Assembly: GCF_054482525.1 (NCBI RefSeq)
Contig: NZ_JBTHVG010000004.1
DNA: 64,000 bases
DNA from: a plasmid
Reading direction: 5' to 3' (one strand)
In this document: positions 1 through 64,000 of the stretch, piece by piece
Numbering within the stretch: position 1 is the first letter of the stretch
How the letters are laid out: each line of letters begins with the position of its first letter
The notes under the pieces: generated by a model
Database searches by the model: none
What the model saw: the letters and a program-made list of their open reading frames with translations, nothing else
Told to the model about the DNA's origin: nothing
Position numbers and translations under genes: made by a program

Positions 1-1
1 A

Positions 2-655
2 GAGCGCACGCTGGCAGTCCAGGCGGCACTCATGCAGCAGCCGGACAAATCTCTGGCACTGCTGGCATGGACGCTCTGCCTGAATGTGTTTGGCAGCGGG
101 GCGTACAGTAAACCAGCACAAATCAGCCTGGAATGTGAACATTACTCGCTGACCAGCGATGCGCCATCGGGGAAGGAAGGTGCCGCATTCATGGCGCTGA
201 TGGCAGAAAAAGCCCGTCTTGCTGCCCTGTTACCGGAGGGATGGTCACGGGACATGACGACATTCCTGTCACTCAGTCAGGAGGTGCTGTTATCCCTGCT
301 CAGCTTCTGCACTGCGTGCAGCATCCACGGTGTTCAGACCCGTGAGTATGGTCACACGTCACGCAGTCCGCTGGACTCGCTGGAAACCGCTATCGGCTTT
401 CACATGCGCGACTGGTGGCAGCCGACAAAAGCAAACTTCTTCGGACACCTGAAAAAGCCGCAGATTATCGCAGCCCTGAATGAGGCAGGACTGTCCGGTG
501 CCGCACGGGACGCGGAGAAGATGAAGAAAGGCGATGCCGCTGAACATGCAGAGTTCCATATGAAAGACAACCGCTGGGTGCCTGGCTGGATGTGTTCACC
601 ACGTCCACAGACGGATGCCACTGAACGCGCCGATAACCTGGCTGATGCCGCCTGA
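2..655 (+). CDS. ParB-like leading-region protein, C-terminal part (5' end lies outside the window)
   Basis: The reading frame is open from base 2 with no stop before the ATG at 32. It lies directly upstream of psiB, as in F and IncI leading regions. The family call rests on my recollection of the conserved C-terminus (HMRDWWQPTKANFFGHL). Confidence 0.55.
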   Translation, partial: ERTLAVQAALMQQPDKSLALLAWTLCLNVFGSGAYSKPAQISLECEHYSLTSDAPSGKEGAAFMALMAEKARLAALLPEGWSRDMTTFLSLSQEVLLSLLSFCTACSIHGVQTREYGHTSRSPLDSLETAIGFHMRDWWQPTKANFFGHLKKPQIIAALNEAGLSGAARDAEKMKKGDAAEHAEFHMKDNRWVPGWMCSPRPQTDATERADNLADAA

Positions 656-706
656 TGAACAACCACACCGCCCCGCCGGAGACGGGGCGGCAGAGGGAGA
701 AATACG

Positions 707-1144
707 ATGATGAATACCGAACTGACACTGAATGCCCTGCAGTCCATGAATGCCCAGGAATATGAAGAAATCCGTGCTGCGGGAAGCGATATGCGCCGTA
801 ATCTCACTCACGAGGTGATGCGTGAAGTGGACGCACCAGCTAACTGGATGATGAACGGAGAGTATGGCAGCGAGTTCGGGGGCTTTTTCCCCGTCCAGGT
901 TCGTTTCACGCCAGCCCACGAACGTTTCCACCTGGCATTATGTTCGCCGGGAGACGTCTCTCAGCTCTGGATGCTGGTTCTGGTGAATGGTGGTGGACAG
1001 CCTTTCGCCGTCGTTCAGGTGCAACATATCTTCACGCCTGTCGCGATCAGTCACACGCTGGCGCTTGCCGCGACACTGGATGCGCAGGGATACAGTGTTA
1101 ACGACATCATCCATATCCTGATGGCAGAAGGAGGTCAGGCATGA
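707..1144 (+). CDS. psiB: Plasmid SOS-inhibition protein PsiB
   Basis: 145-codon ORF whose sequence ([20 protein letters not shown]...) I recognise as PsiB. It lies immediately upstream of, and overlaps, psiA. Confidence 0.9.
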
Positions 1145-1860
1145 GCGCACGTTCACGGGCACTGATCCCCCTCAGCGCAGAACAACAGGCCGCCATGCAG
1201 GCGGTGGCTGTCACAGAACAACGTCGTCGTCAGGGACGCACACTTTCAGCATGGCCTTATGCCACCGCTTTCTTTCGCTGCCTGAATGGCAGTCGCCGGA
1301 TTTCGCTGACCGATCTCCGCTTTTTTGCCCCTGCGCTGACGAAGGAGGAATTTCATGGCAACCGTCTCCTGTGGCTGGCTGCCGTGGATAAACTGATTGA
1401 AAGTTTTGGGGAAGTCTGTGTTCTTCCCCTGCCATCCGATGCGGGGCACCGTCTGTTCCCGTCCGTGCCTTTTCGTGAAGGTGAGCGTCGTCGTCAGAAA
1501 ACCACGCTGACAGAGCAGAAATACAGCCGCCAGCGGGAACGTGAGGCAGAACGACGGGAACTGGAATACCAGACATGTTTTGCTCAGGCGCAGATTGACC
1601 TTGCGTTTCATACTCCCGCCACGGTCGGAAGCTGGTTGTCCCGCTGGTCTGGTGTTGTTGAGGAGCATGATCTGGAAACGATTTTCTGGGGGTGGTGCGG
1701 GCGTTTTCCGTCACTGTCATCATTTGACCGGTTTTTCTGGCAGGAGGAACCACTCTGGCGGCTGATTTTTGAAGCCGGTGAGGCCGGTCGTGGTGCACCG
1801 ATACAGGTACGTGCACTTGAGCAGTGGATGATCCCGAACAAGCTGGAGAACGTAATATGA
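1141..1860 (+). CDS. psiA: PsiA
   Basis: 239 aa. Its ATG overlaps the psiB stop (ATGA at 1141-1144). The sequence is recognised as PsiA of F/IncI leading regions. Confidence 0.9.
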
Positions 1861-2453
1861 TGAAATCAGACGAAAAATACCAGGTTCCCGCGTGGATGCG
1901 ACCTCTGTTGCCGTTGCTCTGCAACACCGGGGGGAACGATCCGGAAGAACTGCTGAATGATACAGAAACCACTGCCAGTGCGAATGTTGTCCGTTATGTA
2001 CTGATAGTTGCTGTGCGGTCGCAGGTTGATCTGCTGCAGCTTCTGTACAGGAAAGGGCTGTTGCGCACAGAGATACCAGGTGGCTTTTCACCGGAAGAAG
2101 CGCAGGCACTCCTGGATAATCTGGTGCGCAGCCATATCAGCAAGGCGCTGTCGGGCGAGCGAATGGCAGCCCGTGACAGAAATGCCGATCTGGCCTGGAT
2201 TAGACAGCAACTGGTCGATGCCGCCTGGTTTGTCCGTGCCACACTGGAAGCGCATGGGATGAGCGTCGGAAATGAGAGTCCCCCTGCTCCGCCGGAGACA
2301 ATGCCGGACATACAGACACGGGAACTGGTGATGTTGATCAAGCGACTGGCATCATCGCTGAAAGCGGTGAAACCGGACAGTTGTGTGGTGCGTGAAGCGC
2401 AGGACTGGCTGCGCGACAGAAAACTTGTGGATATCACAGATATTCTCCGGTGA
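1857..2453 (+). CDS. Leading-region hypothetical protein (198 aa)
   Basis: The ATG at 1857 overlaps the psiA stop, which suggests translational coupling. No domain is recognisable. I prefer this start over the track start at 1824. Confidence 0.6.
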   Translation: MMKSDEKYQVPAWMRPLLPLLCNTGGNDPEELLNDTETTASANVVRYVLIVAVRSQVDLLQLLYRKGLLRTEIPGGFSPEEAQALLDNLVRSHISKALSGERMAARDRNADLAWIRQQLVDAAWFVRATLEAHGMSVGNESPPAPPETMPDIQTRELVMLIKRLASSLKAVKPDSCVVREAQDWLRDRKLVDITDILR

Positions 2454-2640
2454 ACCAGGCATGTATATTTTACGCAGGGACATGCCGGTCATGATCGTTT
2501 CGTTCCAGGGGTGGTCTGGAGATCATGCGGTGTGCTCCCTGCTCTCGCCGGAATAAGGACGTCGCCGCCGGCTCCGCTTTTACCCGGCCATGCGGGGCAT
2601 GGCCTTGTGGGTTTTCAGTTATGTGGCCTCAGCGTCGTGT

Positions 2641-2880
2641 GCGGGCTGTGCCGTGCCTCCATCGTAGCCGGGCTTCTGCGGGCGGGTTGCAAGGTAAGGT
2701 GAACCGCTGCGGTCACCCGGTCCCTCCTTCCCGTCCGCCGTGATTTTCCGGTCGTTCACCCGCTCAGATTTCGCGGTCTCACCCTCCAACTCCCGCCAGC
2801 CGTGTGCGTCAGGCTGCGGCTTCCCTTGCGCCCTTGCAACCCTGCAGGCCCGGCAAAGATGGAGGCACGGCACCGCCCGG
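2641..2880 (+). promoter_or_regulatory. Long imperfect hairpin upstream of ardA (candidate single-strand promoter/ssi-type element)
   Basis: Bases 2641-2694 form an imperfect inverted repeat with 2832-2880. The core ccgtgcctccatc (2651-2663) pairs perfectly with gatggaggcacgg (2858-2870). The structure ends 35 nt before the ardA ATG. Confidence 0.55.
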
Positions 2881-2914
2881 TGTCGCAGAACATGTGACTA
2901 TGGAGGATTCGGGA

Positions 2915-3415
2915 ATGTCTGTTGTTGCACCTGCTGTATACGTTGGAACCTGGCACAAATACAACTGTGGAAGCATCGCCGGACGCTGGTTTGACCTGAC
3001 CACGTTTGATGATGAGCGCGACTTTTTCGCCGCCTGCCGTGCTCTTCACCAGGATGAAGCCGATCCTGAACTGATGTTTCAGGATTATGAGGGATTCCCG
3101 GGGAATATGGCCTCTGAATGCCATATCAACTGGGCCTGGGTTGAAGGCTTCCGCCAGGCACGGGATGAAGGCTGCGAAGAGGCTTATCGTCTCTGGGTGG
3201 AGGATACCGGTGAGACGGATTTTGACACCTTCCGCGATGCCTGGTGGGGCGAGGCTGACAGTGAGGAGGCTTTTGCGGTTGAGTTCGCCAGTGATACCGG
3301 CCTGCTGGCTGACGTGCCGGAGACGGTGGCGCTCTATTTTGACTATGAGGCGTATGCGCGGGATTTATTCCTGGACTCCTTCACCTTTATTGACGGTCAT
3401 GTGTTCCGTCGGTGA
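2915..3415 (+). CDS. ardA: Antirestriction protein ArdA (166 aa)
   Basis: Sequence MSVVAPAVYVGTWHKYNCGSIAGRWFDL... is recognised as ColIb-P9-type ArdA. It is acidic and 166 aa from the ATG at 2915. The track start at 2804 is an upstream extension. Confidence 0.9.
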   Translation: MSVVAPAVYVGTWHKYNCGSIAGRWFDLTTFDDERDFFAACRALHQDEADPELMFQDYEGFPGNMASECHINWAWVEGFRQARDEGCEEAYRLWVEDTGETDFDTFRDAWWGEADSEEAFAVEFASDTGLLADVPETVALYFDYEAYARDLFLDSFTFIDGHVFRR

Positions 3416-3768
3416 TTTACTCCCCCGCTCCGGCGGGGGTATGGCCTGCCAGGCCGCCGGAAAACCCTGGCAGGCTTACGCCTGCCTGAAATGCAGGAGG
3501 GCCGCGCCTGCGGCGCTGCCCTTCCTGCCCGTCATGGTGTGAGGCATTTTTCTGTTATGTCGTTTCTGTTGTTCTGATTTCCGGAGGCGGGGACACCTTC
3601 GGCTCCCGGCTGCCTGGCGGCATCCGGTCGTCAGGCCCGACTCCGACAGGCAGCTGCTGGCGCACCCGCCAGTCTCCGCCGAACCCGCTGGCGCGGTTTC
3701 GGGCTGCCGCTACGGTCCGATGTCTGAAAAACCAGGCTTGCAGCGACCGTTCCGGTCGCGCCGCCCCT

Positions 3769-4105
3769 GTCGCGCCGGAAACGGCGCTCCCTGCACACCT
3801 GACGGTGTGTAAGGCCACTGCGCCTGATGGCGCAGTCAACCCTTCCGCCGCCACCCCTGCGGCCTGTTTCCCGCTGTGGACTTTCCGGGGGCTGGAGTAA
3901 CCACATCCCGTTTCAGCAGTCCAGGGGAAGATATACCGTCCACAAAATTTTTAGCCATAAACCCGGCAAAAAATTTTGCGTCCGCCCCCGGACAGCTGCC
4001 CCGTGACGTGGTGACGGACGCCCCATCGGAAAGGTCCACTGCGGGGAGAAACCCCGAAGAAGTGGACGGCAGAAGGGGCTTTCGCCCCTCCGGGGAGCAA
4101 CCGGT
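3769..4105 (+). promoter_or_regulatory. Frpo/ssi-like repeat, copy I (non-coding, hairpin-forming)
   Basis: About 335 bp, repeated at 6635-6965. It contains a roughly 160-nt imperfect hairpin: ggactttcc (3878-3886) pairs with ggaaaggtcc (4028-4037), with an inner caaaattttt/aaaaattttg stem. It ends 39 nt before the ORF at 4144. Confidence 0.65.
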
Positions 4106-4143
4106 CGGCCCGGCGACCTGATTCAGCAGAAGGAGACGTTTTC

Positions 4144-4578
4144 ATGACTGTCAGCAGCACGATTTCCGTTTTTTGCCGCGACGGGGTGTTCCGTACCGTT
4201 TACTGCCACCTGCACGGTGAGCCGACCTGGAACGGTCGCATCCTGCATACCCACTATGCCACCGGTCAGCAGGCCGAAGCCCTGGTTGAACACGGTGATA
4301 TCCGTTGCCTCGGTCCCCGTTGCGACAAACCCGCCGGGCATACGCTTCAGAACCCGGTGGACGGTGTGACGGCTTATTACGGACGTGACAGTGGTTTCCG
4401 GATGGACAGTGAGGCGCGTGAGTACCGTTCTTTCAGGGAGGCTATTGCCACTGAAAGCACTGAAGAGGTGCGCTTCCATTATGTGTTCATCGACGGCTAC
4501 TGGAAGGTGATGTACCGCACGCCGGAAGGCTGGAAGATGAAAGCGCTCGCGCTGGCACTGCGTCGCTGTCCGAAATGA
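4144..4578 (+). CDS. Leading-region hypothetical protein (144 aa)
   Basis: ORF with a GGAGA sequence 8 nt upstream of the ATG, immediately downstream of Frpo-like copy I. No domain recognised. Confidence 0.65.
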   Translation: MTVSSTISVFCRDGVFRTVYCHLHGEPTWNGRILHTHYATGQQAEALVEHGDIRCLGPRCDKPAGHTLQNPVDGVTAYYGRDSGFRMDSEAREYRSFREAIATESTEEVRFHYVFIDGYWKVMYRTPEGWKMKALALALRRCPK

Positions 4579-4583
4579 AAAAA

Positions 4584-4604
4584 GGCAGGGCGATAAACCC
4601 TGCC
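4584..4604 (+). terminator. Stem-loop after the 144-aa ORF
   Basis: ggcaggg-cgataaa-ccctgcc hairpin 6 nt after the stop codon. The following T-tract is weak. Confidence 0.45.
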
Positions 4605-4670
4605 TCTCTCCGCCGGCGCTTCCCCGCCAGGAAGTCCGGCATCTCAATCACTATCTATGGAGATTATGCC

Positions 4671-4937
4671 ATGAGACCATCAATTATCTTCGCAACCGCC
4701 GAGTATGTAAAGCGTCTGCGTGAAGAGTGCCTGCGGGAGAATAAACCCCTGCACCGCCATACCCGCTTCAGACGTCAGGAGCTGGCACAGGATGAGATTA
4801 ACCCGGACGTCCTGGCGATGAGCGGCCATATCGCCAGACGCTGCAGTGAGCAGAAGCGGGTGCGTATCCCCGCTATGAAAGTCAGCGAATGGGGCCACCT
4901 GCTCCGCGCGCTTGAAATTGAGCGGGTCTGCCACTGA
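4671..4937 (+). CDS. Leading-region hypothetical protein (88 aa)
   Basis: The ATG at 4671 is preceded by GGAGA. The track start at 4575 would read through the hairpin at 4584-4604. The protein is basic and has no recognised domain. Confidence 0.55.
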   Translation: MRPSIIFATAEYVKRLREECLRENKPLHRHTRFRRQELAQDEINPDVLAMSGHIARRCSEQKRVRIPAMKVSEWGHLLRALEIERVCH

Positions 4938-5001
4938 TTAACCCTTGCCGTCTGCCTGTGCAGGCGGCAGGATACGTTCAGACATCTCACCAGGAGGAAC
5001 C

Positions 5002-5892
5002 GTGAGTAAGAAGAAAACCACCACGACGCCCACGCCGCATGATGCCGCGTTCCGGTCGTTCCTGGCGAATCCCGACGTCGCCAGAGATTTTCTGGAACTG
5101 CATCTTCCGGCGGAGTACCGGCAGTTGTGCGACCTGTCCACGCTGAAGCTGGAACCCGCCACCTTTGTTGAGCCGGACCTGCATCAGTACGCCAGCGATA
5201 TCCTCTGGAGTGTGAAAACCACCGGGGGTGAAGACGGCTATGTTTATACGCTCATCGAGCACCAGAGCACCGAAAATCTGTACATGCCTTTCCGCATGTT
5301 ACGTTACAGTGTGGCGGCGATGCAGAGACATCTGGAGCAGCACAAAACGTTGCCACTGGTGATTCCTGTGCTGTTCTATCATGGTGAGCGCAGCCCGTAC
5401 CCGTACAGCATGAACTGGCTGGACTGTTTTGAGAATCCGGCACTTGCGGCTAAAATATACACAAAGCCGTTTCCGCTGGTTGATATCACTGTCGTTGATG
5501 ACAATGAAATCATGAACCATCGCCGGATGGCCGCACTGACGCTGCTGATGAAGCATATCCGCCATCGTGACATGATGGATCTGCTGGACAAACTCCCGCA
5601 GGTCATGGTGGAAATTTCAGACGAGCAGGTGCGTGTTCTGATTCATTACATCGTTAACGCAGGGGACTCTGTATCACCGGAATTTATGCGGGCGCTGGCT
5701 GAGCGTCTGCCGCAGCATGAGGATAAACTGATGACTATCGCAGAACGTCTTGAGCAAAAAGGTCGCCAGGAAGGAGCGCTTGAAAAAGCCCTGGCTATTG
5801 CGTGCCAGCTTCAGAAAATGGGGATGACGCCGGAGCAGATTAAGCAGGCTACCGGACTTTCCGAAGCTGAACTGAAAAAAATCATTCACTGA
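5002..5892 (+). CDS. Rpn-family (YhgA-like, PD-(D/E)XK) recombination-promoting nuclease
   Basis: GTG at 5002 with AGGAGG at 4993-4998. It has the PHDAAFRSF N-terminus and the D...IEHQS nuclease core typical of RpnA-E/YhgA proteins, plus the helical C-terminal domain KLMTIAERLEQKGRQEG. Confidence 0.8.
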   Translation: MSKKKTTTTPTPHDAAFRSFLANPDVARDFLELHLPAEYRQLCDLSTLKLEPATFVEPDLHQYASDILWSVKTTGGEDGYVYTLIEHQSTENLYMPFRMLRYSVAAMQRHLEQHKTLPLVIPVLFYHGERSPYPYSMNWLDCFENPALAAKIYTKPFPLVDITVVDDNEIMNHRRMAALTLLMKHIRHRDMMDLLDKLPQVMVEISDEQVRVLIHYIVNAGDSVSPEFMRALAERLPQHEDKLMTIAERLEQKGRQEGALEKALAIACQLQKMGMTPEQIKQATGLSEAELKKIIH

Positions 5893-5903
5893 TGAGAGCA
5901 TCA

Positions 5904-5930
5904 CAGCCCGGCAAAATGCCGGGCTTTTTT
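5904..5930 (+). terminator. Rho-independent terminator after rpn
   Basis: agcccggc-aaaat-gccgggct followed by tttttt. Confidence 0.8.
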
Positions 5931-5954
5931 GTCAGCAGGAGCAGAGAAAACAGT

Positions 5955-6149
5955 ATGACGCTTGCAGAACGTCTTATACAGAAAGGTTTCGACGAAGGTT
6001 TTAAAGAAGGTTTTAAGAAAGGTGCGCTTGAAGTGGCGCGGGAAGCAGCCTGCCGGCTGCGGGATATGGGCTGGACGCCGGAACGGATTCAGGAGGCGAC
6101 CGGACTTTCCGGTGAAGAACTGAAAAAGCTGTTTCCTGATGAGCAGTAG
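5955..6149 (+). CDS. Free-standing Rpn C-terminal-domain homologue (64 aa)
   Basis: MTLAERLIQKGFDEG...MGWTPERIQEATGLSGEELKKL aligns by eye with the last ~55 aa of the upstream Rpn protein (MTIAERLEQKGRQEG...MGMTPEQIKQATGLSEAELKKI). It starts after the rpn terminator. Its Shine-Dalgarno sequence is weak. Confidence 0.6.
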   Translation: MTLAERLIQKGFDEGFKEGFKKGALEVAREAACRLRDMGWTPERIQEATGLSGEELKKLFPDEQ

Positions 6150-6179
6150 CCTGACATTCTGCCAGGCTGTGAATCACGC

Positions 6180-6431
6180 TCACACATTCCCTGCCGTTTC
6201 CCCCAGTTCATTTTCCAGACGCCTGATGATATCTGCCTTGCGCATCCCCTGCATGTGAGGCAGCAGGTCACGGACTGAAAGTGCCTGGGTGGTCCTCCAG
6301 ACGGTGACGTCCACCTGTTCCGCATTTTCCCAGGCGTGCCATGTTCTCTGCGTCACGCCAAATTCTCTGGCCGCTTTTTCGCGTGACCATAGCATGCTTT
6401 TTCGCCAGATTCGCAGTTCCCAGCCGGTCAT
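6180..6431 (-). CDS. Small helix-turn-helix (XRE-like) DNA-binding protein (83 aa)
   Basis: ORF with an HTH-like segment (REKAAREFGVTQRTWHAWEN). It is divergent from two palindromic boxes. Confidence 0.6.
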   Translation of the reverse strand: MTGWELRIWRKSMLWSREKAAREFGVTQRTWHAWENAEQVDVTVWRTTQALSVRDLLPHMQGMRKADIIRRLENELGETAGNV

Positions 6432-6445
6432 AAAACACCTTTGAA

Positions 6446-6466
6446 AAAGTGAAAAAACTTCACTTT
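6446..6466. promoter_or_regulatory. Palindromic operator-like box 1 (AAAGTGAA-N5-TTCACTTT)
   Basis: Perfect 8-bp arms, 15 bp upstream of the HTH gene start. Confidence 0.5.
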
Positions 6467-6512
6467 ATTTTATCATCACAATTGCCAAATCAGCGCGATA
6501 AATAAGTGTAAA

Positions 6513-6533
6513 AAAGTGAAGAAATTTCACTTT
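6513..6533. promoter_or_regulatory. Palindromic operator-like box 2 (AAAGTGAA-N5-TTCACTTT)
   Basis: Same arms as box 1, with centres 67 bp apart, in an AT-rich intergenic region. Confidence 0.5.
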
Positions 6534-6634
6534 TTTTGTTTGTAAGTGTCGTGCGGTTTTCTCTGTTTTCACCTGTGCGGGAGTGGTGTGCCAGTGACCA
6601 CCACATGCCATTGTTGTGCCGTCGTTTTTCTTCA

Positions 6635-6965
6635 GTCGCGCCGGATGCGGCGCTCCCTGCACACCTTACGGTGTGTAAGGCCACTGCGCCTGATGGCGCA
6701 GCTGTCTCTTGCCTGTCTGCCGCCGCACTGCGGCCTGTTCTCCGCAGACGGACTTTCCGGGGGTACATACACGACCACATCCCGTTTCAGTCGTCCAGGG
6801 GAGAGATGTACCAGCCACAAAACTTTTTGCCGCTGGCGTCAAAAACTTTTGCGTCTGCCCCCGGACAACTGCCCCGTGACGTGGTGAGCGTCCCCCGTCG
6901 GAAAGGTCCACTGCGGGGAAATACCCTAAGACCCGGACGGCAGAAGGAGCTTCGCTCCTCCGGGA
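6635..6965 (+). promoter_or_regulatory. Frpo/ssi-like repeat, copy II
   Basis: Aligns with 3769-4105 along its whole length by eye. The equivalent hairpin runs from 6750-6758 to 6900-6909. It ends about 45 nt before the ORF at 7012. Confidence 0.65.
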
Positions 6966-7011
6966 AATGACCTGGCTGACCCGGCAGTCGTGACGATGAG
7001 GAGACAATGTG

Positions 7012-7860
7012 ATGAATCAGACTTTACCCACTGCTGACCTGAATACTGCCGGCACGACAGATGTTATTCCGTCTGTGGCTATCGACCGCATCATCGCGCA
7101 GCGTAACGAAGGTATTGCACTATTCATGCAGGCGATGGAATGCCTGGCGACAGCGCGCAGGATTCTGCTCGATGCGTCAGGTGATATTTTTCTTTACGGG
7201 TTTGAAGACTGCGTGACTGATTCCGTTCGTCGCATGGATAAGCCGGAAGAAGCGAAAAGGAATATCACCCGTCTTGCCGACCGGAAAATCTGGGACCGCC
7301 TGATGACAGATACGGGCATGTACACCTTCATGAGTTCATGCCAGCGTGATGAGTGGAACAGCCAGCTGATGAGCGACACCTGTCCTGAAATCACCCTGGA
7401 CAATGTACTGGCAACATTCCGCCATCTTAATACCAGCAAGATGCAGACGTTTGAACAGGGACTGATTGATGTCTACCGGAAATTGTCATGGGATTACAGA
7501 ACCAATAATCCCTGCCGTCTGGGCAAGAAAATCATTATTGAAAACATGCTGTACCGCTGGAGTAACGGGCGTGTGACGCTGGACTGCAGCGGACGGGAGG
7601 CACTGGATGACCTGGTACGTCCTTTTTATCTGCTGGAGGGGCGAAACGTTCCTGACTTCCGGAGCAGCATCGGGGCGCAGTATGGTGAATTTCTCGGGAA
7701 CGGCGACAACGTCGGTAAGCTGTTAGAAGGGGAATATTTTACGGTGCGTGGCTACCAGAAAGGGACCGTACACATTGTCTTTAAGCGTCCTGACCTTGTT
7801 GAAAAACTGAATGATATTATTGCACGGCATTATCCTGGTGCATTGCCGCCACGAGTCTGA
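7012..7860 (+). CDS. DUF4942-like leading-region protein (282 aa)
   Basis: ATG at 7012 with GAGGAG 8 nt upstream. The family call comes from recollection of DUF4942 proteins in leading regions and CP4-type islands, so it is moderately certain. Confidence 0.6.
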   Translation: MNQTLPTADLNTAGTTDVIPSVAIDRIIAQRNEGIALFMQAMECLATARRILLDASGDIFLYGFEDCVTDSVRRMDKPEEAKRNITRLADRKIWDRLMTDTGMYTFMSSCQRDEWNSQLMSDTCPEITLDNVLATFRHLNTSKMQTFEQGLIDVYRKLSWDYRTNNPCRLGKKIIIENMLYRWSNGRVTLDCSGREALDDLVRPFYLLEGRNVPDFRSSIGAQYGEFLGNGDNVGKLLEGEYFTVRGYQKGTVHIVFKRPDLVEKLNDIIARHYPGALPPRV

Positions 7861-7870
7861 TTAAACAGAA

Positions 7871-7902
7871 AAGCCCTGGTATTTATGCCGGGGCTTTTTT
7901 TT
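7871..7902. terminator. Terminator between convergent genes
   Basis: agccctgg...ccggggct stem followed by a T8 run. Confidence 0.65.
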
Positions 7903-7945
7903 CTGTAATCATCATAATCTCAGAACACGATGTGACATTGTCACA

Positions 7946-8281
7946 TCAATTGTTGTTCATATCGATGCCATCTTTCCTGCCTGAATCTGTCTTTTTAGGT
8001 GCTGTTTTAGAGGAAGAACGGCGGGATGGTTTTTTCGATTCTGCTTCCCGAATAATGTCACGAAGTGCCTTCTCTCCTACTTCATACCCTGCATTTTTAA
8101 GCGTGTCACGAACATCTGCCAGTGTATAACCCTTTGTCCTTACCAGGACAATGATGTCATCACGAATGGCATCAAGAAAATCACGCAATGTTTTCCGTTG
8201 AGCGGTGAGGTCCGGCAATTCCGATAAGGCAGCTTTTGCCAGCTGGATGTCATCATCTGAGTAAAATTTTTTAGAAGCCAT
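7946..8281 (-). CDS. oriT-adjacent hypothetical protein (111 aa)
   Basis: ATG at 8281 with GGAGAG upstream. The C-terminus is Lys/Ser-rich. Function unknown. Confidence 0.6.
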   Translation of the reverse strand: MASKKFYSDDDIQLAKAALSELPDLTAQRKTLRDFLDAIRDDIIVLVRTKGYTLADVRDTLKNAGYEVGEKALRDIIREAESKKPSRRSSSKTAPKKTDSGRKDGIDMNNN

Positions 8282-8412
8282 TGGCACTTTCTCTCCGTTT
8301 CATGTTGAAGTCTGATTTTATCATCAAAAACTGACTCCTGGCAGGGCTGCGCCCTGCTTCTGCCGTCTGCATAAGACTATGATGCACAAAAATAACAGGC
8401 TATAATGGCCTG

Positions 8413-8470
8413 AAAAACGGGACAGGATGTGCAATTGTAATACCGTCACACGCGACGCTATTACAATTGC
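8413..8470 (-). other. oriT: oriT core: nick region plus 17-bp inverted repeat
   Basis: The minus strand reads gcaattgtaatagcgtc...gacggtattacaattgc (17-bp inverted repeat with one mismatch, 8431-8470), followed 8 nt later by ATCCTG/T. This matches the RP4/R64 nick consensus as I recall it. Predicted nick between 8423 and 8422. Confidence 0.8.
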
Positions 8471-8514
8471 CATCTGGTCAGGGCTTCGCCCCGACACCCC
8501 GTAAGGAGCCTGAA

Positions 8515-8847
8515 GTGAGTGATAGTGCGGTAAGAAAGAAAAGTGAGGTACGGCAAAAGACAGTTGTCAGGACACTCAGATTCTCTCCTGTTGAGGATGA
8601 AACCATCAGGAAAAAAGCTGAAGATTCCGGACTTACTGTATCTGCTTACATCCGAAATGCAGCACTGAATAAGCGAATTAACTCCCGTACAGATGATGCT
8701 TTTCTGAAGGAGTTAATGAGACTGGGAAGGATGCAGAAGCATCTGTTTGTTCAGGGAAAAAGAACCGGTGACAAGGAATACGCAGAAGTGCTTGTTGCCA
8801 TAACCGAACTTACAAATACATTGCGTAAACAGTTAATGGAAGGTTGA
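8515..8847 (+). CDS. nikA: Relaxosome accessory protein NikA (110 aa, ribbon-helix-helix)
   Basis: A GTG at 8515 gives 110 aa (MSDSAVRKKSEVRQKTVVRTLRFSPVEDETIRKKAE...), recognised as R64 NikA. The track start at 8467 would overlap oriT. Confidence 0.85.
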   Translation: MSDSAVRKKSEVRQKTVVRTLRFSPVEDETIRKKAEDSGLTVSAYIRNAALNKRINSRTDDAFLKELMRLGRMQKHLFVQGKRTGDKEYAEVLVAITELTNTLRKQLMEG

Positions 8848-8857
8848 GGATTCTCCG

Positions 8858-11560
8858 GTGAATGCAGTCATTCCGAAAAAGAGAAGGGACGGCAAGTCTT
8901 CGTTCGAAGACCTGGTATCCTACGTCTCTGTCCGGGATGACATGACCGATGAGGAACTGGATTTATCTTCTTCTTCGCAGGCTGAACAACCGCACCGAAG
9001 CCGTTTCAGTCGCCTTGTTGATTATGCGACACGTCTTCGAAATGAGTCATTCGTGGCGCTGGTTGATGTCATGAAGGACGGCTGCGAATGGGTCAACTTT
9101 TATGGTGTCACCTGCTTTCATAACTGTACTTCTCTTGAAACTGCCGCTGCAGATATGGAGTACATTGCCCGGCAGGCACACTATGCAAAAGATGACACTG
9201 ATCCTGTTTTTCACTACATCCTTTCCTGGCAGTCACATGAAAGCCCGCGTCCGGAACAGATTTATGACAGTGTACGTCATACGCTGAAATCACTCGGCCT
9301 TGCCGACCATCAGTATGTCTCTGCCGTGCATACTGATACAGATAATCTGCACGTCCATGTGGCTGTTAACCGGGTACACCCTGAAACGGGTTATCTGAAC
9401 CGGTTATCATGGAGTCAGGAAAAACTCAGTCGTGCCTGCCGTGAGCTTGAACTGAAGCATGGTTTTGCTCCGGATAACGGTTGCTGGGTCCATGCGCCGG
9501 GAAATCGTATCGTTCGCAAAACTGCCGTTGAACGTGATCGCCAGAACGCTTGGACACGCGGAAAAAAACAAACTTTTCGCGAGTATGTTGCGCAGACAGC
9601 GGTCGCTGGTTTACGCAGTGAACCTGTACATGACTGGTTATCCCTGCATCGTCGTCTTGCTGAAGATGGTTTGTACCTGTCTCAGATGGACGGAAAATTT
9701 CTGGTGATGGATGGCTGGGATCGCAACAGGGAAGGTGTACAGCTTGACTCGTTTGGTCCCTCCTGGTGTGCAGAAAAACTCATGAAAAAAATGGGTGACT
9801 ACACGCCAGTGCCAAAAGACATTTTCAGCCAGGTGGAAGCACCAGGACGCTATAATCCGGACTTCATTGCAGCTGATGTTCGCCCGGAAAAAATCGCTGA
9901 AACAGAAAGTCTGCAGCAGTATGCCTGTCGTCATCTTGGAGAACGTCTGCCGGAAATGGCACGGGAAGGACGGCTGGAAAACTGCCAGGCTATTCACCGC
10001 ACACTGGCTGAAGCGGGATTATGGATGCGTGTTCAGCATGGTCACCTGGTTATCTGTGACGGTTATGATCATAACCAGACTCCCGTTCGTGCTGACAGCG
10101 TATGGTCACTGCTGACGCTCGACAATGTGAATCAACTCGATGGTGGCTGGCAGCCTGTACCAACAGATATTTTCCGCCAGGTTACGCCAACAGAACGCTT
10201 CCGTGGTCGTCGTATGGAGAGCTGTCCTGCGACCGATAAAGAATGGCACCGTATGCGTACAGGTACGGGGCCGCAGGGGGCTATCAAACGCGAACTGTTT
10301 TCTGACAAAGAAAGTCTGTGGGGATACAGCATCAGCCATTGTAGCCCTCAGATTGAAGAAATGATCACACAGGGTGAGTTTACCTGGCAGCGTTGTCATG
10401 AGTTGTTTGCACAACAGGGACTGATGCTACAGAAACAACATCACGGGCTTGTTGTCGTTGATGCCTTTAATCATGAGCAAACGCCGGTGAAGGCCAGCAG
10501 CATTCATCCTGATCTGACTCTGGGGCGTGCAGAGCCACAGGCCGGACCTTTTGTGAGTGCCCCAGCAGATTTGTTTGACAGGGTGCAACCTGAAAGTCGC
10601 TATAACCCGGAGCTGGCTGTCAGTGACAGGTACGGGGTCAGCAGTAAACGTGACCCAATGCTGCGCCGGCAGCGACGTGAAGCCAGAGCTGAGGCCCGTG
10701 CTGACCTGCGTGCCCGCTATCTGGCATGGCGTGAACAATGGCGTAAACCAGATCTGCGTTATGGGGAACGTTGTCGGGAAATTCATCAGGCATGCCGTCT
10801 GCGGAAGTCACACATTCGTGCGCAGTACGATGATCCGGCATTACGTAAGCTGCATTATCACATTGCAGAAGTTCAGCGAATGCAGGCATTGATCAGGCTG
10901 AAAGAAGACATCAGGGATGAGCGGCAGAAACTTATTGCTGACGGGAAGTGGTATCCACCCTCTTACCGTCAGTGGGTCGAAATTCAGGCTGCTCAGGGAG
11001 ACAGGGCTGCTGTATCGCAGCTGAGAGGCTGGGATTATCGCGATCGCCGTAAAGATAAGTCACGCACAACGACAACAGACCGCTGTGTCGTGCTTTGTGA
11101 ACCGGGCGGAACGCCGGTATACGGTAATACCGGTGATCTCGAGGCCCGTTTGCAGAAGAACGGGAGTGTTCGTTTCCGTGACCGTCGGACGGGAGAGTTT
11201 GTCTGTACGGATTATGGTGACAGGGTTGTTTTCCGTAATCACCATGACCGCAATGCGCTGGCAGATAAACTGGATTTGATTGCACCGGTATTATTCGGGC
11301 GTGATCCACGCATGGGTTTTGAACCAGAAGGAAACGACAAACAATTTAACCAGGTCTTTGCTGAAATGGTTGCCTGGCATAATGTGACAGGCCGTACCGG
11401 TCACGAAGACTACAGGATTACGCGACCGGACGTGGATCATCACCGTGAAGGAAGTGAACGCTACTACCGCGATTATATCGCGGCGAACAGCAACGATGAC
11501 GCATCACTGCCTCCGCCGGAGCAGGATAAACTCTGGGAACCGCCTTCTCCGATGAGATGA
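8858..11560 (+). CDS. nikB: Relaxase NikB
   Basis: About 900 aa. It has the histidine-triad relaxase motif HTDTDNLHVHVAVN. Its position after nikA and its length match R64 NikB. Confidence 0.9.
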   Translation: MNAVIPKKRRDGKSSFEDLVSYVSVRDDMTDEELDLSSSSQAEQPHRSRFSRLVDYATRLRNESFVALVDVMKDGCEWVNFYGVTCFHNCTSLETAAADMEYIARQAHYAKDDTDPVFHYILSWQSHESPRPEQIYDSVRHTLKSLGLADHQYVSAVHTDTDNLHVHVAVNRVHPETGYLNRLSWSQEKLSRACRELELKHGFAPDNGCWVHAPGNRIVRKTAVERDRQNAWTRGKKQTFREYVAQTAVAGLRSEPVHDWLSLHRRLAEDGLYLSQMDGKFLVMDGWDRNREGVQLDSFGPSWCAEKLMKKMGDYTPVPKDIFSQVEAPGRYNPDFIAADVRPEKIAETESLQQYACRHLGERLPEMAREGRLENCQAIHRTLAEAGLWMRVQHGHLVICDGYDHNQTPVRADSVWSLLTLDNVNQLDGGWQPVPTDIFRQVTPTERFRGRRMESCPATDKEWHRMRTGTGPQGAIKRELFSDKESLWGYSISHCSPQIEEMITQGEFTWQRCHELFAQQGLMLQKQHHGLVVVDAFNHEQTPVKASSIHPDLTLGRAEPQAGPFVSAPADLFDRVQPESRYNPELAVSDRYGVSSKRDPMLRRQRREARAEARADLRARYLAWREQWRKPDLRYGERCREIHQACRLRKSHIRAQYDDPALRKLHYHIAEVQRMQALIRLKEDIRDERQKLIADGKWYPPSYRQWVEIQAAQGDRAAVSQLRGWDYRDRRKDKSRTTTTDRCVVLCEPGGTPVYGNTGDLEARLQKNGSVRFRDRRTGEFVCTDYGDRVVFRNHHDRNALADKLDLIAPVLFGRDPRMGFEPEGNDKQFNQVFAEMVAWHNVTGRTGHEDYRITRPDVDHHREGSERYYRDYIAANSNDDASLPPPEQDKLWEPPSPMR

Positions 11561-11682
11561 CAGATGAAGCTTTATTAGTTTCGTTATAGAATGAAAAAAT
11601 CACCAATATTAAATATGGGTGTGGTGGTAAAAATAAATATGTTAGGCAATGTTAAGTAACTCTATTGACGGAATCATGTTTT

Positions 11683-12501
11683 ATGAGCACTAATCTTGCT
11701 TTTCGTTATGCAAGTGTTGAAACTTTTTTTAAAATGATTGAAAACCAAGAATTATGGTTTACCGATCTTCGGAATATGAATGATCCGGAAGAATACTCGG
11801 CTGGCTATGAAATAGTCAAGAGAATAATAAATGAGGAATTTCCAGATTGCATTAGACTATTAGAAGAAGTATCACCTAATAAGATAGACGAAAATTTTAA
11901 GATATTAATTTGTTGTTTCTGTTCTGATGGAGATCGTTCCAACATGTGGAGCGAGTATGGTGATAATGGCAAAGGCGTTGCTATTGGTTATGATAAGAAT
12001 ATTATAACCCAAAATCATATTTTGGCTCGGTTTGAAGAACATTTTCAACCTATTAGTGGTAGAGTTGTCTTTCATCCTGTTATCTATTCAGAAGAACTGT
12101 TTCGAGAATATGTAAGAAACGCATTGCATGATTATATTAATCGCTCAAGTTTAAATATTAAATATGCACGTGGCATACTTCATGCACATCTTATCAGACT
12201 ATGTTCATTATATAAGAGAGAGAGTTTTGAATGTGAAAATGAGGTCCGAGGACTTATTGAAGTAGATGAACGTACATTCCCACCATACAAACTTGAAAAA
12301 CGTAGTACTGATTACGGAATTGCGTATTATACTAAGGTGAAATTTACCTGTAACAATATTACGGCAATTAGAGAGATTGTGTTGGGGCCTTTATTTGAAC
12401 AATCTGATGAACAGCTTCGGTCAAAATTAGATGATCTAGGGTTAAAGAATATAAAAATTAGACGTTCCATATGTACCTACAATGATGTGGTTAATCTGTA
12501 A
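11683..12501 (+). CDS. DUF2971-family protein (272 aa), AT-rich cargo gene
   Basis: N-terminal hallmark FRYASVETFFKMIENQELWFTDLRNMNDPEE. It is visibly AT-rich relative to nikB and trbC, and is followed by its own terminator. Confidence 0.7.
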   Translation: MSTNLAFRYASVETFFKMIENQELWFTDLRNMNDPEEYSAGYEIVKRIINEEFPDCIRLLEEVSPNKIDENFKILICCFCSDGDRSNMWSEYGDNGKGVAIGYDKNIITQNHILARFEEHFQPISGRVVFHPVIYSEELFREYVRNALHDYINRSSLNIKYARGILHAHLIRLCSLYKRESFECENEVRGLIEVDERTFPPYKLEKRSTDYGIAYYTKVKFTCNNITAIREIVLGPLFEQSDEQLRSKLDDLGLKNIKIRRSICTYNDVVNL

Positions 12502-12505
12502 TCTG

Positions 12506-12533
12506 AATGCTGGTATCTAGTACCAGCATTTTT
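12506..12533 (+). terminator. Rho-independent terminator
   Basis: aatgctggta...taccagcatt stem followed by ttttt. Confidence 0.75.
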
Positions 12534-12573
12534 AAATAGGTTTTTTGCGGGAAGACCAAAGTATGGTCACAGT

Positions 12574-14865
12574 TCAGTACATTCCGTCCCAGTCCGGACG
12601 GTTGTTTTTTTTATGATGAAACCCGTTTACAGGACGCCCTGTCGGGTGGTTATTGTCCTGTGGAAGCGTTAACAGGTTTATACCGGCTCTTTCTGCTCTC
12701 ACTGATATCTGATTTTCCTCATTTGTTTCAGGTAGTTCTGGTCTGTTCAGTGTGATATAGCGAATTCGTCGCTCTTCCCGGGTGGTCGTTTTAAGCGTAT
12801 TCACCGCTGTTTCCCATAAGGCACTTTCACGTGCGTTGATATCCGTGTCGTACTCTTCCAGCATTGCCATAGCCGCCTGACGTCCTGCAATGCGTTGCTG
12901 GAATGTATCCACGATCGTGTGCGGCTCTGTGCGAATTTTTCGTCTTTTTCTGGAGGGTTTTGCAGTCAGGACGCCAATGATGGCACTGACATTTTCCGGT
13001 GACGGTATTCGACGTTGAGTAGTACGGGGAACAAGACGGCGGAGACGGTCCAGGCGTGGCGCATCCACGCTGATATACCTGTTTATAACAACGGGATCGC
13101 TGCTGCAGCTTTTCTCATCGTCAGGGATGAAGAATGATGCTGATGGTACGGTTTCTCCCCGGAAAATAGAAAAGAACTCGCCAGGATGAAGTTCAATCAA
13201 CTCCTGAACATTTATCTTGCTTTCCATCAGGATGCTGATTTGTGGGCTGTCAATCCATGATTCACCAAATATGCCGTCCTGACGCTGCAGGTTGTTCATC
13301 CTCGCCCTGGCTTCTTCACCGGCGGCGCTTTTCAGCGTTCTGGCCGTACTACCCTCGCTGACAATCCTGCCGGCAAATTTTGTCCCCGTGTTCTGCATCA
13401 GTGTTGCAGTATTCGTGGCTGTTGTCTGTCCTTCTATACGTTCCTGGTCCTGTGCCATCAAAATCAGAGCAAAATCCAGTGAACGCACCTGAGTGGCTTC
13501 CACAGCAATACGGTCCGTATAGTATGCCCCCACTTCATCAAGGAAACACAGATAAGGGAAACGCCCCTTATATTTTTTGACTTCCAGTGCATCGGAATCA
13601 GTTCCTTCGAGGCGGTAGCCCAAATCACGGGCGAGAATCATACTTTTCTGGGTGATAAACATTCGTCCAAGAGCAGACGTTGTATGCGCTGATGTATCCA
13701 GAGCGGGGATCATTACCATCAGAATCCTGTCGCTGTGAATGCTGTCACGGATATCGATATCACCGGAATCTTCAGCAAAAATATCCCCGAATGCTTCCGT
13801 GAATGTGCTGAAAGTTTCAGAAAACTGCCCGGAGAGATAAGCATGTTGTTTTCTGGGTTCTTCCGTCCAGGCTGATGGTGTCCTGACCAGCGACAGGTCG
13901 AAACCGGGAACGTCCTGAAGGTAGTTACGTAACGGTGCGATAGCTTCTTCCGGCCACTGATCATCGAGGCCACGACAGTAAAGTTTGGCCATCCCTTCGA
14001 GAGTCATATGTTCACGGAGCATCTGCAGCGACATTGTTTTGCCTTCGCGCACACACCAGAATTTAGTACCAAATACCAGTGCCTTATTCATGGCAATGGC
14101 CCGGGACTGCCACTCGCCCCCCTGGACGTTCTGGGGCAGCATTGACTGCATTGTCTCCGCTGTGAATGCCTCAGTGCTGTAACAGAAGGGATTCCAGGTA
14201 TTTGACTGAGGACGCGTTTTTTCACCACTCAGAATGATTTCACTGCGGGATTTTCCTCCGTTCATGAAGTTAATGACTTCCACATCGTCTTCACGTCCAA
14301 AGCGTCTGGCCAGATACCAGATCGTTCTTGCCGTATCATTCTGTGCCTTGCCATCGACAAGGGTGAATCCTCTTGCCCAGCAAAGTGGGTTAATCGCCCA
14401 GGCAAAGATGGTTTCCGTTTTACCGCCACCGGTGGTGGCGAAAAACATTATATGGCGGGTCAGATCGTCCATACTCAGCCATAACTCCCTGCCAATATCC
14501 CTGACGCGTTGATAACCAACATAGAATATGCCGCTGGCCGGTGATTCCAGAATGACCTCATACTGGAACAGGGTTGGCCAGAAGCTGAAAAGACTTCTTT
14601 TAATCATTCTGTCCTGTGACGGGTCAGCACATTCCAGCGTCATGGGCATACGAAGAGGGCAGCGCCATCGCTGCAGACTAAATACCAGCATTGTTATCAG
14701 TGTGAACAACAGACATGCCGGTAATGCAAGTGGCCAGATAAAACTGGCCACAAGACTTGCCACCAGGCAAAAGCCATAGATATTGAGACTCTGGAGTGCA
14801 TTCCAGACAGGATTTCCCCAGGCTGTACGGTGTAAAAGCTCGGGGTTAACGCGATGTTCACTCAT
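12574..14865 (-). CDS. trbC: TrbC, type IV coupling protein (DotL/IcmO-like)
   Basis: 763 aa, with N-terminal transmembrane segments and the Walker A motif TTGGGKTE. Order and length match R64 trbC. Confidence 0.85.
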   Translation of the reverse strand: MSEHRVNPELLHRTAWGNPVWNALQSLNIYGFCLVASLVASFIWPLALPACLLFTLITMLVFSLQRWRCPLRMPMTLECADPSQDRMIKRSLFSFWPTLFQYEVILESPASGIFYVGYQRVRDIGRELWLSMDDLTRHIMFFATTGGGKTETIFAWAINPLCWARGFTLVDGKAQNDTARTIWYLARRFGREDDVEVINFMNGGKSRSEIILSGEKTRPQSNTWNPFCYSTEAFTAETMQSMLPQNVQGGEWQSRAIAMNKALVFGTKFWCVREGKTMSLQMLREHMTLEGMAKLYCRGLDDQWPEEAIAPLRNYLQDVPGFDLSLVRTPSAWTEEPRKQHAYLSGQFSETFSTFTEAFGDIFAEDSGDIDIRDSIHSDRILMVMIPALDTSAHTTSALGRMFITQKSMILARDLGYRLEGTDSDALEVKKYKGRFPYLCFLDEVGAYYTDRIAVEATQVRSLDFALILMAQDQERIEGQTTATNTATLMQNTGTKFAGRIVSEGSTARTLKSAAGEEARARMNNLQRQDGIFGESWIDSPQISILMESKINVQELIELHPGEFFSIFRGETVPSASFFIPDDEKSCSSDPVVINRYISVDAPRLDRLRRLVPRTTQRRIPSPENVSAIIGVLTAKPSRKRRKIRTEPHTIVDTFQQRIAGRQAAMAMLEEYDTDINARESALWETAVNTLKTTTREERRIRYITLNRPELPETNEENQISVRAERAGINLLTLPQDNNHPTGRPVNGFHHKKNNRPDWDGMY

Positions 14866-15928
14866 GGCCAGACTCGCTGTCGGTGGTTTTCAGGAATAAA
14901 TTAAGCGTGCCAGTTTCCTGCAGAATTCCTGTAGGCAGATGCCAGCCGGTGTCGGACAGCACCCATGGGGTACCGGCAAATCCGAACTTACGGAAGGCGA
15001 CATTGTTAACATCAATCGCAGCTCTGGCTGCTTTCAGGCATGTTTCATCTGCAGGCGTTGTTTCTTCTGATGGCGTCATCATTCCGTTATCTGCGGAATA
15101 CAGTCGGTGCCAGCCGGCAGCACGTTTCTGAGCATCTTTTTCACACAGCAGTGGTGCCACACGGTCGGTGGATTCCTCTCCACCAATAACTGAAACCGGG
15201 TAGATAACGACATTGAAGTCGCTGGCCAGGCGTTTTAAGGCCGGCTCCAGAAGTCTGCAGTTAGGACAGGCAGGATCGAGAAATGCGAACAGGGTTCGTT
15301 CATGACCGGATGACAGGTTGATGGTAAACATGCCCCGATCGGCGTTCCGCTTCAGAACAGTAGCCAGATTATGTCGCGCAGCTGCGGCTTCCGGATTTTT
15401 GCTTGTGATTGTTTTCTCCGGGACCTGGACGTCTTTTTTCGGGGGAACCGGGAGTTGAATGCCTTCATTTAATGGCACAGTGTGATTCAGGTGAGGGGGT
15501 AGCAGTCGTGGCTCACCTGCTGTCTGTACTGCTTCAGGCGTTGTATCATCCCAGAATACACGATCAACATAGCGGAACAGAGAGAAGCCAATCGTTGCCA
15601 TTACGAACAGCACAACGCTGGCGATTATGCCACGGAACAAAGGTGTTCTGCTGAAGCGGCGTTCCATCAGATATTCAAGGCGCAGGCAGGAATCAATAGC
15701 TGTAAGTATCTGGTCAGCGTTATGCTCCTGTTTATCAATCAGGACGGTTTCTCTGTTACGGGTGCCCATGGCGTCAAAGGCTATATGAATCAGTTGATTA
15801 TTTCGTGTTACCAGCCCTGACAGGGCATCCCGTGGAAGGACAGCAATAATTTCTGTCCTGCCATCCGGCCAGATTGCCTGCACGGAAATATGTTTTGCAA
15901 TGCGTGTTGCAAAGTACTCGATTGTCAT
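14858..15928 (-). CDS. trbB: TrbB, periplasmic thioredoxin-fold (DsbC-like) protein
   Basis: 356 aa with a CPNC active-site motif (DPACPNCRLLEP). It overlaps the trbC start. Confidence 0.85.
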   Translation of the reverse strand: MTIEYFATRIAKHISVQAIWPDGRTEIIAVLPRDALSGLVTRNNQLIHIAFDAMGTRNRETVLIDKQEHNADQILTAIDSCLRLEYLMERRFSRTPLFRGIIASVVLFVMATIGFSLFRYVDRVFWDDTTPEAVQTAGEPRLLPPHLNHTVPLNEGIQLPVPPKKDVQVPEKTITSKNPEAAAARHNLATVLKRNADRGMFTINLSSGHERTLFAFLDPACPNCRLLEPALKRLASDFNVVIYPVSVIGGEESTDRVAPLLCEKDAQKRAAGWHRLYSADNGMMTPSEETTPADETCLKAARAAIDVNNVAFRKFGFAGTPWVLSDTGWHLPTGILQETGTLNLFLKTTDSESGHE

Positions 15929-15946
15929 TTTCAGTTCTCCGGATAA

Positions 15947-17155
15947 TCAGAATTCGTTGTCTGTAGCAGGTGTGCGGGGCAGGATGTCGTCGGTGAGGGA
16001 CCAGTTGGTCAGGATGCGGCGTTTCCGGTCGCGATCTGGTTGTGGTTCATCCCAGATAAGACCGAGACTGAGCATATCCCGCCGTAAGCCTTCCACCGCT
16101 TCATCAACACAGGGTTCAGGGCAGGGAAGACCAAAACGCATGGCTTCGGCCTCTGCACGTGCAACGGCCACCACGCCAGCGCCTTCAATAAATCCTTTCG
16201 TGGTATTGGCGCGGTGTAATGCATAAAACAGCGTTCTGTCCACGCCTTTCAGCCAAATCCAGTTGGGTGGCGTAAGCCGCAGGTCATGTGCATACAGCCA
16301 GACCAGCCCACTGCGGACGTAGCGATGTTGTTTCAGCCATTGCTGTGCTCCGTTGCTTTTAATCACTCTCTGGAAAGCTGATTTGGCCAGTGAATAAACA
16401 GGGGTACAGAATTTCCCGCTGTCCCGTTTGCTTTTAATTCTGCATGAGAGGTTCAGTGTATCCATGAGCTTTAATGCTGCCTTCCGATCATCCAGGAAAT
16501 ACTGAAGGCCAAATATGGCAAAGAGCGCTTTTTCATGTGGTGCCATGTCTTTCCAGGACGTTAAAGGTTTACCCAACTGGGCCATGAAACATCGTCTTGC
16601 AGCTGCAACATCGAGCTGCATATTGGTGATGAGAGTATGCTGTTCGACAAATGCTTCCGGGGTGAGAGCAACCCGCCGTTCAGGTCGTTTACCACCATGA
16701 AAGAGTTTTTTCGGATCACCATCTGCCAGTACAGGGGCGATAGCAGGGGATAACGAAGCAAAGATGTGTGGCAGTCGGGTAATATCTACTGGTCTGCGGG
16801 TGAAACGGCTTTGTCCCGGATGTTGATACCATTCCCACAAACACCAGAGTGTCACAGGTAAGAGGTACATCCACAGAATACCTATGGTCTGTTCCATGAC
16901 GTTAACCCACTGGCTATAGCTTATGTTGGCGGCGTTGTTACCGGTCATGGCAAGCAGGTTGTATCGTGGTGCTGCATAGTTATGAAATGGTCCCCAGTCG
17001 ACCAGTCCCCATAAGGTATGAAGAATCAGGCAGCTGGTGTAAACCACTTCCGGCAAGAATAACCATATGACGAATAGCAGCAGGATAAGAAGGACACCAA
17101 CAGCGCCCCATATCTGCATAGGATCTTCTGCGACAGGCTGTCGATTGTAAGACAT
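15947..17155 (-). CDS. trbA: TrbA (DotM/IcmP-like inner-membrane protein)
   Basis: 402 aa with N-terminal transmembrane helices. It is the first gene of the trbABC operon, as in R64. Confidence 0.85.
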   Translation of the reverse strand: MSYNRQPVAEDPMQIWGAVGVLLILLLFVIWLFLPEVVYTSCLILHTLWGLVDWGPFHNYAAPRYNLLAMTGNNAANISYSQWVNVMEQTIGILWMYLLPVTLWCLWEWYQHPGQSRFTRRPVDITRLPHIFASLSPAIAPVLADGDPKKLFHGGKRPERRVALTPEAFVEQHTLITNMQLDVAAARRCFMAQLGKPLTSWKDMAPHEKALFAIFGLQYFLDDRKAALKLMDTLNLSCRIKSKRDSGKFCTPVYSLAKSAFQRVIKSNGAQQWLKQHRYVRSGLVWLYAHDLRLTPPNWIWLKGVDRTLFYALHRANTTKGFIEGAGVVAVARAEAEAMRFGLPCPEPCVDEAVEGLRRDMLSLGLIWDEPQPDRDRKRRILTNWSLTDDILPRTPATDNEF

Positions 17156-17248
17156 GACAAAGTCTCCATTTCTGGAATTTAAATCAAACGGAAAGGTTAA
17201 AAATTTATTTGCAGGCGATAAGAGCTAACCAGAGGAATTAGCCGTGTG

Positions 17249-17419
17249 ATAAAAGGATTGTTGCAGATACGAAAGTCGTTAGAATAGCCGCGGACGCTTG
17301 AGGCTGTATGCCGAAAGCGTTTTGTGGATGGTATACAGCAGAAAGCCCCCTGGAGATTTTTTATCAATCAACCAGGGGCTCTACTGTAATGCCTAGACAA
17401 CATTATAGTAGCCTGATAA
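17249..17419 (+). repeat. Duplicated, truncated copy of the pnd promoter/leader
   Basis: 171 bp matching 18670-18840, with 8 substitutions and two 1-nt indels by hand alignment. It includes TTGTTG-16 bp-TAGAAT (17258-17285) and the first 10 pndC-like codons, then diverges. Confidence 0.85.
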
Positions 17420-17461
17420 TTTAGATATGTGTACATCCTACCGGAAAAGATACTTTTCAGG

Positions 17462-18553
17462 TCATTTATCAATGGGTGTTATTACCACCGGTAGTTTGTT
17501 TACGTCTTCTAAATTAACTGGTACCGGAGGTAACCATATTAATCTAGGTTTACGCTCATGGGCTAGTTCTGGTTTCTTACTTCCTGTCCAGTATGTATGC
17601 CAGTGTCCCCGGCGTATATGAGGACGTTTGCTACCTATTGTTGTCCGCTCTTTCCCTGTGGGTTCTGCTTGGCGATATTGCCGTATGGCTTGCCCCATTC
17701 GAATACCAACGTCCCACTCCCGAATGTTTTGTGCTGGTAGTTCATGGTGAGTGTGAACATGCTTTTTGTGCTTTTCTGACCGTTTAAATTGATTTTTTTC
17801 TTTTATATCATTGATCTGTGAACAGATATAAAGCACCATTGATATCTGTGCGTTAAGAAGATTAAACTCCCTGTCTCTGAAATCTTTGAGCTTTTCGTTA
17901 ACTGTTACGACGACTTCACCATCGATACACTCCATCTTTCTGGAGTCAAGAAGTCCTTCACGAGAGTCCTTTATTCTGATGATATTATTGACGACGTCAA
18001 CATCCTTTTCTTTTAGCCCTGTAGTTCCTTGACTTTGTTTCAGATCATCAATAATGAAAAGCCGGATAATATTTCCATTATTGTCCAAAAATGGATAAAA
18101 GAAAAATCCATGTATCGGATAGGACGTAGGAAGTATAGTATGCAGATTTTCGGCTGAAACATAGATACTCCATGAAGGGAGTTCCTTGAGGATCTGTGCA
18201 GGAATGTTATCAACATAGGTGTTAGCCACATCACTGATGATGTCCTCGCTTAGGCGATAAATTTTCTTTGTATAGCGCCAGTATATAAAACACAAAATAC
18301 TGTGTGGTGACGATAATTCGTTTCCATGAAATAAAGATTCTAGTTTAGAAGCCAGTTCTTCATTTTTTTGTTGGCTCTGGAGACGACTCATTAGTATGCG
18401 TTCTTCATCTTTTCTGTCGATAAATAATAATGGATTGTCGCTGCGTTTTTTATTTCGGCATGCAAAGATTTGCTCTTCAAGCCCAGGGATTGTGTTGATG
18501 ACTTTTTTTATCTTTTTCAGGAAAATAGGTTGTTTTAACTGCGACATTTCCAT
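17462..18553 (-). CDS. Orphan AT-rich protein (363 aa), unknown function
   Basis: Long ORF in a visibly AT-rich insert between the two pnd-leader copies. The C-terminus is basic and His-rich, with the motif RPHIRRGHWHTYWTG. No family recognised. Confidence 0.7.
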   Translation of the reverse strand: MEMSQLKQPIFLKKIKKVINTIPGLEEQIFACRNKKRSDNPLLFIDRKDEERILMSRLQSQQKNEELASKLESLFHGNELSSPHSILCFIYWRYTKKIYRLSEDIISDVANTYVDNIPAQILKELPSWSIYVSAENLHTILPTSYPIHGFFFYPFLDNNGNIIRLFIIDDLKQSQGTTGLKEKDVDVVNNIIRIKDSREGLLDSRKMECIDGEVVVTVNEKLKDFRDREFNLLNAQISMVLYICSQINDIKEKNQFKRSEKHKKHVHTHHELPAQNIREWDVGIRMGQAIRQYRQAEPTGKERTTIGSKRPHIRRGHWHTYWTGSKKPELAHERKPRLIWLPPVPVNLEDVNKLPVVITPIDK

Positions 18554-18669
18554 CTCCTAAGGGGATTCTTTTATTAACTAAAATCAGCATAACATGCGTT
18601 GTTGTGAAGTAGAGAACCATGTATTGGGTTGGTTGTTAACTTCAAAAACAACGCTGAATCATTCAAATA

Positions 18670-18840
18670 ATAAAAGGATTGTTACAGATACGAAAGTCGT
18701 TAGAATAGCTGCGGGCGCTTGAGGCTGTATGCCGAAAGCGTTTTGTGGACGGTATACAGCAGAAAGCCCCTGGAGATTTTTTTATCAATCAACCAAGGGC
18801 TCTACTGTAATGCCTCAACAACATTATAGTAGCCCGATAA
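18670..18840 (+). repeat. pnd promoter/leader (intact copy)
   Basis: The partner of 17249-17419. It continues into pndC and pndA. Confidence 0.85.
18760..18820 (-). ncRNA. pndB: PndB (Sok-like) antisense RNA, approximate limits
   Basis: Minus-strand TTGCCT-17 bp-TACTAT (-10 at 18826-18831), antisense to the pndC start. A terminator-like stem (agcccttgg/ccaggggct) lies downstream. The limits are inferred by analogy with hok/sok. Confidence 0.5.
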
Positions 18841-19013
18841 CCGCCGGAAGGCAATGGAGGGGCTATGATGCCACAGCGAACGTTTTTAATGATGTTAATC
18901 GTCGTCTGTGTGACGATTCTGTGTTTTGTCTGGATGGTGAGGGATTCGCTTTGCGGACTCCGGCTCCAGCAGGGAAACACAGTGCTTGTGGCAACGTTAG
19001 CCTACGAAGTTAA
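18810..19013 (+). CDS. pndC: PndC (Mok-like overlapping reading frame)
   Basis: The ATG at 18810 opens a frame that overlaps pndA, as in hok/mok-type loci. Confidence 0.6.
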   Translation: MPQQHYSSPITAGRQWRGYDATANVFNDVNRRLCDDSVFCLDGEGFALRTPAPAGKHSACGNVSLRS

Positions 19014-19020
19014 ACGTTAA
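18868..19020 (+). CDS. pndA: PndA, Hok-family type I toxin (50 aa)
   Basis: MPQRTFLMMLIVVCVTILCFVWMVRDSLCGLRLQQGNTVLVATLAYEVKR is recognised as PndA/Hok family. It is too short to appear in the ORF track. Confidence 0.9.
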   Translation: MPQRTFLMMLIVVCVTILCFVWMVRDSLCGLRLQQGNTVLVATLAYEVKR

Positions 19021-19030
19021 CGGGCAACAC

Positions 19031-19051
19031 GGCGGCAGGTTTTCTGCCGCC
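19031..19051 (+). terminator. pnd terminator hairpin
   Basis: ggcggcag-gtttt-ctgccgcc stem-loop 11 nt after the pndA stop. Confidence 0.6.
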
Positions 19052-19091
19052 GCTTTGTTGCGAAGGCTGACCTCATTGCGCCCTTTCTTCT

Positions 19092-19343
19092 TCAATGAAG
19101 CGTATCTGGTATTGTTTCATTTTCCCTGAAGCCGATTAGCTCCAGCCGAATGCCTTTGCCATCGGGGGCCACGTTCTGCATTTCGCAGATACCACGTCGG
19201 GTCATGAGTGTGAAGGCTGTCATTGCCAGCATGGCTAACGCGTTTTCCTCGCTTCCGCTGCGTTTCTCGAGAGCATCGGCAATTTCTTCTATGCTCCCCA
19301 CCTGAAAGCAAGAGTCGAATTCTTTACTCCACTTTTCTGACAT
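19092..19343 (-). CDS. Hypothetical protein (83 aa)
   Basis: ORF with moderate coding appearance. No recognised domain. Confidence 0.5.
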   Translation of the reverse strand: MSEKWSKEFDSCFQVGSIEEIADALEKRSGSEENALAMLAMTAFTLMTRRGICEMQNVAPDGKGIRLELIGFRENETIPDTLH

Positions 19344-19496
19344 CGGATTTTCTCTCTGTATTTATGGGTAGTTATCGAACTGAATGTGCCAGTTTTTTCA
19401 GGAGACGGCAAAGTTGAGATGATTGGTTCTGATTCAAAGCATGAGTTTCCCCGGTGTGACGGGCATGTCGGGCGGATTTTGAGAAACAACAGATGT

Positions 19497-19527
19497 AAAA
19501 AAACCGACTGGTGAGGTCGGTTTTTTT
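19497..19527. terminator. Bidirectional rho-independent terminator
   Basis: aaaaaaa-ccgac-tggtgag-gtcgg-ttttttt. It has a U-tract when read on either strand. Confidence 0.85.
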
Positions 19528-19583
19528 ACTGTTCCGTTACAGAGTGGGTGGCTCTGGTCGGAAAAGAACTGTCTATAACTGAC
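19497..19583 (-). ncRNA. Predicted AgrB/IstR-like antitoxin sRNA (~85 nt)
   Basis: A minus-strand promoter (TTGCAG 19618-19613, 17-bp spacer, TACTAT 19595-19590) places the transcription start near 19583. The first 32 nt are complementary to 19740-19771 (31 Watson-Crick pairs plus 1 G-U). It ends at the terminator at 19497-19527. Confidence 0.6.
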
Positions 19584-19739
19584 TTGTAGATAGTACGTCT
19601 GGAATTATATTTCTGCAAGTACTGGATAAGTGTATACTCGGCATGTCAGCTCTGAGGCATGTTCTGTCCGACATATTGTTCAGCGGGAAGAACAGGTTGC
19701 AAGTCCTGGCCAAAACATCAGGTGGTGCTGGTTTTGGTG

Positions 19740-19771
19740 CTCTGGTCGGAGAAGAACTGTCTATAACTGAC
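19740..19771 (+). promoter_or_regulatory. Predicted sRNA target box in the toxin mRNA leader
   Basis: Direct repeat of 19552-19583 (31/32 identical), 73 nt upstream of the small ORF's ATG. Confidence 0.6.
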
Positions 19772-19843
19772 ACTATAGAAACCGTTGTGACAGGCAGTGT
19801 AAGAGCGAACAACGGGGTTCTTTCTCCAGTGATGGAGAAGCGG

Positions 19844-19939
19844 ATGATTAATCTGTTAATCATCGTTCTCAGGGCAGTAGTTGCCGTTGCAAACGCGCTG
19901 ATTGCTGTTCTGGAACTGATCCGGGAACTTATCGACTGA
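19844..19939 (+). CDS. Predicted DinQ/TisB-like type I toxin peptide (31 aa)
   Basis: MINLLIIVLRAVVAVANALIAVLELIRELID. GGAG lies 6 nt upstream and can pair with ctcc at 19824-19827. The peptide is a single amphipathic helix with polar residues at 7-residue spacing, and it resembles the DinQ and TisB sequences as I recall them. Confidence 0.6.
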   Translation: MINLLIIVLRAVVAVANALIAVLELIRELID

Positions 19940-19958
19940 TAAGCCTGGAAACGTAACT

Positions 19959-19988
19959 AAGGGCAGGGAGTTACCGCTTCCTGCCCTT
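19959..19988. terminator. Hairpin between convergent small genes
   Basis: aagggcagg (19959-19967) pairs perfectly with cctgccctt (19980-19988). There is no clear T-tract. Confidence 0.45.
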
Positions 19989-20003
19989 TAACAAAAAGAG
20001 ATC

Positions 20004-20180
20004 TCACGTTAAAAATTTGTACCCTTCTTTAACTTCCAGTGCCTGCTCCTTTGACTCAAACATCAGTCTTGTTTTCCCGGGAACACCCCATGAAATGTAT
20101 TCAACATCTATCCACCATTTTCCATATTCTTCATATGGCTCGGATATTACTTTTTTGACAAAGGCGTCTACCAGATTCAT
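20004..20180 (-). CDS. Small hypothetical protein (58 aa)
   Basis: The internal ATG at 20180 is preceded by aaaaaggaaaaaac. The sequence is MNLVDAFVKKVISEPYEEYGKWWIDVEY..., soluble and Trp-rich. The track's longer form (94 aa) lacks a Shine-Dalgarno sequence. Confidence 0.45.
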   Translation of the reverse strand: MNLVDAFVKKVISEPYEEYGKWWIDVEYISWGVPGKTRLMFESKEQALEVKEGYKFLT

Positions 20181-20571
20181 TGTTTTTTCCTTTTTGTGTT
20201 GAAAATAATTAATGCCAGAGCACAGCGAAAATAATGAATGCGCTGGCTGTGATAATTGCGATTTTCTCCCATATGATATTTTTCTCATGGGGGTTTCTAC
20301 GGAGATTATTTCTTCGCATTGAGATACCGGTATTCATGTTTTATCTTGGATTTTTGTTTTGTTGTCTGTCTGGCAGGCTGTTCTGCGCCCGTTTGTGACA
20401 AGGTTAGCTTATGGGGTTAAATGGTCACGGACATCATGCGGACGGTTCCCTGTCACATGCCATCTGGTTTTTTCATTCAAATTGAGAGATATTGCTAAGT
20501 TGAGTCGCTTGCGATAGTGGACTCCTGTTTGCAAGTGAGTGCCATTGTTTATTTCATGAAGAGGATTGATT

Positions 20572-20781
20572 ATGAGCATGCCTCCTGCGATAGCTAATAC
20601 TTTCTTGTTTGAAATGATGAAGAGTAAATCAAAAGACGTTACACTTGCTGCGATCTATGCATTAGGTGAAGGCCGGTGTCAGGCGGAGAACATTACTCGT
20701 GAATTACATAGATTGAGTCAAAGTGATGATATGGAAATAAAAATTGCTGCGATTAAAGCACTTGGTCGAATTTATCGGTAA
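20572..20781 (+). CDS. Short HEAT/PBS-lyase-repeat protein (69 aa), possibly a remnant
   Basis: It contains two HEAT-like repeats (DVTLAAIYALGEG and MEIKIAAIKALGRIY). The ATG at 20572 is preceded by gaagagg. Confidence 0.45.
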   Translation: MSMPPAIANTFLFEMMKSKSKDVTLAAIYALGEGRCQAENITRELHRLSQSDDMEIKIAAIKALGRIYR

Positions 20782-20852
20782 CGGCATAAGTTATCTGTTG
20801 TAATGAACAAAAGCCGGCTCATTTGAACCGGCTGTTATGGAGGGAGCTTATC

Positions 20853-21515
20853 TTAAAATACTTCGGCTACAGGTATGCCTGCAATCTGCTCCCACTCCTT
20901 ACGCTTTTCCTGAATCAGGCGAGGAAAGTCGACAGGGTAATCATATCCTCGACTTGCCATCGCGTGCATGGTGTTTGATGCGGTTTCTGGATGAGTACAC
21001 CATGATGGAATAGGAACCATTGGCAGGTTGATGTATTTCGTATGAATTTCCAGTGTTTTGTCGTCTGTTACAGTACGAGTGAAATTATGAATGTCAAAAC
21101 CGATAACATCCATAATGTTGCCTGGATAAATACGGACATACAACATTGTGCCATTTTTAAGGTCAATACCGAAATAAGCTCCCTGAGTTAAAGATAATCC
21201 TTCATACCCCTTCTCTGGAGAGTAGAAGCCTGACTCTTTTATTGTTTGTACAACTTTTCTTATTTTTTCTCTCCTTGTTTTTGCACGTGAGTACATCCAT
21301 ATGCCTGGCGCAAGTAATAAGAACCAACTACCAAAAGTGACAACATAATCTTCGACCTTATTTCCGAAATAACGATCAGAACATAGCATTTCGGTAAAGC
21401 CTAATGCGCAGAACAGAAAAAAAGGTATTCCAAGAAAGAAATAAGCTTTTCTTAATACATAATAAAATAGCCACCAGGTTGGAAATCTGTCTGTTGTTTC
21501 TTTTTTAGCTTTCAT
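20853..21515 (-). CDS. excA: Entry-exclusion protein ExcA
   Basis: 220 aa membrane protein, the last gene after traY. Length and position match R64 excA. Confidence 0.8.
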
Positions 21516-21585
21516 ATAATGCCTCCCCTCGTACTATCTATTATTTTAATGCCGATGGGGAGGTTGTGCAATATTTATATTGATA

Positions 21586-23823
21586 TTATCCTTTTATTCC
21601 GTCCTTGTCGTCACTTCCTTTTGTATTATCTTTAAGACGATCTGTTTTCATTCCAGGAGTATGTCGGATATTGCGACTTCCTCCAATAAATATTTCTTTA
21701 ACAGAATTTGCCATGCTGCCAAGCGTGTTGGCTCCATCACGTCCCCCTAGGAAGTTAATAACATGATCAGGTAGGTAGGCCTGAAGGGCAAATATGGCAG
21801 CTACAGTGGTTGTACAAATTCTGGCGTATATCAGCAAGAAACCAGCAAGACTGAAAATACCGGTCAGCGAATTGAACTGTACGTTAACCAGGGCAGCGCC
21901 AAATAATGCATTCAGTATTGTGCCTACGGCGATGATGGCTACAGAAGCAAAGAAAAAACCAAAGACCATGATGGGCGGCCTTATCATACTATCAATTAAG
22001 TATATATAACCGTAGGCTGCCCGACTTCCTCTGTCTTCTGATGTCCCGAGATGTGTTGCAGCCCACAGCGGCCCGGCGGTACATCCTATTAATACGCTGA
22101 CTATCCAGTTCCCGATGCCTGTCATCCAGAAAATAAACGGAATGAATGGCAGGTAAATTGATAAGGAAAATCCAGCACAGAACATCAGGAACAAAAGAAA
22201 ATAAACAGGTGGTGCAAGTGCTTCAAACAGCGCGGTAAGCATCGAAGCGGCACCTGTTAGTGAGTTAAAGAATTTTACAAGAATTGAATCTTTGCCACCG
22301 GCAACGACAACTCTGGCCGTTGTATATATAGTCCAGATTCCTTCTGCACTTACCATTGTTATATCTCCGATATTTTTCATTTTTATCAGAGGATTAATTT
22401 GAGCACTGGTTGTGCCTGTGCCACTTGTTTCCGTTGCAATCCTGTTAGTGAGACTAACAAGGGGGCCCATAATTTCAGACAAGGCAGATTTCGGATCTTG
22501 TGCATTTGCCATGCGTTGTTCACTGGATGATACTACTGTGCCCAGCGGTGGCGTATAGGAGGAATTCTGCAGTTGCGTCCTATAGGCACTCATGACCGCA
22601 CTGAATAAGTCAGTATCACCAACTTCTCCCAGTGATGACATTGAAGTTACAGCTGGAGCTCTGTCAGCCAGCTCTGCCAGACGCTGGTTAGCAGTGGCAA
22701 AGGTCTGATACCATGCGCCAAGCGTTACCCACCCGTAGGTTGTGAGATAAGATTTAAGAGCCTCTTTTCTGGATTGCTCTCCGTTATCAGTGGGTAGCGA
22801 TTTTTGCACAGCACGTTCGTATTCGTCGGCTGCTTTCTGAATTCGTGTCTCGATATCCGGCAGTGTTCCGTTGCCAGAATTTCTTTTTTCCAGAAATGTT
22901 GTCACAAACTCACTGGCAGCGTTGTCCATGTCGCTAATCATATTATCCATGGCTGCACGTTGTGCTGAGATAACACCGCTGTATTCGTTTTTACTGAAGG
23001 GATTAAAGAATTTTCCAATCGTCGACTGATCTGTTGTTCCGTTCCCTTCTACTGACAGGCTGGCAGTACCACAGATACCGCTGCCATTGGATATTGTGAC
23101 AGTGTAATTACCACTGGCGGTTTTAGCTGATTCTGTCATCAGTGAAGTCGAGGATTTGGCCGTCTGATTAAAATCATTTAGCCCTGCGTTAACCGCATAC
23201 TTACACAGTTCCATTTCAAAAATGCCACGCGCTGCTGTTCGTGTGGATGCCTGAACTGGCTGTACAGTCATTGAATAACCATTTGCGATATTATCAGCGG
23301 CAACTTGCACCATCACATTGGCGGACCCAACCCCCATTATCGATGCGCCCCATAACATAATGAGCTGAGCGAGACTCCAGCCATTTCCGGTAGGAACGAT
23401 CATCAGAAAACCTGCGACGAAACTCAGTATGCCGACAATATCGCGCCCGACGCTGAATACCTGTCCCTGATGCCCCGAACGCACAACATGGCGGATACTA
23501 ATGAAGATACACCAGACGATAGCAAGTACGGCAATGATATTGTTGAACACCCAGAACATGCTTCCGATCAGGGTGGGGTCGCTGGTTGACAGTGGATTGG
23601 TGACCACATCACCGAATATCGTGACCAGCGCCTGGCGGGACAGATCGTCAGGATTGGTGGCGGCAGACACAATATCCTGATAGGTCACTGAAGCCATTGC
23701 CGGCAGTGAGGATATAGCAAGGCCTGCACAGAGTGCGCGAAGTAAAATTTTCACAGTAACTCCGGAATAGAATTGCGTATGGGCAAAGGCCACACAGGAT
23801 TTAATTAAGGGGGATGGCGACAT
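21586..23823 (-). CDS. traY: TraY, polytopic membrane protein (DotA-like)
   Basis: 745 aa with many transmembrane segments. Order and length as in R64. Confidence 0.85.
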   Translation of the reverse strand: MSPSPLIKSCVAFAHTQFYSGVTVKILLRALCAGLAISSLPAMASVTYQDIVSAATNPDDLSRQALVTIFGDVVTNPLSTSDPTLIGSMFWVFNNIIAVLAIVWCIFISIRHVVRSGHQGQVFSVGRDIVGILSFVAGFLMIVPTGNGWSLAQLIMLWGASIMGVGSANVMVQVAADNIANGYSMTVQPVQASTRTAARGIFEMELCKYAVNAGLNDFNQTAKSSTSLMTESAKTASGNYTVTISNGSGICGTASLSVEGNGTTDQSTIGKFFNPFSKNEYSGVISAQRAAMDNMISDMDNAASEFVTTFLEKRNSGNGTLPDIETRIQKAADEYERAVQKSLPTDNGEQSRKEALKSYLTTYGWVTLGAWYQTFATANQRLAELADRAPAVTSMSSLGEVGDTDLFSAVMSAYRTQLQNSSYTPPLGTVVSSSEQRMANAQDPKSALSEIMGPLVSLTNRIATETSGTGTTSAQINPLIKMKNIGDITMVSAEGIWTIYTTARVVVAGGKDSILVKFFNSLTGAASMLTALFEALAPPVYFLLFLMFCAGFSLSIYLPFIPFIFWMTGIGNWIVSVLIGCTAGPLWAATHLGTSEDRGSRAAYGYIYLIDSMIRPPIMVFGFFFASVAIIAVGTILNALFGAALVNVQFNSLTGIFSLAGFLLIYARICTTTVAAIFALQAYLPDHVINFLGGRDGANTLGSMANSVKEIFIGGSRNIRHTPGMKTDRLKDNTKGSDDKDGIKG

Positions 23824-23850
23824 GCCACTGGTACTGGCATCTGGACGTGA

Positions 23851-24435
23851 TCAGTATTGTTTACTGGTTACGGCAATTAATGTGGCATTGCGCCAGCCAT
23901 TGCGGTCGTTCAGAAAATCACGGAAAGTCCCCTGCTCGGGTTCGCTGACTTTTCGTTCATGCAACTGCCAGAGGCGGTATGTAACAATCAGTGCTCTGGA
24001 AGCACAAAGAGCGACGCCTGACAGTATCAACACAAGAGTGCTGATGGCGCGTACCAGAGTCGTAAGAGGTAATGAAGAGGCGGCAAAGAGCATACCACTG
24101 AGAAACAAAGCGATGGCCAGCAGACTCCAGCAACAGAATCGCCATACTGTTCTGCGCCGGCGGAAACGACGATCCAGATCGTCTACTGACATATGGCTGG
24201 CCTGCAGAGCTTCTTCCCACGTGAGGTGGAGTTGCGCCTTTTTATTATTTACCTGACGAAATCTGTCCAGCCTGCGTTTTTGTTGTTCCAGCATATGCTG
24301 TACAGAATTCGTTATCAGGCGAGTCTCCATCAGCGGAACAAAAATGTTAATAATCCTCCGGGTGGCTATGCGGGTTATGGATGGTGATTTTTTGACGTTT
24401 TTCGTCTGGTCTGAATTTTCCGGTAACTTATTCAT
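23851..24435 (-). CDS. traX: TraX
   Basis: 194 aa with two transmembrane segments. Order and length as in R64. Confidence 0.8.
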   Translation of the reverse strand: MNKLPENSDQTKNVKKSPSITRIATRRIINIFVPLMETRLITNSVQHMLEQQKRRLDRFRQVNNKKAQLHLTWEEALQASHMSVDDLDRRFRRRRTVWRFCCWSLLAIALFLSGMLFAASSLPLTTLVRAISTLVLILSGVALCASRALIVTYRLWQLHERKVSEPEQGTFRDFLNDRNGWRNATLIAVTSKQY

Positions 24436-24463
24436 TTTTTCAGTCCTGTTCTGACGTCAGCTT

Positions 24464-25666
24464 TCAACGTGCGTTTGCCTGATTGATTGTTTTCTCAAGG
24501 CTACCGAGTTGTTTTTCATAATACTGGCGGGCAGTCAGAGCCAGTTGCTGGCCAGAGATAACATTACCCTGGCGGATCTGTTCTTTCAGATCGTTCAGCT
24601 GCCAGTTCATTTGCGCAGTGATTCTTACCAGTTCACGGAGCAGGTTATCCCCCTGCATTTCCTGTAAATCCACCAGGTATGCTGTGTTGGCGTAGCGCCG
24701 GCCAGCCTCAAAAGCTTCAAACTCACGGGTACTCATATATCCCCGTGCTTTTGCTTCTGGTGAAGCCACCTGGTCGAAGTAAGCGGCCGCTGAGTCTGAC
24801 TGCAGTGTTTCAGCCAGTGCTTTACGTGTGCTTTCATTAGGCGTGCTGTCAGCAATCAACGTCAGTTGGGGATTCGACGCAGAATCAATGATGCCGTTGT
24901 ATTCGTTCTGGAGTCCGACGTAGGTTCGCCCACTCTGGGTATTCACTTCTCCTTTACCCAGAGCACGACCGGCAGAGGGGCGGGAAGTGTTTTTCATGTA
25001 AGCCGTCGCTGCATCTATTTGCTTCTGATCCCATGTCAGTGCCGCAGGTGTGTCCGCTGTACCTGCGCCGTGGTAAATCGAGCGTACCTGACTGTCTCCA
25101 CCTGGTATTTCGCCCACAGAAGGACAAACGGCGGTTCCTCCAAAACGTGCATATTCTGCTTCTGTACAGTAACTGGCGTGTATGGCCGCGCCATCATAAG
25201 CTTCCCGCACGGGAGAGTTTGCTGCGCTGGCCAGACGGTCGCGGATGCTACGGTTGCTCACACCGCCACCTTTACTGAGTTTTGAGGCTGCGGATGCTGA
25301 GGCACTTTTGCTTTCTGTTGCAATCCCTGATGCGGATTCACTGCAGATGGAGTCTGGCACGGTGAAGCTTTTCCGTGCCTCCTCGAGGCGCTGAGTTTCA
25401 TTACTGAAAATCATCTGCTGACGTGTCGCCTGTCCGTTCTGGGCAATGACACTTGCCAGCTTTTCAGAGTTCTGATTGATAGCGGTACCCGTGGCTGTCT
25501 GGGTACTCAGTATGTCACTCAGCACACCTTTGATGGCCTCCATTCTGGGGACGACCTGCTGTTCAACGGGACGGCTGGCGACGACGGTGACTGAATAAGC
25601 ATGAGCCTGGTATGCCGTTCCATTCAGGATAGCTATAAGGGCTGCGAGTAATGTTTTTCTTTGCAT
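24464..25666 (-). CDS. traW: TraW (secreted/periplasmic T4BSS component)
   Basis: 400 aa with the signal peptide MQRKTLLAALIAILNGTAYQAHA. Order and length as in R64. Confidence 0.8.
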   Translation of the reverse strand: MQRKTLLAALIAILNGTAYQAHAYSVTVVASRPVEQQVVPRMEAIKGVLSDILSTQTATGTAINQNSEKLASVIAQNGQATRQQMIFSNETQRLEEARKSFTVPDSICSESASGIATESKSASASAASKLSKGGGVSNRSIRDRLASAANSPVREAYDGAAIHASYCTEAEYARFGGTAVCPSVGEIPGGDSQVRSIYHGAGTADTPAALTWDQKQIDAATAYMKNTSRPSAGRALGKGEVNTQSGRTYVGLQNEYNGIIDSASNPQLTLIADSTPNESTRKALAETLQSDSAAAYFDQVASPEAKARGYMSTREFEAFEAGRRYANTAYLVDLQEMQGDNLLRELVRITAQMNWQLNDLKEQIRQGNVISGQQLALTARQYYEKQLGSLEKTINQANAR

Positions 25667-26247
25667 TTTATTGTCTCCTGCTCGGGGTGGAGCACAAGGT
25701 CAGGAAGGCTGTCGTATTTTCTGTCTTCAGGTAGTGGGGCCAGTGGGAAACACTGATATCGCCTGGTGATATAACCTTTCCTGTTCCGGTTATCGATGAT
25801 GCTGAAAGAACGACGTCTGACGCGCCGTAAGGTGGAAGGGTCAGTATCCATTACAGGCCAGTCACCGGCACTCAGTGCCGGCGTTCCGGGAACGGATGGC
25901 CATAACCAGGTATCATCGGACATCAGCGAAGCCAGCGGTGAAGGGAGTATCCACTGGATGACATGCTGAACGTCGAATGGTGCTTCATCCGGGACAGAAA
26001 CCTGCCATATTGCCGTTGTTATCAGCTCATCTGTGCTGGACGGCAACAACAGCCGCATGCCTGTAACCTTTCCCTGTGTTCTGGCATCCGAGGCGTATAT
26101 CACTCTGGGATTGGGGGCCGGATGTAACCTGAAGACACGTGACGGCAGAGTGAATGAGAAACTGTCACCTTTTACCTCAAGTTTTTTAAGAAATACCTGC
26201 CCTCTGGCAGGTCTCCGGCAGCGTGGGGTGATATGAATTGTACACAT
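25633..26247 (-). CDS. traV: TraV
   Basis: 204 aa ORF between traU and traW. The start codon is uncertain. Confidence 0.7.
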   Translation of the reverse strand: MCTIHITPRCRRPARGQVFLKKLEVKGDSFSFTLPSRVFRLHPAPNPRVIYASDARTQGKVTGMRLLLPSSTDELITTAIWQVSVPDEAPFDVQHVIQWILPSPLASLMSDDTWLWPSVPGTPALSAGDWPVMDTDPSTLRRVRRRSFSIIDNRNRKGYITRRYQCFPLAPLPEDRKYDSLPDLVLHPEQETIKCKEKHYSQPL

Positions 26248-29200
26248 CAGAGATTGTATCCCTGTTTTCGGATGAGCTCCGAGGCCAGTTCTTCAATAAC
26301 ATTGTCACTGTTATGTTGGCCCGCCCGGTGCTCAATTAATGACGTTGCAGAACCTCTGGGGAAGTTTTCGGCCAGAATCTTACGTGCCCGAACTGAACCT
26401 AACTTATTTGTCAGTGTTTTACGCAGGGCACTGTCTTTTGGCGATGAGTTCAGCGCCCATAGCTCCAGTGGACCGACGGTAAATTTGAGTATTCTCGCAA
26501 GCGTGCCACTTTTTACCCTGAATACTCCCAGAACAGGAACACCACTACCATCTGGTGCCGGGCCTTCCGGCATTTTCAGGAAGCGTTTCAGCATAAATTC
26601 AGGCACGTTGAAGTTATCCCTCAGTACGGGGATATCTTCGGGTTTGTAGCGCAGTAACCAGAGAGTATTTGCTGACTTAAGAACGCTTTCCGGGTAGTCC
26701 CTCAGATACTGCGTACTCAGAACCGTGCGGATAGCAAACTTGCGTTGCTCACGCTCCTGGGTATCCAGATTTTCCCAGATGAAGTCAATGCCCCGGGCGT
26801 TATGCAGTTCATCATAAACTTTTGTCTTAACCTCCTGATCAAGTTGGTTAATACGTTTAAGAGCGATTTCATGGTATTCCCGTGGAAGCTGCTTTAACAC
26901 TTCATCCCTGTATTGTGGCAGGGTGAAGTCACCACCGGCGATCTGACCTGCAAGCAGGTACATGATGCCGGTTTTAAGCCTGCCTGCAGGCGTTTTGTCA
27001 CCGGCAACATTATTCAGATCGACAGCGATGACCCGGGTTTCCGGGTTGATCATAAACCGGGTATACCCGGATATCATGGGGTAGTCGTTATGTCCCTGCT
27101 CGAGAGCGCGGCGGATGTAGTCCAGCAGAAGTTCGTTTGAACCATCACGCTGAACAGTACCGAAAACATCCCTGAGACTGGTATGGCCCAGCATCGAGGA
27201 CACTTCGGGAAGCTGGGGCATTGCCTGATAATGTGCCCGCTGAGCCGCCATGATATACCCGGCATTGTGGAGCATATCCCGGACTTCGAACCAGGTTGAT
27301 CTGGCCCACCAGGCTGCATCATGTTTTTCATACAGTCCCGAGTCCTGCAGTGCTGAATCCACCAGTTCTTCCGTTGAGGCGCGATAAAGTCGCGGATTAT
27401 TTTCACCGTACTCTTTAAAAGCCAGCTCGATAAGCTGGTTGATAATTTGTCGGGTGTCTCCGGGGTTACAGGGTTGACCGGTACCGGTATCGACACAGAG
27501 AGCACACAGCACAGATGACATGAAATTCTTTTCCGGCGTAATAGGCTTTTTAGCGCCGTACATCACGTCAAAAAGGTTACGGGTGTATTCCGGATCATTG
27601 CTCAGAATAATACCGACAGCTTCGTCTTTTCTTTCCGGAGGAAGACTGTCGCGAATAAGCTGAACCAGTCCCTGAGCACTGTATCCCTTATCGATATAGG
27701 CAATGAAGGGCAGGTTTTTCTGAGCAGATGATATCTGTATTTCCGACAACGTATTAATCAGAACTGATTTACCCAGTCCCGGATCGCCTGGTGCCAGTTC
27801 TGTATGTTTATTTTGTTGGGATGACGCCAGACCAACCTCAAATGCGGAACCGTCTTCTGTATGTAACATCAGATTCCCTTTGCCTCGCCAGACAGAGCCT
27901 GCCCTGTTAAGCGGGAAAAGCGAGATGGCATGTGACAACGGGGGATACAGGGGAACCGGGCCGGAGCCTCCGGATGCCGCGAGAATGGTATTCACCCAGG
28001 CGCGTCGGGGATCGCCAAATGTTGTCGTGGTGCCACATACGCCCCAGCCTTCAATGGCCGATTTCAGAATGGCCTGGTTTCGTGTGCATATTTCACGTGT
28101 TTTTCCCCACGTGGAGGCCATGATGGTCATTATGCAGACAGGTTCTTTTTCATCCGTTGCAGCCAGGGTCATAACGGATTCATACATTGGACGAACGGCA
28201 GAAATGAAGCTGCTGTAAGTCAGAAGCGTTTTCTTCAGATTAAGAGCCTTCATCCCGCCGGGCATCAGATCCATTCTGATGCGCCAGGGGACTGCGCGGG
28301 GGACGGCACGGACCAGTTCGTTAAACGTCTGCAGATTTTGCGGAGGTAAAGTAATCGATACCATTCCGTGCCAGAGTCCGCCCGCCTGAACCAGGTTGCC
28401 CTGTGTGGTCACCTGAGTGTTGAATAACTGCAAATGCAATGAAGGAGCATGTAGTACGGATTCATCGTCAGTCCAGCGATATCCCGCTGGCTGGGCATCT
28501 TCAGGCAGGTGGGGTTGCCAGTTACGCGGTGTGCTGTGCCGTTCTGTCTGACGACGTATTTCACGCCCGACCTCGTGTATATCCAGTAGCCGGAGAATCA
28601 GGCCATCAGATGAATGTCTCAGTGCCTGTTCCACATTATCAAGAAAAGCTTCGTGGCGGATTTTCAGTGCAGATAAGGCCCACTGCCAGGGGGACTGGGC
28701 AAAGCGTGCTTTCGGTACCCGTTCAGCCAGTCTTCTGACAAGCTCATCATGGGCGGTGCGATCGCTGTTGCTGATAAGGTCGGGTCCACTCCAGATCGCC
28801 AGCCAGCAACGCTCCCGGACCAGCCATGGGGACAGTGTTGTGACTTTCTCATCGACCACATCCTGTAACTGGATACCTGTATTAGCCAGTGAGCGCTTTT
28901 GTGGGGCGACCATGTCTTCGATTTCTTCTTTCCCCATGTCAGGATCACGCTCAAAAACGAAGCTGATTTTATGACCGCTGTTTTTATATGCCGTATTCAG
29001 GCTGTCACTCATGCTGGTGATCAGCGATTCCAGTGAACCTGGGCCAGTCTGGTCGGATGCTTCATCCATTTCCCTGAAAGCACCGCTGACTTCAAAGACA
29101 GAGAGATATTCTCCACGCTTTGTGGCTGCAATATAGGGCGAATTCAGCCATGGGCGGCGTTCACGATCCTGTCTGTCCAGACCAATTACAGTACGTAAAT

Positions 29201-29291
29201 CGCAATATTCAACAAAACTGCTTGCGACAGAGAAACGGGATAGCGTGTTCAGACAGTCTTCGATAGTGAAGATTAAACGGTTTATGTTCAT
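26247..29291 (-). CDS. traU: TraU ATPase (DotO/IcmB-like)
   Basis: The Met at 29291 (MNINRLIFTIED) gives 1014 aa, the R64 length as I recall it. It has the Walker A motif GDPGLGKS. The track's start at 29384 is an extension. Confidence 0.85.
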   Translation of the reverse strand: MNINRLIFTIEDCLNTLSRFSVASSFVEYCDLRTVIGLDRQDRERRPWLNSPYIAATKRGEYLSVFEVSGAFREMDEASDQTGPGSLESLITSMSDSLNTAYKNSGHKISFVFERDPDMGKEEIEDMVAPQKRSLANTGIQLQDVVDEKVTTLSPWLVRERCWLAIWSGPDLISNSDRTAHDELVRRLAERVPKARFAQSPWQWALSALKIRHEAFLDNVEQALRHSSDGLILRLLDIHEVGREIRRQTERHSTPRNWQPHLPEDAQPAGYRWTDDESVLHAPSLHLQLFNTQVTTQGNLVQAGGLWHGMVSITLPPQNLQTFNELVRAVPRAVPWRIRMDLMPGGMKALNLKKTLLTYSSFISAVRPMYESVMTLAATDEKEPVCIMTIMASTWGKTREICTRNQAILKSAIEGWGVCGTTTTFGDPRRAWVNTILAASGGSGPVPLYPPLSHAISLFPLNRAGSVWRGKGNLMLHTEDGSAFEVGLASSQQNKHTELAPGDPGLGKSVLINTLSEIQISSAQKNLPFIAYIDKGYSAQGLVQLIRDSLPPERKDEAVGIILSNDPEYTRNLFDVMYGAKKPITPEKNFMSSVLCALCVDTGTGQPCNPGDTRQIINQLIELAFKEYGENNPRLYRASTEELVDSALQDSGLYEKHDAAWWARSTWFEVRDMLHNAGYIMAAQRAHYQAMPQLPEVSSMLGHTSLRDVFGTVQRDGSNELLLDYIRRALEQGHNDYPMISGYTRFMINPETRVIAVDLNNVAGDKTPAGRLKTGIMYLLAGQIAGGDFTLPQYRDEVLKQLPREYHEIALKRINQLDQEVKTKVYDELHNARGIDFIWENLDTQEREQRKFAIRTVLSTQYLRDYPESVLKSANTLWLLRYKPEDIPVLRDNFNVPEFMLKRFLKMPEGPAPDGSGVPVLGVFRVKSGTLARILKFTVGPLELWALNSSPKDSALRKTLTNKLGSVRARKILAENFPRGSATSLIEHRAGQHNSDNVIEELASELIRKQGYNL

Positions 29292-29380
29292 AGGTGAGGG
29301 AACTCCGGACTTACAGGAGGGAGGTTTGTGCAGTTTGATTTTTTTAATGCCACCCCGCGCTGGAGTGGCATGAAGAAAAA

Positions 29381-30181
29381 TCAATCAACGTATTCTTTTT
29401 TGATGAATGAATCTGGTGTCAGAATCAGGGCAATCCCGTTCATTTTTTCACGCAGGGGCGAACGACCGGAAGGTGGATAGCGACGAAAAACGTCAGCGAA
29501 ATCGGCCGGGCGGAAACTGCGGAATTTATCCTCAACCGCCAGTCTGTTTTGCATCAGTGCAGAGAGCGCTTCCCGTCCCCGCCGGACCCGGAACTTATCA
29601 TTACTGAAAACTTCCTGTAATGAACGGCGGTTAAGGGCCACGACTGTGGATGGATGAAGGTCGGGTAGCCACACCATAACGCCCTGTGCTGCGGCATAAC
29701 CATTCAGTGAATGCCAGGCGTGGCAGAAAGCACATAAGCTGTAAGGCGGGCCGTCTTCATGAAACAGTTCCTGCTCTTTCTCTGACAACGGCTCTGTACT
29801 GGTGATTTCAGCTTTCTGTACATGGCGGAGTGAAAGACGTCTGGCAGACAGACGGGCCTGCTCAAGCGCCCGTTCAGCGGCTTTTACTGCCGTGTTGTAC
29901 TTTTCCTTTTCGCCGGTTGCGACTGGTTCACCACGCCTGATTAACTTAACCAGATGTTCTGTGGCCTTATTAAGACGAACTCGTGTGTCACTGATTGTGT
30001 CGGTAAGCTGTCTGAGTGGCCATGAGTCATCCAGTCTGAAACGGTGCCTGACGTTTTGCCGGCAGCAGATACATCGACCGGGCGTTGTTAATTCCGGTTC
30101 CGGTAACAGTGGCTCCTGTGTATGAACCACATCAATTTCTGGAAAGGGATACAACCACAAGTTTTTAATGCTGTGTTGCAT
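29381..30181 (-). CDS. traT: TraT
   Basis: 266 aa. Order and length as in R64. Confidence 0.75.
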   Translation of the reverse strand: MQHSIKNLWLYPFPEIDVVHTQEPLLPEPELTTPGRCICCRQNVRHRFRLDDSWPLRQLTDTISDTRVRLNKATEHLVKLIRRGEPVATGEKEKYNTAVKAAERALEQARLSARRLSLRHVQKAEITSTEPLSEKEQELFHEDGPPYSLCAFCHAWHSLNGYAAAQGVMVWLPDLHPSTVVALNRRSLQEVFSNDKFRVRRGREALSALMQNRLAVEDKFRSFRPADFADVFRRYPPSGRSPLREKMNGIALILTPDSFIKKEYVD

Positions 30182-30353
30182 GAGCAGGCTCCGTACTGGT
30201 GTAACGTTTCACGGCTTCCAGAATGATGTTTGCGATTTCATCGGAACAGCATTCTGCAAAAATGAATTCCTGATCGTCCCGACTGTCGTGGGCAATCACA
30301 TTGCCGTTTTCTGTTCGTCGTAACGTTATGTGCTCCGGGCTCCAGGCAGACAT
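30165..30353 (-). CDS. traS: TraS
   Basis: 62 aa ORF that overlaps the traT start. Confidence 0.6.
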   Translation of the reverse strand: MSAWSPEHITLRRTENGNVIAHDSRDDQEFIFAECCSDEIANIILEAVKRYTSTEPAHATQH

Positions 30354-30416
30354 ATGTGCCTCCTTGTATTGCCGAACAGGAAGGGCACCGGATAAATGCC
30401 AGTGCCCTGGACAAGA

Positions 30417-30821
30417 TTAGCCAATGGAAATTGAGGAAATCCCCAACTGTTTCTGGCTGCGACTCATCATTTCAGGTCCGGCGACAAGTACCGCCCCAAT
30501 GACGATAGATACAATGCAACTAGCCAGTCCCATCCCCCCTTGTTTCCCAACTTTTTTCAGGCCAATCAGGCCCCCGAGAAACAGAATTACGCCGATGAAC
30601 TGCGCAATAGTCAGTGATGATGACTGTGCTGTTTTGGCACCTTGTTCGACATTGCGAACCATATCGGCAAGATCTCCATCGGCAAGAACGGCTTTGGGCA
30701 GCAACATCATGGGAATGAGCAGCAGGAACTTAGTCAGTTTGCTCCGGCATGACATTACAAACAGTTGTGCGTGGATAAATGCGGCGTACAGACGGGCCGC
30801 TACGACACGAATACGTGACAT
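30417..30821 (-). CDS. traR: TraR (membrane protein)
   Basis: 134 aa with hydrophobic segments. Operon position as in R64. Confidence 0.7.
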   Translation of the reverse strand: MSRIRVVAARLYAAFIHAQLFVMSCRSKLTKFLLLIPMMLLPKAVLADGDLADMVRNVEQGAKTAQSSSLTIAQFIGVILFLGGLIGLKKVGKQGGMGLASCIVSIVIGAVLVAGPEMMSRSQKQLGISSISIG

Positions 30822-30871
30822 AGTTTCTCCTTAAATGGATATATCAGTGGTTTATATGAAGGTGAAAAAAA

Positions 30872-31399
30872 TCAGAAGACGATTCCAATGCTTGCCAGCA
30901 GGGCATTGAGGACACGATCGATAAAGACCAGCAGGACGCCGGCAATAAATTTGACGTTTCCCTTACTGACGGATTCACTGGCACTCAGTGCGGTATGTCC
31001 ATCGAGTCCGGCCTTGCGCCAGATGGATATCCCGTTCATTACAAATCCAACACCGGCCAGCTTGGCCAGCGACAGAACTGCATTTGCTGCGCCAGCAGCA
31101 GCGCCAAACGTCTGAGGTTGTACATATGCAATCGGGCCAAATGAGTCAGCCCTGAATCCCATTTGTACGCCTCCGGCGTTAATCATTGCCGGGAGTGATA
31201 CGAGCATGCAGCTGGTTAACATCCCCGCAATAAATTTTCCGGGAGACATTTTTACCGGACCGGCTGAACGGGCGCGGGCAAACAGGGTAATCATGCTGAT
31301 CACCCCGATGAATTCTCCCCAGGTAAACAGGAAATCCATTCCGGCACTGAAAATACTGCTGGCAAAGTTCTCAATGGCGGTCAGGGCATCCATGTTCAT
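30872..31399 (-). CDS. traQ: TraQ (membrane protein)
   Basis: 175 aa polytopic protein. It abuts traP. Confidence 0.75.
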   Translation of the reverse strand: MNMDALTAIENFASSIFSAGMDFLFTWGEFIGVISMITLFARARSAGPVKMSPGKFIAGMLTSCMLVSLPAMINAGGVQMGFRADSFGPIAYVQPQTFGAAAGAANAVLSLAKLAGVGFVMNGISIWRKAGLDGHTALSASESVSKGNVKFIAGVLLVFIDRVLNALLASIGIVF

Positions 31400-32103
31400 C
31401 AGCGTAACGTCCCTGCACTGGTGATGATGGTCCGGGTAGTCGGATCAATCCGCTGGATCACCACATTGCCCAGCGTCTGACCTTCTCTGACAGCCCAGGT
31501 ACTACCCTGCCAGCGAATCCAGGCCATACCAGTTTCCATCGACATGATTTTCATTCCGTTAAGTACAGACGACGTTTTTTTCTTTGCTGGATGCGGTGTG
31601 GAAGAGGATTCAGTGACGCTTTTCTGTGTCATTATTCCGTTCAGGCGGCTCCGGATATCATCCAGCTGACGGCGTGTTTCCTGTGCGTATTCTTCATCCT
31701 TTTTTATAGCTTCGCCCAGCTTGTTAATGCTGTCGTGAAGCATATTCAGTGTTGCCTGAATTTTTTCATCGCGGTTATCCAGCTCTGTTTTTACATCCCG
31801 GGCAAGCTGGCTCATATCTTCTCCTGTCCGGACAGTCATAGTCTCAGTGGACTGAACGGAAGGTGATGATTCTTGTGTGGTTTGCCAGGTCTGTACGCCA
31901 GCATCCGCATCATTAAACGGAGGCATGCCTGTTTCCGATGGCGCTCTCAGGAACAGATACCATATGGCTGCGAGCAACACGATTGCACATAGCCCCCATG
32001 TTGCTACAGATATCCCCCAGACGGAACGTTTCCAGAAGGGGGCGGGTTTCTCTTCGGGTTCACCGAAGCTGCCGGTTTCATCTATTTCTGTTTCAGGTTT
32101 CAT
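31399..32103 (-). CDS. traP: TraP
   Basis: 234 aa with one transmembrane segment. Its start and stop codons overlap the neighbouring genes. Confidence 0.75.
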   Translation of the reverse strand: MKPETEIDETGSFGEPEEKPAPFWKRSVWGISVATWGLCAIVLLAAIWYLFLRAPSETGMPPFNDADAGVQTWQTTQESSPSVQSTETMTVRTGEDMSQLARDVKTELDNRDEKIQATLNMLHDSINKLGEAIKKDEEYAQETRRQLDDIRSRLNGIMTQKSVTESSSTPHPAKKKTSSVLNGMKIMSMETGMAWIRWQGSTWAVREGQTLGNVVIQRIDPTTRTIITSAGTLR

Positions 32104-33392
32104 TATGGTGTCTCCGGTTGTTCATCATACCGACGTTGCATCACAGCTTTTCTTTGCTCCATGGCTGTCTGCATTCGTGCCTGCGAGCGTTGTTCCGCCT
32201 GTGATGTACGATTAACTGAAGGGGAAATGCCACTGGAAAGGGAAGATGACCTGGCGTCGTTTGTCATTACCGGGTCAACAAACAGAATTGATACGACTTC
32301 ATGCTGATACACTTCTACCTGTTTATAGGGCTCACTTTCTGCCTGGCGGGTTAATATCTGACTTCCTCTTTCCGCCATACCACCGGCAATAACGCCCGCA
32401 ACAGCTTCACCACTGGGCATTCCCACGCGTCCGGTAACCGTGCCATAGTTACCCTGAATAACCTGCGTGTTGGCATCTTTATAAAGTGTGCCAATACTGC
32501 CCACACCTCCTAACACTGACGGCAGAATGATATGTTTAAACCAGCGTGTATTCACATTGCTGGCCACGGATGACATCAGGTTGTCTTCCCGTTGAGCATA
32601 TGCATTGACCTTAAGGTCCATGCCGTTCCAGCTCATCCGGTCGAAATGGATCTCCACGCCGTTACCCACCAGTTTGACTCCCGGACTGAACAGCGTTGCC
32701 CCTGCCCAGGGGCCAGCGGGAATGGTTGCGATAACCTTGGATGACGGGTTATCAGAATCCACTGCAGTATCAATATATGCCGGTATACGGGTCAGAGCAG
32801 GTATCAGTTGTATCCCTTTTTCTGCTACAGGCGTGGACAGGCTGGCATTCTGTAATGCGAATTGCTGCGTACCATTCTGCCCTGTTGTTTCTGCCGGAGA
32901 TTTATTCCACATAGTCGTTGCTATGGTTGGTGTACTACCGGCAGGATGCTGATCTTTTATTCTTACAATCAGCTTTTGCAGCCGCTCCATACGTTTTTCA
33001 CTGGCTGCTCGATCCTCCTGTGGTGTGCCGGAAGCCTGGCGATGAGCATAGTTTTCCGGTTTTGCTGCAGGCTGTTGTTGCTTTTCCGGAGTGTCCGGAA
33101 TATCAAGCCCCTGTGGAAGACTGGCAATGAACGTCTGATTATTGCGGGCTGCAGCTGCGGCCCCTCGTTCATTATCCGCTCTTAACAGTTCACGATAGTG
33201 AGGCGTTTCGGTAACGCTGCGCGTTCCGCCGCTTGCTGCACTGTTAATGTTCACGGCTGACTGCATATCGCTGTTACTCCCTGATAGTTTGGAAAACGCG
33301 ATATAGCCGCCGCCAAATAAGATGATGCTGCCCAGTCCAAGCAGGGCAGCCAGTTTCTTTCCGGATTTACCGGCATCCTGTTCAGCACTCAT
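32103..33392 (-). CDS. traO: TraO (DotG/IcmE, VirB10-like)
   Basis: 429 aa with an N-terminal transmembrane segment and a conserved C-terminal beta domain. Confidence 0.8.
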   Translation of the reverse strand: MSAEQDAGKSGKKLAALLGLGSIILFGGGYIAFSKLSGSNSDMQSAVNINSAASGGTRSVTETPHYRELLRADNERGAAAAARNNQTFIASLPQGLDIPDTPEKQQQPAAKPENYAHRQASGTPQEDRAASEKRMERLQKLIVRIKDQHPAGSTPTIATTMWNKSPAETTGQNGTQQFALQNASLSTPVAEKGIQLIPALTRIPAYIDTAVDSDNPSSKVIATIPAGPWAGATLFSPGVKLVGNGVEIHFDRMSWNGMDLKVNAYAQREDNLMSSVASNVNTRWFKHIILPSVLGGVGSIGTLYKDANTQVIQGNYGTVTGRVGMPSGEAVAGVIAGGMAERGSQILTRQAESEPYKQVEVYQHEVVSILFVDPVMTNDARSSSLSSGISPSVNRTSQAEQRSQARMQTAMEQRKAVMQRRYDEQPETP

Positions 33393-33394
33393 GA

Positions 33395-34378
33395 TTACTC
33401 CAGTTCTGGTGTCACGTGAACGGACTGGCCATTCACAGAGAAAGTCAGTAGTGGGGTGACGGGAAGTTTCCAGAGATGAGTTCCGTCGGCAGAGGACAAG
33501 GTCTGTTCAAATTCATCGCGCAACATCGCCCGGGAACGAACCAGAAGGTCATCGCCGTGTTGCCAGATCGTTGTATCCGGGACATTACCTGTGAATTTCA
33601 GCCTCTTAACTGAAGGGTCCCGGGGAGGAATACCATCCAGAAATGCCTGTAATGTTGCATCATGCAGGGCGATCTTATCCGTCGGGATGGAGACAACTGG
33701 GCTGGTTGGTCCCTGCCGTGGTATTCGCAGATCCAGACGACTGTCCATTTCCTGACTGGATGACGGCGTATCTGTTTCGCCACTGGTTACGTTCAGGATG
33801 ACCGGTACCGACAGACCTTTCAGGTAGACAGAAATATTTCCGGATGCCCATGGCCGCAATGGTGTGATTGTCACCATGTTCTCGTTGTACTGCACATCAA
33901 AGAGTTTTGGTGCCGCGTTATAAGGAGGATCGGATTGTGGCCATGGTGAACCGTTGATATCGGTAAATGTCACCACGCTCAGGTTGTTCATGGCTGTGCG
34001 AACAAGAGGAAGGCTGGCACCGGGGGACAGATTAACTGTCAGAGAGCTGATACGGGGTACAACACTGGTGATGGGCGCATTGATGGCCCGCTCGTTATCC
34101 GCCATGAGACTGCGTAGTGAGCGAATCTCATCGGCGGAGAGCTCAGAATCAAGCCTTGCCGCATCCTGTACCAGCGGGCTGGCCTGCCCGGGGGCAGGCA
34201 GCTCACCTTTTACCAGTGTTGCCGGAACACCTCCGGTGTTTTGGGAGGTGTTCTGAACGTGATCGCTGGCAGAATTTGTCGTTTGTGGTGTGCGTGCGTT
34301 CTGCCATCCTGCGTTATCTGCAGACGTGGCGGCGCTGCACACCAGGAGCAGTGTGCTCAGTAAATAACGTGATTGCAT
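33395..34378 (-). CDS. traN: TraN (DotH/IcmK-like)
   Basis: 327 aa with a signal peptide. Confidence 0.8.
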   Translation of the reverse strand: MQSRYLLSTLLLVCSAATSADNAGWQNARTPQTTNSASDHVQNTSQNTGGVPATLVKGELPAPGQASPLVQDAARLDSELSADEIRSLRSLMADNERAINAPITSVVPRISSLTVNLSPGASLPLVRTAMNNLSVVTFTDINGSPWPQSDPPYNAAPKLFDVQYNENMVTITPLRPWASGNISVYLKGLSVPVILNVTSGETDTPSSSQEMDSRLDLRIPRQGPTSPVVSIPTDKIALHDATLQAFLDGIPPRDPSVKRLKFTGNVPDTTIWQHGDDLLVRSRAMLRDEFEQTLSSADGTHLWKLPVTPLLTFSVNGQSVHVTPELE

Positions 34379-34388
34379 ATTACTTATC

Positions 34389-35081
34389 TCAGGAGTTCGG
34401 TCCGGCGTTACGGGAGATCATCTGCCGGATTTCCATACCGGATGGTTTCAGTCTGGGGTCAACACGCTGGATGGTGATTTCGAAAACAAAAGACTGTTCT
34501 GGCTTGCTGGTTGTCTGGCCGACCAGACGCATACGGACAGGATACTGGAATGTCCAGAACCATACGCCGTCGGACATTTGTCCCTGTCGTACCAGAACGC
34601 CAGCACCTGTCGTGGCGGTCAGATTCATCTTCTCTTTCTTGATCGTCTCCAGAATGTTAGATGCCTGTAATGCATTCACATATCCGACAAAACCTTCGTC
34701 AGAAAAACGCGGAGACAGGGAGGAGATCTGTGAACGATAGTGCACAAAATCCAGGTTGAATGCGGTCGCCAGTGCCTGGCTGCCAAAGGCCATTGCATCA
34801 TTCTGACTCCATGCTGGCTGACTTGTTGGTGCCAGCCTGACCAGACGACCATTGTCTGTAGCGAAATATTCGCGCTCCACATTCGTTGAGTGCCAGTACT
34901 GAATGGCGTTACCAGTAATACTGATAAGAAGACATGTGCCCGTACATAAAAGCGCTTTTATCAGCGCAGGGACATTATTTGCCCGCTGTTCTGACTGCTT
35001 CATAGCCCTGATTGTGCTCTTCAGTATTTCCGGGTCAGGTGCCGGATGTGATGGCGAGGATGGCTCGGTATTTTCGGTCAT
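34389..35081 (-). CDS. traM: TraM (DotI/IcmL-like)
   Basis: 230 aa with one transmembrane segment. Confidence 0.8.
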   Translation of the reverse strand: MTENTEPSSPSHPAPDPEILKSTIRAMKQSEQRANNVPALIKALLCTGTCLLISITGNAIQYWHSTNVEREYFATDNGRLVRLAPTSQPAWSQNDAMAFGSQALATAFNLDFVHYRSQISSLSPRFSDEGFVGYVNALQASNILETIKKEKMNLTATTGAGVLVRQGQMSDGVWFWTFQYPVRMRLVGQTTSKPEQSFVFEITIQRVDPRLKPSGMEIRQMISRNAGPNS

Positions 35082-35425
35082 AGGTTGTAGTCCTTCCAGG
35101 GATCAATATTCCCCGGCAGCTTTTCATTCACCTTGTCCACGACCGCGTCGCAGACCTGGTTTTCCAGCTGCGACAGAATGTCGTCAAGGCTGGGGAACTG
35201 GGGGAGGTTTATGCTGATTTTTTTGATTCGTGACAGACAGGACTGCAGGGATGAGGAAACATCGTTTTCACGTTGTGACCATGCATCCGCAGCTGCACGT
35301 GCTCGCTCATATCCTGTATTACTACCGGCCTGTGCCGCGCTACCCGCACGACAGGTTGCAGCACTTGCCGTGGATGAAATCAGGATAAGGCCGAGCACGG
35401 CAACCAGAGACTTATGCATGTTCAT
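35078..35425 (-). CDS. traL: TraL
   Basis: 115 aa with a signal peptide. Its stop overlaps the traM start. Confidence 0.75.
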   Translation of the reverse strand: MNMHKSLVAVLGLILISSTASAATCRAGSAAQAGSNTGYERARAAADAWSQRENDVSSSLQSCLSRIKKISINLPQFPSLDDILSQLENQVCDAVVDKVNEKLPGNIDPWKDYNL

Positions 35426-35442
35426 ATGGCTTCCTTACCGGC

Positions 35443-37977
35443 TCATCGGCCGGGGCTGTGGGAGAGATCCTGATGCAGAGTTTTTTCCTGCCTGTCCTCC
35501 GGCTTTTGGCTGTTGGACCACTGCTGCCATGACTGCTCGAAGCCCAGGTTCCGGTACAACGCATCAGGTTGTTTTTCCGGCGTGTAGACAGCAGCAAAAA
35601 GCGGTTCTTCCCGGGTTTTCAGATGAAACTGCATAAGCTCCGGTGCAGGGCGATTCGTGCTGTCAGCATCGTGGTTTACCGCTTCACCATAACCTGCAAA
35701 GCGTAAACCTTTGTCGGTCAGCGCATTGATAACCAGCTGACTGTTGTCGGCTGATGGGGTGGCCAGTGCCGGATACAATGTGCCGTTCAGCCGGACCACA
35801 CCCTGCAGATGTTCATCGGCACTCTGGACAAGTAGCAGGTTGAGTTCACGCGTATCCTTATCCACTGATCCCAGAACAGGTGTCAGCTTGTCAGGGGCTG
35901 CGCTGGTTATTTCTGTTACCTGATTTGCGTTCTGTGGCGCGGAGACCGGATGTCGGTCTTCACCGATAAACAGATGTGAGCCGACGTTTTCTGGCATACG
36001 TAACGCTTTCATCTCTTCGGGCCACCCCTGGCTGATTTGCGCAGCCACTTTCATAAAGGTTTCGACCGGAATCGCCTGAATACGCTGACCTTTATCCGGA
36101 TTATCATGTGATACCGAGATCCCGTTGGTAACTGACTCCATGGACCACTTATTCCGGAAACGTGCTTTTTGCTCTCCCGGGAGGATGAATTGTTCGCGGT
36201 TCTGAAGTGTCAGTGTCACCACGTCACCTTTCTGATGGTTTTTGACCAGACTTTCCAGTTGTTCCCCCCAGTAGAGTTTGCTGCCACTGCGGTTTTTAAG
36301 CTCAACAAAGAAACTCTCTCCTTTGCCGGGTGCATATTCAGCACGACCAAAATTGTGCAGTACGGCAGTCACGCTCTCTCCCGGGCGAAGTTTTCCTGGT
36401 GGTTCTTCACCTTGTGCCGCATCTGCCGTTTTGCCAGGTTCAGCCGGTGATGATGCAGGGACGGTGCTGACGGTTGATGCTTCAGGGGCTACTGGGGACG
36501 CCGGGGATTGTGTGGCTTCTTTTTCCTGAACAGGGTCTGGGACTGCTGGTTGTTCAGGGGTATTCCGGTTAAGTTCCGGTGTTGGCTTATGGGTGACAAC
36601 AGTATCCTTACCGACAGCCATTTCCTTGCGTAATTTTTCGAGCGCCGCTCGCTGATCCGGGAATTTCATGCGCACTTTGATGTTGTGCTCGATGATCAAC
36701 TGCATCGCTTTTTGCTTAAAGGCATCACTGCCCGTCAGCTCAATGACACCACCATAAAAATCAGTGGCCACAGCAAGTGCAGCCAGAACACTGCGATCGT
36801 CATTGCTGGCACCGTTGACCATTTCCAGCCGGTTTACCCGGTCAATGAAGGCAGGTTTGCCATCCAGTTTGTACAGGACGGTTCTGTCTGCTCGTTCTTC
36901 ACCTTCCAGCGATTTAATGATTTCGTCCAGATTGAGCGATATCGGTGCATCAGGGCGTTCCGGGGCGTAGACAATACTGTCAGGTGCCGGTGTGGTCGTC
37001 GTGGTTTCCGGTGAGGGTGTGGGATCACTGTTCTCATGCGCCTGGGAATCCGTTTTTTTACGCGTAAAAAAGCCACGCGCTTTGTCGAGAAACGATGAAG
37101 TATTATCAGAAGATGATGTGCTCTGAACAGGTTGCTGTGGAGTGGGGTCATCCCGGACAGCCGGTTCTACTGTATCTGTTGTGGCCTGAAGTTCTGACTC
37201 ATCAGCCTGAACGTGGCCTGTGTCCGGTTGCGACGGCATATCACTGTTTTCCTGCAGATGCTCAGGATTTTCATTGTTCATCAGCTCCTGATATGTGCTG
37301 TAGTTTTCGTATTCTTCGGGGCCATCTGACTCAGGAAGGAACGGCTCTGGCTGAAGGGGAATGTCTTCAGTTACATGGTTGACCGCCTCTTCCCGGGGAG
37401 TATCCGGGGATATTCCGGTGCTTTGTTTGTCATCAGGCTCCGTCATCACGGTCATTTCCTCTTTGACTGCATCAGGGGAAGGTGATGGCTCGGCTGATTC
37501 ATTCATGGTTTCAGATGAGGGACTGTCTTCAGGGGATGCGGTGGTGGCAGCAGGGGCCGGTATTTCAGGTGAAGTGCCGGATTCCTGTTGTGACTCGTTT
37601 TTTTCCGGTTGTGACAGTTCAGCTTCAAATTCACGCCAGTCTTTATCTGTGGCCACCGAGACAACTTTTTCCGGAGGTTCCGCCGGATGAGCGGGTTCAT
37701 CAGGGGCAGACGCCGTTGTACTTTCCGGGGACGCCAGTGATTCTGCAGGGGAGTCCTGAACTACAGAGCTTTCCGTTTGCGCCTGAACGTTATCAGCGTG
37801 CCGCTCATCTTTGCCGTTATTTTCAGTGGCGTGACTGGTAAATGACTGTGTTTCATCAGCAATGTTACTGCTGGAAGCAGCTGGTTGTTCCTGCTGCGTG
37901 GCGGACGGCAGAGAAGGTCCCTGGTCATGGCTGTGCCCTGTATCGGGTGATGTTTCAGGATATTCTGTCGGAGTCAT
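35443..37977 (-). CDS. sogS: SogS, in-frame internal-start product (predicted 844 aa)
   Basis: An internal ATG at 37977 is preceded by GAGGA 7 nt upstream. Nested sogL/sogS products are established for IncI1. The exact start here is my inference. Confidence 0.55.
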   Translation of the reverse strand: MTPTEYPETSPDTGHSHDQGPSLPSATQQEQPAASSSNIADETQSFTSHATENNGKDERHADNVQAQTESSVVQDSPAESLASPESTTASAPDEPAHPAEPPEKVVSVATDKDWREFEAELSQPEKNESQQESGTSPEIPAPAATTASPEDSPSSETMNESAEPSPSPDAVKEEMTVMTEPDDKQSTGISPDTPREEAVNHVTEDIPLQPEPFLPESDGPEEYENYSTYQELMNNENPEHLQENSDMPSQPDTGHVQADESELQATTDTVEPAVRDDPTPQQPVQSTSSSDNTSSFLDKARGFFTRKKTDSQAHENSDPTPSPETTTTTPAPDSIVYAPERPDAPISLNLDEIIKSLEGEERADRTVLYKLDGKPAFIDRVNRLEMVNGASNDDRSVLAALAVATDFYGGVIELTGSDAFKQKAMQLIIEHNIKVRMKFPDQRAALEKLRKEMAVGKDTVVTHKPTPELNRNTPEQPAVPDPVQEKEATQSPASPVAPEASTVSTVPASSPAEPGKTADAAQGEEPPGKLRPGESVTAVLHNFGRAEYAPGKGESFFVELKNRSGSKLYWGEQLESLVKNHQKGDVVTLTLQNREQFILPGEQKARFRNKWSMESVTNGISVSHDNPDKGQRIQAIPVETFMKVAAQISQGWPEEMKALRMPENVGSHLFIGEDRHPVSAPQNANQVTEITSAAPDKLTPVLGSVDKDTRELNLLLVQSADEHLQGVVRLNGTLYPALATPSADNSQLVINALTDKGLRFAGYGEAVNHDADSTNRPAPELMQFHLKTREEPLFAAVYTPEKQPDALYRNLGFEQSWQQWSNSQKPEDRQEKTLHQDLSHSPGR

Positions 37978-39210
37978 GGTTTTTTCCTCAGTGTGGACCG
38001 GTGTAAAAACGAGGTTGCCTATCACCAGTGCCTCGCGCATTTCCGGGGTGTTACTGTTGGGGGTGGAAACCCCGATGTGTTCTAACTGGGCGTTGATGAC
38101 ATGCTGAAAAGCGGCCCGTCCCCGGCTTGCGTCCAGGTCATTGAAATCGGTCAGCCCCTGCGCTTTTTCGGCATCGGTGAACGCAGGAAAGATGACCGAT
38201 CCTCCTGTCAGTTCTGCGGCTTTTGTTGCACTGACGATACCTTTGTTAACCCGGATTGCATGATCGTTGTCGGCACAGAAGATAAAGGGGCTTTGCGTCC
38301 ACTTTTGCCGGGCATTTTCGGCAACGGCAATCATGTTGCCTCCATCCACCGTCATCAGTACCGGAAGGCCCGTGGCTTCGTGCAGGGAGGCCGCAGTGGC
38401 ATAGCCCTCGGCAAACAGTACCGGCTGACCGTTGCGCGGTGTGCCCAGCGCAAACCAGTTACCGGTTTTCTCCGAATCTATCAGGATGCGGGCATCTTTC
38501 CCCCCGGTGACCGGAATACGCTGGTAAGAGCGTATCGCGCCGTTACGGTTACTGAAGGGAATAACCAGTTCATTTTTGTTGTTTACCCGCACCCCCGGTG
38601 CAGCCTGAATGCCTTTCCGGGTCAGGTATTCATGTGCTGTGGCCTGCGGCCATTTGTTGATATAGCGGCGGGCATACGCGGCCTGTCGGTTGTACTGTGC
38701 TTTCAGTTCCCGCTCCGCGTCCTCCCTGCGTTGCATTGAATGCGCTTTCAGGTGGAGTCTTGCGCGGGGATCTGTCTGTTCTCCGCCGGAGAAGGTCCAG
38801 GTGATCGGCGAATTATCCGCGCTGCGATAATCCCTGTACCAGCCGGCAGGTCTGCCGTCCAGGAATCCGCGATATGCGCCACTTTTTTGTCCTTTTTTGT
38901 CATCGGCGGTCGGGACACGGTGGATTTTCCCGTCCATGACCGGCAGTTCTTTCAGAACCAGTCCGGCATTCTCCAGAACCTGGGCAAACTCGGTGACCGG
39001 ATCACTGCCGTTCATGGAGACGTCCTGTGGCCGGGGCAGCCAGCGGTCCAGCCTGGACAGGTCCGCCCCCGGGCGGGCGAACCAGAGTTTGTGCTCCTTG
39101 TCCCAGATGACGGGCGTGTGCCCGTTCATCGGGGGATGTGCTTTTTTGAGATCTTCTATTTCATCTGCAGGCACGGCAAGCCAGGTGCGGTAGCGGGATA
39201 CAGACGGCAT
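35443..39210 (-). CDS. sogL: SogL DNA primase (transferred to the recipient)
   Basis: The Met at 39210 gives 1255 aa. It has the EGYATA primase motif (FAEGYATAASL). Length matches ColIb-P9/R64 Sog. Confidence 0.9.
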   Translation of the reverse strand: MPSVSRYRTWLAVPADEIEDLKKAHPPMNGHTPVIWDKEHKLWFARPGADLSRLDRWLPRPQDVSMNGSDPVTEFAQVLENAGLVLKELPVMDGKIHRVPTADDKKGQKSGAYRGFLDGRPAGWYRDYRSADNSPITWTFSGGEQTDPRARLHLKAHSMQRREDAERELKAQYNRQAAYARRYINKWPQATAHEYLTRKGIQAAPGVRVNNKNELVIPFSNRNGAIRSYQRIPVTGGKDARILIDSEKTGNWFALGTPRNGQPVLFAEGYATAASLHEATGLPVLMTVDGGNMIAVAENARQKWTQSPFIFCADNDHAIRVNKGIVSATKAAELTGGSVIFPAFTDAEKAQGLTDFNDLDASRGRAAFQHVINAQLEHIGVSTPNSNTPEMREALVIGNLVFTPVHTEEKTMTPTEYPETSPDTGHSHDQGPSLPSATQQEQPAASSSNIADETQSFTSHATENNGKDERHADNVQAQTESSVVQDSPAESLASPESTTASAPDEPAHPAEPPEKVVSVATDKDWREFEAELSQPEKNESQQESGTSPEIPAPAATTASPEDSPSSETMNESAEPSPSPDAVKEEMTVMTEPDDKQSTGISPDTPREEAVNHVTEDIPLQPEPFLPESDGPEEYENYSTYQELMNNENPEHLQENSDMPSQPDTGHVQADESELQATTDTVEPAVRDDPTPQQPVQSTSSSDNTSSFLDKARGFFTRKKTDSQAHENSDPTPSPETTTTTPAPDSIVYAPERPDAPISLNLDEIIKSLEGEERADRTVLYKLDGKPAFIDRVNRLEMVNGASNDDRSVLAALAVATDFYGGVIELTGSDAFKQKAMQLIIEHNIKVRMKFPDQRAALEKLRKEMAVGKDTVVTHKPTPELNRNTPEQPAVPDPVQEKEATQSPASPVAPEASTVSTVPASSPAEPGKTADAAQGEEPPGKLRPGESVTAVLHNFGRAEYAPGKGESFFVELKNRSGSKLYWGEQLESLVKNHQKGDVVTLTLQNREQFILPGEQKARFRNKWSMESVTNGISVSHDNPDKGQRIQAIPVETFMKVAAQISQGWPEEMKALRMPENVGSHLFIGEDRHPVSAPQNANQVTEITSAAPDKLTPVLGSVDKDTRELNLLLVQSADEHLQGVVRLNGTLYPALATPSADNSQLVINALTDKGLRFAGYGEAVNHDADSTNRPAPELMQFHLKTREEPLFAAVYTPEKQPDALYRNLGFEQSWQQWSNSQKPEDRQEKTLHQDLSHSPGR

Positions 39211-39299
39211 GAGTGCTTCTCCTGAAAAAAGACGGAAAAAAACCACCGCCGGAAGCCGGGGGTGGCTGGGGGGATAGAAAATCGGGGGAGAAATGTTTG

Positions 39300-39851
39300 T
39301 CAGGGTCTCCAGTCTGTACCCTTATTCCAGCGATCCTGCCAGTGTTCAAGATATTGTGCGGCTACATCCGGCATATTCTTGAGCACAACGACATTCTCTG
39401 AATTCTTGCGTGCAGCAGCACGAGAGAAGTTATAGGAGCCAGTTTCAACCGTGTTTCCGTCAACAATGATGACTTTGTCGTGATGGATGGGGAAGGCATC
39501 TACAGTCCGGAGAGGAATGTCCAGCAGGTTGATATATTTCATCGCTTCCTGACTTGCCCGGTTCGTATTCCCCTTGTCATCAACAACAATACGGACGTCC
39601 ACTCCGCGTTTTTTCGCTTTTGCCAGCGCATGCATTACATCCGGGTCGGTGAAGGAATATGCCATCATCCTGATGGAGCTTTCCGCACTGTTGATTGTGT
39701 CAAGCACCAGAGCGGATGCGCTTCCTTCAGGAGAAAAGCCGACCTTCACGGATGGCGTGTCGATCATTGCAAACGATGGTGTCGTGAACAGTAACGGGCA
39801 TGCCAGTAGCGATACCCGGAGCAGAGTAACGATAGTTTTTTTACCTGACAT
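39300..39851 (-). CDS. nuc: Nuc, periplasmic phospholipase-D-family endonuclease
   Basis: 183 aa from the ATG at 39851. It has a signal peptide and the HxK(x)4D motif (HHDKVIIVD). Confidence 0.85.
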   Translation of the reverse strand: MSGKKTIVTLLRVSLLACPLLFTTPSFAMIDTPSVKVGFSPEGSASALVLDTINSAESSIRMMAYSFTDPDVMHALAKAKKRGVDVRIVVDDKGNTNRASQEAMKYINLLDIPLRTVDAFPIHHDKVIIVDGNTVETGSYNFSRAAARKNSENVVVLKNMPDVAAQYLEHWQDRWNKGTDWRP

Positions 39852-39865
39852 AAAGACTCCAGAAT

Positions 39866-40156
39866 TTAATCGAGGCCAGTCCAGTCTCGTGGTGATTCCG
39901 TATGGTGGCGATACCACCATGGACGACCGGAGGCGATGGCCCCTCTCAGAATGCTGAAAATGCGAGTACAGATCGTCCTGACAGTCCAGCCTGAACGGTC
40001 GAGAATGACGAAAAATAAAATGATGCCGGTGCAAATCCAGAAGGTTGTTTTGGAGGGAAAGGGGCATATAAACAGATAAATCATGGTGAACGGCAGAGGT
40101 ACGCCCTGGATGTTGACTGGCGGTGTTGCATATCGCCAGAAACCTTCTCTTTTCAT
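39866..40156 (-). CDS. traK: TraK (IcmT-like small membrane protein)
   Basis: 96 aa with two transmembrane segments. Its start overlaps the traJ stop by 4 nt. It resembles IcmT as I recall it (FFVILDRSGWTV...). Confidence 0.7.
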   Translation of the reverse strand: MKREGFWRYATPPVNIQGVPLPFTMIYLFICPFPSKTTFWICTGIILFFVILDRSGWTVRTICTRIFSILRGAIASGRPWWYRHHTESPRDWTGLD

Positions 40157-41301
40157 GACCGTAACTCCCCTGGCGGGATAAAAAGAATCGCTTCTCTTCG
40201 GTCAACTTCATTCCGGATATACATTTCCAGAATCTGGTCCCGGATACGGCGCTTCTCCTGCCGGATTATGGCATCAATGTGATGCCCCCACTCTGCATGC
40301 GGCATTCCGGAAAGATTGTCGCGAAGCTCATCGTTAATGACGATATATTCCCGGACGGCTTTACGACCACCGTCATTTGTTCTGACCAGAACCTGAACCA
40401 GAATGAACTGCAACAGTGACAGGACAGCCCAGGCCATCGAATCCCTGATGACAGGGGGAAACAGCCCAAGAAGACGTGCCAGCGTTTCACCAGGAGATTT
40501 CGTATGCATGGTGCTCAGGCAGTAATGCCCGGTGTTGCCTGCCTGTACCGCTGCGTCGGCGGTTTCGTTATCCCTGATCTCACCAACACCGATAATTTCG
40601 GGATTACGTCGTACAGCAGAACGCAGTCCGGCAGCAAAACTGACCACATCACGCCCGATTTCTGCCTGATGCGGTGGGAGCAGATCGTTTTCATTTCCCA
40701 GGATATATTCCACCGGGTCTTCATATGTCACGATTTTGGCGTCGGGGAAATTGTCCATAATGTAACGGTACAGTGCTGAACACAGCGTTGATTTTCCTGA
40801 CCCGGTTTCACCACATACAAATCCCAGACCGCTTTTGCAGACCATTGCTTCAAGCAGGTCTGGTTCAATGTTCATGGAGAGAATGTCCGGTATTTCTGTC
40901 GGGATGACACGCATGGTTATTGAGACTGCTTTCTCCTCTGCACCAGATGTGCCCTGAATGAGGTGAGAGCGTAACCGGATGCGTTCTCCGCGTTTAAGAC
41001 CATAGCGACCGGATGCATCCCCGTTAATCTGTATCGTCCTGTCAACCGGATTGCCTGCCAGAACGCGGGGAACGACTTCCCGACCGAACAGTTCATCAAT
41101 CAGGGAGGACATGAGTGTGGTTGGTAACGTTGCACTGGAACAACGCACCCGTCGGCCAAAGCGACTGACAGATACAGGTGACCCACCGGTCAGATCCACA
41201 TCACTGACTTTATGTGCGGCACACCAGACAAAGAAATGCCGTAATTCATCTGCAGTGAAACGCTGAAACGGAAAAAGACCAAACTCATCAGGAATATTCA
41301 T
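40153..41301 (-). CDS. traJ: TraJ ATPase (DotB / PilT-like)
   Basis: 382 aa with the Walker A motif GETGSGKST. Confidence 0.9.
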   Translation of the reverse strand: MNIPDEFGLFPFQRFTADELRHFFVWCAAHKVSDVDLTGGSPVSVSRFGRRVRCSSATLPTTLMSSLIDELFGREVVPRVLAGNPVDRTIQINGDASGRYGLKRGERIRLRSHLIQGTSGAEEKAVSITMRVIPTEIPDILSMNIEPDLLEAMVCKSGLGFVCGETGSGKSTLCSALYRYIMDNFPDAKIVTYEDPVEYILGNENDLLPPHQAEIGRDVVSFAAGLRSAVRRNPEIIGVGEIRDNETADAAVQAGNTGHYCLSTMHTKSPGETLARLLGLFPPVIRDSMAWAVLSLLQFILVQVLVRTNDGGRKAVREYIVINDELRDNLSGMPHAEWGHHIDAIIRQEKRRIRDQILEMYIRNEVDRREAILFIPPGELRS

Positions 41302-42116
41302 CGGGAGCCTCCTTCAGTGCCTATAAGCGGACGCCAGTGAGATTTCTGAAGATTGAATTCCGCATGATTTTTAAGGCGACGAACACGATCTCCAGTGACC
41401 AGTTTTTTCCCGTCACCTGTAACGGTTTGCATTTGATCAGAAACATCCGGACGGGTGATCATGCCCTGACGCCAGAGAAGTGAGTACAGCATCATGCCCC
41501 GGTAATCACGGGTGAGGGTTTTCTGGTTGGCTTCAAGCGTCAGGTCGGCGTTTTGTCTTCCTTCCTGCCATCCCTGCCGTAATGCGGTTTCCCACACTTT
41601 TCGTTGCACGCTGTCTTCTGGAACGACGCTGCCTTCTGTACCCGGAGTGGCTGTTGTTGAAAGCCCCCGGAGAAGCCAGTCACGCCAGCCCGGTGGATTG
41701 CTGACAAAGCGTTCAGGGCGAATGATGGTCCAGACCCGGGAAGAGGTCCGGATTTGATCTGGCGTGATATGAGCTACGTCCTGTGCTTCATCAATAACCG
41801 GTGGTAGCCAGCCTTCCGGGCTAATCAGTGGCCGGAAATCGTATAAGGCATTAAGTGTGCTTTCCCGGGCGTTGAGTGCCTGAATCAGCTCCCATGAACG
41901 CTGAGCCTTGCCACCACGAAATCCAAGCGTTTTACCTGCGTCGGTCAGCATTTTCCAGCGTGTTTCTGACAGACTATCCGGCTTTTCACTTCGTGGTTTA
42001 AGCCATGCATTAATGTCAGGTGGTGGCGTATTGACACCACCTGGCGAGATGGTAGGGGAAGAAGAACAACCAGTAAGCAGTATTACTGGCAAAATGAGAG
42101 AGGTGAGTGCTTTCAT
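41298..42116 (-). CDS. traI: TraI lipoprotein (DotC-like)
   Basis: 272 aa with the lipobox LLTGC. Confidence 0.85.
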   Translation of the reverse strand: MKALTSLILPVILLTGCSSSPTISPGGVNTPPPDINAWLKPRSEKPDSLSETRWKMLTDAGKTLGFRGGKAQRSWELIQALNARESTLNALYDFRPLISPEGWLPPVIDEAQDVAHITPDQIRTSSRVWTIIRPERFVSNPPGWRDWLLRGLSTTATPGTEGSVVPEDSVQRKVWETALRQGWQEGRQNADLTLEANQKTLTRDYRGMMLYSLLWRQGMITRPDVSDQMQTVTGDGKKLVTGDRVRRLKNHAEFNLQKSHWRPLIGTEGGSR

Positions 42117-42571
42117 TTTTTCCGGTTCTCCGGCTGCATGAAGCTGACCTGTAACAAGCCCGGATATTGATGGATTGTTGCTCTCCAGGCTGTCTGGGCT
42201 TCAATAAGTCTCAACGTATTGGAAAACGTCATATCCCGGACGTGAAGGTTGACTGGTAACGGCAGGCGGACACCATTGTAGTTAAACTGCATCCCCCTGA
42301 CTCTGGCCAGTTCGTTCAGTAATTCAATTGCATCACCTTCCCAGTCAAAGGAAAGGCGATCGCTGTTAGCTGTCAGAAGATGAGACCCCGTTGAAACCGG
42401 AAGTTGGCCGGAAAACACACCTTTGTCCCATAATGTGTACTGAGTGTGCCGGGTAACCGCCACATCAGAGGCAGCACCGTAGTTACGCGGAACAGGAGTA
42501 TGCTGAGAAGGGGAGTTGCAGCCAGCCAGAAAAAGGGCGGCAAGACACCCCGCAGGTATAATACGGTTCAT
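42113..42571 (-). CDS. traH: TraH lipoprotein (DotD-like)
   Basis: 152 aa with the lipobox FLAGC. It is the first gene of the long minus-strand operon. Confidence 0.85.
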   Translation of the reverse strand: MNRIIPAGCLAALFLAGCNSPSQHTPVPRNYGAASDVAVTRHTQYTLWDKGVFSGQLPVSTGSHLLTANSDRLSFDWEGDAIELLNELARVRGMQFNYNGVRLPLPVNLHVRDMTFSNTLRLIEAQTAWRATIHQYPGLLQVSFMQPENRKK

Positions 42572-42779
42572 AATAATTCCTGAGCAGTTAAATCAGAATG
42601 GGATATACCGGTGCTCCGGTACAGACAGGATGATGTTTGTTTCCGGCTATACTTGCGTTACCGGAAATAAATGCCAGTGTGGCCAGGTAAATAGCCTCAT
42701 AGTTTACTGAAGGTGATTATTCCTGATACTGGCTGGTTGATGTGTCGTCAGACATAAAACGAATATGAGCGTAATCTTT

Positions 42780-42904
42780 AACGCTCCGCGCCGAATCGAT
42801 CCATGATGGATGACTCGACGATTTATGAATCGAACGTACCGGCGCTTGTCCCTGAAACAGTTCCCGGCCCTCGTCCGGATGACCTGCAATTCAGACAGGC
42901 ACAT
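42780..42904 (-). promoter_or_regulatory. Conserved tra leader module, copy A (upstream of traH)
   Basis: One of three ~125-bp homologous elements (with 62171-62293 and 63233-63357). In minus-strand sense it begins ATGTGCCTGTCTGAATTGCAG and ends GGATCGATTCGGCGCGGAGCGTT. Confidence 0.7.
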
Positions 42905-42965
42905 GTGCCCGTACACTCTTGTATCTTACTGAGTATATCAGAATTTATGTAAATTCAAATATCCT

Positions 42966-43550
42966 CTATGCCTCTTTGTTGTATTTTCCGTCAAGTATGA
43001 GCCGGGTACCATCGTAATGCATGATCAGGGCATCAAGGTACGCCGGTTTGAATTTCTTGCCGAGCCTATCTCTGGCCAGAAATGATAAACAATGATTATG
43101 TGTCATTATTACTATGTTCCTTTTATGAGATTCTCTTGCGATTGATTCAAGCGTCTTATAAAGATCATTATTGCAGTCTGATAAACTGTCCATAACGACG
43201 GGGTCTTTACCGGAGAAGAATTTTGCAGTTTGTATGGTTCTTACCGCATTGCTGGAGTAAATATCATATTCACTGAAGATTGTTGCGAACTTAATACCTT
43301 CCTGCTGTGCTTTCTCTGTACCGGTAATAGTGATTCCGCTTTTATCCGAATAGCATGGCATATCTGAACGGTCGCAACGTTCTCCATGGCGGAAAAGGAA
43401 AATAACGGTGTTATCAGCATTAATTTCTTTTGCCTGTTCTAGGGTGATATCGGGAAGCGAGCTTTTTGCTTTTGTCACTGCAGCTACCAGGAAAACAGAA
43501 AATAAAAGAATGAATGCTGTCTTTGAATAAGAAGAACGTGGTTTCATCAT
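42966..43550 (-). CDS. traG: TraG, periplasmic histidine-phosphatase-family protein (Ais/PmrG-like)
   Basis: 194 aa with a signal peptide and the RHGE catalytic motif (FLFRHGERCDRS). It is collinear with E. coli Ais as I recall it (YSSN-VRTIQ, THNHCL, FKP-YLD). Confidence 0.75.
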   Translation of the reverse strand: MMKPRSSYSKTAFILLFSVFLVAAVTKAKSSLPDITLEQAKEINADNTVIFLFRHGERCDRSDMPCYSDKSGITITGTEKAQQEGIKFATIFSEYDIYSSNAVRTIQTAKFFSGKDPVVMDSLSDCNNDLYKTLESIARESHKRNIVIMTHNHCLSFLARDRLGKKFKPAYLDALIMHYDGTRLILDGKYNKEA

Positions 43551-43609
43551 GTTATTTAAAATGAATATAAAAATACCCCCGGGTTTAGTGCCGGGGGCGG
43601 GGACAGTAA

Positions 43610-44812
43610 TCAGAAAGTGAACTGAAGTTGTGCCATTGCACCGTAATCGTGGTCAGTTCCTACCAGGCCGGAAACATCGATATGTACGACGTCAAATGGA
43701 GAGATACCAACGCCAGCGGTGAAGGCGCTTCCGGAGTTTGATGCCATGTTCTGACGATAACCGGCACGCAATTGCGCCCATTTCCATGCGTTAAATTCAG
43801 CACCAACACTTGCAAACTGACGTTTGCTGTCAGAAGTGAAGCCACTGGCAGGAGTCAGATCAACGTCAAGAGCAGTGGTAAACAGGTCATTATGCCAGGA
43901 TACACCGGCGGTTGCCTGTGGACGAACTTTGAAGGTTTCTTTAAAGCCATTGACGACTTTAGTATCAATACTGCGTGGAATGATGTTCTGGGCAACAAGA
44001 CCGACAGTCCAGTTGTCATTCAGGTCTGTATAAGCACCAATATCGGCGTTGAATCCGTTTTTCGTGTTGTGGTACTTGTCACCGTCAAAATCGTCTTTGT
44101 CGTAATCACGAACCGTTACGTTGTAGTTAAACAGGTCCACACGCTGATATTTTGGTGTGACGCCAAGAGACCATTTTTGTCCGGCCGTTTCCAGTTCTTT
44201 GGCAAATGAAATTCCGACGTCGGTAATTACAGCTGCACGCCCGAATGCGCGTGAGGTCAGGGCATTCTTATCGACGTCGGTAATTGTTCCATTGGCAACT
44301 TTGTCCAGATAATCCAGGTCTGCATCGTTTACTTTTCCGTTTACGCTGACAGTTCCGTAAGACTTGACCATAAGGGCAAACGGCAGAGTGTCATTTGCCA
44401 TGGCTGCTACAGCTGATACACCTACCTGAGCATCTGCATTGATATTGCGGAATTCCTGCAGACGATGTTTAAGATTTGCCGCTGCCTGTTGTACGCCATG
44501 CTGGTTATCTACAGCACTGTCAAACAAATCCCAGTCATCTTTAACATCATCAGCTTTATTTGATACATCATCAGGATCAGCAACTTGTGCCCCAACAGAC
44601 GGCAGAAGAAGGCTGAAATCATCATTGCTGTTGTGCTTTGTCAGTAAAGCCGGGTTTGCCAGAGGTGCCACACCATAATGGGAAGATGCTACCCCGGTGC
44701 CACCCATTGCATCGTTACGCGCTTCAAAATATGACGTTGCTGCTGCAGCGTTAAAGGAAAATAATACAGCAGATGCAATGATGGTGCGGGTAATATGATT
44801 TTTCTTCATCAT
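43610..44812 (-). CDS. traF: TraF, outer-membrane beta-barrel-like protein
   Basis: 400 aa with a signal peptide and a C-terminal Phe (..AQLQFTF). Alternating beta-strand pattern. Confidence 0.75.
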   Translation of the reverse strand: MMKKNHITRTIIASAVLFSFNAAAATSYFEARNDAMGGTGVASSHYGVAPLANPALLTKHNSNDDFSLLLPSVGAQVADPDDVSNKADDVKDDWDLFDSAVDNQHGVQQAAANLKHRLQEFRNINADAQVGVSAVAAMANDTLPFALMVKSYGTVSVNGKVNDADLDYLDKVANGTITDVDKNALTSRAFGRAAVITDVGISFAKELETAGQKWSLGVTPKYQRVDLFNYNVTVRDYDKDDFDGDKYHNTKNGFNADIGAYTDLNDNWTVGLVAQNIIPRSIDTKVVNGFKETFKVRPQATAGVSWHNDLFTTALDVDLTPASGFTSDSKRQFASVGAEFNAWKWAQLRAGYRQNMASNSGSAFTAGVGISPFDVVHIDVSGLVGTDHDYGAMAQLQFTF

Positions 44813-44897
44813 TTAATTTCCTGTTTATCAGAATTTAGACAAAACAACGCTATGACACGGATGTGCCGTAAATTTTTACTTTGGTACTATCTGGTAT

Positions 44898-45722
44898 TTA
44901 CCAGGGTAATAAAGACGTATTAAATAAGCTAACAGGTAGTATTTGCCCTGTAATAAGGTTTCCGGCAAGGCCAGGTCTCAACGTAACGCGTCGCAAAGAC
45001 ATTGTTGTATTCTGCCTGGTTGTATATTCAGTTAACCATTTTCTTTTTTCATCGTTCAGAAGTGTTGGTGATAATGATAGTGCCGGATATATTACAGAGC
45101 CATTTATTTCTTTTTCCTGTCTCAATATTACCCCGCAATATTCTCTTTTCGTGTTTCCTGCGAAGGGGAAACTATGCCAGAAAATAACTTCAGTGTTGCT
45201 GCTATTATTAATAAGCATTCTGAAATTATCAGCAGTATCTGGCCATTCACCGGACAACGCTATCGGATAGTTTTCATGGCCATTCAGCCAGTCCGGATTG
45301 AGATTAAAACATTCAGCAAGATGTTCGAGAGCGTCAGCTGAAAGATAGTCTGCAAGTCTGGCCGGGTCCTGTATAACCGTGGAGCGGATATTCCATGGCG
45401 ACAGCAATGTTGCCAGTAATGGCGCATTTATATCATGCGACAGCATGATGTATTCAATTCTGCTTATTATGTTTCCTGTGGTGTTATCCGCAGGCATAAA
45501 CATATTATGAAGAGCATCCTCAAGCAGGATTCGGGTTAAATCAGCGGTGGATATGGCTAATTGTTCGCTCATTATCCCCAGAACTTCTCTTACCCCTTGT
45601 GGGTAACGGACCTGCAGAGGTGTCGGGTTTATCTGACGACCGTTGATGAGTTTTTCGCCGATTGCTTTTTTGTCCAGCGAGAGCATCATTCGGGCCGCAA
45701 TACCGGTCGTATTCAGTCTCAT
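44898..45722 (-). CDS. traE: TraE
   Basis: 274 aa ORF between traF and rci, as in R64. Function unknown. Confidence 0.65.
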   Translation of the reverse strand: MRLNTTGIAARMMLSLDKKAIGEKLINGRQINPTPLQVRYPQGVREVLGIMSEQLAISTADLTRILLEDALHNMFMPADNTTGNIISRIEYIMLSHDINAPLLATLLSPWNIRSTVIQDPARLADYLSADALEHLAECFNLNPDWLNGHENYPIALSGEWPDTADNFRMLINNSSNTEVIFWHSFPFAGNTKREYCGVILRQEKEINGSVIYPALSLSPTLLNDEKRKWLTEYTTRQNTTMSLRRVTLRPGLAGNLITGQILPVSLFNTSLLPW

Positions 45723-45872
45723 TGTTCCTCCGACTGAAAAAGTCTTTTCAGCTCATGTGGTTATTGTATCTTCGGTGTTTTTTCTGGTGAAACGAATAAT
45801 TTCGATCATGCAGATCGAATGTGTTTGGCGAGTTGTTGCAACTCGCCTTTCTGTATGTGTTTTGAATGATGT

Positions 45873-47027
45873 TTACAGCGGGGTGCTGCCCGGGTTCAGA
45901 GGGCAAATCATAATGTAGTCAGGGTCGTTAACAGGTAACGCTCCGGGAGATGGGACACGTTCGCCTTTCTGTGCTGCAATGGCCAGTGTACGCAACAAAA
46001 CCTCACTGGCGCGGTGAACTGCTTCCTCTTTCGTTGTGGCAGTGACGTGAAGGTTATCAAAATCACCGATCTCAATACGATGCGCTTTCTGCCCATTTTC
46101 TTCATCGATGGTCGTGATATGGGCAGGATACGGCACAAACCATGCTGCCACTTTTTGTGTCTGCCGCCGGCGGGCATCAAGCTTACTGACCAGTTGCCAT
46201 GCACGAAGATGAGTATACCGTTTCAGCATATTCATGGAACGATGTCCTGATATTGCAGCAATCTCCATTACATTCAGGCTACCCAGTTCGAAGAAGCGGC
46301 TTATTGCTTCATGCCGTAGATCGTGAAAATGCAGGTCCTCGATGCGAAGTCGTTGTGTGGCTATTCTCCAGGCATTTTTAAAGCCGGATGCGGTGTAATC
46401 AAAAACATTGCCGTGGAGATTAACGGGCATCATCTGAAGAAAGTTACGGGCACGTCTGGACAGAGGAACATCCCGTGAGTGACCGTTTTTGGTTTCAGGT
46501 AAATGAGCCACACCGTGGCGCAAATCAATGTGTTCCCAACGTAAGGCCAGTATTTCGCCCTGCCGCATGGCTGTTTCAAGGGCAAGATGGAAAATGACAT
46601 ACAACATCAGATTTTTTTCGCGGAAATAGCGAGAAAGGCGACGTTCTTCTGAAGACGTTAGCCGACGATCTCGTCCGGAGGATACTTTCGGCTTGCGAAC
46701 CAGTTCAACCGGGTTAGTACGACAGGTTCCCCATTCAACACGAGCAATATTGAACAGAGATGACAGAAGGGCGAGTTCAAGACGTACAGTATTACCTGTA
46801 ATGGCTTTACCCGTTCGGGGGTTGATTTCTGCTAAACGAACGTCTCTGTATGTAGCAATATCAACGGTTGTTATTTCGTCCATATTCCGAAGGGCAATGG
46901 GATATCGCTTGATAACATTGCTCCGGTAAAACTCCTGTTGATGCCCTTTCTTGTGAACAGAAACTGTTTTCAGGTACTTATCCAGTGCGCGTGACAGGGA
47001 CATTTTACGGATGCGTGGAGACGGCAT
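45873..47027 (-). CDS. rci: Rci, shufflon-specific tyrosine recombinase
   Basis: The Met at 47027 gives 384 aa. It has tyrosine-recombinase motifs ([11 protein letters not shown] and LKRYTHL) and lies adjacent to the sfx repeats. Confidence 0.9.
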
Positions 47028-47077
47028 GCTAACCTCAAAAGAGGAAAAAATAATGCCAACAATCATTCTCTGCAAGC

Positions 47078-47096
47078 GTGCCAATCCGGTACCTGG
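47078..47096 (+). repeat. sfx site
   Basis: gtgccaatccggtacctgg. Confidence 0.9.
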
Positions 47097-47378
47097 CGTA
47101 AAAGCAATTCTGGTAGTACGGTGATAACTGGTCGTATAGCAAATGGTCAGCAAATACCGCTGCCAACAGGATTTTCTGCCAGTCAGTGCTCATGGAGTGT
47201 GAGCAATGCAGAAAACCCTCAAGGTTGGAAGCCGAATTACTTTGCTGGATCAGTTGCAACTTATGATGCAAATCGAATTGTTAAATGTGGTTTTTATGAT
47301 GAATACAATTTCCATAAAGGGACATTTAGAGCTGATTTAACCGGAAAATGTAGTTATGTCGTCGCGTGTCAGAACTGA
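47097..47378 (+). other. Silent pilV C-terminal cassette
   Basis: In frame with sfx 47078 (..[25 protein letters not shown]...ACQN*). Confidence 0.75.
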
Positions 47379-47406
47379 GATTAAATTGCTGGCGCTGCTG
47401 GCCTAC

Positions 47407-47425
47407 GTGCCAATCCGGTACCTGG
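47407..47425 (+). repeat. sfx site
   Basis: gtgccaatccggtacctgg. Confidence 0.9.
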
Positions 47426-47671
47426 AGAAAGGTAGGATCTGGTGAGCTTCAAATTGCTACAGCACAGGCGACAGGTTGGCGCTTTCCTGGAGCAACAGCT
47501 ACCTGTCCAACTGGAAAACGTGTTACAGGTGGCGGCGGAATATGCACCTCACGAACTGGTTACATATGGCTTACCAGGTCATTCCCATCAGCCAATAACT
47601 CATGGTCGGCTGCGTGCGATACAACCGAAGATCAGAATGGTTCAATAACTGTATATGCCATTTGCCAATAA
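47426..47671 (+). other. Silent pilV C-terminal cassette
   Basis: In frame with sfx 47407 (..[20 protein letters not shown]...YAICQ*). Confidence 0.75.
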
Positions 47672-47672
47672 G

Positions 47673-47912
47673 CTATTTCAAGCAAGTAATCTTCATAAAG
47701 TAGGACGAATACTGTGTGTAGTTTTTGGCTTGCCAAGTCATCTCGCCGTTAGAGTCAGGCATGTCAATAGGAACGACTTCTGTTTCTGCCATTTCACGCC
47801 CGTCAATACGATAGGTGTTAATACACAGTTTAAACCTCCCTAAGACCTGTGTGTTTTTGGGATATAACGTAAATGTTTTTATATTCGTCCATATCGACGC
47901 TGATGATGATTT
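47673..47912 (-). other. Silent pilV C-terminal cassette (not in the ORF track as such)
   Basis: My translation of the minus strand from sfx 47913-47931 gives [20 protein letters not shown]...MKITCLK*. It is convergent with the previous cassette. Confidence 0.65.
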
Positions 47913-47931
47913 CCAGGTACCGGATTGGCAC
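47913..47931 (-). repeat. sfx site
   Basis: ccaggtaccggattggcac (reverse complement of the consensus). Confidence 0.9.
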
Positions 47932-47939
47932 TGGCCTAC

Positions 47940-47958
47940 GTGCCAATCCGGTACCTGG
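47940..47958 (+). repeat. sfx site
   Basis: gtgccaatccggtacctgg, 8 bp from the preceding inverted site. Confidence 0.9.
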
Positions 47959-48204
47959 GGCGCTCCTAAAACTCAATTCACAACGCAGACCTACAACATA
48001 GCTAAAAACACTCGTAATTTAAGGCTCGGGGTCCATGCATATTGCTCATGGACTTACCTGAATGGCTCACCCTTTGGTGGTTTTCAACAGGTATATTCCG
48101 ACCAAAACAACGTTTGGTATGTGAGTAATTATGCTTGGGGAAATTATGAGTCTGGTGGGACCATATCAGTCACATGCCTCAATCTTCCTGGTGCTGGAGT
48201 TTAA
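47959..48204 (+). other. Silent pilV C-terminal cassette
   Basis: In frame with sfx 47940 (..[19 protein letters not shown]...LPGAGV*). Confidence 0.75.
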
Positions 48205-48413
48205 TTAAAGGGGCAACAGTAGGCATCGACATGTTCCTCATCAACACCATCACCAATACCGTACATGCGTGTTCCAGTCATAATGTATCCAGTCGGACAT
48301 TGAATCGGCTTGTAATAGATCGAACCACCACTCTTACCGCCGATAAAGTGATTCATTGCTACGGATGATTTGTACCAATTACATGCTGAGTAATTAATTT
48401 TATTACCCCCTGA
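48201..48413 (-). other. Silent pilV C-terminal cassette
   Basis: In frame with sfx 48414 (..CQSGRWSGGNKINYSACNW...YCCPFN*). Confidence 0.75.
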
Positions 48414-48432
48414 CCACCGACCGGATTGGCAC
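48414..48432 (-). repeat. sfx site
   Basis: ccaccgaccggattggcac. Confidence 0.9.
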
Positions 48433-48440
48433 GTAGGCCA

Positions 48441-48459
48441 GTGCCAATCCGGTACGTGG
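48441..48459 (+). repeat. sfx site
   Basis: gtgccaatccggtacgtgg, 8 bp from the preceding inverted site. Confidence 0.9.
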
Positions 48460-48795
48460 AAGACTTCTGGTTCGCTCAATGGTTCTTACACAAACTTAGG
48501 TTCACATAGAGGTTCATTCTCAGGGCGGAATTCAGGGGGCAGTACATTGTTTATTTATGCATCTGGAGGTAATGGAGGATCTGCCGGAGGTGCATGTGCA
48601 AATACATCCCGACTGCAGGGATATGTTGGTGGGACGCTAATTAGCGTGAATGCCAGCAATAACCCTGCATATGGAAAAACAGCCTTTATCAGCTTTGCTG
48701 TACCTGCAGGTACTTCCTATCAGATAACATCCTATCCAACAGAAAATACATCATGTGGTGCCGGGGTATTTTCAGTATTTGGATATCAAACTTAA
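48460..48795 (+). other. Silent pilV C-terminal cassette
   Basis: In frame with sfx 48441 and ends ..SVFGYQT*. Confidence 0.7.
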
Positions 48796-50084
48796 TTGAG
48801 CGTTACACACGACGCAATACAACCTGTCTTATGCTCGTATTTGTACCATTTACGTGAACCTGCTGGGCTCTCAACTACCTGGCAGTAGTGGGCATCCTCT
48901 GCGTTGCCCATTCTGGCAATGGCACAGAAGTCGAATTGCCCCAGATAACCTGTGGTGGAAAGCTGAGTAACTTTGAGTTTTCCACCTATTGTCCTCCACG
49001 TACCGGATTGGCACGAAAGTATTGCCCCTGTATTATCGCGGCCTACAAGGCCGTTAGGCGAACATGATGCGCCAGCAACGGCAGTTCTTTCCAGTTGTAA
49101 GTATTCACCAGTATAAAGGCGACCATCAGCACGAACAGTACCGCCTTTCACCTGACCGCCGGTATAGATGCCCTTGTTGTTTACACTTCGAACCCATGAT
49201 CCGTCGGACATATAAAATCCGCCACCGTGAGTTTCATTGAGCCAGCCTTTGCTGTTACGAGTAATTAACCAACCATTATTACTTCTGATATCACCGCCAG
49301 CGGTGACATTTACGTCAAAGTTTCCGCTATTGCCTTTTACCTGACCGCTGAAAGTGCCATTTACACCATTCACATTGCCGCTGAAATTACCAGTCTGGGC
49401 ATTTACTGCCCCAATGTTATTCAGGTTATTTGATCCCATATCAATGGCCGTGTGCATTTTGTTTAAGTCAGGGCGACCATTGACCTGGAATCTGTAAAGA
49501 CGATCAGTGTCCTCTGCTGCACCACTAAGTTCATCTGTCGATAACAGTACGGCAATATGCCCGTTACCGCTTTTGGCACCATAATTACTTAAAGCTACTG
49601 ACCAGGAACGTAATGCACCTGTGGCTGTTTTGCCGTCCTGGATATATCCACCAAGACCAGTGGTAATATCCTTAGCCATCTGGATAAGTGCTTTCACTGG
49701 ATAAGGGGTGCCACCACTGGATACAACCATTGCCTGTAGTAATTCCGGGTTTTGGGTGTTTCGAACTACATATGCCTGTAACCGCTGCCCCTCGCTGTTT
49801 GTCTCAGTAAAGCCGCTGGACAAAAAGCCGGTATTTTTCAGCATGGTTGTCGTGATAACGGCAGGGGTTGTTGTGGTACTACTGGCCTGGAGAGTTGTGT
49901 AGTTTTTCCCTATATAAGAGCGGGCTGCACTGGCCCAGTTGCTGACAAGACGAGCTTCAGCCTGCCAACCTTTGGTTTTTAAATAGTCCTGCCATATGCC
50001 TGCACCCCAGGCAACTATGATCATAACAATCAATAAAGCCGCGCCAATTTCCAGCGATGCCCAGCCTCGGTCATATTTTTTCAT
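48792..50084 (-). CDS. pilV: PilV thin-pilus tip adhesin (prepilin-like), current shufflon configuration
   Basis: [20 protein letters not shown] is a type IV prepilin-like N-terminus. The constant region runs to sfx 48996-49014, followed by the C-terminal cassette ..[12 protein letters not shown]...CVTLN. Confidence 0.9.
48996..49014 (-). repeat. sfx site inside the expressed pilV
   Basis: ccacgtaccggattggcac. It encodes SCQSGTW of the current PilV. Confidence 0.9.
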
Positions 50085-50740
50085 CAGATTACCCATAGTG
50101 GTTGATAAAGATTATCCAGTAGCAAAAGGACATGGCCAAGACACAGCCATGGACCCAGTGGGCCTTCTTTATGTCCTTTTATGCACCATGTTGAATGCCA
50201 TAAGACAAATCCTCCTGCGCCCAGCAACACACTCCATATGGCGTTATATAGCCCTGACCATGCGGTAATACCTGCAATAAGCCACAGGTCTCCTGTGCCA
50301 ATATTAAGACGATGGCGGTTAACCAGTTTATGCAGACAGAATAAGACAATTGCGGCAGAGACAATTTCTGTTGCACGGAGCCACCATATATCAGTTGTGA
50401 TTTGTGATAATATTCCAGCGATTAAAAAACGCCTGGTGAATGTACCCGGTAAGAGGCCTGTTAGTGCATCCGTTACTGCCATTTGCAGCATGAACGAAAG
50501 AATAAGAACAGCATGAATACGGTAGATAAGTGGGGATGACGATAAAATAATTAATGCCACAGCTATACTATATAGCCATATTCCTGACAGAACTGCAGTG
50601 TGTGTCTTATACCAGAGATGTTCTGTATCAGATAAAAAATAACGAACTCTGAATAACAGAGTTCGTCCAATAATGGAAAATATGAACATCAATGGGAGGA
50701 TATAAACAGGGGAGAGACTTATGCCTACGATTGTCTGCAT
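50084..50740 (-). CDS. pilU: PilU prepilin peptidase
   Basis: 218 aa from the Met at 50740. Polytopic membrane protein. Order and length as in R64. Confidence 0.8.
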
Positions 50741-51285
50741 TGTCTGCCTCCCTGCCCGGGAAGGCATATCCCTTTCATGTCACGATAAATTCTCCATACT
50801 TTATTAGCATATTGCTCTCTTGTTTCATGTCTGTCCTTACGGAATCCGGCATTGTATGACCCAAGGCAATTCCAGCTGACGCCACATATCTGAAAATGTC
50901 TTGCCAGTATCCAGCTTCCTATATGGATATTAAGACATGGTTTGGTAATTAAATCCTCAGACTTTTTGATTACGCCCATCTTTATAAGCTTTGGAATATG
51001 GGTTGAGTTTATTTGCATCAACCCATAATCCGTACTACTGGCTTTGCCTGTTTTTCTGTCCTTATTTATGTTAATTGCGCCCGGCTTCAATGAAGATTCC
51101 CCGGCAGAAATGGCCTTCAACAATAATGGTTCAATTTGATAGCGTGCGCCGGCGGCGGCAAAGCAATTGTCCCACTTGTTAGTCCAGATTTGTTTGGGGG
51201 CGATGTATGAAGCTCGGGCGGGATAAATAAGAGAACAAAGCAGGATTAATGAAATAAGTCTGAGGGGCACTTTACCCCCGGACAT
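50725..51285 (-). CDS. pilT: PilT lytic transglycosylase (SLT domain)
   Basis: 186 aa with a signal peptide and an SLT-like catalytic region (AISAGESSLKPGAININ). Confidence 0.8.
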   Translation of the reverse strand: MSGGKVPLRLISLILLCSLIYPARASYIAPKQIWTNKWDNCFAAAGARYQIEPLLLKAISAGESSLKPGAININKDRKTGKASSTDYGLMQINSTHIPKLIKMGVIKKSEDLITKPCLNIHIGSWILARHFQICGVSWNCLGSYNAGFRKDRHETREQYANKVWRIYRDMKGICLPGQGGRQCRQS

Positions 51286-51294
51286 TAAAACTCC

Positions 51295-51909
51295 TTAGCC
51301 ATTGATGGTGAAGATTAGTTTGTTTGTACCGGTGCTGCCATTATCAGCTGTGCATTGCGCACTGGCTTCTTCAGTAGTGACTTTTCCATCACTGTGAGCC
51401 GTACTGTTCAGGGTAATACCGTTAGTTAAACCAGTACGACTGATTTGTGTGGCAATCTGGATACAGGCATCCTGTGGGACTTTTTCATAGGTGACGGTAA
51501 AACCATTGTTGAAACCTGATGTTGAAGCCGGAGCAACAGTTACGGCACCGCCCCATGAGTTATAGAGCGTTGCTGTACCTGATGATGGAGTACCACGCAC
51601 TGTCATGGTCTTGGGTACGCCACCCATCTGAATGAGAGCACCCGTCATTTTGGCTCCACTGGTAAACGTATATCCATCGCTACCTTTTAGCAGCCCCTGA
51701 GTACTTGTGATGATTGTCTGTATGTTCGAACTTTCATTTGCCACACCGGTTCGTGAACGCAACATATACAATCCACCAAAAACAAGGGCAAGTACGATAA
51801 TTACAACAAGTGCTATTGCACCCTGTTCCATAATACCCCAGCCTTTGTCATGAGACGTTTCTTTCTCATTTTTCTTCAGAACGTTAGCATTAATATTTTG
51901 AATTAACAT
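51295..51909 (-). CDS. pilS: PilS type IVb prepilin (major thin-pilus subunit)
   Basis: 204 aa. A long leader is followed by a G/W..E hydrophobic N-terminus (KGWGIMEQGAIALVVIIVLALVFGG). Confidence 0.85.
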   Translation of the reverse strand: MLIQNINANVLKKNEKETSHDKGWGIMEQGAIALVVIIVLALVFGGLYMLRSRTGVANESSNIQTIITSTQGLLKGSDGYTFTSGAKMTGALIQMGGVPKTMTVRGTPSSGTATLYNSWGGAVTVAPASTSGFNNGFTVTYEKVPQDACIQIATQISRTGLTNGITLNSTAHSDGKVTTEEASAQCTADNGSTGTNKLIFTING

Positions 51910-51925
51910 AAATACCTCGTTTTAT

Positions 51926-53011
51926 TTAAATACTACCCATACTGTTGTCGCCAATAGACTGAATGTCTACAACGGCCATGACCAGTAACAGGAGTGACAT
52001 GACAAGAAATATCAGCATAATTAAACGCACAACAGCTGCTCGTTTTTTTACACGCTCCAGCGTTTGTACAAGCCACCGTTGGCCATAATTGCCGATTAGC
52101 TCCGTTGCACCATCTCCCTGTAATAAAGACAGAAAGTTGGCAGACTCCCTGGAAGGGAAATGATAACCGCACTGTCGTAAAGCCAGCCCAAGGTGATCCC
52201 CCTGGCGGACGCGGTAAATAATGCTGTCAAGGCGTGTACTTAACCATGGTGATGCAAATTCCTGAAGAACGTTCAGTGAGTTGAGCGTTGTCATTTTGGC
52301 TTTCAGAAGTGCAGCCATATTCAGGAGGAATGCTGCCCCCTGTATATCCTTATAAATACTCCATGGCATTATATTGTCAGCCAAAGAGCGGCTTTTCCAG
52401 TTTTTCAGAGACCATGATATTACACCTGTGACCACTGCAAAAAGAACGGCACATATAGCGCCGTAATTATCGACAAACAAAGATAATCCATAGAGAAAAC
52501 CAAGAGCACCACTCCATGAATCAGGGGAGCTTATTTTGCTCAGTACAGGTATTAGCTCTGTATTAAGAACATATAATGTCCCCGTCATCATGATTAACAA
52601 TCCCACCGGGTAAATAGCCATTTGCCATATGGCCTGATGGAGTTGCTTTTTGGCATCTGTAAGCGTGGTGGCAAATTGTAATGCATCCACAATGGAACCA
52701 CTTCTTATTCCGGCACTGATTACTGCAGCCTCTTCCTGGGGAACCCATAAACCAAGAGTATATTCCAGAGAGTTTTCGCCACTGTTTTCACGAAGAGACT
52801 CAATACAGTCTGTGGCCAGTTCAGCAAAGGGGTGCCATTTTCGTCCAAAGTCTGTCCAGGCATCCCGCATCTGTTCCAGTGCGGTCTTTAATGGCTGTTT
52901 ATTTTCCAGCAGAAAACGCAGAGCTTCGTAAAACTGCACCCTGTAGGGGGCGCTGAACGTTTTTCTGACAATGAAACGTCTCAGCCGTTGACTGAAATTC
53001 ATTTCACGCAT
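51926..53011 (-). CDS. pilR: PilR platform protein (GspF/PilC family)
   Basis: 361 aa polytopic protein. Order as in R64. Confidence 0.85.
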   Translation of the reverse strand: MREMNFSQRLRRFIVRKTFSAPYRVQFYEALRFLLENKQPLKTALEQMRDAWTDFGRKWHPFAELATDCIESLRENSGENSLEYTLGLWVPQEEAAVISAGIRSGSIVDALQFATTLTDAKKQLHQAIWQMAIYPVGLLIMMTGTLYVLNTELIPVLSKISSPDSWSGALGFLYGLSLFVDNYGAICAVLFAVVTGVISWSLKNWKSRSLADNIMPWSIYKDIQGAAFLLNMAALLKAKMTTLNSLNVLQEFASPWLSTRLDSIIYRVRQGDHLGLALRQCGYHFPSRESANFLSLLQGDGATELIGNYGQRWLVQTLERVKKRAAVVRLIMLIFLVMSLLLLVMAVVDIQSIGDNSMGSI

Positions 53012-53023
53012 GTTGTTCTCCTG

Positions 53024-54577
53024 TTAGGCATCATCGATGCTGAGGCGTTCGTCTTCGTCCAGAGGGATGATTCTGTCGGCTTCAAGAGGGTCCACCAGGC
53101 CTTCATTGATACGGCGAAGCAGATGCTCCACACGACTGATGCCATGCATGTTTTCAAGCCAGTATTTACGTGCTGCAACTTTGCCGCGTGTTTTCAGAAT
53201 CTGAAATAAGCGATTATCAGGTTCTATCACTTCAGCAATTACGGTCCTGCCGGTGAGGCCTTTACCTATTTCACCGCGCTTTCTGCCGTTAATAATTACG
53301 TCGTGATTACAGTCGGAGCATCCGTGAGGATTTCGGAACCAGATATTATCTGTACTGCAGAGTGAATCTTTATTGCAGTGCCGCTCAAGGTAAGCGCGGT
53401 CGTCTTCGCTAAGTTCAGGTACTCGCTTTTCCCATGGAATACGGCAGGAGGGACACAGCGTTGGTACAAGGCGCTGGCTTATCATCCCAATCAGTAATTG
53501 CGCATCACAAATAAGATCGGCATTCATACCCATCGTAATCATTCGCTCCGGTATACCCAGAGCTGAGTTTGTATGTAATGTCGTCAGAACGATGTGACCG
53601 GTCTGAGCCGCGTAGGTGGTTGACATCATCGAGACAAGATCGCGCATTTCCCCTTCCATGATGGCATCGGGGTCAAGTCGCATTGCCGATGAAATAGCAC
53701 GACTCCATGCCAGTTTGACGGCCTCTTCGTCGGATTTGTCACAGATAATCGGGGTTTGTGTTGCCCCCAGTATCTGTCCTTCCAGCGGATCTTCGATCGT
53801 CAGCAGGTGTCGCCCCTGATTATCGTCAAGATATACACGGCAGGCACTGCGTAACGTTGTTGATTTACCCGAACCTGTTGGACCAGACAGAACAATTTTC
53901 CCTTCCGGGCGGCGCAGCATGACGTTCAGCAACCGGATTTGCTCCGGTATAAAGCCCAGTTGCTTAAACGTGGGAACTTTGTCTCCGTCATCGGGTATCA
54001 GGCGCATAACCGCAATCAGACCATCTCCCGTAGGTCTGTGACTGTATCGTGCACCAAATATTCCTATTTTTCGCATTAATTGTGGGGACAGGCGCGCATC
54101 CTGTTCCCTTTGAGGGAAGAAACTGGTTTCAGTGACATCAGCCATTGACAGAATGGCTGTTGCGCAAAGTGAATAACCCAATGCAGGTTGATCTTCATCT
54201 ACAGTCTGCAGTTCACCGAATATTCTCATGCGAACTTTGAAAATAGACTCTGAAATTAAAAAATGAATATCCGAAGCACCAAGTTTTCTGGCCGTTTCAA
54301 AATAGGAGAGAACTTTCTTCTCACTTTCACTGACATCTGCAAGATCTTTCAGATGAATAATCCGTTCTTTCGGACCTTTATTTTCATCATCCTGACCGGC
54401 TTCCTGTAACTCAGACAGCGAGACTACTTTTGGGGTGATGTCAGGGTATAACTTTAGCAGTTCCTGGAGATTACTCTGTACGTCAGGTCTTGTTCGCTGA
54501 TTTGTTTCGATGAGAATTTCATGGGTGTCTCCCCGGGATATAAAAAGGAGAGCATCCTTCAGATTATATTTGTCCAT
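53024..54577 (-). CDS. pilQ: PilQ assembly ATPase (GspE family)
   Basis: 517 aa with the Walker A motif GPTGSGKSTT and a tetracysteine region. Confidence 0.9.
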   Translation of the reverse strand: MDKYNLKDALLFISRGDTHEILIETNQRTRPDVQSNLQELLKLYPDITPKVVSLSELQEAGQDDENKGPKERIIHLKDLADVSESEKKVLSYFETARKLGASDIHFLISESIFKVRMRIFGELQTVDEDQPALGYSLCATAILSMADVTETSFFPQREQDARLSPQLMRKIGIFGARYSHRPTGDGLIAVMRLIPDDGDKVPTFKQLGFIPEQIRLLNVMLRRPEGKIVLSGPTGSGKSTTLRSACRVYLDDNQGRHLLTIEDPLEGQILGATQTPIICDKSDEEAVKLAWSRAISSAMRLDPDAIMEGEMRDLVSMMSTTYAAQTGHIVLTTLHTNSALGIPERMITMGMNADLICDAQLLIGMISQRLVPTLCPSCRIPWEKRVPELSEDDRAYLERHCNKDSLCSTDNIWFRNPHGCSDCNHDVIINGRKRGEIGKGLTGRTVIAEVIEPDNRLFQILKTRGKVAARKYWLENMHGISRVEHLLRRINEGLVDPLEADRIIPLDEDERLSIDDA

Positions 54578-54587
54578 ATCACATCAC

Positions 54588-55040
54588 TCAGAAAGTAAGG
54601 GTGGTGCCATCACTTAACGTGACGCCAGACAATGAGATCGACTTCACCGTGACGGATGTACCCGGAAGCTGGCTACCAGTGGTGACGCTTGTCTGACGTC
54701 CATCAGCCATGCGAAGAACGGCATGAAGACGTTTATCTTTGCCGTTTATTTCCATAATAACGGGCAATTCCTTTCTGTTTTTAGATGTCGGCTGCTCTGA
54801 AACTGATGGCAAGGAGGCAGTCACACCAGAGAAACCTGAAACAGTTTCTGATGACAGATTAACATCTGATTCTTCGAGTTGTTTCTGTAGCTGTGCGCCC
54901 TGAACTTTTGCCTGTAAAAGAATATTCCGGTTTTGTTGTGCTTCAAGTTCTCCTATTGTGACAAGAGGTTGTGTTGTTGCAAATGAAAAACCAGAGAAGA
55001 AAAATATGGATGGAATAATGAGTAATTTACCTGGACGCAT
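54588..55040 (-). CDS. pilP: PilP
   Basis: 150 aa with a signal/anchor sequence. Order as in R64. Confidence 0.75.
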   Translation of the reverse strand: MRPGKLLIIPSIFFFSGFSFATTQPLVTIGELEAQQNRNILLQAKVQGAQLQKQLEESDVNLSSETVSGFSGVTASLPSVSEQPTSKNRKELPVIMEINGKDKRLHAVLRMADGRQTSVTTGSQLPGTSVTVKSISLSGVTLSDGTTLTF

Positions 55041-56322
55041 ATATATGACCTTCTGAGGAATAACTGAAAGTACCGCCGTTTAATTCAAAATGGATATTGC
55101 TCAGACGAACGCCGGTATCCTGAAATAAAGGGAACAACTCATCAGGATTTACAGGCGTTGATAAACTGAACTGATATTCTTTCCATTTCTGAACAGGGGC
55201 TGGTTCACCATCGTTACCTGGTAATGGTTCCTGTATGGCTATTTCATTAATGGCCGGCGTTAACTGTTTTTTCTGAAACCACGTGAACACCCGCATCAGT
55301 TGTTCTGAGGGGGCAGGGACTGCCTCATCCCTGCGGGGCAGGGAAGGCAGTGGCCGGGTTACAGAAGCCAGGCGTGCACCATCTTTAAGGTTAAAGTCAG
55401 GAATAACATTAAAGATTTCTTTGCTTCTTGCCAGAAAGCCTTCAATAGTTCCTCCTGGCTGTCGTTCGTAAATCAGTGTGAATGTCTCGGGAGTACATGT
55501 TCCACCGGTAAGTTTCCAGCCTTCTAGCGCGACCGGTGATGGTTTTCGAAGGTCCGCGCAGGCTTTCAGAAAATCACTGATTACAGGTTGTGACGCCCAT
55601 GGATGCGGGAGCTCCGGTGGTGGTTCGGGCTTTTTAAACTGTAATCTTGCCCGTGCAGCTATCTCCTCGGCGGTCGGTCCTACATCAGGCTCTGGCTGAG
55701 TCATCCAGAATACTGTGCCTGCGCCGGCTGCTACTAAAAACAGTACGGCAGGAAGTGTGAATTTGCTGCGATTGCCGACAGTAAGTTTGCAACGGCGGAG
55801 GTCTGCTGATGATAACCGGGTAATAATACTTTCCCAGTTATCAGGATGTTCCAGAGACGATACAACCTGCCATTTTTCGGGGGGCTCTTCGTTCATCGCC
55901 AGAAAAAGGCTGACCTTTTGGGCAACGTCGGCATCATTTCCTGATAAGTCAGCCATAACGGCAGGCTGGCCATTAATGGAAGCAAGGAATAAGAGCTCCT
56001 TATCGCTGTACCGGAAGACACCGTATCCATTTCTGACCCATGAGCAGAAAGCCAGTGCCAGGGAAAAATAATGATTGCGTTCTGGCCTGGTCAGTATTCC
56101 TGTGCCGGTAAGGCGGCTGATCTCTCCACGGGAATTTCTGCTGCCTACAGTCACTTTCAGGGAGGTAAGCCGTCTGGGTTTTACATGAGACTTGTGTTTA
56201 TGATGTGAGGGGACGCGCTGTTTTTTTACGACAGGAGTCCATTTAAGACAGGCAGCCCACACGCGATGATTTACTTTAGGATCTGCGAGAAGCACTACCG
56301 GGTTGATATCTTCATCAGCCAT
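55027..56322 (-). CDS. pilO: PilO
   Basis: 431 aa with one transmembrane segment. Order as in R64. Confidence 0.75.
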   Translation of the reverse strand: MADEDINPVVLLADPKVNHRVWAACLKWTPVVKKQRVPSHHKHKSHVKPRRLTSLKVTVGSRNSRGEISRLTGTGILTRPERNHYFSLALAFCSWVRNGYGVFRYSDKELLFLASINGQPAVMADLSGNDADVAQKVSLFLAMNEEPPEKWQVVSSLEHPDNWESIITRLSSADLRRCKLTVGNRSKFTLPAVLFLVAAGAGTVFWMTQPEPDVGPTAEEIAARARLQFKKPEPPPELPHPWASQPVISDFLKACADLRKPSPVALEGWKLTGGTCTPETFTLIYERQPGGTIEGFLARSKEIFNVIPDFNLKDGARLASVTRPLPSLPRRDEAVPAPSEQLMRVFTWFQKKQLTPAINEIAIQEPLPGNDGEPAPVQKWKEYQFSLSTPVNPDELFPLFQDTGVRLSNIHFELNGGTFSYSSEGHIYASR

Positions 56323-57997
56323 TATTGCCTCCTGACGGGAAAGTCGGGGTAATGATGATCACAAGCGTGCTGCGTTCATTTTTCCCGGTTTGTGAACCAC
56401 CAAATAATGGATTTGCTGGCGTAAACGTACCGGCTTTACTTGTCGTCGTATTGTTCTGATCGAAACCAGTAACGACAAGTGATTGCCCTTCTTTCAGATT
56501 GACCTTCTGGCTCAGTGAACGCAGTTTGGTATATGGCATTTCGATGTAACTGTTTCCGTCTTTTGACGTAAAGCTACGGATAGTCGGGGGATCAGACAGA
56601 TTAAAGTTCATCTGCAACTGGAGATTGCCTGTTTTCTGAATTAAAGGCAGCAGGGTCATATTGAATCCAGTGGTGATCATGCCCGGTGTTAATGTTGTTG
56701 TTGCCCCTACATCCGTAGTCGTAGTTGTTGCTGACTGGGCGACGTAAACTGTCTGATCTGCCATCTGGATAGGTACCGGCGTCAGGTTTGTGACCGTGCT
56801 TTCTTGTGAAGTTACAACGCTGACATCGCCTTGTTCACTCAGTGCTTTAATCAGAAGGCTGGAACCGCTGAATTTGGCGGCATTCCCTGTTGCCGTATCC
56901 AGAATTGATACGCCTGCAGATGTAGCGCCTGTAAAATCTCCGCTTGCATTGTTCAACGTTGCTCCGGCGGAATGTAGCGATTTGTAAACAAGGTTCCAGT
57001 CCAGACCGAACTGCTCGTTTCTGGTATTGCTGACGCTCAGAACCTGTACGTTCAGGGCTACCTGGCGGTTCATAATACTGTTTTGTTCGTCCACATATCG
57101 TGCGACGGCTTCCTGGACAGCAGGAGTATCAGTGACTGTTAGCGTTGAGCTCGATGCAGATAACCAGTAACGGCCTTTTTCTGGTGTCAGCATCGCTTCA
57201 ATAGTTTTCCGGATGTCTTCATACAGGTCGTATTCCTGACCGACGGTTGTGCTCTGAGAGGACGTAGCATCACCGGATGCTGAGTTATCCTGGCCTCCTG
57301 TTGCCCCCATTGTGCTTGTTGAGCCAGAGCTGACGCTGGAACTGCTGCTGGTTTTGGTGTTCAGCATATGAAGTGGATACGTTCTGGTTTCAGTCAGATA
57401 GAATACAATCCGACCATTATCCATGCGCCAGTACAGACCGCTTCGGCTGGCCATCAAATCCAGAAGACCATTGATATCTCCCTGCCACATGAGGTTATTC
57501 AGCGTTAATGGCTGAGTGGAGGTAGTCATTGTTGTGCTGCCCAGGCTGCTTAACGGCAGACGACCATTTTCATCAGGTGCTGGTAGTGTCCCAGTCATCT
57601 GGCGGGTAGCGCCTCCTTCAAGAGTTGAATTGGCTGCGTCAGGGGTGATGATTACGGGGATGCCGCATACGGCAGTAATACGTTGCCCCAGTTCCTGTAG
57701 AGTGATCTCTCCTTTTCTTGCCTGCGTGATGTAGCAGGCCGGAGCTGTTTGTTTTTTCTCTCTTGATACCTGAGCGACCGGAACAGGGTTTATCCATTGA
57801 TTATCGAGCCAGGTAAGAGCCTGTGATTTGCGGGCAGAAAGGGCTGATACCTTTTCCCGTGCATGTGCTGAGTCCTCCTGTGCTTTTTTCTGCATTTTAT
57901 TGATTTCGCTGAAAGTACATCCGGAGATGGAAAGAGCGACGGCGATCATGCAGGGGAGCACCGCCAGCTTCATTGAACGCTGGTGTGATTTTTTCAT
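56315..57997 (-). CDS. pilN: PilN secretin lipoprotein
   Basis: 560 aa with the lipobox LSISGC and a secretin-like C-terminal half. Confidence 0.85.
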   Translation of the reverse strand: MKKSHQRSMKLAVLPCMIAVALSISGCTFSEINKMQKKAQEDSAHAREKVSALSARKSQALTWLDNQWINPVPVAQVSREKKQTAPACYITQARKGEITLQELGQRITAVCGIPVIITPDAANSTLEGGATRQMTGTLPAPDENGRLPLSSLGSTTMTTSTQPLTLNNLMWQGDINGLLDLMASRSGLYWRMDNGRIVFYLTETRTYPLHMLNTKTSSSSSVSSGSTSTMGATGGQDNSASGDATSSQSTTVGQEYDLYEDIRKTIEAMLTPEKGRYWLSASSSTLTVTDTPAVQEAVARYVDEQNSIMNRQVALNVQVLSVSNTRNEQFGLDWNLVYKSLHSAGATLNNASGDFTGATSAGVSILDTATGNAAKFSGSSLLIKALSEQGDVSVVTSQESTVTNLTPVPIQMADQTVYVAQSATTTTTDVGATTTLTPGMITTGFNMTLLPLIQKTGNLQLQMNFNLSDPPTIRSFTSKDGNSYIEMPYTKLRSLSQKVNLKEGQSLVVTGFDQNNTTTSKAGTFTPANPLFGGSQTGKNERSTLVIIITPTFPSGGNNG

Positions 57998-58010
57998 GAA
58001 TATATCCAGA

Positions 58011-58448
58011 TTAGTTAACGTAGACGACAGAACCAGCAGTAATGCCTGCCGGGGGTGTCAGACCGGTTGCAGTTCCTGATAGCCAGGTGAGTTGCCCGTT
58101 TTGGAAGATCCCTATTAGTGCAGAACCACGACTTTTTGAACGCAAAGTTTCAACAAGTCCTGGTTGTTCAGGCATCCATACCCACAGACGTCCCTGTTGT
58201 AACTGATGTTTAATTCGGGAGTCCGGAGTGACAGGGAGAGCCAGTTTATCTGAAGAAATTACTCCGTCCTGCTGGCCTGATACGTATCTGATATCATTGA
58301 TTCTGTTAGCAATCATTAGTATCTGACTTGCCCATACAGACGCACTTGCATATTGCTGGGCGTTCGTGGTTTCAGACATCTGCTGATTCTGGTAGCTTCC
58401 AGTGATAATCAGAATGGTCAGGCCGACGGCCATGACCAGCCATCCCAT
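58011..58448 (-). CDS. pilM: PilM
   Basis: 145 aa with an N-terminal transmembrane segment. Order as in R64. Confidence 0.75.
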   Translation of the reverse strand: MGWLVMAVGLTILIITGSYQNQQMSETTNAQQYASASVWASQILMIANRINDIRYVSGQQDGVISSDKLALPVTPDSRIKHQLQQGRLWVWMPEQPGLVETLRSKSRGSALIGIFQNGQLTWLSGTATGLTPPAGITAGSVVYVN

Positions 58449-59515
58449 TAGCGACCATCCCTTGTATCAGAAACTGTAATGATGCACTGCATGCGGGAGG
58501 CCTGTGCGTATAAAGGTTTTTGCGCGGTCCGATATAACTCAAATACCTGCTCCATGGCTGATTCAAATGATCCCCGGAACATCAAAGGCGCATCAAGACG
58601 GTAATCGGTTACAGAAAGTGGCCATATGACCATCCAGTGCGTTGATGCCATGCTTTCGCATTTTGTTTCTTCTGCCCACTTAATAATGTTTTCCCTTAAT
58701 GTAGTGCCTGCCGGCGCACGCCACTCTTTACCCTGAGATACCGGTTTGACAGGTGTCCCGGTCATGAGTGGGATAGACTTGACTGTGGAGCCGGTCGGAG
58801 TCGGGATTGCAGCGGGCGTAGACGGAGATACGCTGTTTCCCCTGAATGGGTTTCGTGGTTTGTTCTGGCTATTTGCTGTCGTTGAAGACTCCGGGGAAGT
58901 GGATGTGGTTACCATGGCTGCTGGCGAGATAGTGGTTGCCGTGTCCTGTGCCGGTGCAGTAGCCGATGTTGTGACGGTCAACGTTTTATTATCCCAGTCC
59001 AGATGGCCCCAGAGGTGTTGTTCTTCCAGCAACCGGTTCAGAGAACGGGTCCACTGATCATTGGCAGACCATGAAACCAGTTTGGTATTCAGTTTGGGCG
59101 TGGCTGCATTCTCTTGTCTGAATTTCCATCCTTCCGGTAGTAATGTTTTTATCCACTGACTGACGGTCCGGTTACGGGCCGTCGGCGATAGTGTTACAGG
59201 GGCGCTACCAGGCTTGCCTGTAATGATTAACCGGGAGAAATTCTGACTTATTGTTGGTGAAGGTAACGGTCGGGATTCGCTTACTGGCTGTGCTGTTTTT
59301 ACTGTCTCTGGCACGCTGACTCTCGGGGGCGGAGTTATTTTAGGTGGAGAAAGTCGTTGTTGCGTAAGTGCCAGGACGCCAGCACTCTCACTGATTTGTC
59401 CGTCAACAAAAACCAGAGCAGGCGTATCTGATGGTGCCACGTTATTGCCGCCGGAAATTCCGGCACAGCCGGACAATAATGACGGCAGTATAAGTGTCAG
59501 ACAGTTTTTTTTCAT
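58448..59515 (-). CDS. pilL: PilL lipoprotein
   Basis: 355 aa with the lipobox LLSGC and a Thr/Ser/Pro-rich middle region. Confidence 0.8.
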   Translation of the reverse strand: MKKNCLTLILPSLLSGCAGISGGNNVAPSDTPALVFVDGQISESAGVLALTQQRLSPPKITPPPRVSVPETVKTAQPVSESRPLPSPTISQNFSRLIITGKPGSAPVTLSPTARNRTVSQWIKTLLPEGWKFRQENAATPKLNTKLVSWSANDQWTRSLNRLLEEQHLWGHLDWDNKTLTVTTSATAPAQDTATTISPAAMVTTSTSPESSTTANSQNKPRNPFRGNSVSPSTPAAIPTPTGSTVKSIPLMTGTPVKPVSQGKEWRAPAGTTLRENIIKWAEETKCESMASTHWMVIWPLSVTDYRLDAPLMFRGSFESAMEQVFELYRTAQKPLYAQASRMQCIITVSDTRDGR

Positions 59516-59548
59516 AACGGAGACTCCGTGTTCGTATATACGAGTTTG

Positions 59549-60142
59549 TTAATTGATGTGAGGCGGCTGGAGAGGACGAATGACGACTGTCATTCCGTCC
59601 GAATGCAAATGCGGGAAAGACCACTGAAATAAGAGATATATAAAAGGAATTGATAATTTTTCGTACAGACTTGTTTTCCGTGGGTATGTAATAACTGAAA
59701 AACTCAAATCATAAGATTTCAGTCTCTTTATAAGTTTATTTATTCTTGCTGGAGTAAAGAGATGTGAATGCATGACAATGATTTCATCATTATTAATTGC
59801 TTTTGATATCAGAGAAAGCAATACATCCCAGTGTTTCCTCATTGACTTCGGGCAACGTGTGTCAGCATAGGGGCTAAGATGTATAGTTGATTTCTTGCTT
59901 CCCTTTTTCTTCTTCACAAAGAATGTGAAGTCGTATTTAGATGCAGACCTTACAATAAGAAGTACACATCTGAAAAGTAGTGGGAAAATGCAAATCACAA
60001 CCACCACACAGAAATATAACATATAAGGCAATGATAAGTTGTCAGTGTATGGATAACGTAAGTATTGCCATGGGGTAGTGATGTACAGACAAAGCGTACA
60101 CCAAAGCAACCAGAGATATAATGGTACGTTATTATTTTTCAT
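59549..60142 (-). CDS. pilK: PilK
   Basis: 197 aa, AT-rich, with N-terminal transmembrane segments. Order as in R64. Confidence 0.7.
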   Translation of the reverse strand: MKNNNVPLYLWLLWCTLCLYITTPWQYLRYPYTDNLSLPYMLYFCVVVVICIFPLLFRCVLLIVRSASKYDFTFFVKKKKGSKKSTIHLSPYADTRCPKSMRKHWDVLLSLISKAINNDEIIVMHSHLFTPARINKLIKRLKSYDLSFSVITYPRKTSLYEKLSIPFIYLLFQWSFPHLHSDGMTVVIRPLQPPHIN

Positions 60143-60266
60143 GTTGGCTGAGGCAGGCGACTAAAATAACAGACTAAGGAGGATTAACTGTTTAATTCTT
60201 TGGAACAAAAAAATGCAGTTCCTGATCATCACACACCATTGAATAAACATTTTGCTTCGGTTGCGT

Positions 60267-60521
60267 TCATGATAGCCAGTCCTGTAGATGCTGATGGCGG
60301 GAGCTGCTGCCCTTGTGCCAGCGGCAGTGGCTGCCGGGAGCACGCTCCAGTCGGAACAGAAATCGGTTGTCGCGTAGTACCACCACGAGACAGTTATCCG
60401 GCGTGCAGAAACGTCGGGCAAGCTCATCGGGGTCTGTCGGTGTTTTCGTTGAAAACAGCCTGCGTTTGCAGTGTGCGTCGACGACCAGTATTTGCAGTCG
60501 TCCGGGATGTTGCTGTGGCAT
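60267..60521 (-). CDS. pilI: PilI (84 aa)
   Basis: The ATG at 60521 has AGGAG 6 nt upstream. The length of 84 aa matches my recollection of R64 pilI. Confidence 0.6.
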   Translation of the reverse strand: MPQQHPGRLQILVVDAHCKRRLFSTKTPTDPDELARRFCTPDNCLVVVLRDNRFLFRLERAPGSHCRWHKGSSSRHQHLQDWLS

Positions 60522-60692
60522 CAAAGACTCCTTCCGGAACGGGAAAAGAAGCAGCTGTACCGTCATAACTGCACGTACCGGTTGCGAAAAAACGGCACAA
60601 GCGAGTAGTGACAGAAAGAATGTCGGAAACGGCAGGAAGGGCGGTACAGGCTGCGAAGACTGGAAACGGGGTATGCCGGGGATTACACATCC

Positions 60693-61376
60693 TCAGTGTA
60701 ATGTGATAGTCGTCTGCTCCTGTGTTGCACCCCAGACATCTTCTGGCAAGCTGGGCAGCCCGATAAATAGGGTGTGAAAGAGGGTTTCTCTGCGTTCGAT
60801 CCCGAATTGATGTTCGTATCCTCTCACCACCTGAAATCCTTCGTCGGAGAATATTAACTCTGCCGTTTCCAGAAGCTGCATAGTTTTGCGGTGTAGTGGA
60901 GTGATCAGCTGCAACGTAACTGGTGCCCTCATATCGCCTGTCGGTAGAAAACACTCTTCGGTGCGACTTAGTTGTAGCAGATGGCGTTTCCCGGAACAGG
61001 CCCGTTCAATGGATTCATTGAACACCCTCTCAGGCCATGGGCAGACATAAGTGCGCCAGCCTGCTTTCTGTAATTTACCCAGCGCAGCCCGAAAACGAAA
61101 CAACGGACATTCCCCGACAGTGGCAGAGCTGAGAAAGAGCGTATTCAGCGTTCCGATGATGGGAATATTGCGATCTTTTTCGGTCAATGCTTTTAACGCC
61201 ATGATTTCGCCAGGGAGACTACTGAACTCAGGATGTCTGCTGGCACCAGAAAGCCATTCAAGCAGGTAATGCCGTAATCCGGTTTCACTGGTTATATTGT
61301 GGTTTTCCTGTGCCGTTTTCAGGGCATTCAGTGCACACCAGAGCAACTGGCGCACGGGATGTTCTGTCGTGGTCAT
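60693..61376 (-). CDS. traC: TraC (positive regulator of transfer genes in R64)
   Basis: 227 aa ORF downstream of traB. Assigned by position and length only. Confidence 0.65.
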   Translation of the reverse strand: MTTTEHPVRQLLWCALNALKTAQENHNITSETGLRHYLLEWLSGASRHPEFSSLPGEIMALKALTEKDRNIPIIGTLNTLFLSSATVGECPLFRFRAALGKLQKAGWRTYVCPWPERVFNESIERACSGKRHLLQLSRTEECFLPTGDMRAPVTLQLITPLHRKTMQLLETAELIFSDEGFQVVRGYEHQFGIERRETLFHTLFIGLPSLPEDVWGATQEQTTITLH

Positions 61377-61595
61377 GCGAATGTCCTACTGTGAGATGAA
61401 AAGAAGACCGGTATCCGTTCTCTCCGCCACACGTGATGGCACGGGCCGGCCTTTGATAAAACGAATCAATACTCTGGGGTGAAGCCTTTTATTTCTTTCG
61501 CCATTAAGAAATACACGGTTCCATCAAAAGACAGGGGGAGTCCATGGTGGGGATGGCTTCGTGCAGGCTTCACTCCGGAATATTCTCTTGAATTG

Positions 61596-61620
61596 AAAAA
61601 AGCCCGGCCCGAAGGCCGGG
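61596..61620 (-). terminator. Hairpin plus U-tract downstream of traB
   Basis: In minus sense it reads cccggcc-ttcg-ggccggg followed by cttttttc. Confidence 0.65.
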
Positions 61621-61629
61621 AAATACTGG

Positions 61630-62163
61630 CTATGGGATGTTTACAAGGCGCTCCATAAAGCCGTGATGTTCGGCATTTGATACCAGTTCCAGGAGCAGGG
61701 ATATCCTCGACTCAGGCTGGAGAGTATTTTCCATTCTGAGGAGATACTGATATTGTGCTTTTGTCAGCCATATGCTGGAAGCCGCATTCAGCTCTTCCCT
61801 GGCTCCCGGATTTAGCACAGGGTCCGGGTAAATCTTCATTAATCCATCAACAATATCTTTATTGACGGGTTTTATTTCACCGCCAAACTTCACGAAATCA
61901 ATGAAGGCGCTATGGCGACGTAATGCCGATACTGGTTGAATGTCAAAATTAGCCAGAATAAAAAAGTACCCTGGAAAAATAGCGAATATTCTTTCACGGT
62001 AACAGCACCTGGAGTCTGCCCGTCTTATCTTTCTTGTTATTAATGGAGTCCATGGTACGACGTTTTGCTCATTCAGCCATGAGAATAAAGATTCTCTGTT
62101 TTTGCCGGCTGTATTATATTGCGCAAGATACCAGTTCCGGTTATTCAGGTGTTCTATATTCAC
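61630..62163 (-). CDS. traB: TraB, RfaH/NusG-like (NGN-domain) transcription factor
   Basis: It is collinear with RfaH by eye: NWYLAQY with SWYLLYC, IFPGYFFILANFD with LFPNYLFVEFD, FVKFGG with FVRFGA, and ESRISLLLELVSN with EARSMLLLNLINK. The GTG at 62163 is preferred over the track's TTG at 62184, which lies inside the repeat element. Confidence 0.75.
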   Translation of the reverse strand: MNIEHLNNRNWYLAQYNTAGKNRESLFSWLNEQNVVPWTPLITRKIRRADSRCCYRERIFAIFPGYFFILANFDIQPVSALRRHSAFIDFVKFGGEIKPVNKDIVDGLMKIYPDPVLNPGAREELNAASSIWLTKAQYQYLLRMENTLQPESRISLLLELVSNAEHHGFMERLVNIP

Positions 62164-62170
62164 GAAGTTC

Positions 62171-62293
62171 AACGCTCCGCGCAAAACCGATCCATGATGG
62201 ACGATTTTGCGATGTCAGGCGAATATGCTAAATCATATGTCTGAAGCAGTGTCCAGCCCATATCTGGATAAACTGCAGTTCTGACAGGCATAT
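62171..62293 (-). promoter_or_regulatory. Conserved tra leader module, copy B (immediately upstream of traB)
   Basis: Homologous to 42780-42904 and 63233-63357. It ends (minus sense) in GGATCGGTTTTGCGCGGAGCGTT, 8 nt before the traB GTG. Confidence 0.7.
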
Positions 62294-62578
62294 AACCAGC
62301 AGACTCTAGTACGTTCTGTATCGGTGATTTGGCGAACTCACAGATAAAGAACGGCTAAGCACTAATATCAGCAATACAGTGGCACAGTATTGTGATACGC
62401 GAAATAAAACATCAGCACGTCAGTTCAGAGTAAGGTCGCCATATATCGGGCATGAGCCAGATACAAATAATTGGGACACCGTCTGAAGTGATTTGCTTTA
62501 TTAAAGTAACTTGTGCTTGGTGTTTATGTTTATCAATTTGGGATCGCCTGTAAAGTGCAAAATGCAATTTCCATGAAA

Positions 62579-62601
62579 GTGTCCCCTTTAATGGGGACAC
62601 C
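62579..62601 (-). terminator. Hairpin after traA
   Basis: gtgtcccc-tttaat-ggggacac stem-loop directly after the traA stop. Confidence 0.55.
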
Positions 62602-62604
62602 TGT

Positions 62605-62913
62605 TCACATTTTTTCGTTTTCTTTAGCTGTATTGCTAATCATGAAAACGAACGTTCGCATCAGCACAGCAGAGCGAAGTGCATCATATCCTTCCAGATT
62701 TAAGTTCTTCAGGCTTCGCTTCAGGTAGGTTCGTACCGTTTCGGGAGAAAGCCGACAGTTCTGAGCAATGGCGTCGTAAGGAACACCCATTGCGTAAAAA
62801 ACGCAGACTTTAAGCTGGTTTGTTGATAGCTCGGGAAACATGCCTTCCAACAGAGTGATGGCCGGGAGTTTCTGTATCAGTTGAGGTGACATAGCAAAGG
62901 TCTCCGATGACAA
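62605..62913 (-). CDS. traA: TraA, LuxR/GerE-type HTH regulator
   Basis: 102 aa with a GerE-like HTH (LSTNQLKVCVFYAMGVPYDAIAQNCRLSPETVRTYLKRSLKNL). Confidence 0.75.
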   Translation of the reverse strand: MSSETFAMSPQLIQKLPAITLLEGMFPELSTNQLKVCVFYAMGVPYDAIAQNCRLSPETVRTYLKRSLKNLNLEGYDALRSAVLMRTFVFMISNTAKENEKM

Positions 62914-63232
62914 CTAAAAACGCTATCACTGAGTTCCTACGCTCATTGGTGATAGCCCAGACGGGGGTAGGAATACCGGCGTCATCGGAAACCGGCCAGG
63001 CTAATGCCTGCCCCGCCTGAGCTACCATAGATGACGACAAGAAATACAAGTTCCTGTCTTTATGGTATGGCAAAAAACGACGCCAAATGAAGAAATTAAC
63101 TTCTGCGCCGACGATGACTACGCGGGTTCCTACGCCCGATCACAGTTTTGCCTGTGACCAGTAAAGGGTACTTAGTATAACGCACCGAGTCAACTAACAG
63201 CTTAAAAAACATACAAAAAAGCGTCAAAACTT

Positions 63233-63357
63233 AACGCTCCGCGCCGAAGCGATCCAGGCGTGATGCTTCTGCTTTGTGGCGTTCGAACATGCTGGTCCAT
63301 ATGCACGAAACGGTGTCTGACCCTCGTCCAGACAATCCGCAGTTCTGACGAACATAT
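63233..63357 (-). promoter_or_regulatory. Conserved tra leader module, copy C (upstream of traA)
   Basis: Homologous to copies A and B. It ends (minus sense) in GGATCGCTTCGGCGCGGAGCGTT. Confidence 0.7.
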
Positions 63358-63446
63358 GAACAAATATGCTCTTGTAGAGGCTGTTGTTACACAATTGGCG
63401 GGTTGTGTAACAAATGGTTTTATCATCTAAGAATTATTCTATTTAC

Positions 63447-63700
63447 GATCGAATGATCTACAAAATGATTTTTTAAAGGTTTTTTAGATCGTTTAATTGC
63501 ATTAAAACAGAATATTATTCTGTTAGGTGGATCGGTTGTAAGATAAATGATCGTGAGCAGGACAAAAGTCGATCTTTTAATCCAAAAGAAGGATCTAAAG
63601 CAGAAAAATCTGCTTTTAAAAATAGATTTTATTTTTTTGACGCAGGTCAAGATTAACTTATTAGAGGTATCAGTGAGGAGGCACTGGAAGAGAAGAGATC
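63447..63700. other. oriV: GATC-dense AT-rich region, probable IncI1 oriV
   Basis: I counted 8 GATC sites in 254 bp, seven of them within 63447-63595. The region is AT-rich and lies downstream (minus sense) of a terminator hairpin, as expected for the repZ-CIS-ori order. Confidence 0.5.
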
Positions 63701-63892
63701 GTTGTAATGCTTTTCAAATTAACGTAAAGCGGGTATATTTCGGCTGTTATTAGCTGTGCAGAGGGTGGCACTCTGTGGAGCAAAGCGGCGAAAGTCGGAC
63801 GGCAGAATGCGCCATAAGGCATTCAGGAGAGATGGCATGTACGGGCAGTAAGTCAGAAGACTGAAGATGTTCCGGAAGCCATAAAAGGAAAA

Positions 63893-63943
63893 CCCCCACT
63901 ATCTTTCTTACGAACTTGGCGGAACGACGAAAGATAGTGGGGG
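63893..63943 (-). terminator. Strong hairpin terminator (candidate CIS terminator of the rep operon)
   Basis: Perfect 15-bp stem, cccccactatctttc / gaaagatagtggggg. In minus sense it is followed by ttttcctttt. Confidence 0.6.
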
Positions 63944-64000
63944 CCTCACAGAATACGGGTAAAGTATAATGAAACCGTACCAGAGATTCAACCCTGTGCA

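Follow-up and report, generated by a model that had tools for sequence, protein, structure and literature searches.

In E. coli, the NusG paralogue RfaH is loaded at the ops/JUMPStart signal in the leaders of F tra, hly, rfa and cps, which are long operons gained by horizontal transfer and include conjugation genes, and promotes their expression. The IncX plasmids carry an RfaH paralogue of their own, PrfaH, which is essential for conjugation and has its cis site in the leader of its own gene, a few tens of nucleotides before the start codon and ahead of T4SS genes; it binds the non-template strand at positions -42 to -25 of this 5' UTR, at the site TCGGGGTCATCCGAGTCG (PMC11880322). In the Firmicutes, another specialised NusG paralogue, LoaP, is paired with operons whose 5' leaders share a conserved stem-loop, and the FinP/traJ system of F-like plasmids combines the structured leader of a conjugation regulator gene with a FinO-family protein on an enterobacterial plasmid. 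These are the known systems closest to the repeated leader element of IncI plasmids that we describe here.

Plasmids of the IncI complex rank among the main carriers of ESBL and AmpC genes; that transfer cannot do without traB and traC has been known since 1993. By one count, the IncI complex accounts for 45% of all plasmid-borne NusG-family genes, and the same study names TraB of R64 as a PrfaH homologue and leaves the TraB site undefined (PMC11880322). TraB is required for pil transcription and for transfer (PMC5013300), and traBC have been reported to be essential (PMC10286972, PMC4288162).

We analysed a window of 64,000 nucleotides from a plasmid contig (NZ_JBTHVG010000004.1, assembly GCF_054482525.1). 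The segments upstream of traH and around traA-traB each matched about 1,260 PLSDB plasmids at an identity of at least 99%, which were typed as IncI1/I-gamma, MOBP and MPF_I, and judging from these matches the window is an IncI1 plasmid. Across the same 2 segments it was 100% identical to the complete plasmid NZ_CP024152.1 (87,351 bp), the annotation of which gives the minus-strand order as repA (divergent), traA, traB, traC, pilI-pilV, the shufflon and rci, followed by traE, traF, a histidine phosphatase gene, traH to traY and excA. A ProQ/FinO-family protein is also annotated on the plasmid. The Rfam search revealed ordinary features of the IncI1 backbone, namely the repZ pseudoknot, which is cut by the end of the window (63885-64000), and 2 sok-like antitoxin RNAs and an AgrB-like antisense RNA (17292-17449, 18713-18870 and 19495-19582).

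Three copies of the element were identified in the window, all on the minus strand, with covariance model scores of 120 to 130 bits (Table 1). Copies 1 and 2 flank traA. Searches by blastn and nhmmer with the traH-proximal segment recovered 2 further copies in the window, at 62168-62293 and 63231-63356, and together with the covariance model they bear out an earlier reading of the DNA from its letters alone (hereafter the sequence-only reading), according to which the traH-to-excA block is headed by a third copy of one module, about 200 bp upstream of traH. The measured distance from the 3' end of this copy to the traH start is about 204 nt, and the 3 upstream flanks quoted in that reading occur in the sequence as written. 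The element had been given as about 125 bp, with similarity extending 25 nt further upstream; the similarity is real, but the length had to be revised to about 150 nt, since these 25 nt are the 5' arm of a large stem-loop (SL-I) and belong to the element. Nor is the module identical at its 3 positions, as had been stated, the pairwise identities being 64% to 68% over about 150 nt, with gaps in no more than 3 columns. The flanks of 150 nt next to each copy were 39% to 47% identical, which is the background level of global alignments, and an exact 28-mer of the element had 0 matches in 100 shuffles. The sequence-only reading had also proposed to look for further copies, and no fourth one was found in the whole of NZ_CP024152.1 with nhmmer at maximum sensitivity (--max). 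It was right in placing the conservation at the nucleotide or RNA level: the 2 open reading frames that it named, at 42704-42916 and 63202-63426, have only the peptide (I/L)RRGAL in common, the frames differ between the copies, and a 1-nt deletion in IncK2/Z plasmids breaks every frame. We rejected a protein-coding reading of these frames, and of the peptide MDRFGAER, as neither frames nor start codons are conserved.

Table 1. Coordinates of the leader copies, their parts and the neighbouring genes in the 64,000-nt window.
Feature	Position	Strand	Evidence or remark
Copy 1, upstream of the Hft/C4-like region and of traA	63229..63378	-	Covariance model
Copy 2, ends 3 nt ahead of the annotated traB GTG start (62163)	62167..62313	-	Covariance model
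Copy 3, head of the traH...excA block	42776..42925	-	Covariance model 130.2 bits, E 5.6e-31; nhmmer E 1.8e-49
Candidate extended -10, TGATATACT, before the traH copy	42932..42940	-	Read from the sequence; predicted RNA 5' end near 42925
SL-I, 87-nt irregular stem-loop	42832..42918	-	MFE -53.9 kcal/mol, z -2.6; covariation
SL-II, hairpin CGUCGAGUCAUCCAU CAU GGAUCGAUUCGGCG	42789..42820	-	RNAalifold, covariation, single folds
GGATCGATTCG, candidate ops-like site for TraB loading	42792..42802	-	Invariant columns; IncX comparison
3' motif GCGCGGAGCGTT, after SL-II	42780..42791	-	Sequence
Hairpin GAGCGU...ACGCUC engaging the 3' motif, then AUAUUCGUUUU; weak, terminator-like	42767..42786	-	Fold no better than shuffles
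Putative mini-ORF MDRF[G/C]AER (ATG GAT CGN TTY GGC/TGC GCG GAG CGT stop), overlaps GGATC	traH and traB copies	-	
Mini-ORF region in the 3 copies (approximate)	42789-42812, 62178-62202, 63242-63266	-	
traH, DotD-like lipoprotein, first gene past copy 3	42113..42571	-	Start at 42571
traA, LuxR/sigma-70 region 4-type HTH protein	62605..62892	-	Profile searches
traB, RfaH/PrfaH-type NusG paralogue	61630..62163	-	Pfam NusG, NCBIfam RfaH, PDB 9ik0
traC, co-required regulator	60693..61376	-	

The element was found before traB in every locus with a TraB homologue (TraB identity 51% to 99%) and enough upstream sequence, among plasmids, 13 genome contigs and the metagenome contigs searched. Its 3' end is located 3 to 11 nt before the conserved traB start, (A/G)TG AAT ATT GAA. 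A Salmonella Gaminara plasmid, with a TraB protein 81% identical to that of the window and traA-traB DNA about 74% identical, has copies at the same 3 places. Single copies, directly before traB, were found in an IncK2/Z plasmid, in the Enterobacter plasmid pOP-I and in a Salmonella Inverness plasmid (TraB identity 50% to 63%), and the traE-traH regions of IncK2/Z and pOP-I contained no second copy at full sensitivity. IncK2/Z plasmids have the element and lack traA. Among the plasmids examined, the traA and traH copies were confined to the IncI1 and Gaminara lineages. Since the linkage to traB held in every such locus and the other 2 positions are limited to these lineages, we consider the position before traB to be ancestral and the traA and traH copies to be additions in the IncI1 and Gaminara plasmids. 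These 2 lineages have kept both the promoter block of traH and the element, the stems of which show compensatory changes, whereas the approximately 200 nt between the element and traH have diverged strongly, and on this pattern the traH copy is judged to be under selection.

The element is a conserved folded nucleic acid, as evidenced by compensatory substitutions. A consensus fold of 17 diverse copies (RNAalifold) consisted of a 20-bp long-range helix, in which ...AGAG(Y)nnn...CATATGCCT is paired with AGRCATATG...ATGTTCG, then a hairpin around GGATC and then a 3-bp GCG stem, and double substitutions kept the pairing at 19 of the 29 pairs. The 5' arm of the long helix is ACAAGAG(T/C)nnn and its partner, ...ATGTTCG, is located about 85 nt downstream, with many compensatory changes. 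The covariance-model alignment comprised 91 hits, representing 52 distinct sequences. Standard pairs occupied 89.8% of the cells in the distinct sequences, compared with 28% to 46% in slid controls, in which the 3' partner was shifted by 1 to 3 columns. Both sides had changed at 20 of the 29 pairs, and the covariation score was 0.407, a value that was reached by none of 500 shuffles, compared with 0.04 to 0.09 for the slid controls. Single-sequence folds of 6 copies gave the same architecture, with z values of -1.6 to -4.6. Furthermore, G-U pairs made up about 12.3% of the cells, and the same pairs read on the opposite strand were standard in 80.6% of the cells against 89.8% in the sense direction, a modest margin; the structure is therefore assigned to the gene-sense strand.

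SL-I is composed of a basal helix, an internal loop (GUCUGAAUU), an inner helix GCAG/CUGU, which is GCAG/CUGC in the traB copy, and the apical hairpin CCGG(ACGAGGG)CCGG. When counted over the full stem-loop with its inner and apical helices in 20 distinct sequences from IncI1, IncK and related plasmids, the pairing was 89%, compared with 29% to 45% in the controls. The apical stem occurs as CCGG/CCGG, CCAG/CUGG, GUCUG/CAGAC, UUUGA/UCAA and GGCUGA/UCAGCC, while the loop ACGAGGG is constant across the stem variants and reads AUAUGGG in traB copies. In SL-II, compensatory changes were noted at 3 of the 4 GAAU/AUUC pairs, and GGATC is invariant in all 17 aligned sequences. The GGAG of the 3' motif is presumed to be the Shine-Dalgarno sequence of traB in the traB copy, and part of the conservation of the motif in this copy could be translational, because it doubles as a ribosome-binding site. 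No intrinsic terminator was found after the traH and traA copies, the hairpins at this place being weak and of varying form, and folding no better than shuffles.

Two other small structures were noted near the element. The traA and traB copies are preceded, at a distance of 20 to 30 nt, by an extra hairpin (63384-63413 and about 62318-62345, minus strand), which is absent at the traH copy. By eye, its stem varies between lineages yet stays complementary, with the loop CCGCCAA (TCGCCAA in the IncI1 traB copy); it was also seen in loci L007, L008, L010 and L014-L022, and it seems to have belonged to the traB leader in its ancestral form. The traB leader also contains a hairpin or palindrome, CAATAC..GTGCCAC..GTATTG, at 62372-62392 (minus strand), the arms of which have changed in a complementary manner in locus L048 and in the Gaminara plasmid (CAATGTGTG/CACACATTG).

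The TraB protein is homologous to RfaH. It matched the Pfam NusG family at threshold and aligned with E. coli RfaH across residues 2-154, thus covering both domains. Against the NCBIfam RfaH model it scored 42 bits (E 7.7e-11), far below the cut-off of 144.5 bits, and TraB is therefore considered a paralogue and not an RfaH equivalog; the score against NCBIfam LoaP was only 17.6 bits. The best PDB match was 9ik0 (E 5.9e-12), a 157-residue deposit labelled 'RfaH', which we take to be the crystal structure of IncX3 PrfaH. At what we assume to be the reported ops-contacting positions of RfaH, TraB has different residues in the alignment. Searches of Pfam and NCBIfam for TraC gave nothing beyond a borderline match to DUF2913 in a homologue.

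We give about even chances to the reading that the element is a transcribed leader at which RNA polymerase is loaded with TraB in order to transcribe over long distances. On this reading it would be a structured 5' leader of about 150 nt, with SL-I, SL-II and a GC-rich 3' motif as its parts. The site before traB would be the ancestral one, from where the element would have been copied in the IncI1/I-gamma lineage to the traA unit and to the approximately 22-kb traH-to-excA T4SS block, IncI1 gaining one module with its own promoter at traH and another at traA. RNA polymerase would start at the extended -10 just upstream of the traH copy and transcribe the leader, TraB, possibly with TraC, would join the elongation complex at the 3' part (GGATCGATTCG...GCGCGGAGCG), and the polymerase thus loaded would resist pausing, Rho and termination across the long operon. 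SL-I may serve to position or pause the polymerase, to bind TraC or TraB as RNA, or to stabilise the 5' end. Three parts of this scheme are suppositions that could equally well hold or fail: transcription of the traH copy from the predicted promoter, action of TraB on this copy, and antitermination as the effect.

The published dependence of pil transcription and transfer on TraB and traBC agrees with loading of TraB at the leader. Furthermore, IncK2/Z, with its one module before traB, has some 43 kb of genes from there down to excA that nearly all point the same way, which fits a single loading event at the 5' end, of the kind seen for RfaH on F tra. The sequence-only reading had extended the module to the whole transfer regulon, which goes too far since trbABC and nikAB have no copy. 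Mutants of the Hft region raise the expression of nikB too (PMC4288162), and as nikB lacks a copy, the TraA/B/C circuit also acts by other routes. A single regulatory input, which had been proposed as well, is plausible, and this input is likely to be the elongation factor TraB, with TraC, and not a promoter-binding protein.

By analogy, the proposed mechanism would mirror that of RfaH at ops and of the ops-like site in the prfaH 5' UTR of IncX, with the large SL-I as an extra part that those systems lack. The IncX leaders read CGGGGTCATCCGAGTCGAGAGAGCG, the IncX1, IncX3 and FII-type leaders read CGGGGT(C/T)ATCCGAGTCGAGAGAGCG, and the TraB leaders read CGGGGATCGGTTCG.GCGGAGC(G/C) or CATGGATCGATTCGGCGCGGAGCG, at a similar distance from the start codon as in IncX; the leaders of the 2 plasmid groups share the string CGGGG(A)TC...TCG...GAGCG. 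The likeness of the 3' part of the element to the IncX PrfaH site is suggestive, over a short stretch for which the MAFFT register differs from the register found by eye. In contrast to IncX, where only about 18 nt within a 62-nt UTR are needed, the IncI element adds the 87-nt covarying stem-loop and a second hairpin and is present in up to 3 copies per plasmid, and TraB also requires TraC. With the filters off, the covariance model gave no hit at E < 0.3 on the IncX1, IncX3, IncX6 and FII-type leaders; SL-I is absent from the IncX leaders, where a much smaller signal therefore suffices.

As regards ops itself, some copies of the element appear to fit the consensus pause, with G at -10 and C|G at -1/+1 (GGATCGATTC|G), whereas TraB, unlike RfaH, is encoded in cis by the gene that directly follows the site. 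The element does not contain the 12-nt ops consensus GGCGGTAGnnTG, and the 2 hits with 1 mismatch elsewhere in the window compare with 2.7 expected by chance. The Rfam covariance model for JUMPstart matched none of the copies. LoaP belongs to another clade and another host, and no strong terminators are evident downstream of the IncI element.

The fold could also be that of a cis-regulatory RNA that functions without TraB, by controlling mRNA stability or translation or as the target of an antisense or small RNA. We think this unlikely, even though the fold is strongly supported, the GGAG of the 3' motif precedes the start codon in the traB copy, and, in the traA and traH copies, the 3' motif invariably pairs with a complementary stretch downstream. 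As there is no start codon beside the Shine-Dalgarno-like motif in the traH and traA copies, translational control is not the common function. In the antisense version, the RNA would perhaps act with the plasmid-encoded ProQ/FinO-family protein in a fertility inhibition like that of FinP/traJ, and unpublished effects of hfq on the expression of traA and traBC, mentioned by Poidevin et al., point in the same direction. However, simple scans detected no promoter-like site on the opposite strand, the sense strand pairs better than the antisense strand, and the element differs from FinP/traJ in being repeated at structural operons and in having no sequence or Rfam similarity to that system. An RNA that acts without TraB also leaves the tie of the element to a NusG paralogue in every lineage unexplained.

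Loading of TraB may alternatively require the large structured RNA, SL-I plus SL-II, beside or instead of a short site in the non-template DNA, with TraC possibly reading the RNA in a mode that would be a hybrid of ops and LoaP. We regard this version as doubtful. If true, the 3 copies would define a self-amplifying circuit, in which TraB is loaded on its own leader and which sets the transfer-competent state of IncI plasmids.

It is improbable, in our view, that the element is a DNA promoter or operator module through which one initiation regulator, such as TraA or TraC, controls the 3 units. Each unit is headed by a copy, traB::lacZ is raised by TraA in trans, and a good extended -10 is found immediately upstream of the traH copy, all of which such a module would explain. 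Covarying stems are not expected in a duplex site bound by a protein, the sequences upstream of the 3 copies are unrelated to one another, and IncK2/Z plasmids have the element without traA. Fusions of traB to lacZ that start at 62502 or 62550 are insufficient for expression, whereas a fusion that starts at 62604 is active and responds to TraA (PMC5801416). When the primers used by Poidevin et al. (2018) were located in the window, the silent fusions proved to contain the whole traB copy and 190 to 240 nt of upstream sequence, and the 54 bp that are essential for expression and for the TraA response (62551-62604, minus strand) are located about 240 nt upstream of the element. The sequence-only reading had suggested a shared promoter in the upstream flank; this did not hold, as the flank is the 5' arm of SL-I, the sequences further upstream differ and the fusions that contain the element are silent. 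From the contrast between the active and the silent fusions, the traB promoter is placed near 62528-62556, so that the element would be located about 210 nt into a leader of about 360 nt. The published fusions thereby give indirect support to the transcription of the traB copy. It was also noted that the essential segment, 62551-62604, contains the terminator-like hairpin of traA (GTGTCCCC...GGGGACAC) and a TTTACA, which is probably the -35 of the traB promoter because the shorter, silent construct cuts it.

No -35/-10 shared by the 3 copies was detected in scans of their interior and their 5' edge, and a scan for consensus promoters upstream of the traH copy, with a -35 required, gave no result. 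The candidate extended -10 in front of the traH copy corresponds to TGATATAAT in the Gaminara plasmid, within a nearly identical block. Its hexamer ends at 42932, 7 nt before the 5' end of the element (42925), and from this spacing the element is predicted to be the very 5' end of the traH mRNA. A single-strand promoter of the Frpo type was rejected, since no -35/-10-like boxes are visible in the stem and the element is outside the leading region. In the traA leader, a candidate promoter, TTGTAG-16 nt-TAGAAT, was noted at about 63435-63470 (minus strand), with TATAAT in the Gaminara plasmid; a traA promoter was reportedly mapped by Kim and co-workers in 1993. The spacer of the candidate contains 2 GATC sites, and pairs of GATC recur upstream of traB in loci L020 and L022 and in the Inverness plasmid, which may indicate Dam-methylation-sensitive control of transfer.

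We find it very improbable that the element is a leader-peptide attenuator, in which translation of the mini-ORF ATG GAT CGA TTC GGC GCG GAG CGT TAA (MDRFGAER) would control the transcription or translation of the genes downstream. The mini-ORF is present in the IncI1 traH and traB copies, with peptides that differ at one residue, and runs in frame into traB in pOP-I-like plasmids. In place of its ATG, the traA copy reads CTG and the copies of IncK2/Z and L018-L022 read GGG; the frame is shifted in IncK2/Z by the 1-nt deletion while the nucleotides are still conserved, and the mini-ORF lacks a Shine-Dalgarno sequence in front of it. Three dispersed direct repeats on one plasmid might suggest a small mobile repeat or a relic of duplication without function, an idea that we hold to be extremely improbable, given that the same 3 positions and compensatory stems are kept in a plasmid with a traA-traB region only about 74% identical, that the copies are always oriented as the downstream genes, and that there are no terminal inverted repeats, for which the mobile repeat was dropped, and no target duplications.

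None of the copies matched a family in Rfam 15, either at the gathering threshold or at E values up to 5-10. A full-text search of the literature gave no description of a repeated or structured leader before traA, traB and traH and no cis target of TraB/TraC, an earlier notice being possible in the 1993 paper on traABCD of R64. The element is, with about even probability, the still-undescribed signal by which this resistance plasmid transcribes its long transfer operons, and it would in that case add a structurally distinct type to the few recruitment signals known for NusG paralogues. With an element of about 150 nt, an invariant GGATC, clear stems and 3 natural copies, the question of the TraB/TraC target is directly testable, and the element offers a handle on how the 22-kb T4SS block and the 13-kb pilus block are jointly switched on.

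Positions 62915-63184 on the minus strand correspond to the high-frequency-transfer region ('Hft') of pESBL (Yamaichi 2015, Poidevin 2018). This region contains a full match to the Rfam C4 antisense RNA (62945-63032, 77.5 bits) and sub-threshold matches to c4-a1b1 (63119-63171, E 4e-6) and to an isrK-like RNA (63073-63158). No link between C4 and Hft was found in the literature searched. The architecture is that of the immI antisense switch of phage P1, placed between leader copy 1 and traA, and such a C4-like switch could explain the 'superspreader' plasmids that arise from transposon insertions at both ends of Hft.

Follow-up and report, generated by a model that had tools for sequence, protein, structure and literature searches.

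A complete, apparently functional R64-type (IncI1) shufflon assembled in the PilVA' state

In a 64-kb stretch of plasmid DNA (hereafter the window), the region between 47 kb and 49 kb raises three questions: which shufflon it holds, which form of the protein PilV it encodes, and whether it still rearranges. Shufflons have been known since 1986-87 and are annotated by the NCBI pipeline; the description of that of the IncI1 plasmid R64 is said to go back to Komano et al. 1987. We are highly confident that the region is a complete R64-type (IncI1) shufflon, driven by the recombinase Rci, apparently functional and in the PilVA' state, and no feature of the sequence speaks against this reading. It is an already known, textbook and entirely ordinary element. 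About 1,900 plasmid records match the region at least partly, as do 1,012 of 5,426 complete E. coli genomes (~1 in 5). The replicon is an I-complex conjugative plasmid, and the shufflon closes its type IVb thin-pilus (pil) operon on the 3' side. The flanking DNA aligns with the tra/trb/nik and pilL-pilV regions of IncI1 plasmids at 97-100%, Pfam places a PilU-type A24 prepilin peptidase and the PilS major pilin directly upstream of pilV, and the gene order around the shufflon is the same as in R64.

A pattern scan of the whole window with GTGCCAATCCGGTNNNTGG recovered exactly seven sfx repeats (47078+, 47407+, 47913-, 47940+, 48414-, 48441+ and 48996-), where shuffled sequences give 0.01 matches expected by chance. 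This agrees with the first-pass annotation, made from the letters of the window, which had counted four repeats in the + and three in the - orientation. Published sfx sites are 31 bp long and comprise a 12-bp non-conserved left arm, a 7-bp core GTGCCAA in which crossover occurs, and a 12-bp right arm TCCGGTNNNTGG (PMC9045228, PMC11852207, PMC4176322). Cores and right arms are intact at all seven sites of the window:

47066..47096, + strand, sfx1, rci-proximal: left arm ttctctgcaagc, the same as that of published sfx109 (PMC4176322); core GTGCCAA; right arm TCCGGTACCTGG
47395..47425, + strand, sfx2: left arm ctgctggcctac, which is the tail of segment D and the same as the left arm of sfx102 (PMC4176322); right arm TCCGGTACCTGG
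47913..47943, - strand, sfx3: left arm gcacgtaggcca, right arm TCCGGTACCTGG; identical to sfx106 (PMC4176322)
47928..47958, + strand, sfx4: left arm gcactggcctac, right arm TCCGGTACCTGG
48414..48444, - strand, sfx5: left arm gcactggcctac, right arm TCCGGTCGGTGG, the sole site of the CGG type
48429..48459, + strand, sfx6: left arm gcacgtaggcca, right arm TCCGGTACGTGG
48996..49026, - strand, sfx7, pilV junction: left arm ggcaatactttc (pilV constant region), core GTGCCAA, right arm TCCGGTACGTGG; identical to sfx101 (PMC4176322), reported to be the most efficient site (PMC11850598)

Two pairs of sites stand back to back, sfx3/sfx4 across tggcctac (47932-47939) and sfx5/sfx6 across gtaggcca (48433-48440), and the two 8-bp spacers are mutual reverse complements, as had been proposed. 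The earlier mention of 7-bp variable arms (acctgg, acgtgg, ccaccg) has to be corrected: the items listed are 6-mers, and the variability was misplaced. Within the 12-bp right arm, the variable bases are the three at positions 7-9; what measures 7 bp is the conserved core GTGCCAA, and the arm that truly varies is the 12-bp left arm (PMC9045228, PMC11852207, PMC4176322).

The cassette frame was read from the second base of each repeat, an initial G being followed by TGC CAA TCC GGT NNN TGG (CQSGTW). In this frame all seven cassettes are open, with lengths of 99, 87, 85, 87, 76, 117 and 73 aa in order from rci to pilV. Alignment with the segments of R64 (reference record NC_005014) gave 97-100% identity, and the letters that the first-pass annotation had left unassigned could be given:

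47079..47378, + strand, D' cassette: 99 aa ending in SYVVACQN, silent in the present orientation, the only cassette of segment D; 99/99 identical to R64
47408..47671, + strand, B' cassette: 87 aa ending in TVYAICQ, silent; 87/87 identical to R64
47673..47930, - strand, B cassette: 85 aa ending in FMKITCLK, silent, without its own start codon; 85/85 identical to R64
47941..48204, + strand, C cassette: 87 aa ending in CLNLPGAGV, silent; 85/87 identical to R64
48201..48431, - strand, C' cassette: 76 aa ending in DAYCCPFN, silent; 76/76 identical to R64
48442..48795, + strand, A cassette: 117 aa ending in VFSVFGYQT, silent; 117/117 identical to R64
48792..49013, - strand, A' cassette: 73 aa ending in CIASCVTLN, joined in frame to the constant region of pilV; 72/73 identical to R64

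Two convergent cassettes thus lie in each of segments A, B and C and a single one (D') in segment D, so that there are seven PilV forms. The convergent stop codons abut or overlap as first described: those at 47669-47671 (+) and 47673-47675 (-) are one base apart, and those at 48202-48204 (+) and 48201-48203 (-), and at 48793-48795 (+) and 48792-48794 (-), overlap. The segment at 47097-47406 does hold a single cassette (stop codon at 47376-47378) flanked by two + repeats. The cassette at 47673-47912 on the - strand was indeed missed by the ORF track, which reports + strand ORFs over the B cassette DNA instead (47655-47843 and 47815-48204). The mechanical ORF list has a threshold of 40 aa, and the first in-frame start of this cassette (47930-47673) is a Met 39 codons ahead of the stop; the cassette is therefore absent from the list.

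Five letters were fixed by exact look-up of the R64 PilV forms against clusters named in Swiss-Prot (SHU1, 2, 4, 6 and 7). R64 PilV carrying the A cassette is SHU1_ECOLX ('Shufflon protein A') and the R64 form with A' is SHU2_ECOLX ('Shufflon protein A''); the R64 constant region joined to the B', C' or D' cassette is SHU4_ECOLX ('Shufflon protein B''), SHU6_ECOLX ('Shufflon protein C'') or SHU7_ECOLX ('Shufflon protein D''), respectively. The letter B follows from elimination, from the segment it has in common with B' and from the cassette sizes in PMC4288162, and the letter C from elimination, segment partnership and the same source of sizes. The excess of two codons in B' over B agrees with the pESBL table of that paper (PMC4288162). 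An NCBIfam scan of the seven isolated cassettes returned zero family matches and added no letters. GenBank product labels were rejected as a source of lettering, being unreliable and mutually inconsistent. CP034252 labels the C cassette 'shufflon protein C' and names the cassette ending in YAICQ 'shufflon protein B', where Swiss-Prot SHU4 gives B'; LC567088 labels an A'-fused gene 'pilVA'; and some D' ORFs in public records bear the label 'Shufflon protein C'.

The PilV form encoded by the window can be read directly from the gene as sequenced:

48792..50084, - strand, pilV (PilVA'): 430 aa from MKKYDRG, the start being placed by the RefSeq convention (1-nt overlap with pilU); prepilin motif G/WASLE

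Residues 33-361 of this protein match Pfam Shufflon_N (E = 4.2e-186). The constant region ends in AILS and is followed by CQSGTW, contributed by sfx7, and then by the A' cassette. Reading the variant off the sequence was thus justified: the pilV frame crosses the repeat (48996-49014) and continues into the cassette whose last residues are CIASCVTLN, which makes it PilVA'. Public records give the exact 434-aa ORF of the window the label 'Shufflon protein A'', the exact PilVA' protein occurs on at least 1,000 contigs, and each of the seven fused PilV forms is found on contigs that number from hundreds to over 1,000. The first-pass annotation had further called this variant the one currently expressed. 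That holds for the fusion of A' in the sequence, but A' is only the isoform that the assembler reported, and shufflon populations are mixtures (PMC5430464).

The order of the window, rci-[D'>][B'> <B][C> <C'][A> <A']-pilV, may accordingly be just one of several in a mixed population, picked by the assembler (PMC5430464). A more radical reading would make it a chimaera, joined from the reads of such a population across the 19-bp repeats and carried by no real molecule. Misassembly at shufflons is documented (PMC5430464), and two database records show cassette loss or frameshifts that are possibly artefactual. However, the window order is among the 288 legal states, contains each cassette exactly once and has well-formed junctions throughout. 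The identical order is found on independent complete plasmids, and a D segment adjoining rci has been described for pESBL too (PMC4288162). We consider a chimaeric order to have a minimal chance of being correct.

The recombinase gene lies immediately beside the element:

45873..47027 (including the stop codon), - strand, rci: shufflon-specific tyrosine recombinase, 384 aa

A mechanical ORF call of 426 aa for rci, from a TTG at 47153, was rejected as an over-extension. Residues 122-275 of Rci match Pfam Phage_integrase (PF00589, 6e-24), and a C-terminal extension of ~110 aa follows this domain. Over its full length the protein is identical to R64 Rci at 383 of 384 residues, the only difference being A75 (P75 in R64), and it is identical to Rci of pEK204 (WP_001139955). 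In a published experiment, the cloned rci of pEK204 shuffled sfx cassettes in E. coli (PMC4176322). All coordinates of the first-pass annotation that were checked proved right. With its sites, frames, intact rci and pilV fusion all confirmed, the element is the complete seven-site, four-segment R64-type shufflon that had been proposed.

Such an element is expected to work as follows. Rci would recombine any two oppositely oriented 31-bp sfx sites, with strand crossover falling within the 7-bp core GTGCCAA, a position known from the R64 literature. The right arm supplies the first codons of the cassette (SGTW or SGRW) and would travel with it, and the pilV constant region terminates in a fixed left arm and core. 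Inversion of single or grouped segments would then bring one of the seven cassettes (A, A', B, B', C, C' or D') into frame, joined after residue 357 of the 430-aa PilV. According to the R64 literature, the swap would alter the adhesin at the tip of the type IVb thin pilus, and hence the recipient lipopolysaccharide bound in liquid mating. The anatomy of the sites and their inversion-only behaviour are described in PMC11852207, PMC9045228 and PMC4176322. The R64 forms PilVA, B', C and C' set lipopolysaccharide specificity for recipients in liquid mating (PMC5430464, PMC9045228); in the open-access literature searched we found no statement on the receptor specificity of the A' form.

We simulated the inversions open to the window shufflon. 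The reachable cassette orders number 288, and the simulated DNA states 1,152. Cassettes D', B', C and A are one inversion away from expression, in the case of A by sfx6 x sfx7, and B and C' are two inversions away. The first-pass annotation had argued that the single-cassette segment, here D, cannot invert alone. In the simulation its flanking sfx sites have the same orientation in 1,152 of 1,152 states, so that D inverts only together with neighbouring DNA. For four segments the formula 2^n x n! would give 384 orders, but with a one-ended D the legal ones number 288.

From the sequence we infer that the shufflon is probably active on this plasmid. The competing view is that it is intact but frozen, for example because rci is unexpressed or the A75 allele inactive; the adhesin would in that case be fixed as PilVA', leaving the remaining six cassettes as silent relics. 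The window displays one configuration only, and several independent records (11 named) have exactly its order in one collinear match. Reduced or damaged shufflons also exist in public data: two records, ColIb-P9 without D, and a pESI-like plasmid with ~0.9 kb from rci to pilV. Against this, the Rci protein is that of pEK204, whose activity is experimental (PMC4176322), and all seven cores and right arms are preserved. The seven cassettes are open and 97-100% identical to R64, which is not expected of decaying relics, and plasmids 99% identical to the window (98.7-99.7%) hold the same cassettes in other orders, two records serving as examples. Loss of rearrangement is thus highly unlikely, and an active shufflon is the reading that we retain.

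The closest relative is the shufflon of R64 (NC_005014/AP005147). Its seven cassettes likewise form four segments with seven sfx sites, the 7-bp core is shared, and the same two site pairs stand back to back across the same 8-bp spacers. It also occupies the same place, flanked by rci and by the constant region of pilV where the pilI-pilV thin-pilus operon ends. The deposited R64 sequence reads rci-[B> <B'][C'> <C][D'>][A'> <A]-pilV, giving PilVA, whereas the window encodes PilVA'; in the simulation the two orders are three legal inversions apart. At D' the right arm has ACC in the window and ACT in R64, which are synonymous, and the window consequently has three right-arm types where R64 has four. 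We rejected recombination as the origin of this difference: the triplet lies in the right arm, which moves with the cassette, and a simple synonymous substitution accounts for it. Residue 7 of the A' cassette is R in the window and G in R64, and the C cassette differs at two amino acids. It is conceivable, though unlikely, that these small allelic differences (D' ACC, A' Arg7 and the two C residues) shift the inversion bias or receptor specificity of this lineage away from that of R64 to a measurable degree.

Other plasmids depart further from the window arrangement. In pEK204 an IS66-family element (ISEc23) is inserted between rci and the D' cassette. In pESBL, D is annotated adjacent to rci, as in the window (PMC4288162), but the published state is PilVA. 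ColIb-P9 (IncI1, NC_002122) has the same A, B and C segments and sfx sites but lacks segment D and has six sfx sites, whereas the window holds the full four-segment set. The IncI2 shufflons of R721 and TP114 share the mechanism, the core, the right-arm consensus and the cassette families A, A', B', C, C' and D' (PMC9045228). They differ in Rci, only ~76% identical, and in their right-arm triplets (GTG, ATC and TCG); R721 has B' and D' on one segment, and TP114 has eight cassettes, including a D that is absent from R64 and the window. The arrangement of a pESI-like Salmonella megaplasmid was considered and rejected: bases 24001-46000 match it at 100%, but the shufflon of that record is reduced to ~0.9 kb.

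For discovery, the shufflon of the window matters very little. Its practical value lies in annotation, since six silent C-terminal cassettes are missed or mis-extended by ORF callers. The segment order in any one assembly is a single snapshot of a mixed population, and the lettered map allows the PilV state of this plasmid to be given correctly as A'.

A scan of the whole window for GTGCCAATCCGGTNNNTGG, with up to two mismatches allowed, and a direct reading of the region 45600-50700 revealed seven sfx repeats in both orientations, as the first-pass annotation had proposed. All seven matches are perfect; dinucleotide shuffles give an expectation of 0.01 matches. The same repeat families were recovered independently by a repeat finder, in which the back-to-back sfx pairs appear as two 42-nt palindromic blocks. 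The 8-bp spacers of these pairs, tggcctac (47932-39) and gtaggcca (48433-40), are indeed reverse complements of each other, and R64, the IncI1 reference, has the same spacer pair.

Repeats of the shufflon, with the cassette that each one opens
47078, plus strand: sfx repeat; D' cassette, ending ...VVACQN; SHU7
47407, plus strand: sfx repeat; B' cassette, ending ...YAICQ; SHU4
47913, minus strand: sfx repeat; B cassette, ending ...KITCLK; segment partner of B'
47940, plus strand: sfx repeat; C cassette, ending ...PGAGV; segment partner of C'
48414, minus strand: sfx repeat; C' cassette, ending ...YCCPFN; SHU6
48441, plus strand: sfx repeat; A cassette, ending ...FGYQT; SHU1
48996, minus strand: sfx repeat; A' cassette, ending ...CVTLN; SHU2

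The sfx site spans 31 bp: a non-conserved 12-bp left arm, the 7-bp core GTGCCAA, within which crossover takes place, and a 12-bp right arm, conserved but for a 3-bp variable site that occupies positions 7-9 (PMC4176322, PMC11852207, PMC9045228). The '7-bp variable arms' described previously therefore need correction, as the variability lies in the 3-bp site and the 7-bp element is the core. Cores and right arms are intact at all seven sites. Each right arm encodes the first residues of a cassette (SGTW or SGRW), with which it travels. The site at the pilV junction is identical to sfx101, published as the most efficient one (PMC11850598).

Left arms of the sfx sites
pilV constant region: ggcaatactttc
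rci-proximal flank: ttctctgcaagc
Segment D tail: ctgctggcctac
Remaining sites: 8-bp spacer and four bases from the adjacent core

Across the repeat at 48996-49014, pilV reads TGC CAA TCC GGT ACG TGG (CQSGTW), so each cassette was translated in the frame set by base 2 of its repeat. All seven stay open (99, 87, 85, 87, 76, 117 and 73 codons). The convergent cassettes end where they had been reported to: stops 47669-71 and 47673-75 abut, while 48202-04 and 48201-03, and likewise 48793-95 and 48792-94, overlap in TTAA. The minus-strand cassette at 47930-47673, noted earlier as missed by the ORF track, has its first in-frame start 39 codons before the stop; it is therefore absent from mechanical ORF lists, which give overlapping plus-strand ORFs instead. 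A mechanical call on the minus strand (45873-47153) also takes a TTG at 47153 as the start of rci, which stretches the gene to 426 aa, across the first sfx and into the D' cassette of the other strand. The true start is the ATG at 47027 (384 aa), as in R64 and RefSeq.

PilV matches Pfam Shufflon_N (4.2e-186), PilU (A24 peptidase) and PilS (pilin) adjoin it, and the 384-aa protein downstream is a Phage_integrase-family recombinase, Rci. It is identical at 383/384 residues to R64 Rci, and identical throughout to that of pEK204 (WP_001139955), which has been cloned and shuffles sfx cassettes in E. coli (PMC4176322) and is the reference Rci in PMC11852207.

The seven R64 cassettes were extracted from NC_005014 as reference, and the R64 constant region, fused to each in turn, was looked up for exact matches, which led to Swiss-Prot-anchored names for five. 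Window and R64 cassettes are identical at 85/87 to 117/117 residues. The two leftover cassettes sit in the segments of B' and C' and are therefore B and C; B' and B measure 87 and 85 aa, the size relation of the pESBL table, where B' is two codons longer (PMC4288162). The cassette map is rci-[D'>][B'> <B][C> <C'][A> <A']-pilV, and the adhesin encoded by this configuration is PilVA'; the 434-aa pilV ORF carries the public label 'Shufflon protein A''. Public labels are inconsistent elsewhere: B' is called 'shufflon protein B' in CP034252 (1727-2544), an A'-fused pilV 'pilVA' in LC567088 (3993-5297), and some D' ORFs bear 'Shufflon protein C'.

The locus has every sequence-testable defining feature of an R64-type shufflon, a system already known and routinely annotated. 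It differs from R64 in segment order, as expected, and in a few amino-acid substitutions (G7R in A', two in C, P75A in Rci). The D' right arm also has ACC in place of ACT, a synonymous difference that gives the window three right-arm types against four in R64. ColIb-P9 (NC_002122, 26155-27762) has six sfx sites and lacks segment D, in agreement with the three-segment shufflon of the literature. In pEK204 (NC_013120, 24645-27061), the IS66-family element ISEc23 lies inside the shufflon region, between rci and the D' cassette. IncI2 shufflons have Rci ~76% identical and cassettes partnered differently.

The 4.4 kb around the shufflon match 1,885 plasmid records, of which 712 reach ≥99% identity, conjugative MPF_I plasmids from Escherichia, Salmonella and Shigella in nearly every case. 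Among complete E. coli genomes, 1,012 of 5,426 have at least a partial match. The rest of the window is an IncI1 transfer region (nikB, trbABC, traY-traE, pilL-pilV), 97-100% identical to such plasmids. The tra and pil parts match plasmid relatives at 100%; for 1-24000 (nikB-trbABC-traY/excA) the best relatives reach only ~97.4%, in 5-7 pieces, which suggests a mosaic backbone or indels. Records matching 1-24000 have additional insertions, of IS679 or a group II intron.

Some IncI-gamma/K1 records hold damaged shufflons (CP034252, 2253-2271; NZ_MW881232, 2303-3691), with C' frameshifted to 23 aa. The former is without D; the latter has three sfx sites only and a truncated D'. This could be real decay or assembly error. 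The 317-kb, IncFIB-typed pESI-like megaplasmid of S. Infantis (NZ_CP016411) matches window 24001-46000 at 100% and has the same Rci and a PilV of 430 aa, the length of PilVA'. At 28873-32254 in that record only ~0.9 kb, with one annotated ORF, separates rci from pilV, so most of the shufflon is missing from it.

The tail of segment D (47379-47406) ends in tggcctac, the 8-mer of the back-to-back spacers, preceded by gattaaattgctggcgctgc, a degenerate stretch at the place expected for a minus-strand sfx. By its sequence, the tail looks like what remains of a partner site and cassette that have been lost, and such a loss would account for the single cassette in D. A D cassette is still present in TP114 (IncI2) (PMC9045228).

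In published work, Rci recombines inverted sfx sites only, deletion between direct sites being suppressed by sfx asymmetry and the Rci C-terminal domain (PMC4176322, PMC11852207, PMC9045228). Starting from the arrangement in the window (47040-49060), we simulated every legal inversion at the level of DNA. The simulation reached 1,152 DNA states, a count that includes both spacer orientations, corresponding to 288 distinct cassette orders versus 384 from 2^n x n!, a formula unsuited to a one-ended segment such as D (PMC5430464). The sites flanking D share one orientation in all simulated states; D therefore never inverts alone, as the first-pass annotation had argued for its single-cassette segment. 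One inversion fuses D', B', C or A to pilV, while B and C' need two, and the R64 order lies three inversions away.

Shufflon populations are mixtures of which each assembly reports one member (PMC5430464). The expressed variant can be read off the sequence, as previously claimed, and is PilVA', but 'currently expressed' therefore means only the reported isoform. The cassette order being an assembly chimaera we consider highly improbable. A frozen shufflon is very unlikely too, if marginally less so. A single consensus such as the window shows one order only. LC567088 and another near-identical record, 98.7-99.7% identical to the window, have other legal orders, each fused PilV form is present on hundreds to >1,000 contigs, the Rci allele is active elsewhere, cores and right arms are intact at seven of seven sites, and the cassettes are all open. 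These points favour a shufflon that is putatively active in this plasmid.

Follow-up and report, generated by a model that had tools for sequence, protein, structure and literature searches.

The 64,000-nt window (the whole stretch of DNA analyzed here) is an IncI1-type plasmid; plasmids of the IncI complex are major vehicles for ESBL and AmpC genes. On its minus strand lie traA (62605–62913), which encodes a small LuxR/sigma-70 region 4-type HTH protein, traB (61630–62163, GTG start), which encodes a 177-aa RfaH-like NusG paralogue, and traC (60693–61376), the obligatory partner gene of traB, whose product has no assignable fold. An intrinsic terminator (CCCGGCC TTCG GGCCGGG CTTTTTT; 61595–61620, minus strand) is found directly 3′ of traB. 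The essential role of TraB and TraC in IncI1 transfer has reportedly been recognized since 1993, and published genetics indicate that both are needed for transfer and for pil expression. No target site for TraB/TraC was reported in the literature searched.

A 12-mer, GCGCGGAGCGTT, occurs exactly three times in the window, always on the minus strand (62171–62182, 63233–63244, and 42780–42791), against 0.13 matches expected when up to one mismatch is allowed, and none of 100 shuffles gave three. It forms the 3′ end of a module of ∼140–170 nt located 5′ of traA, traB, and traH (copies A, B, and C, respectively). The three flanking regions of the 12-mer align with a mean identity of 73%, and a profile and covariance model recovered exactly these three copies, and no others, from the 64 kb. 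The first-pass annotation of this DNA had described a three-copy repeat with the 5′ motif CATATGCCTGTCAGAACTGCAG and the 3′ motif GGATCG..TT..GCGCGGAGCGTT, and both the repeat and its motifs are confirmed. It had also placed the module on the sense (non-template) strand, 5′ of long co-directional operons, correctly so, with operon lengths of 13.4 kb on the traB side and 21.7 kb from traH to excA. Its repeat unit of ∼125 bp was too short, as the conserved unit is longer and starts at ACAAGAG. The repeats are undescribed in the literature searched, which covered few subscription-journal papers, and an earlier account (e.g. in the R64 sequence paper) is possible.

From 5′ to 3′, the module comprises a hairpin present in copies A and B only (HP0), a long hairpin whose internal loop, TC(A/T)GAAYT, is asymmetric and conserved and whose apical loop is ACGAGGG (HP1), a hairpin with an invariant GGATCG in its 3′ arm (HP2), and the conserved tail GCGCGGAGCGTT. 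The stretch from HP1 to the tail spans 62306–62171 in copy B, 63371–63233 in copy A, and 42918–42780 in copy C. In copy B (minus strand, as are the other two), HP0 is a small hairpin GTGA..TCAC (62324–62341) with CGCCAA in its loop (62334–62329). It is followed by HP1, a long irregular hairpin (62221–62306) with the internal loop TCAGAACT at 62284–62277 and the apical loop at 62263–62257, by HP2 (62181–62210), in which the invariant GGATC occupies 62193–62189, and by the tail (62171–62182), which includes a GGAG. In copy A, HP0 (63384–63413) has an 11-bp stem, TTGTTACACAA [CCCGCCAA] TTGTGTAACAA, matched in none of 1000 shuffled flanks; HP1 lies at 63285–63371, and HP2 (63272–63243) and the tail (63244–63233) together occupy 63233–63272. 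Copy C lies in the traG–traH intergenic region, with HP1 at 42832–42918 and HP2 (42819–42790) plus tail (42791–42780) at 42780–42819; it lacks both HP0 and the CCGCCAA box found in the HP0 loop of copies A and B. Across the family, ∼13 of 15 A/B-type copies have the box in a hairpin loop, on HP0 stems whose sequences vary by lineage. A weak hairpin with a T-run (63240–63218, minus strand) follows copy A, and a hairpin GAGCGT..ACGCTC with a T-rich run (42786–42767) follows copy C, each overlapping the tail. No conserved ORF follows the tail in these two copies, yet the 12-mer is perfectly kept there. A small ORF within the module, starting at the ATG of CATATGCC, was considered and rejected: conservation is lacking, with codon 4 of copy C being TGA and the frames diverging between copies A and B.

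That the module is structured, and on the sense strand, appears to be new. In a MAFFT alignment of 18 diverged copies, which was not fitted to the structure, 85.2% of cells in HP1 and HP2 were paired (73.4% in shuffles), changes on both sides affected 28 of 43 pairs (19.1 ± 2.2 in shuffles), and 105 cells were doubly changed (40 in shuffles); none of 500 shuffles reached any of these values, and slid controls were only 31–39% paired. Single-sequence MFE folds returned the same architecture (z = −2.4 to −3.1). Because G:U cells outnumber A:C cells (100 vs 32), the fold can be assigned to the sense strand. Covarying pairs extend from the AGAG of ACAAGAG, and CCGCCAA lies in the loop of a covarying hairpin; therefore, both must be within the transcript. 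A search of 4227 Rfam families besides JUMPStart gave no match over the modules at gathering scores or at E-values up to 10. Covariance across homologues, which the first-pass annotation had proposed as a check, is thus found for HP1 and HP2, whereas its hand-derived details fared unevenly. The 5′ stem that it drew is partly correct: the inner 3 bp belong to a far larger covarying hairpin, and the CTGAA:TTCAG part is mostly invariant, with one position mismatched in 10 of the 18 copies. The compensatory change from CAG:CTG to CGG:CCG is real (column pair 45:78) but is found 5′ of traA instead of traH.

Conservation in other I-type plasmids, also anticipated, is complete among the relatives examined: the module lies directly 5′ of traB in all of them, at TraB identities of 53–100%. 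Even a Serratia MPF_I plasmid with a TraB of 26% identity carries a recognizable module, 62–74 nt from the start codon, whose leader keeps the architecture (box, long hairpin, GGATCGATTTT, and GGCGGAGCCTG). By contrast, the covariance model, run with filters off, did not find the module in leaders of NusG paralogues from IncX and elsewhere. A genome scan with TraB alone returned near-identical plasmids only. A metagenome scan with the pattern GGATCGNTTN{3,4}GCGGAGC gave >120 matches, almost all of them chance occurrences in GC-rich contigs, and 3 among the 80 metagenome loci listed carry the module.

The RfaH-like, NusG-paralogous nature of TraB is already in annotations and in print, and Yang et al. 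2025 name R64 TraB as a homologue of the plasmid factor PrfaH (PMC11880322). The likeness to RfaH first seen by eye is confirmed by Pfam, TIGR01955, PDB profiles, and Foldseek. TraB contains an NGN domain by its match to Pfam NusG PF02357 (E = 1.9e-4; 22.3 bits, cut-off 22.2) and aligns over its full length with TIGR01955 RfaH (E = 7.7e-11), at 42.2 bits against an equivalog cut-off of 144.5; judged by sequence, it is an RfaH homologue, not an RfaH orthologue. PDB profile matches include RfaH (E = 3e-5) and IncX3 PrfaH (E = 2.4e-12), and RfaH (E = 6e-9) and PrfaH are also the best Foldseek matches of the TraB model. AlphaFold2 predicts the NGN domain with pLDDT 71–88 and C-terminal helices at residues 121–162 with low confidence (pLDDT 42–66), and ∼160 columns of the model align to autoinhibited RfaH. 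The KOW glycines are absent from TraB in the RfaH alignment. The T6-pocket residues with which RfaH reads ops (H20, R23, Q24, and R73) are unconserved in TraB, where they correspond to W29, E32, Q33, and S85 in a mapping that is approximate owing to low identity.

The tail had been matched to the Escherichia coli ops element at 10 of 12 positions with one extra C. This stands for the traA and traH copies but not for the traB copy, which lacks the leading GG. Relative to the 12-nt ops consensus GGCGGTAGnnTG, the tail has a 1-nt insertion and mismatches at T6 (G here) and G12 (T here); it thus departs from the consensus at T6 and at the pause-inducing TG, and copy B additionally at G1 and G2. 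In ops, T6 aids RfaH recruitment, which is ∼3-fold lower with T6A, and G12 aids pausing (PMC5995543). No canonical ops occurs in the 64-kb window beyond chance. Across the family, the tail appears as GCGCGAAGCGTT, GGGCGAGAGCGT, G-GTGGAACGTT, or GTGCGGAGCCTT, next to an invariant GGATC. The tail ends 7 nt 5′ of the traB GTG, and 1–17 nt before the start in other B-type copies; like the PrfaH site, it is located in the 5′UTR of the gene for the factor itself, no more than ∼50 nt from the start. In traB copies, it also holds the sole SD-like GGAG, 5–14 nt from the start codon. On these comparisons the tail may plausibly be read as ops-like, although its mismatches to ops, its variability, and the SD-like GGAG count against its being a TraB site.

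Downstream of traB, a strong intrinsic terminator, a hairpin and T-run of differing sequence, was present in 14 of 14 loci checked, and a traC homologue is the next gene in every locus. This conserved terminator gives antitermination an obvious target, and a covarying structured RNA upstream of a conserved terminator is the arrangement expected of a processive-antitermination leader. Published lacZ fusions, whose primers show the same GTG start of traB, place the promoter (PMC5801416). When these reporter primers are mapped onto the window, the 54-bp region needed for traB::lacZ expression and for its response to TraA falls at 62551–62604 (minus strand), which puts the traB promoter ∼250 bp upstream of copy B and copy B itself within the 5′ leader of traB. 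The published reporters thus lend indirect support to transcription through copy B. Copy A lies next to the Hft region, an antisense-RNA (C4) system of the P1 type. The Hft fragment alone supports traA::lacZ expression (PMC5801416) and copy A is upstream of it, an arrangement that counts against a leader role, as do the single module copy in IncK/Z-type and other relatives and the lack of HP0 in copy C.

Taken together, the module is the best candidate for the site by which TraB would activate the long operons for transfer. Its likeliest role, which we hold at even odds, would be that of a cis-acting leader at which TraB renders RNA polymerase resistant to termination. Each copy would be a transcribed, structured sense-strand leader, paired with the RfaH-like traB. 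TraB, possibly with TraC, would engage RNA polymerase at the module; the polymerase would then ignore the intrinsic terminator 3′ of traB and remain resistant to termination through traC–pil and, where it starts from the additional copy in IncI1, through traH–excA. Because the site precedes traB itself, this would form a positive feedback loop, in which basal transcripts end after traB and read-through sets in once TraB accumulates.

A different use of the same folded leader, which we consider unlikely, is riboregulation: the leader would set traB translation or mRNA fate through alternative pairings that conceal or free the GGAG or through an RNase III cut of the long HP1 stem, in response to some cue or factor that is not TraB, with copies A and C as duplicates reused for attenuation. 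All B-type copies have the GGAG 5–14 nt before the start of traB, but this spacing is above the optimum in most of them, and locus L022 has 62 nt between tail and start codon. An alternative hairpin proposed by RNAalifold, CGnTTC:GGAGCG, is 94% pairable, yet it shows no covariation and competes with the covarying HP2, and we rejected it. The CCGCCAA loop of HP0 complements the tail, with 8 perfect bp in L022 and 8–9 bp including G:U in L014 and L018, but cognate box:tail duplexes (mean −12.1 kcal/mol) are not significantly better than non-cognate ones (−11.3 kcal/mol; permutation p ∼0.09). The weak hairpins and T-runs that overlap the tails of copies A and C would suit attenuation, pESI transfer responds to temperature and bile, and there is a hint of Hfq involvement; against this, the 12-mer is perfect in these two copies despite having no conserved ORF after it.

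It is improbable that the module is instead a promoter needing TraC, TraB, or TraA, with CCGCCAA and TACAAGAG as recognition boxes, in which case each copy would begin an operon and not lie inside a leader. The sequence conservation of CCGCCAA and ACAAGAG, the sigma-70 region 4-type HTH in TraA, and the fact that the published reporters contained neither TraB nor TraC (PMC5801416) are all consistent with such a promoter. However, the covariation of AGAG and of the CCGCCAA hairpin places both boxes in the transcript, copy C has no box, no sigma-70-like promoter was found at any copy, and a fragment with the entire copy B and 257 bp upstream was silent and unresponsive to TraA (PMC5801416). A single-stranded-DNA promoter is also unlikely, given the G:T bias in favor of the sense strand and the distance of the site from the leading region. 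Slightly less probable than the factor-dependent promoter is the reading that the copies are sRNA genes or targets (e.g. copy A as an RNA of ∼170 nt ended at 63240–63218 and acting in trans on its sister copies or titrating a protein), for which the terminator-like hairpin after copy A, the adjacent antisense-RNA system, and a suggested sRNA involvement (PMC5801416) speak, but that hairpin is not conserved in other A-type copies (L011 and L012A), B-type copies continue directly into traB, promoter prediction gave none in antisense, and the C4-like RNA has no special complementarity to the modules.

Under the preferred reading, in which TraB renders polymerase termination-resistant at the leader, we infer that TraB acts at the module, where it may contact the non-template DNA of GGATCG/GCGCGGAGCGTT as RfaH and PrfaH do, the folded RNA by analogy with LoaP and nut, or both. 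As a tentative and rather doubtful extension, short non-template DNA alone might not suffice for TraB loading, which would need the folded leader RNA of ∼150 nt (HP0, HP1, and HP2), possibly with a loop–tail pseudoknot and with TraC as an RNA-binding partner. The module would then be a nut-like hybrid site of RNA plus DNA, used three times in IncI1 for a bistable conjugation switch, upstream of a C4 antisense repressor that is perhaps overridden.

The module offers a precise, testable cis element for TraB/TraC control of IncI1 transfer, suggests a part for RNA structure in the recruitment of RfaH-type factors outside the RfaH/ops paradigm, and is a candidate family for the cis-regulatory RNA catalogue. 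Along with the conserved traB terminator and the C4-type Hft module, it outlines a full regulatory circuit for IncI1 “superspreader” phenotypes. IncI-complex plasmids account for ∼45% of all plasmid-borne nusG-family genes (PMC11880322).

Among known systems, Rfam JUMPStart is likewise a cis-regulatory leader motif before long operons, but does not match the module. LoaP (a NusG paralogue of Firmicutes), lambda N–nut, and HK022 put share with it a conserved structured leader RNA 5′ of terminators and a link, proposed for the module, to processive antitermination, without sequence or structural homology. The E. coli RfaH/ops system, which also acts on the F tra operon, is closer: RfaH, like TraB, is a NusG paralogue that combines an NGN domain with a C-terminal part of the RfaH kind, its site, like the candidate tail, is a GC-rich non-template-strand motif in the leader of long operons, the antitermination (anti-polarity) logic is the one proposed here, and GGCG..AGCGT is common to ops and the tail. 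It differs in that the module tail has a 1-nt insertion and mismatched T6 and G12, with base-pocket residues unconserved in TraB; that the IncI motif lies within a covarying-hairpin module of ∼150 nt, which ops does not need; and that TraB is plasmid-encoded, behind its own site, and always accompanied by TraC. PrfaH/ActX of IncX plasmids differs in its site, TTCGGGGTCATCCGAG compared with GGATCG..GCGCGGAGCGTT in IncI, and in leaders that lack HP0, HP1, and HP2, where IncI1 has three copies; the PrfaH-type sequence and hairpin TCGGGGTCATCCGAG, found in leaders of IncX3, IncX1, and one IncFII-type plasmid, does not occur in the IncI module. The site bound by IncX3 PrfaH is an ops-like hairpin of the non-template strand within the 5′UTR of its gene (PMC11880322), and the two systems are alike in having a plasmid-encoded RfaH-like activator essential for conjugation, a target (in IncI a candidate) on the non-template strand in the 5′UTR of the activator's own gene, and a termination signal that separates the regulator gene from the T4SS genes.

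The repeated module is a conserved structured element, probably a transcribed leader, that goes with the RfaH-like pair TraB/TraC in I-type plasmids. Three copies had been proposed in the first-pass annotation, and a 12-mer count, a flank alignment, a profile HMM and a covariance model all bear this out. The module tail, GCGCGGAGCGTT, occurs three times in the window, on the minus strand every time, compared with 0.13 matches expected at ≤ 1 mismatch, and three were reached in 0 of 100 shuffles. The flanks of the three sites show 73% identity when aligned, and the HMM and covariance model agree on exactly three full copies in 64 kb. Judged from sequence, the three repeats are real and functional.

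Along the minus strand, the repZ control region is followed by copy A (63413-63233), a C4-type antisense RNA module, traA (62913-62605), the traB promoter region, copy B (62341-62171), traB (62163-61630), a terminator (61620-61595) and traC (61376-60693); downstream lie pilI to pilV, rci, traE, traF and traG, then copy C (42918-42780) and traH to excA. The operon lengths quoted earlier hold (traB-pilV, 13.4 kb; traH-excA, 21.7 kb; all co-directional). An IncI1-type plasmid matches the region at 100% identity, and 1291 plasmid records match it at ≥ 99%. Elsewhere, the leading/maintenance region carries, by Rfam, two sok antitoxin RNAs (hok/sok-type) and an AgrB antisense RNA (17292-17449, 18713-18870 and 19495-19582), which are ordinary plasmid features with no relation to the leader module.

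For 18 diverged module copies aligned with MAFFT (alignment A2), the RNAalifold structure has compensatory changes in 17 pairs, and MFE folds of single sequences agree with this architecture for almost every copy. HP1, a hairpin of ∼86 nt with a lower stem of ∼22 bp, contains a conserved asymmetric internal loop (TC(A/T)GAAYT opposite TT) and, in its upper part, a 4-bp helix (GCAG:CTGY) followed by an apical stem-loop with the loop ACGAGGG; HP2 is a hairpin of ∼30 nt, with the invariant GGATCGnTTC forming its 3′ arm. The copies and their homologues, aligned as suggested, show covariation. In pair counts made on the MAFFT alignment, which was not fitted to structure, 85.2% of cells were paired (73.4% in shuffles), both-sided changes affected 28 of 43 pairs (19.1 ± 2.2 in shuffles) and 105 cells were doubly changed (40 in shuffles), each value being equalled in 0 of 500 shuffles; slid controls were 31–39% paired. 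G:U cells outnumber A:C cells by 100 to 32, and the fold therefore belongs to the sense strand. Fold z-scores of the three window copies range from −2.4 to −3.1. No Rfam family matched the module, and no description of it was found there or in the searchable literature. A small ORF starting inside it was rejected as not conserved.

A CCGCCAA box lies 5′ of HP1 in copies A and B and in most relatives, within the loop of HP0, another small hairpin (63384-63413 in copy A, 62324-62341 in copy B and homologous positions in other loci). The HP0 stem varies in sequence between lineages, and in 7 of 15 copies its contiguous paired length exceeds that of at least 97% of shuffled flanks. HP0 is missing from copy C.

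Conservation in IncI-type plasmids, also anticipated, was found throughout: the module stands directly upstream of traB in every locus collected at 53–100% TraB identity (IncK2/Z, pO113, Enterobacter pOP-I, Salmonella Inverness, and nine metagenomic or genomic contigs), with three copies in IncI1-type plasmids, two in one contig and one in the others. A Serratia proteamaculans MPF_I plasmid, whose NusG-like protein is just 26% identical to TraB, has a leader that keeps the order of parts (fold z = −5.9), namely the CCGCCAA box, a long hairpin whose sequence is unrelated, HP2 with GGATCGATTTT and the tail GGCGGAGCCTG, 62 nt from the start codon. Searching the leaders of IncX1, IncX3 and other NusG paralogues with the covariance model, filters off, did not recover the module (best 9 bits); in its place, three of five such leaders have the PrfaH site known from the literature, TTCGGGGTCATCCGAG, or a close variant of it.

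Two loci lie ahead of VirB genes. In L016 (contig of GCA_011975355.1, 9891-20504), a traB-traC pair (54% TraB identity) whose module is limited to HP2 and the tail stands ahead of a T4SS of VirB/MPF_T type, not of I type, and thus the regulatory cassette moves between T4SS types. On an IncFII/FIC plasmid (NZ_AP026951.1, 1926-2929), a tandem pair of NusG-family genes precedes a VirB operon, the first gene having a leader with a PrfaH-like site, CGAGGTCATCCGAG.

The likeness of the tail to ops, the RfaH recruitment element of E. coli, held in part: allowing one inserted C, the tails of copies A and C agree with ops at 10 of its 12 positions, but T6, the base flipped by RfaH into its pocket, and G12, needed for the pause (PMC5995543), are mismatched. 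The Serratia tail is nearer to ops than the IncI1 tail, being ops minus T6, with G10 changed to C and TG as final bases. Across the family, the tail invariants are just the A, C and T of gGAgCgT, and GGATC, which contains a GATC Dam site, is invariant throughout. The sole SD-like GGAG before traB is in the tail. An SD-only role is unlikely because the GGAG spacing (5–14 nt) is mostly long and because copies A and C, like the Serratia leader, retain the tail where no start codon adjoins it. Complementarity links the HP0 loop with the 5′ half of the tail and amounts to 8 perfect bp in Serratia; a comparison of cognate with non-cognate pairings was not significant (p about 0.09), and a loop-tail pseudoknot is therefore a possibility only.

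That TraB is RfaH-like was corroborated by four independent measures. It matches Pfam NusG at threshold and TIGR01955 (RfaH) over its full length (E = 7.7e-11), with a score far under the equivalog cut-off; against the PDB, its family profile finds RfaH (E = 3e-5, residues 9–167) and IncX3 PrfaH (E = 2.4e-12); and the top Foldseek matches of its AF2 model are RfaH-ops, PrfaH and autoinhibited RfaH. This likeness is already known: PGAP annotates a NusG-family protein, as do Aviv et al. 2016 and Yang et al. 2025, the latter terming R64 TraB a PrfaH homologue (PMC11880322). By alignment, the RfaH pocket residues H20, R23, Q24 and R73 become W29, E32, Q33 and S85 in TraB; since these ops-reading residues differ, any recognition would be TraB-specific. 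The gene traC always comes after traB. TraC is predicted with confidence (pLDDT 84.7) to form a five-helix bundle plus an alpha/beta domain; structural and family comparison gave no convincing match, and only some homologues touch DUF2913, a second gene of which lies upstream in locus L014.

We mapped published lacZ fusion primers (PMC5801416) onto the window. The fragment 62550-62153, comprising the whole of copy B and 257 bp upstream, is silent and does not respond to TraA, and adding 62604-62551 brings expression and a TraA response (PMC5801416). The traB promoter therefore probably lies ∼250 bp upstream, which would put copy B inside the 5′ leader. Covariation reaching the AGAG of ACAAGAG, together with HP0, likewise calls for transcripts that begin 5′ of the module. 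Expression of traA::lacZ needs no more than the Hft fragment, which runs downstream from about 63183 (PMC5801416); copy A sits just upstream of it, and a promoter-like site at 63542-63514, upstream of copy A, could feed that copy. The single IncI1 RACE study reports promoters in the leading region. The likeliest role for the module, to which we assign an even chance, is as the cis site through which TraB brings about antitermination in a positive feedback loop; there, TraB would contact non-template DNA, RNA or both. Less well supported are a module working as a translational or attenuation riboregulator, as a factor-dependent promoter or as an sRNA.

The Hft superspreader region of pESBL/R64 (PMC4288162, PMC5801416), at 62914-63183 on the minus strand, resembles a phage P1-type c4 antisense module. 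It contains a C4 RNA (62945-63032; Rfam C4, 77.5 bits) and sub-threshold matches to c4-a1b1 (63119-63171, E = 4e-6) and isrK. Two segments of C4, UUCCUAC and CGAUGAC, have as complements GUAGGAA and GUCAUCG, both present upstream and downstream, and the downstream target, GUCAUCGGAG, overlaps the traA SD; the drd11 mutations X1 and X2, read from primers, fall in C4 and beside the downstream target. Neither paper mentions C4. Such a module could explain the 50-fold traA derepression.

The strongest intrinsic terminator of the region (7 G:C pairs, T6 run) lies directly 3′ of traB. In 14 of 14 loci (the window and the same position in the compared loci L001–L003 and L011–L019), the sequence after traB forms a GC-rich hairpin ending in a T-run; it differs between loci and covaries. 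Between this terminator and traC, a hairpin of ∼120 nt (about 61440-61570, minus strand), which matches no Rfam family and is present in most other loci, may represent another conserved RNA element. The conserved unit consists of the module, traB, the terminator and traC. This arrangement resembles that of IncX3, in which PrfaH binds its own 5′UTR and has been suggested to carry transcription past a termination signal in front of virB1 (PMC11880322).
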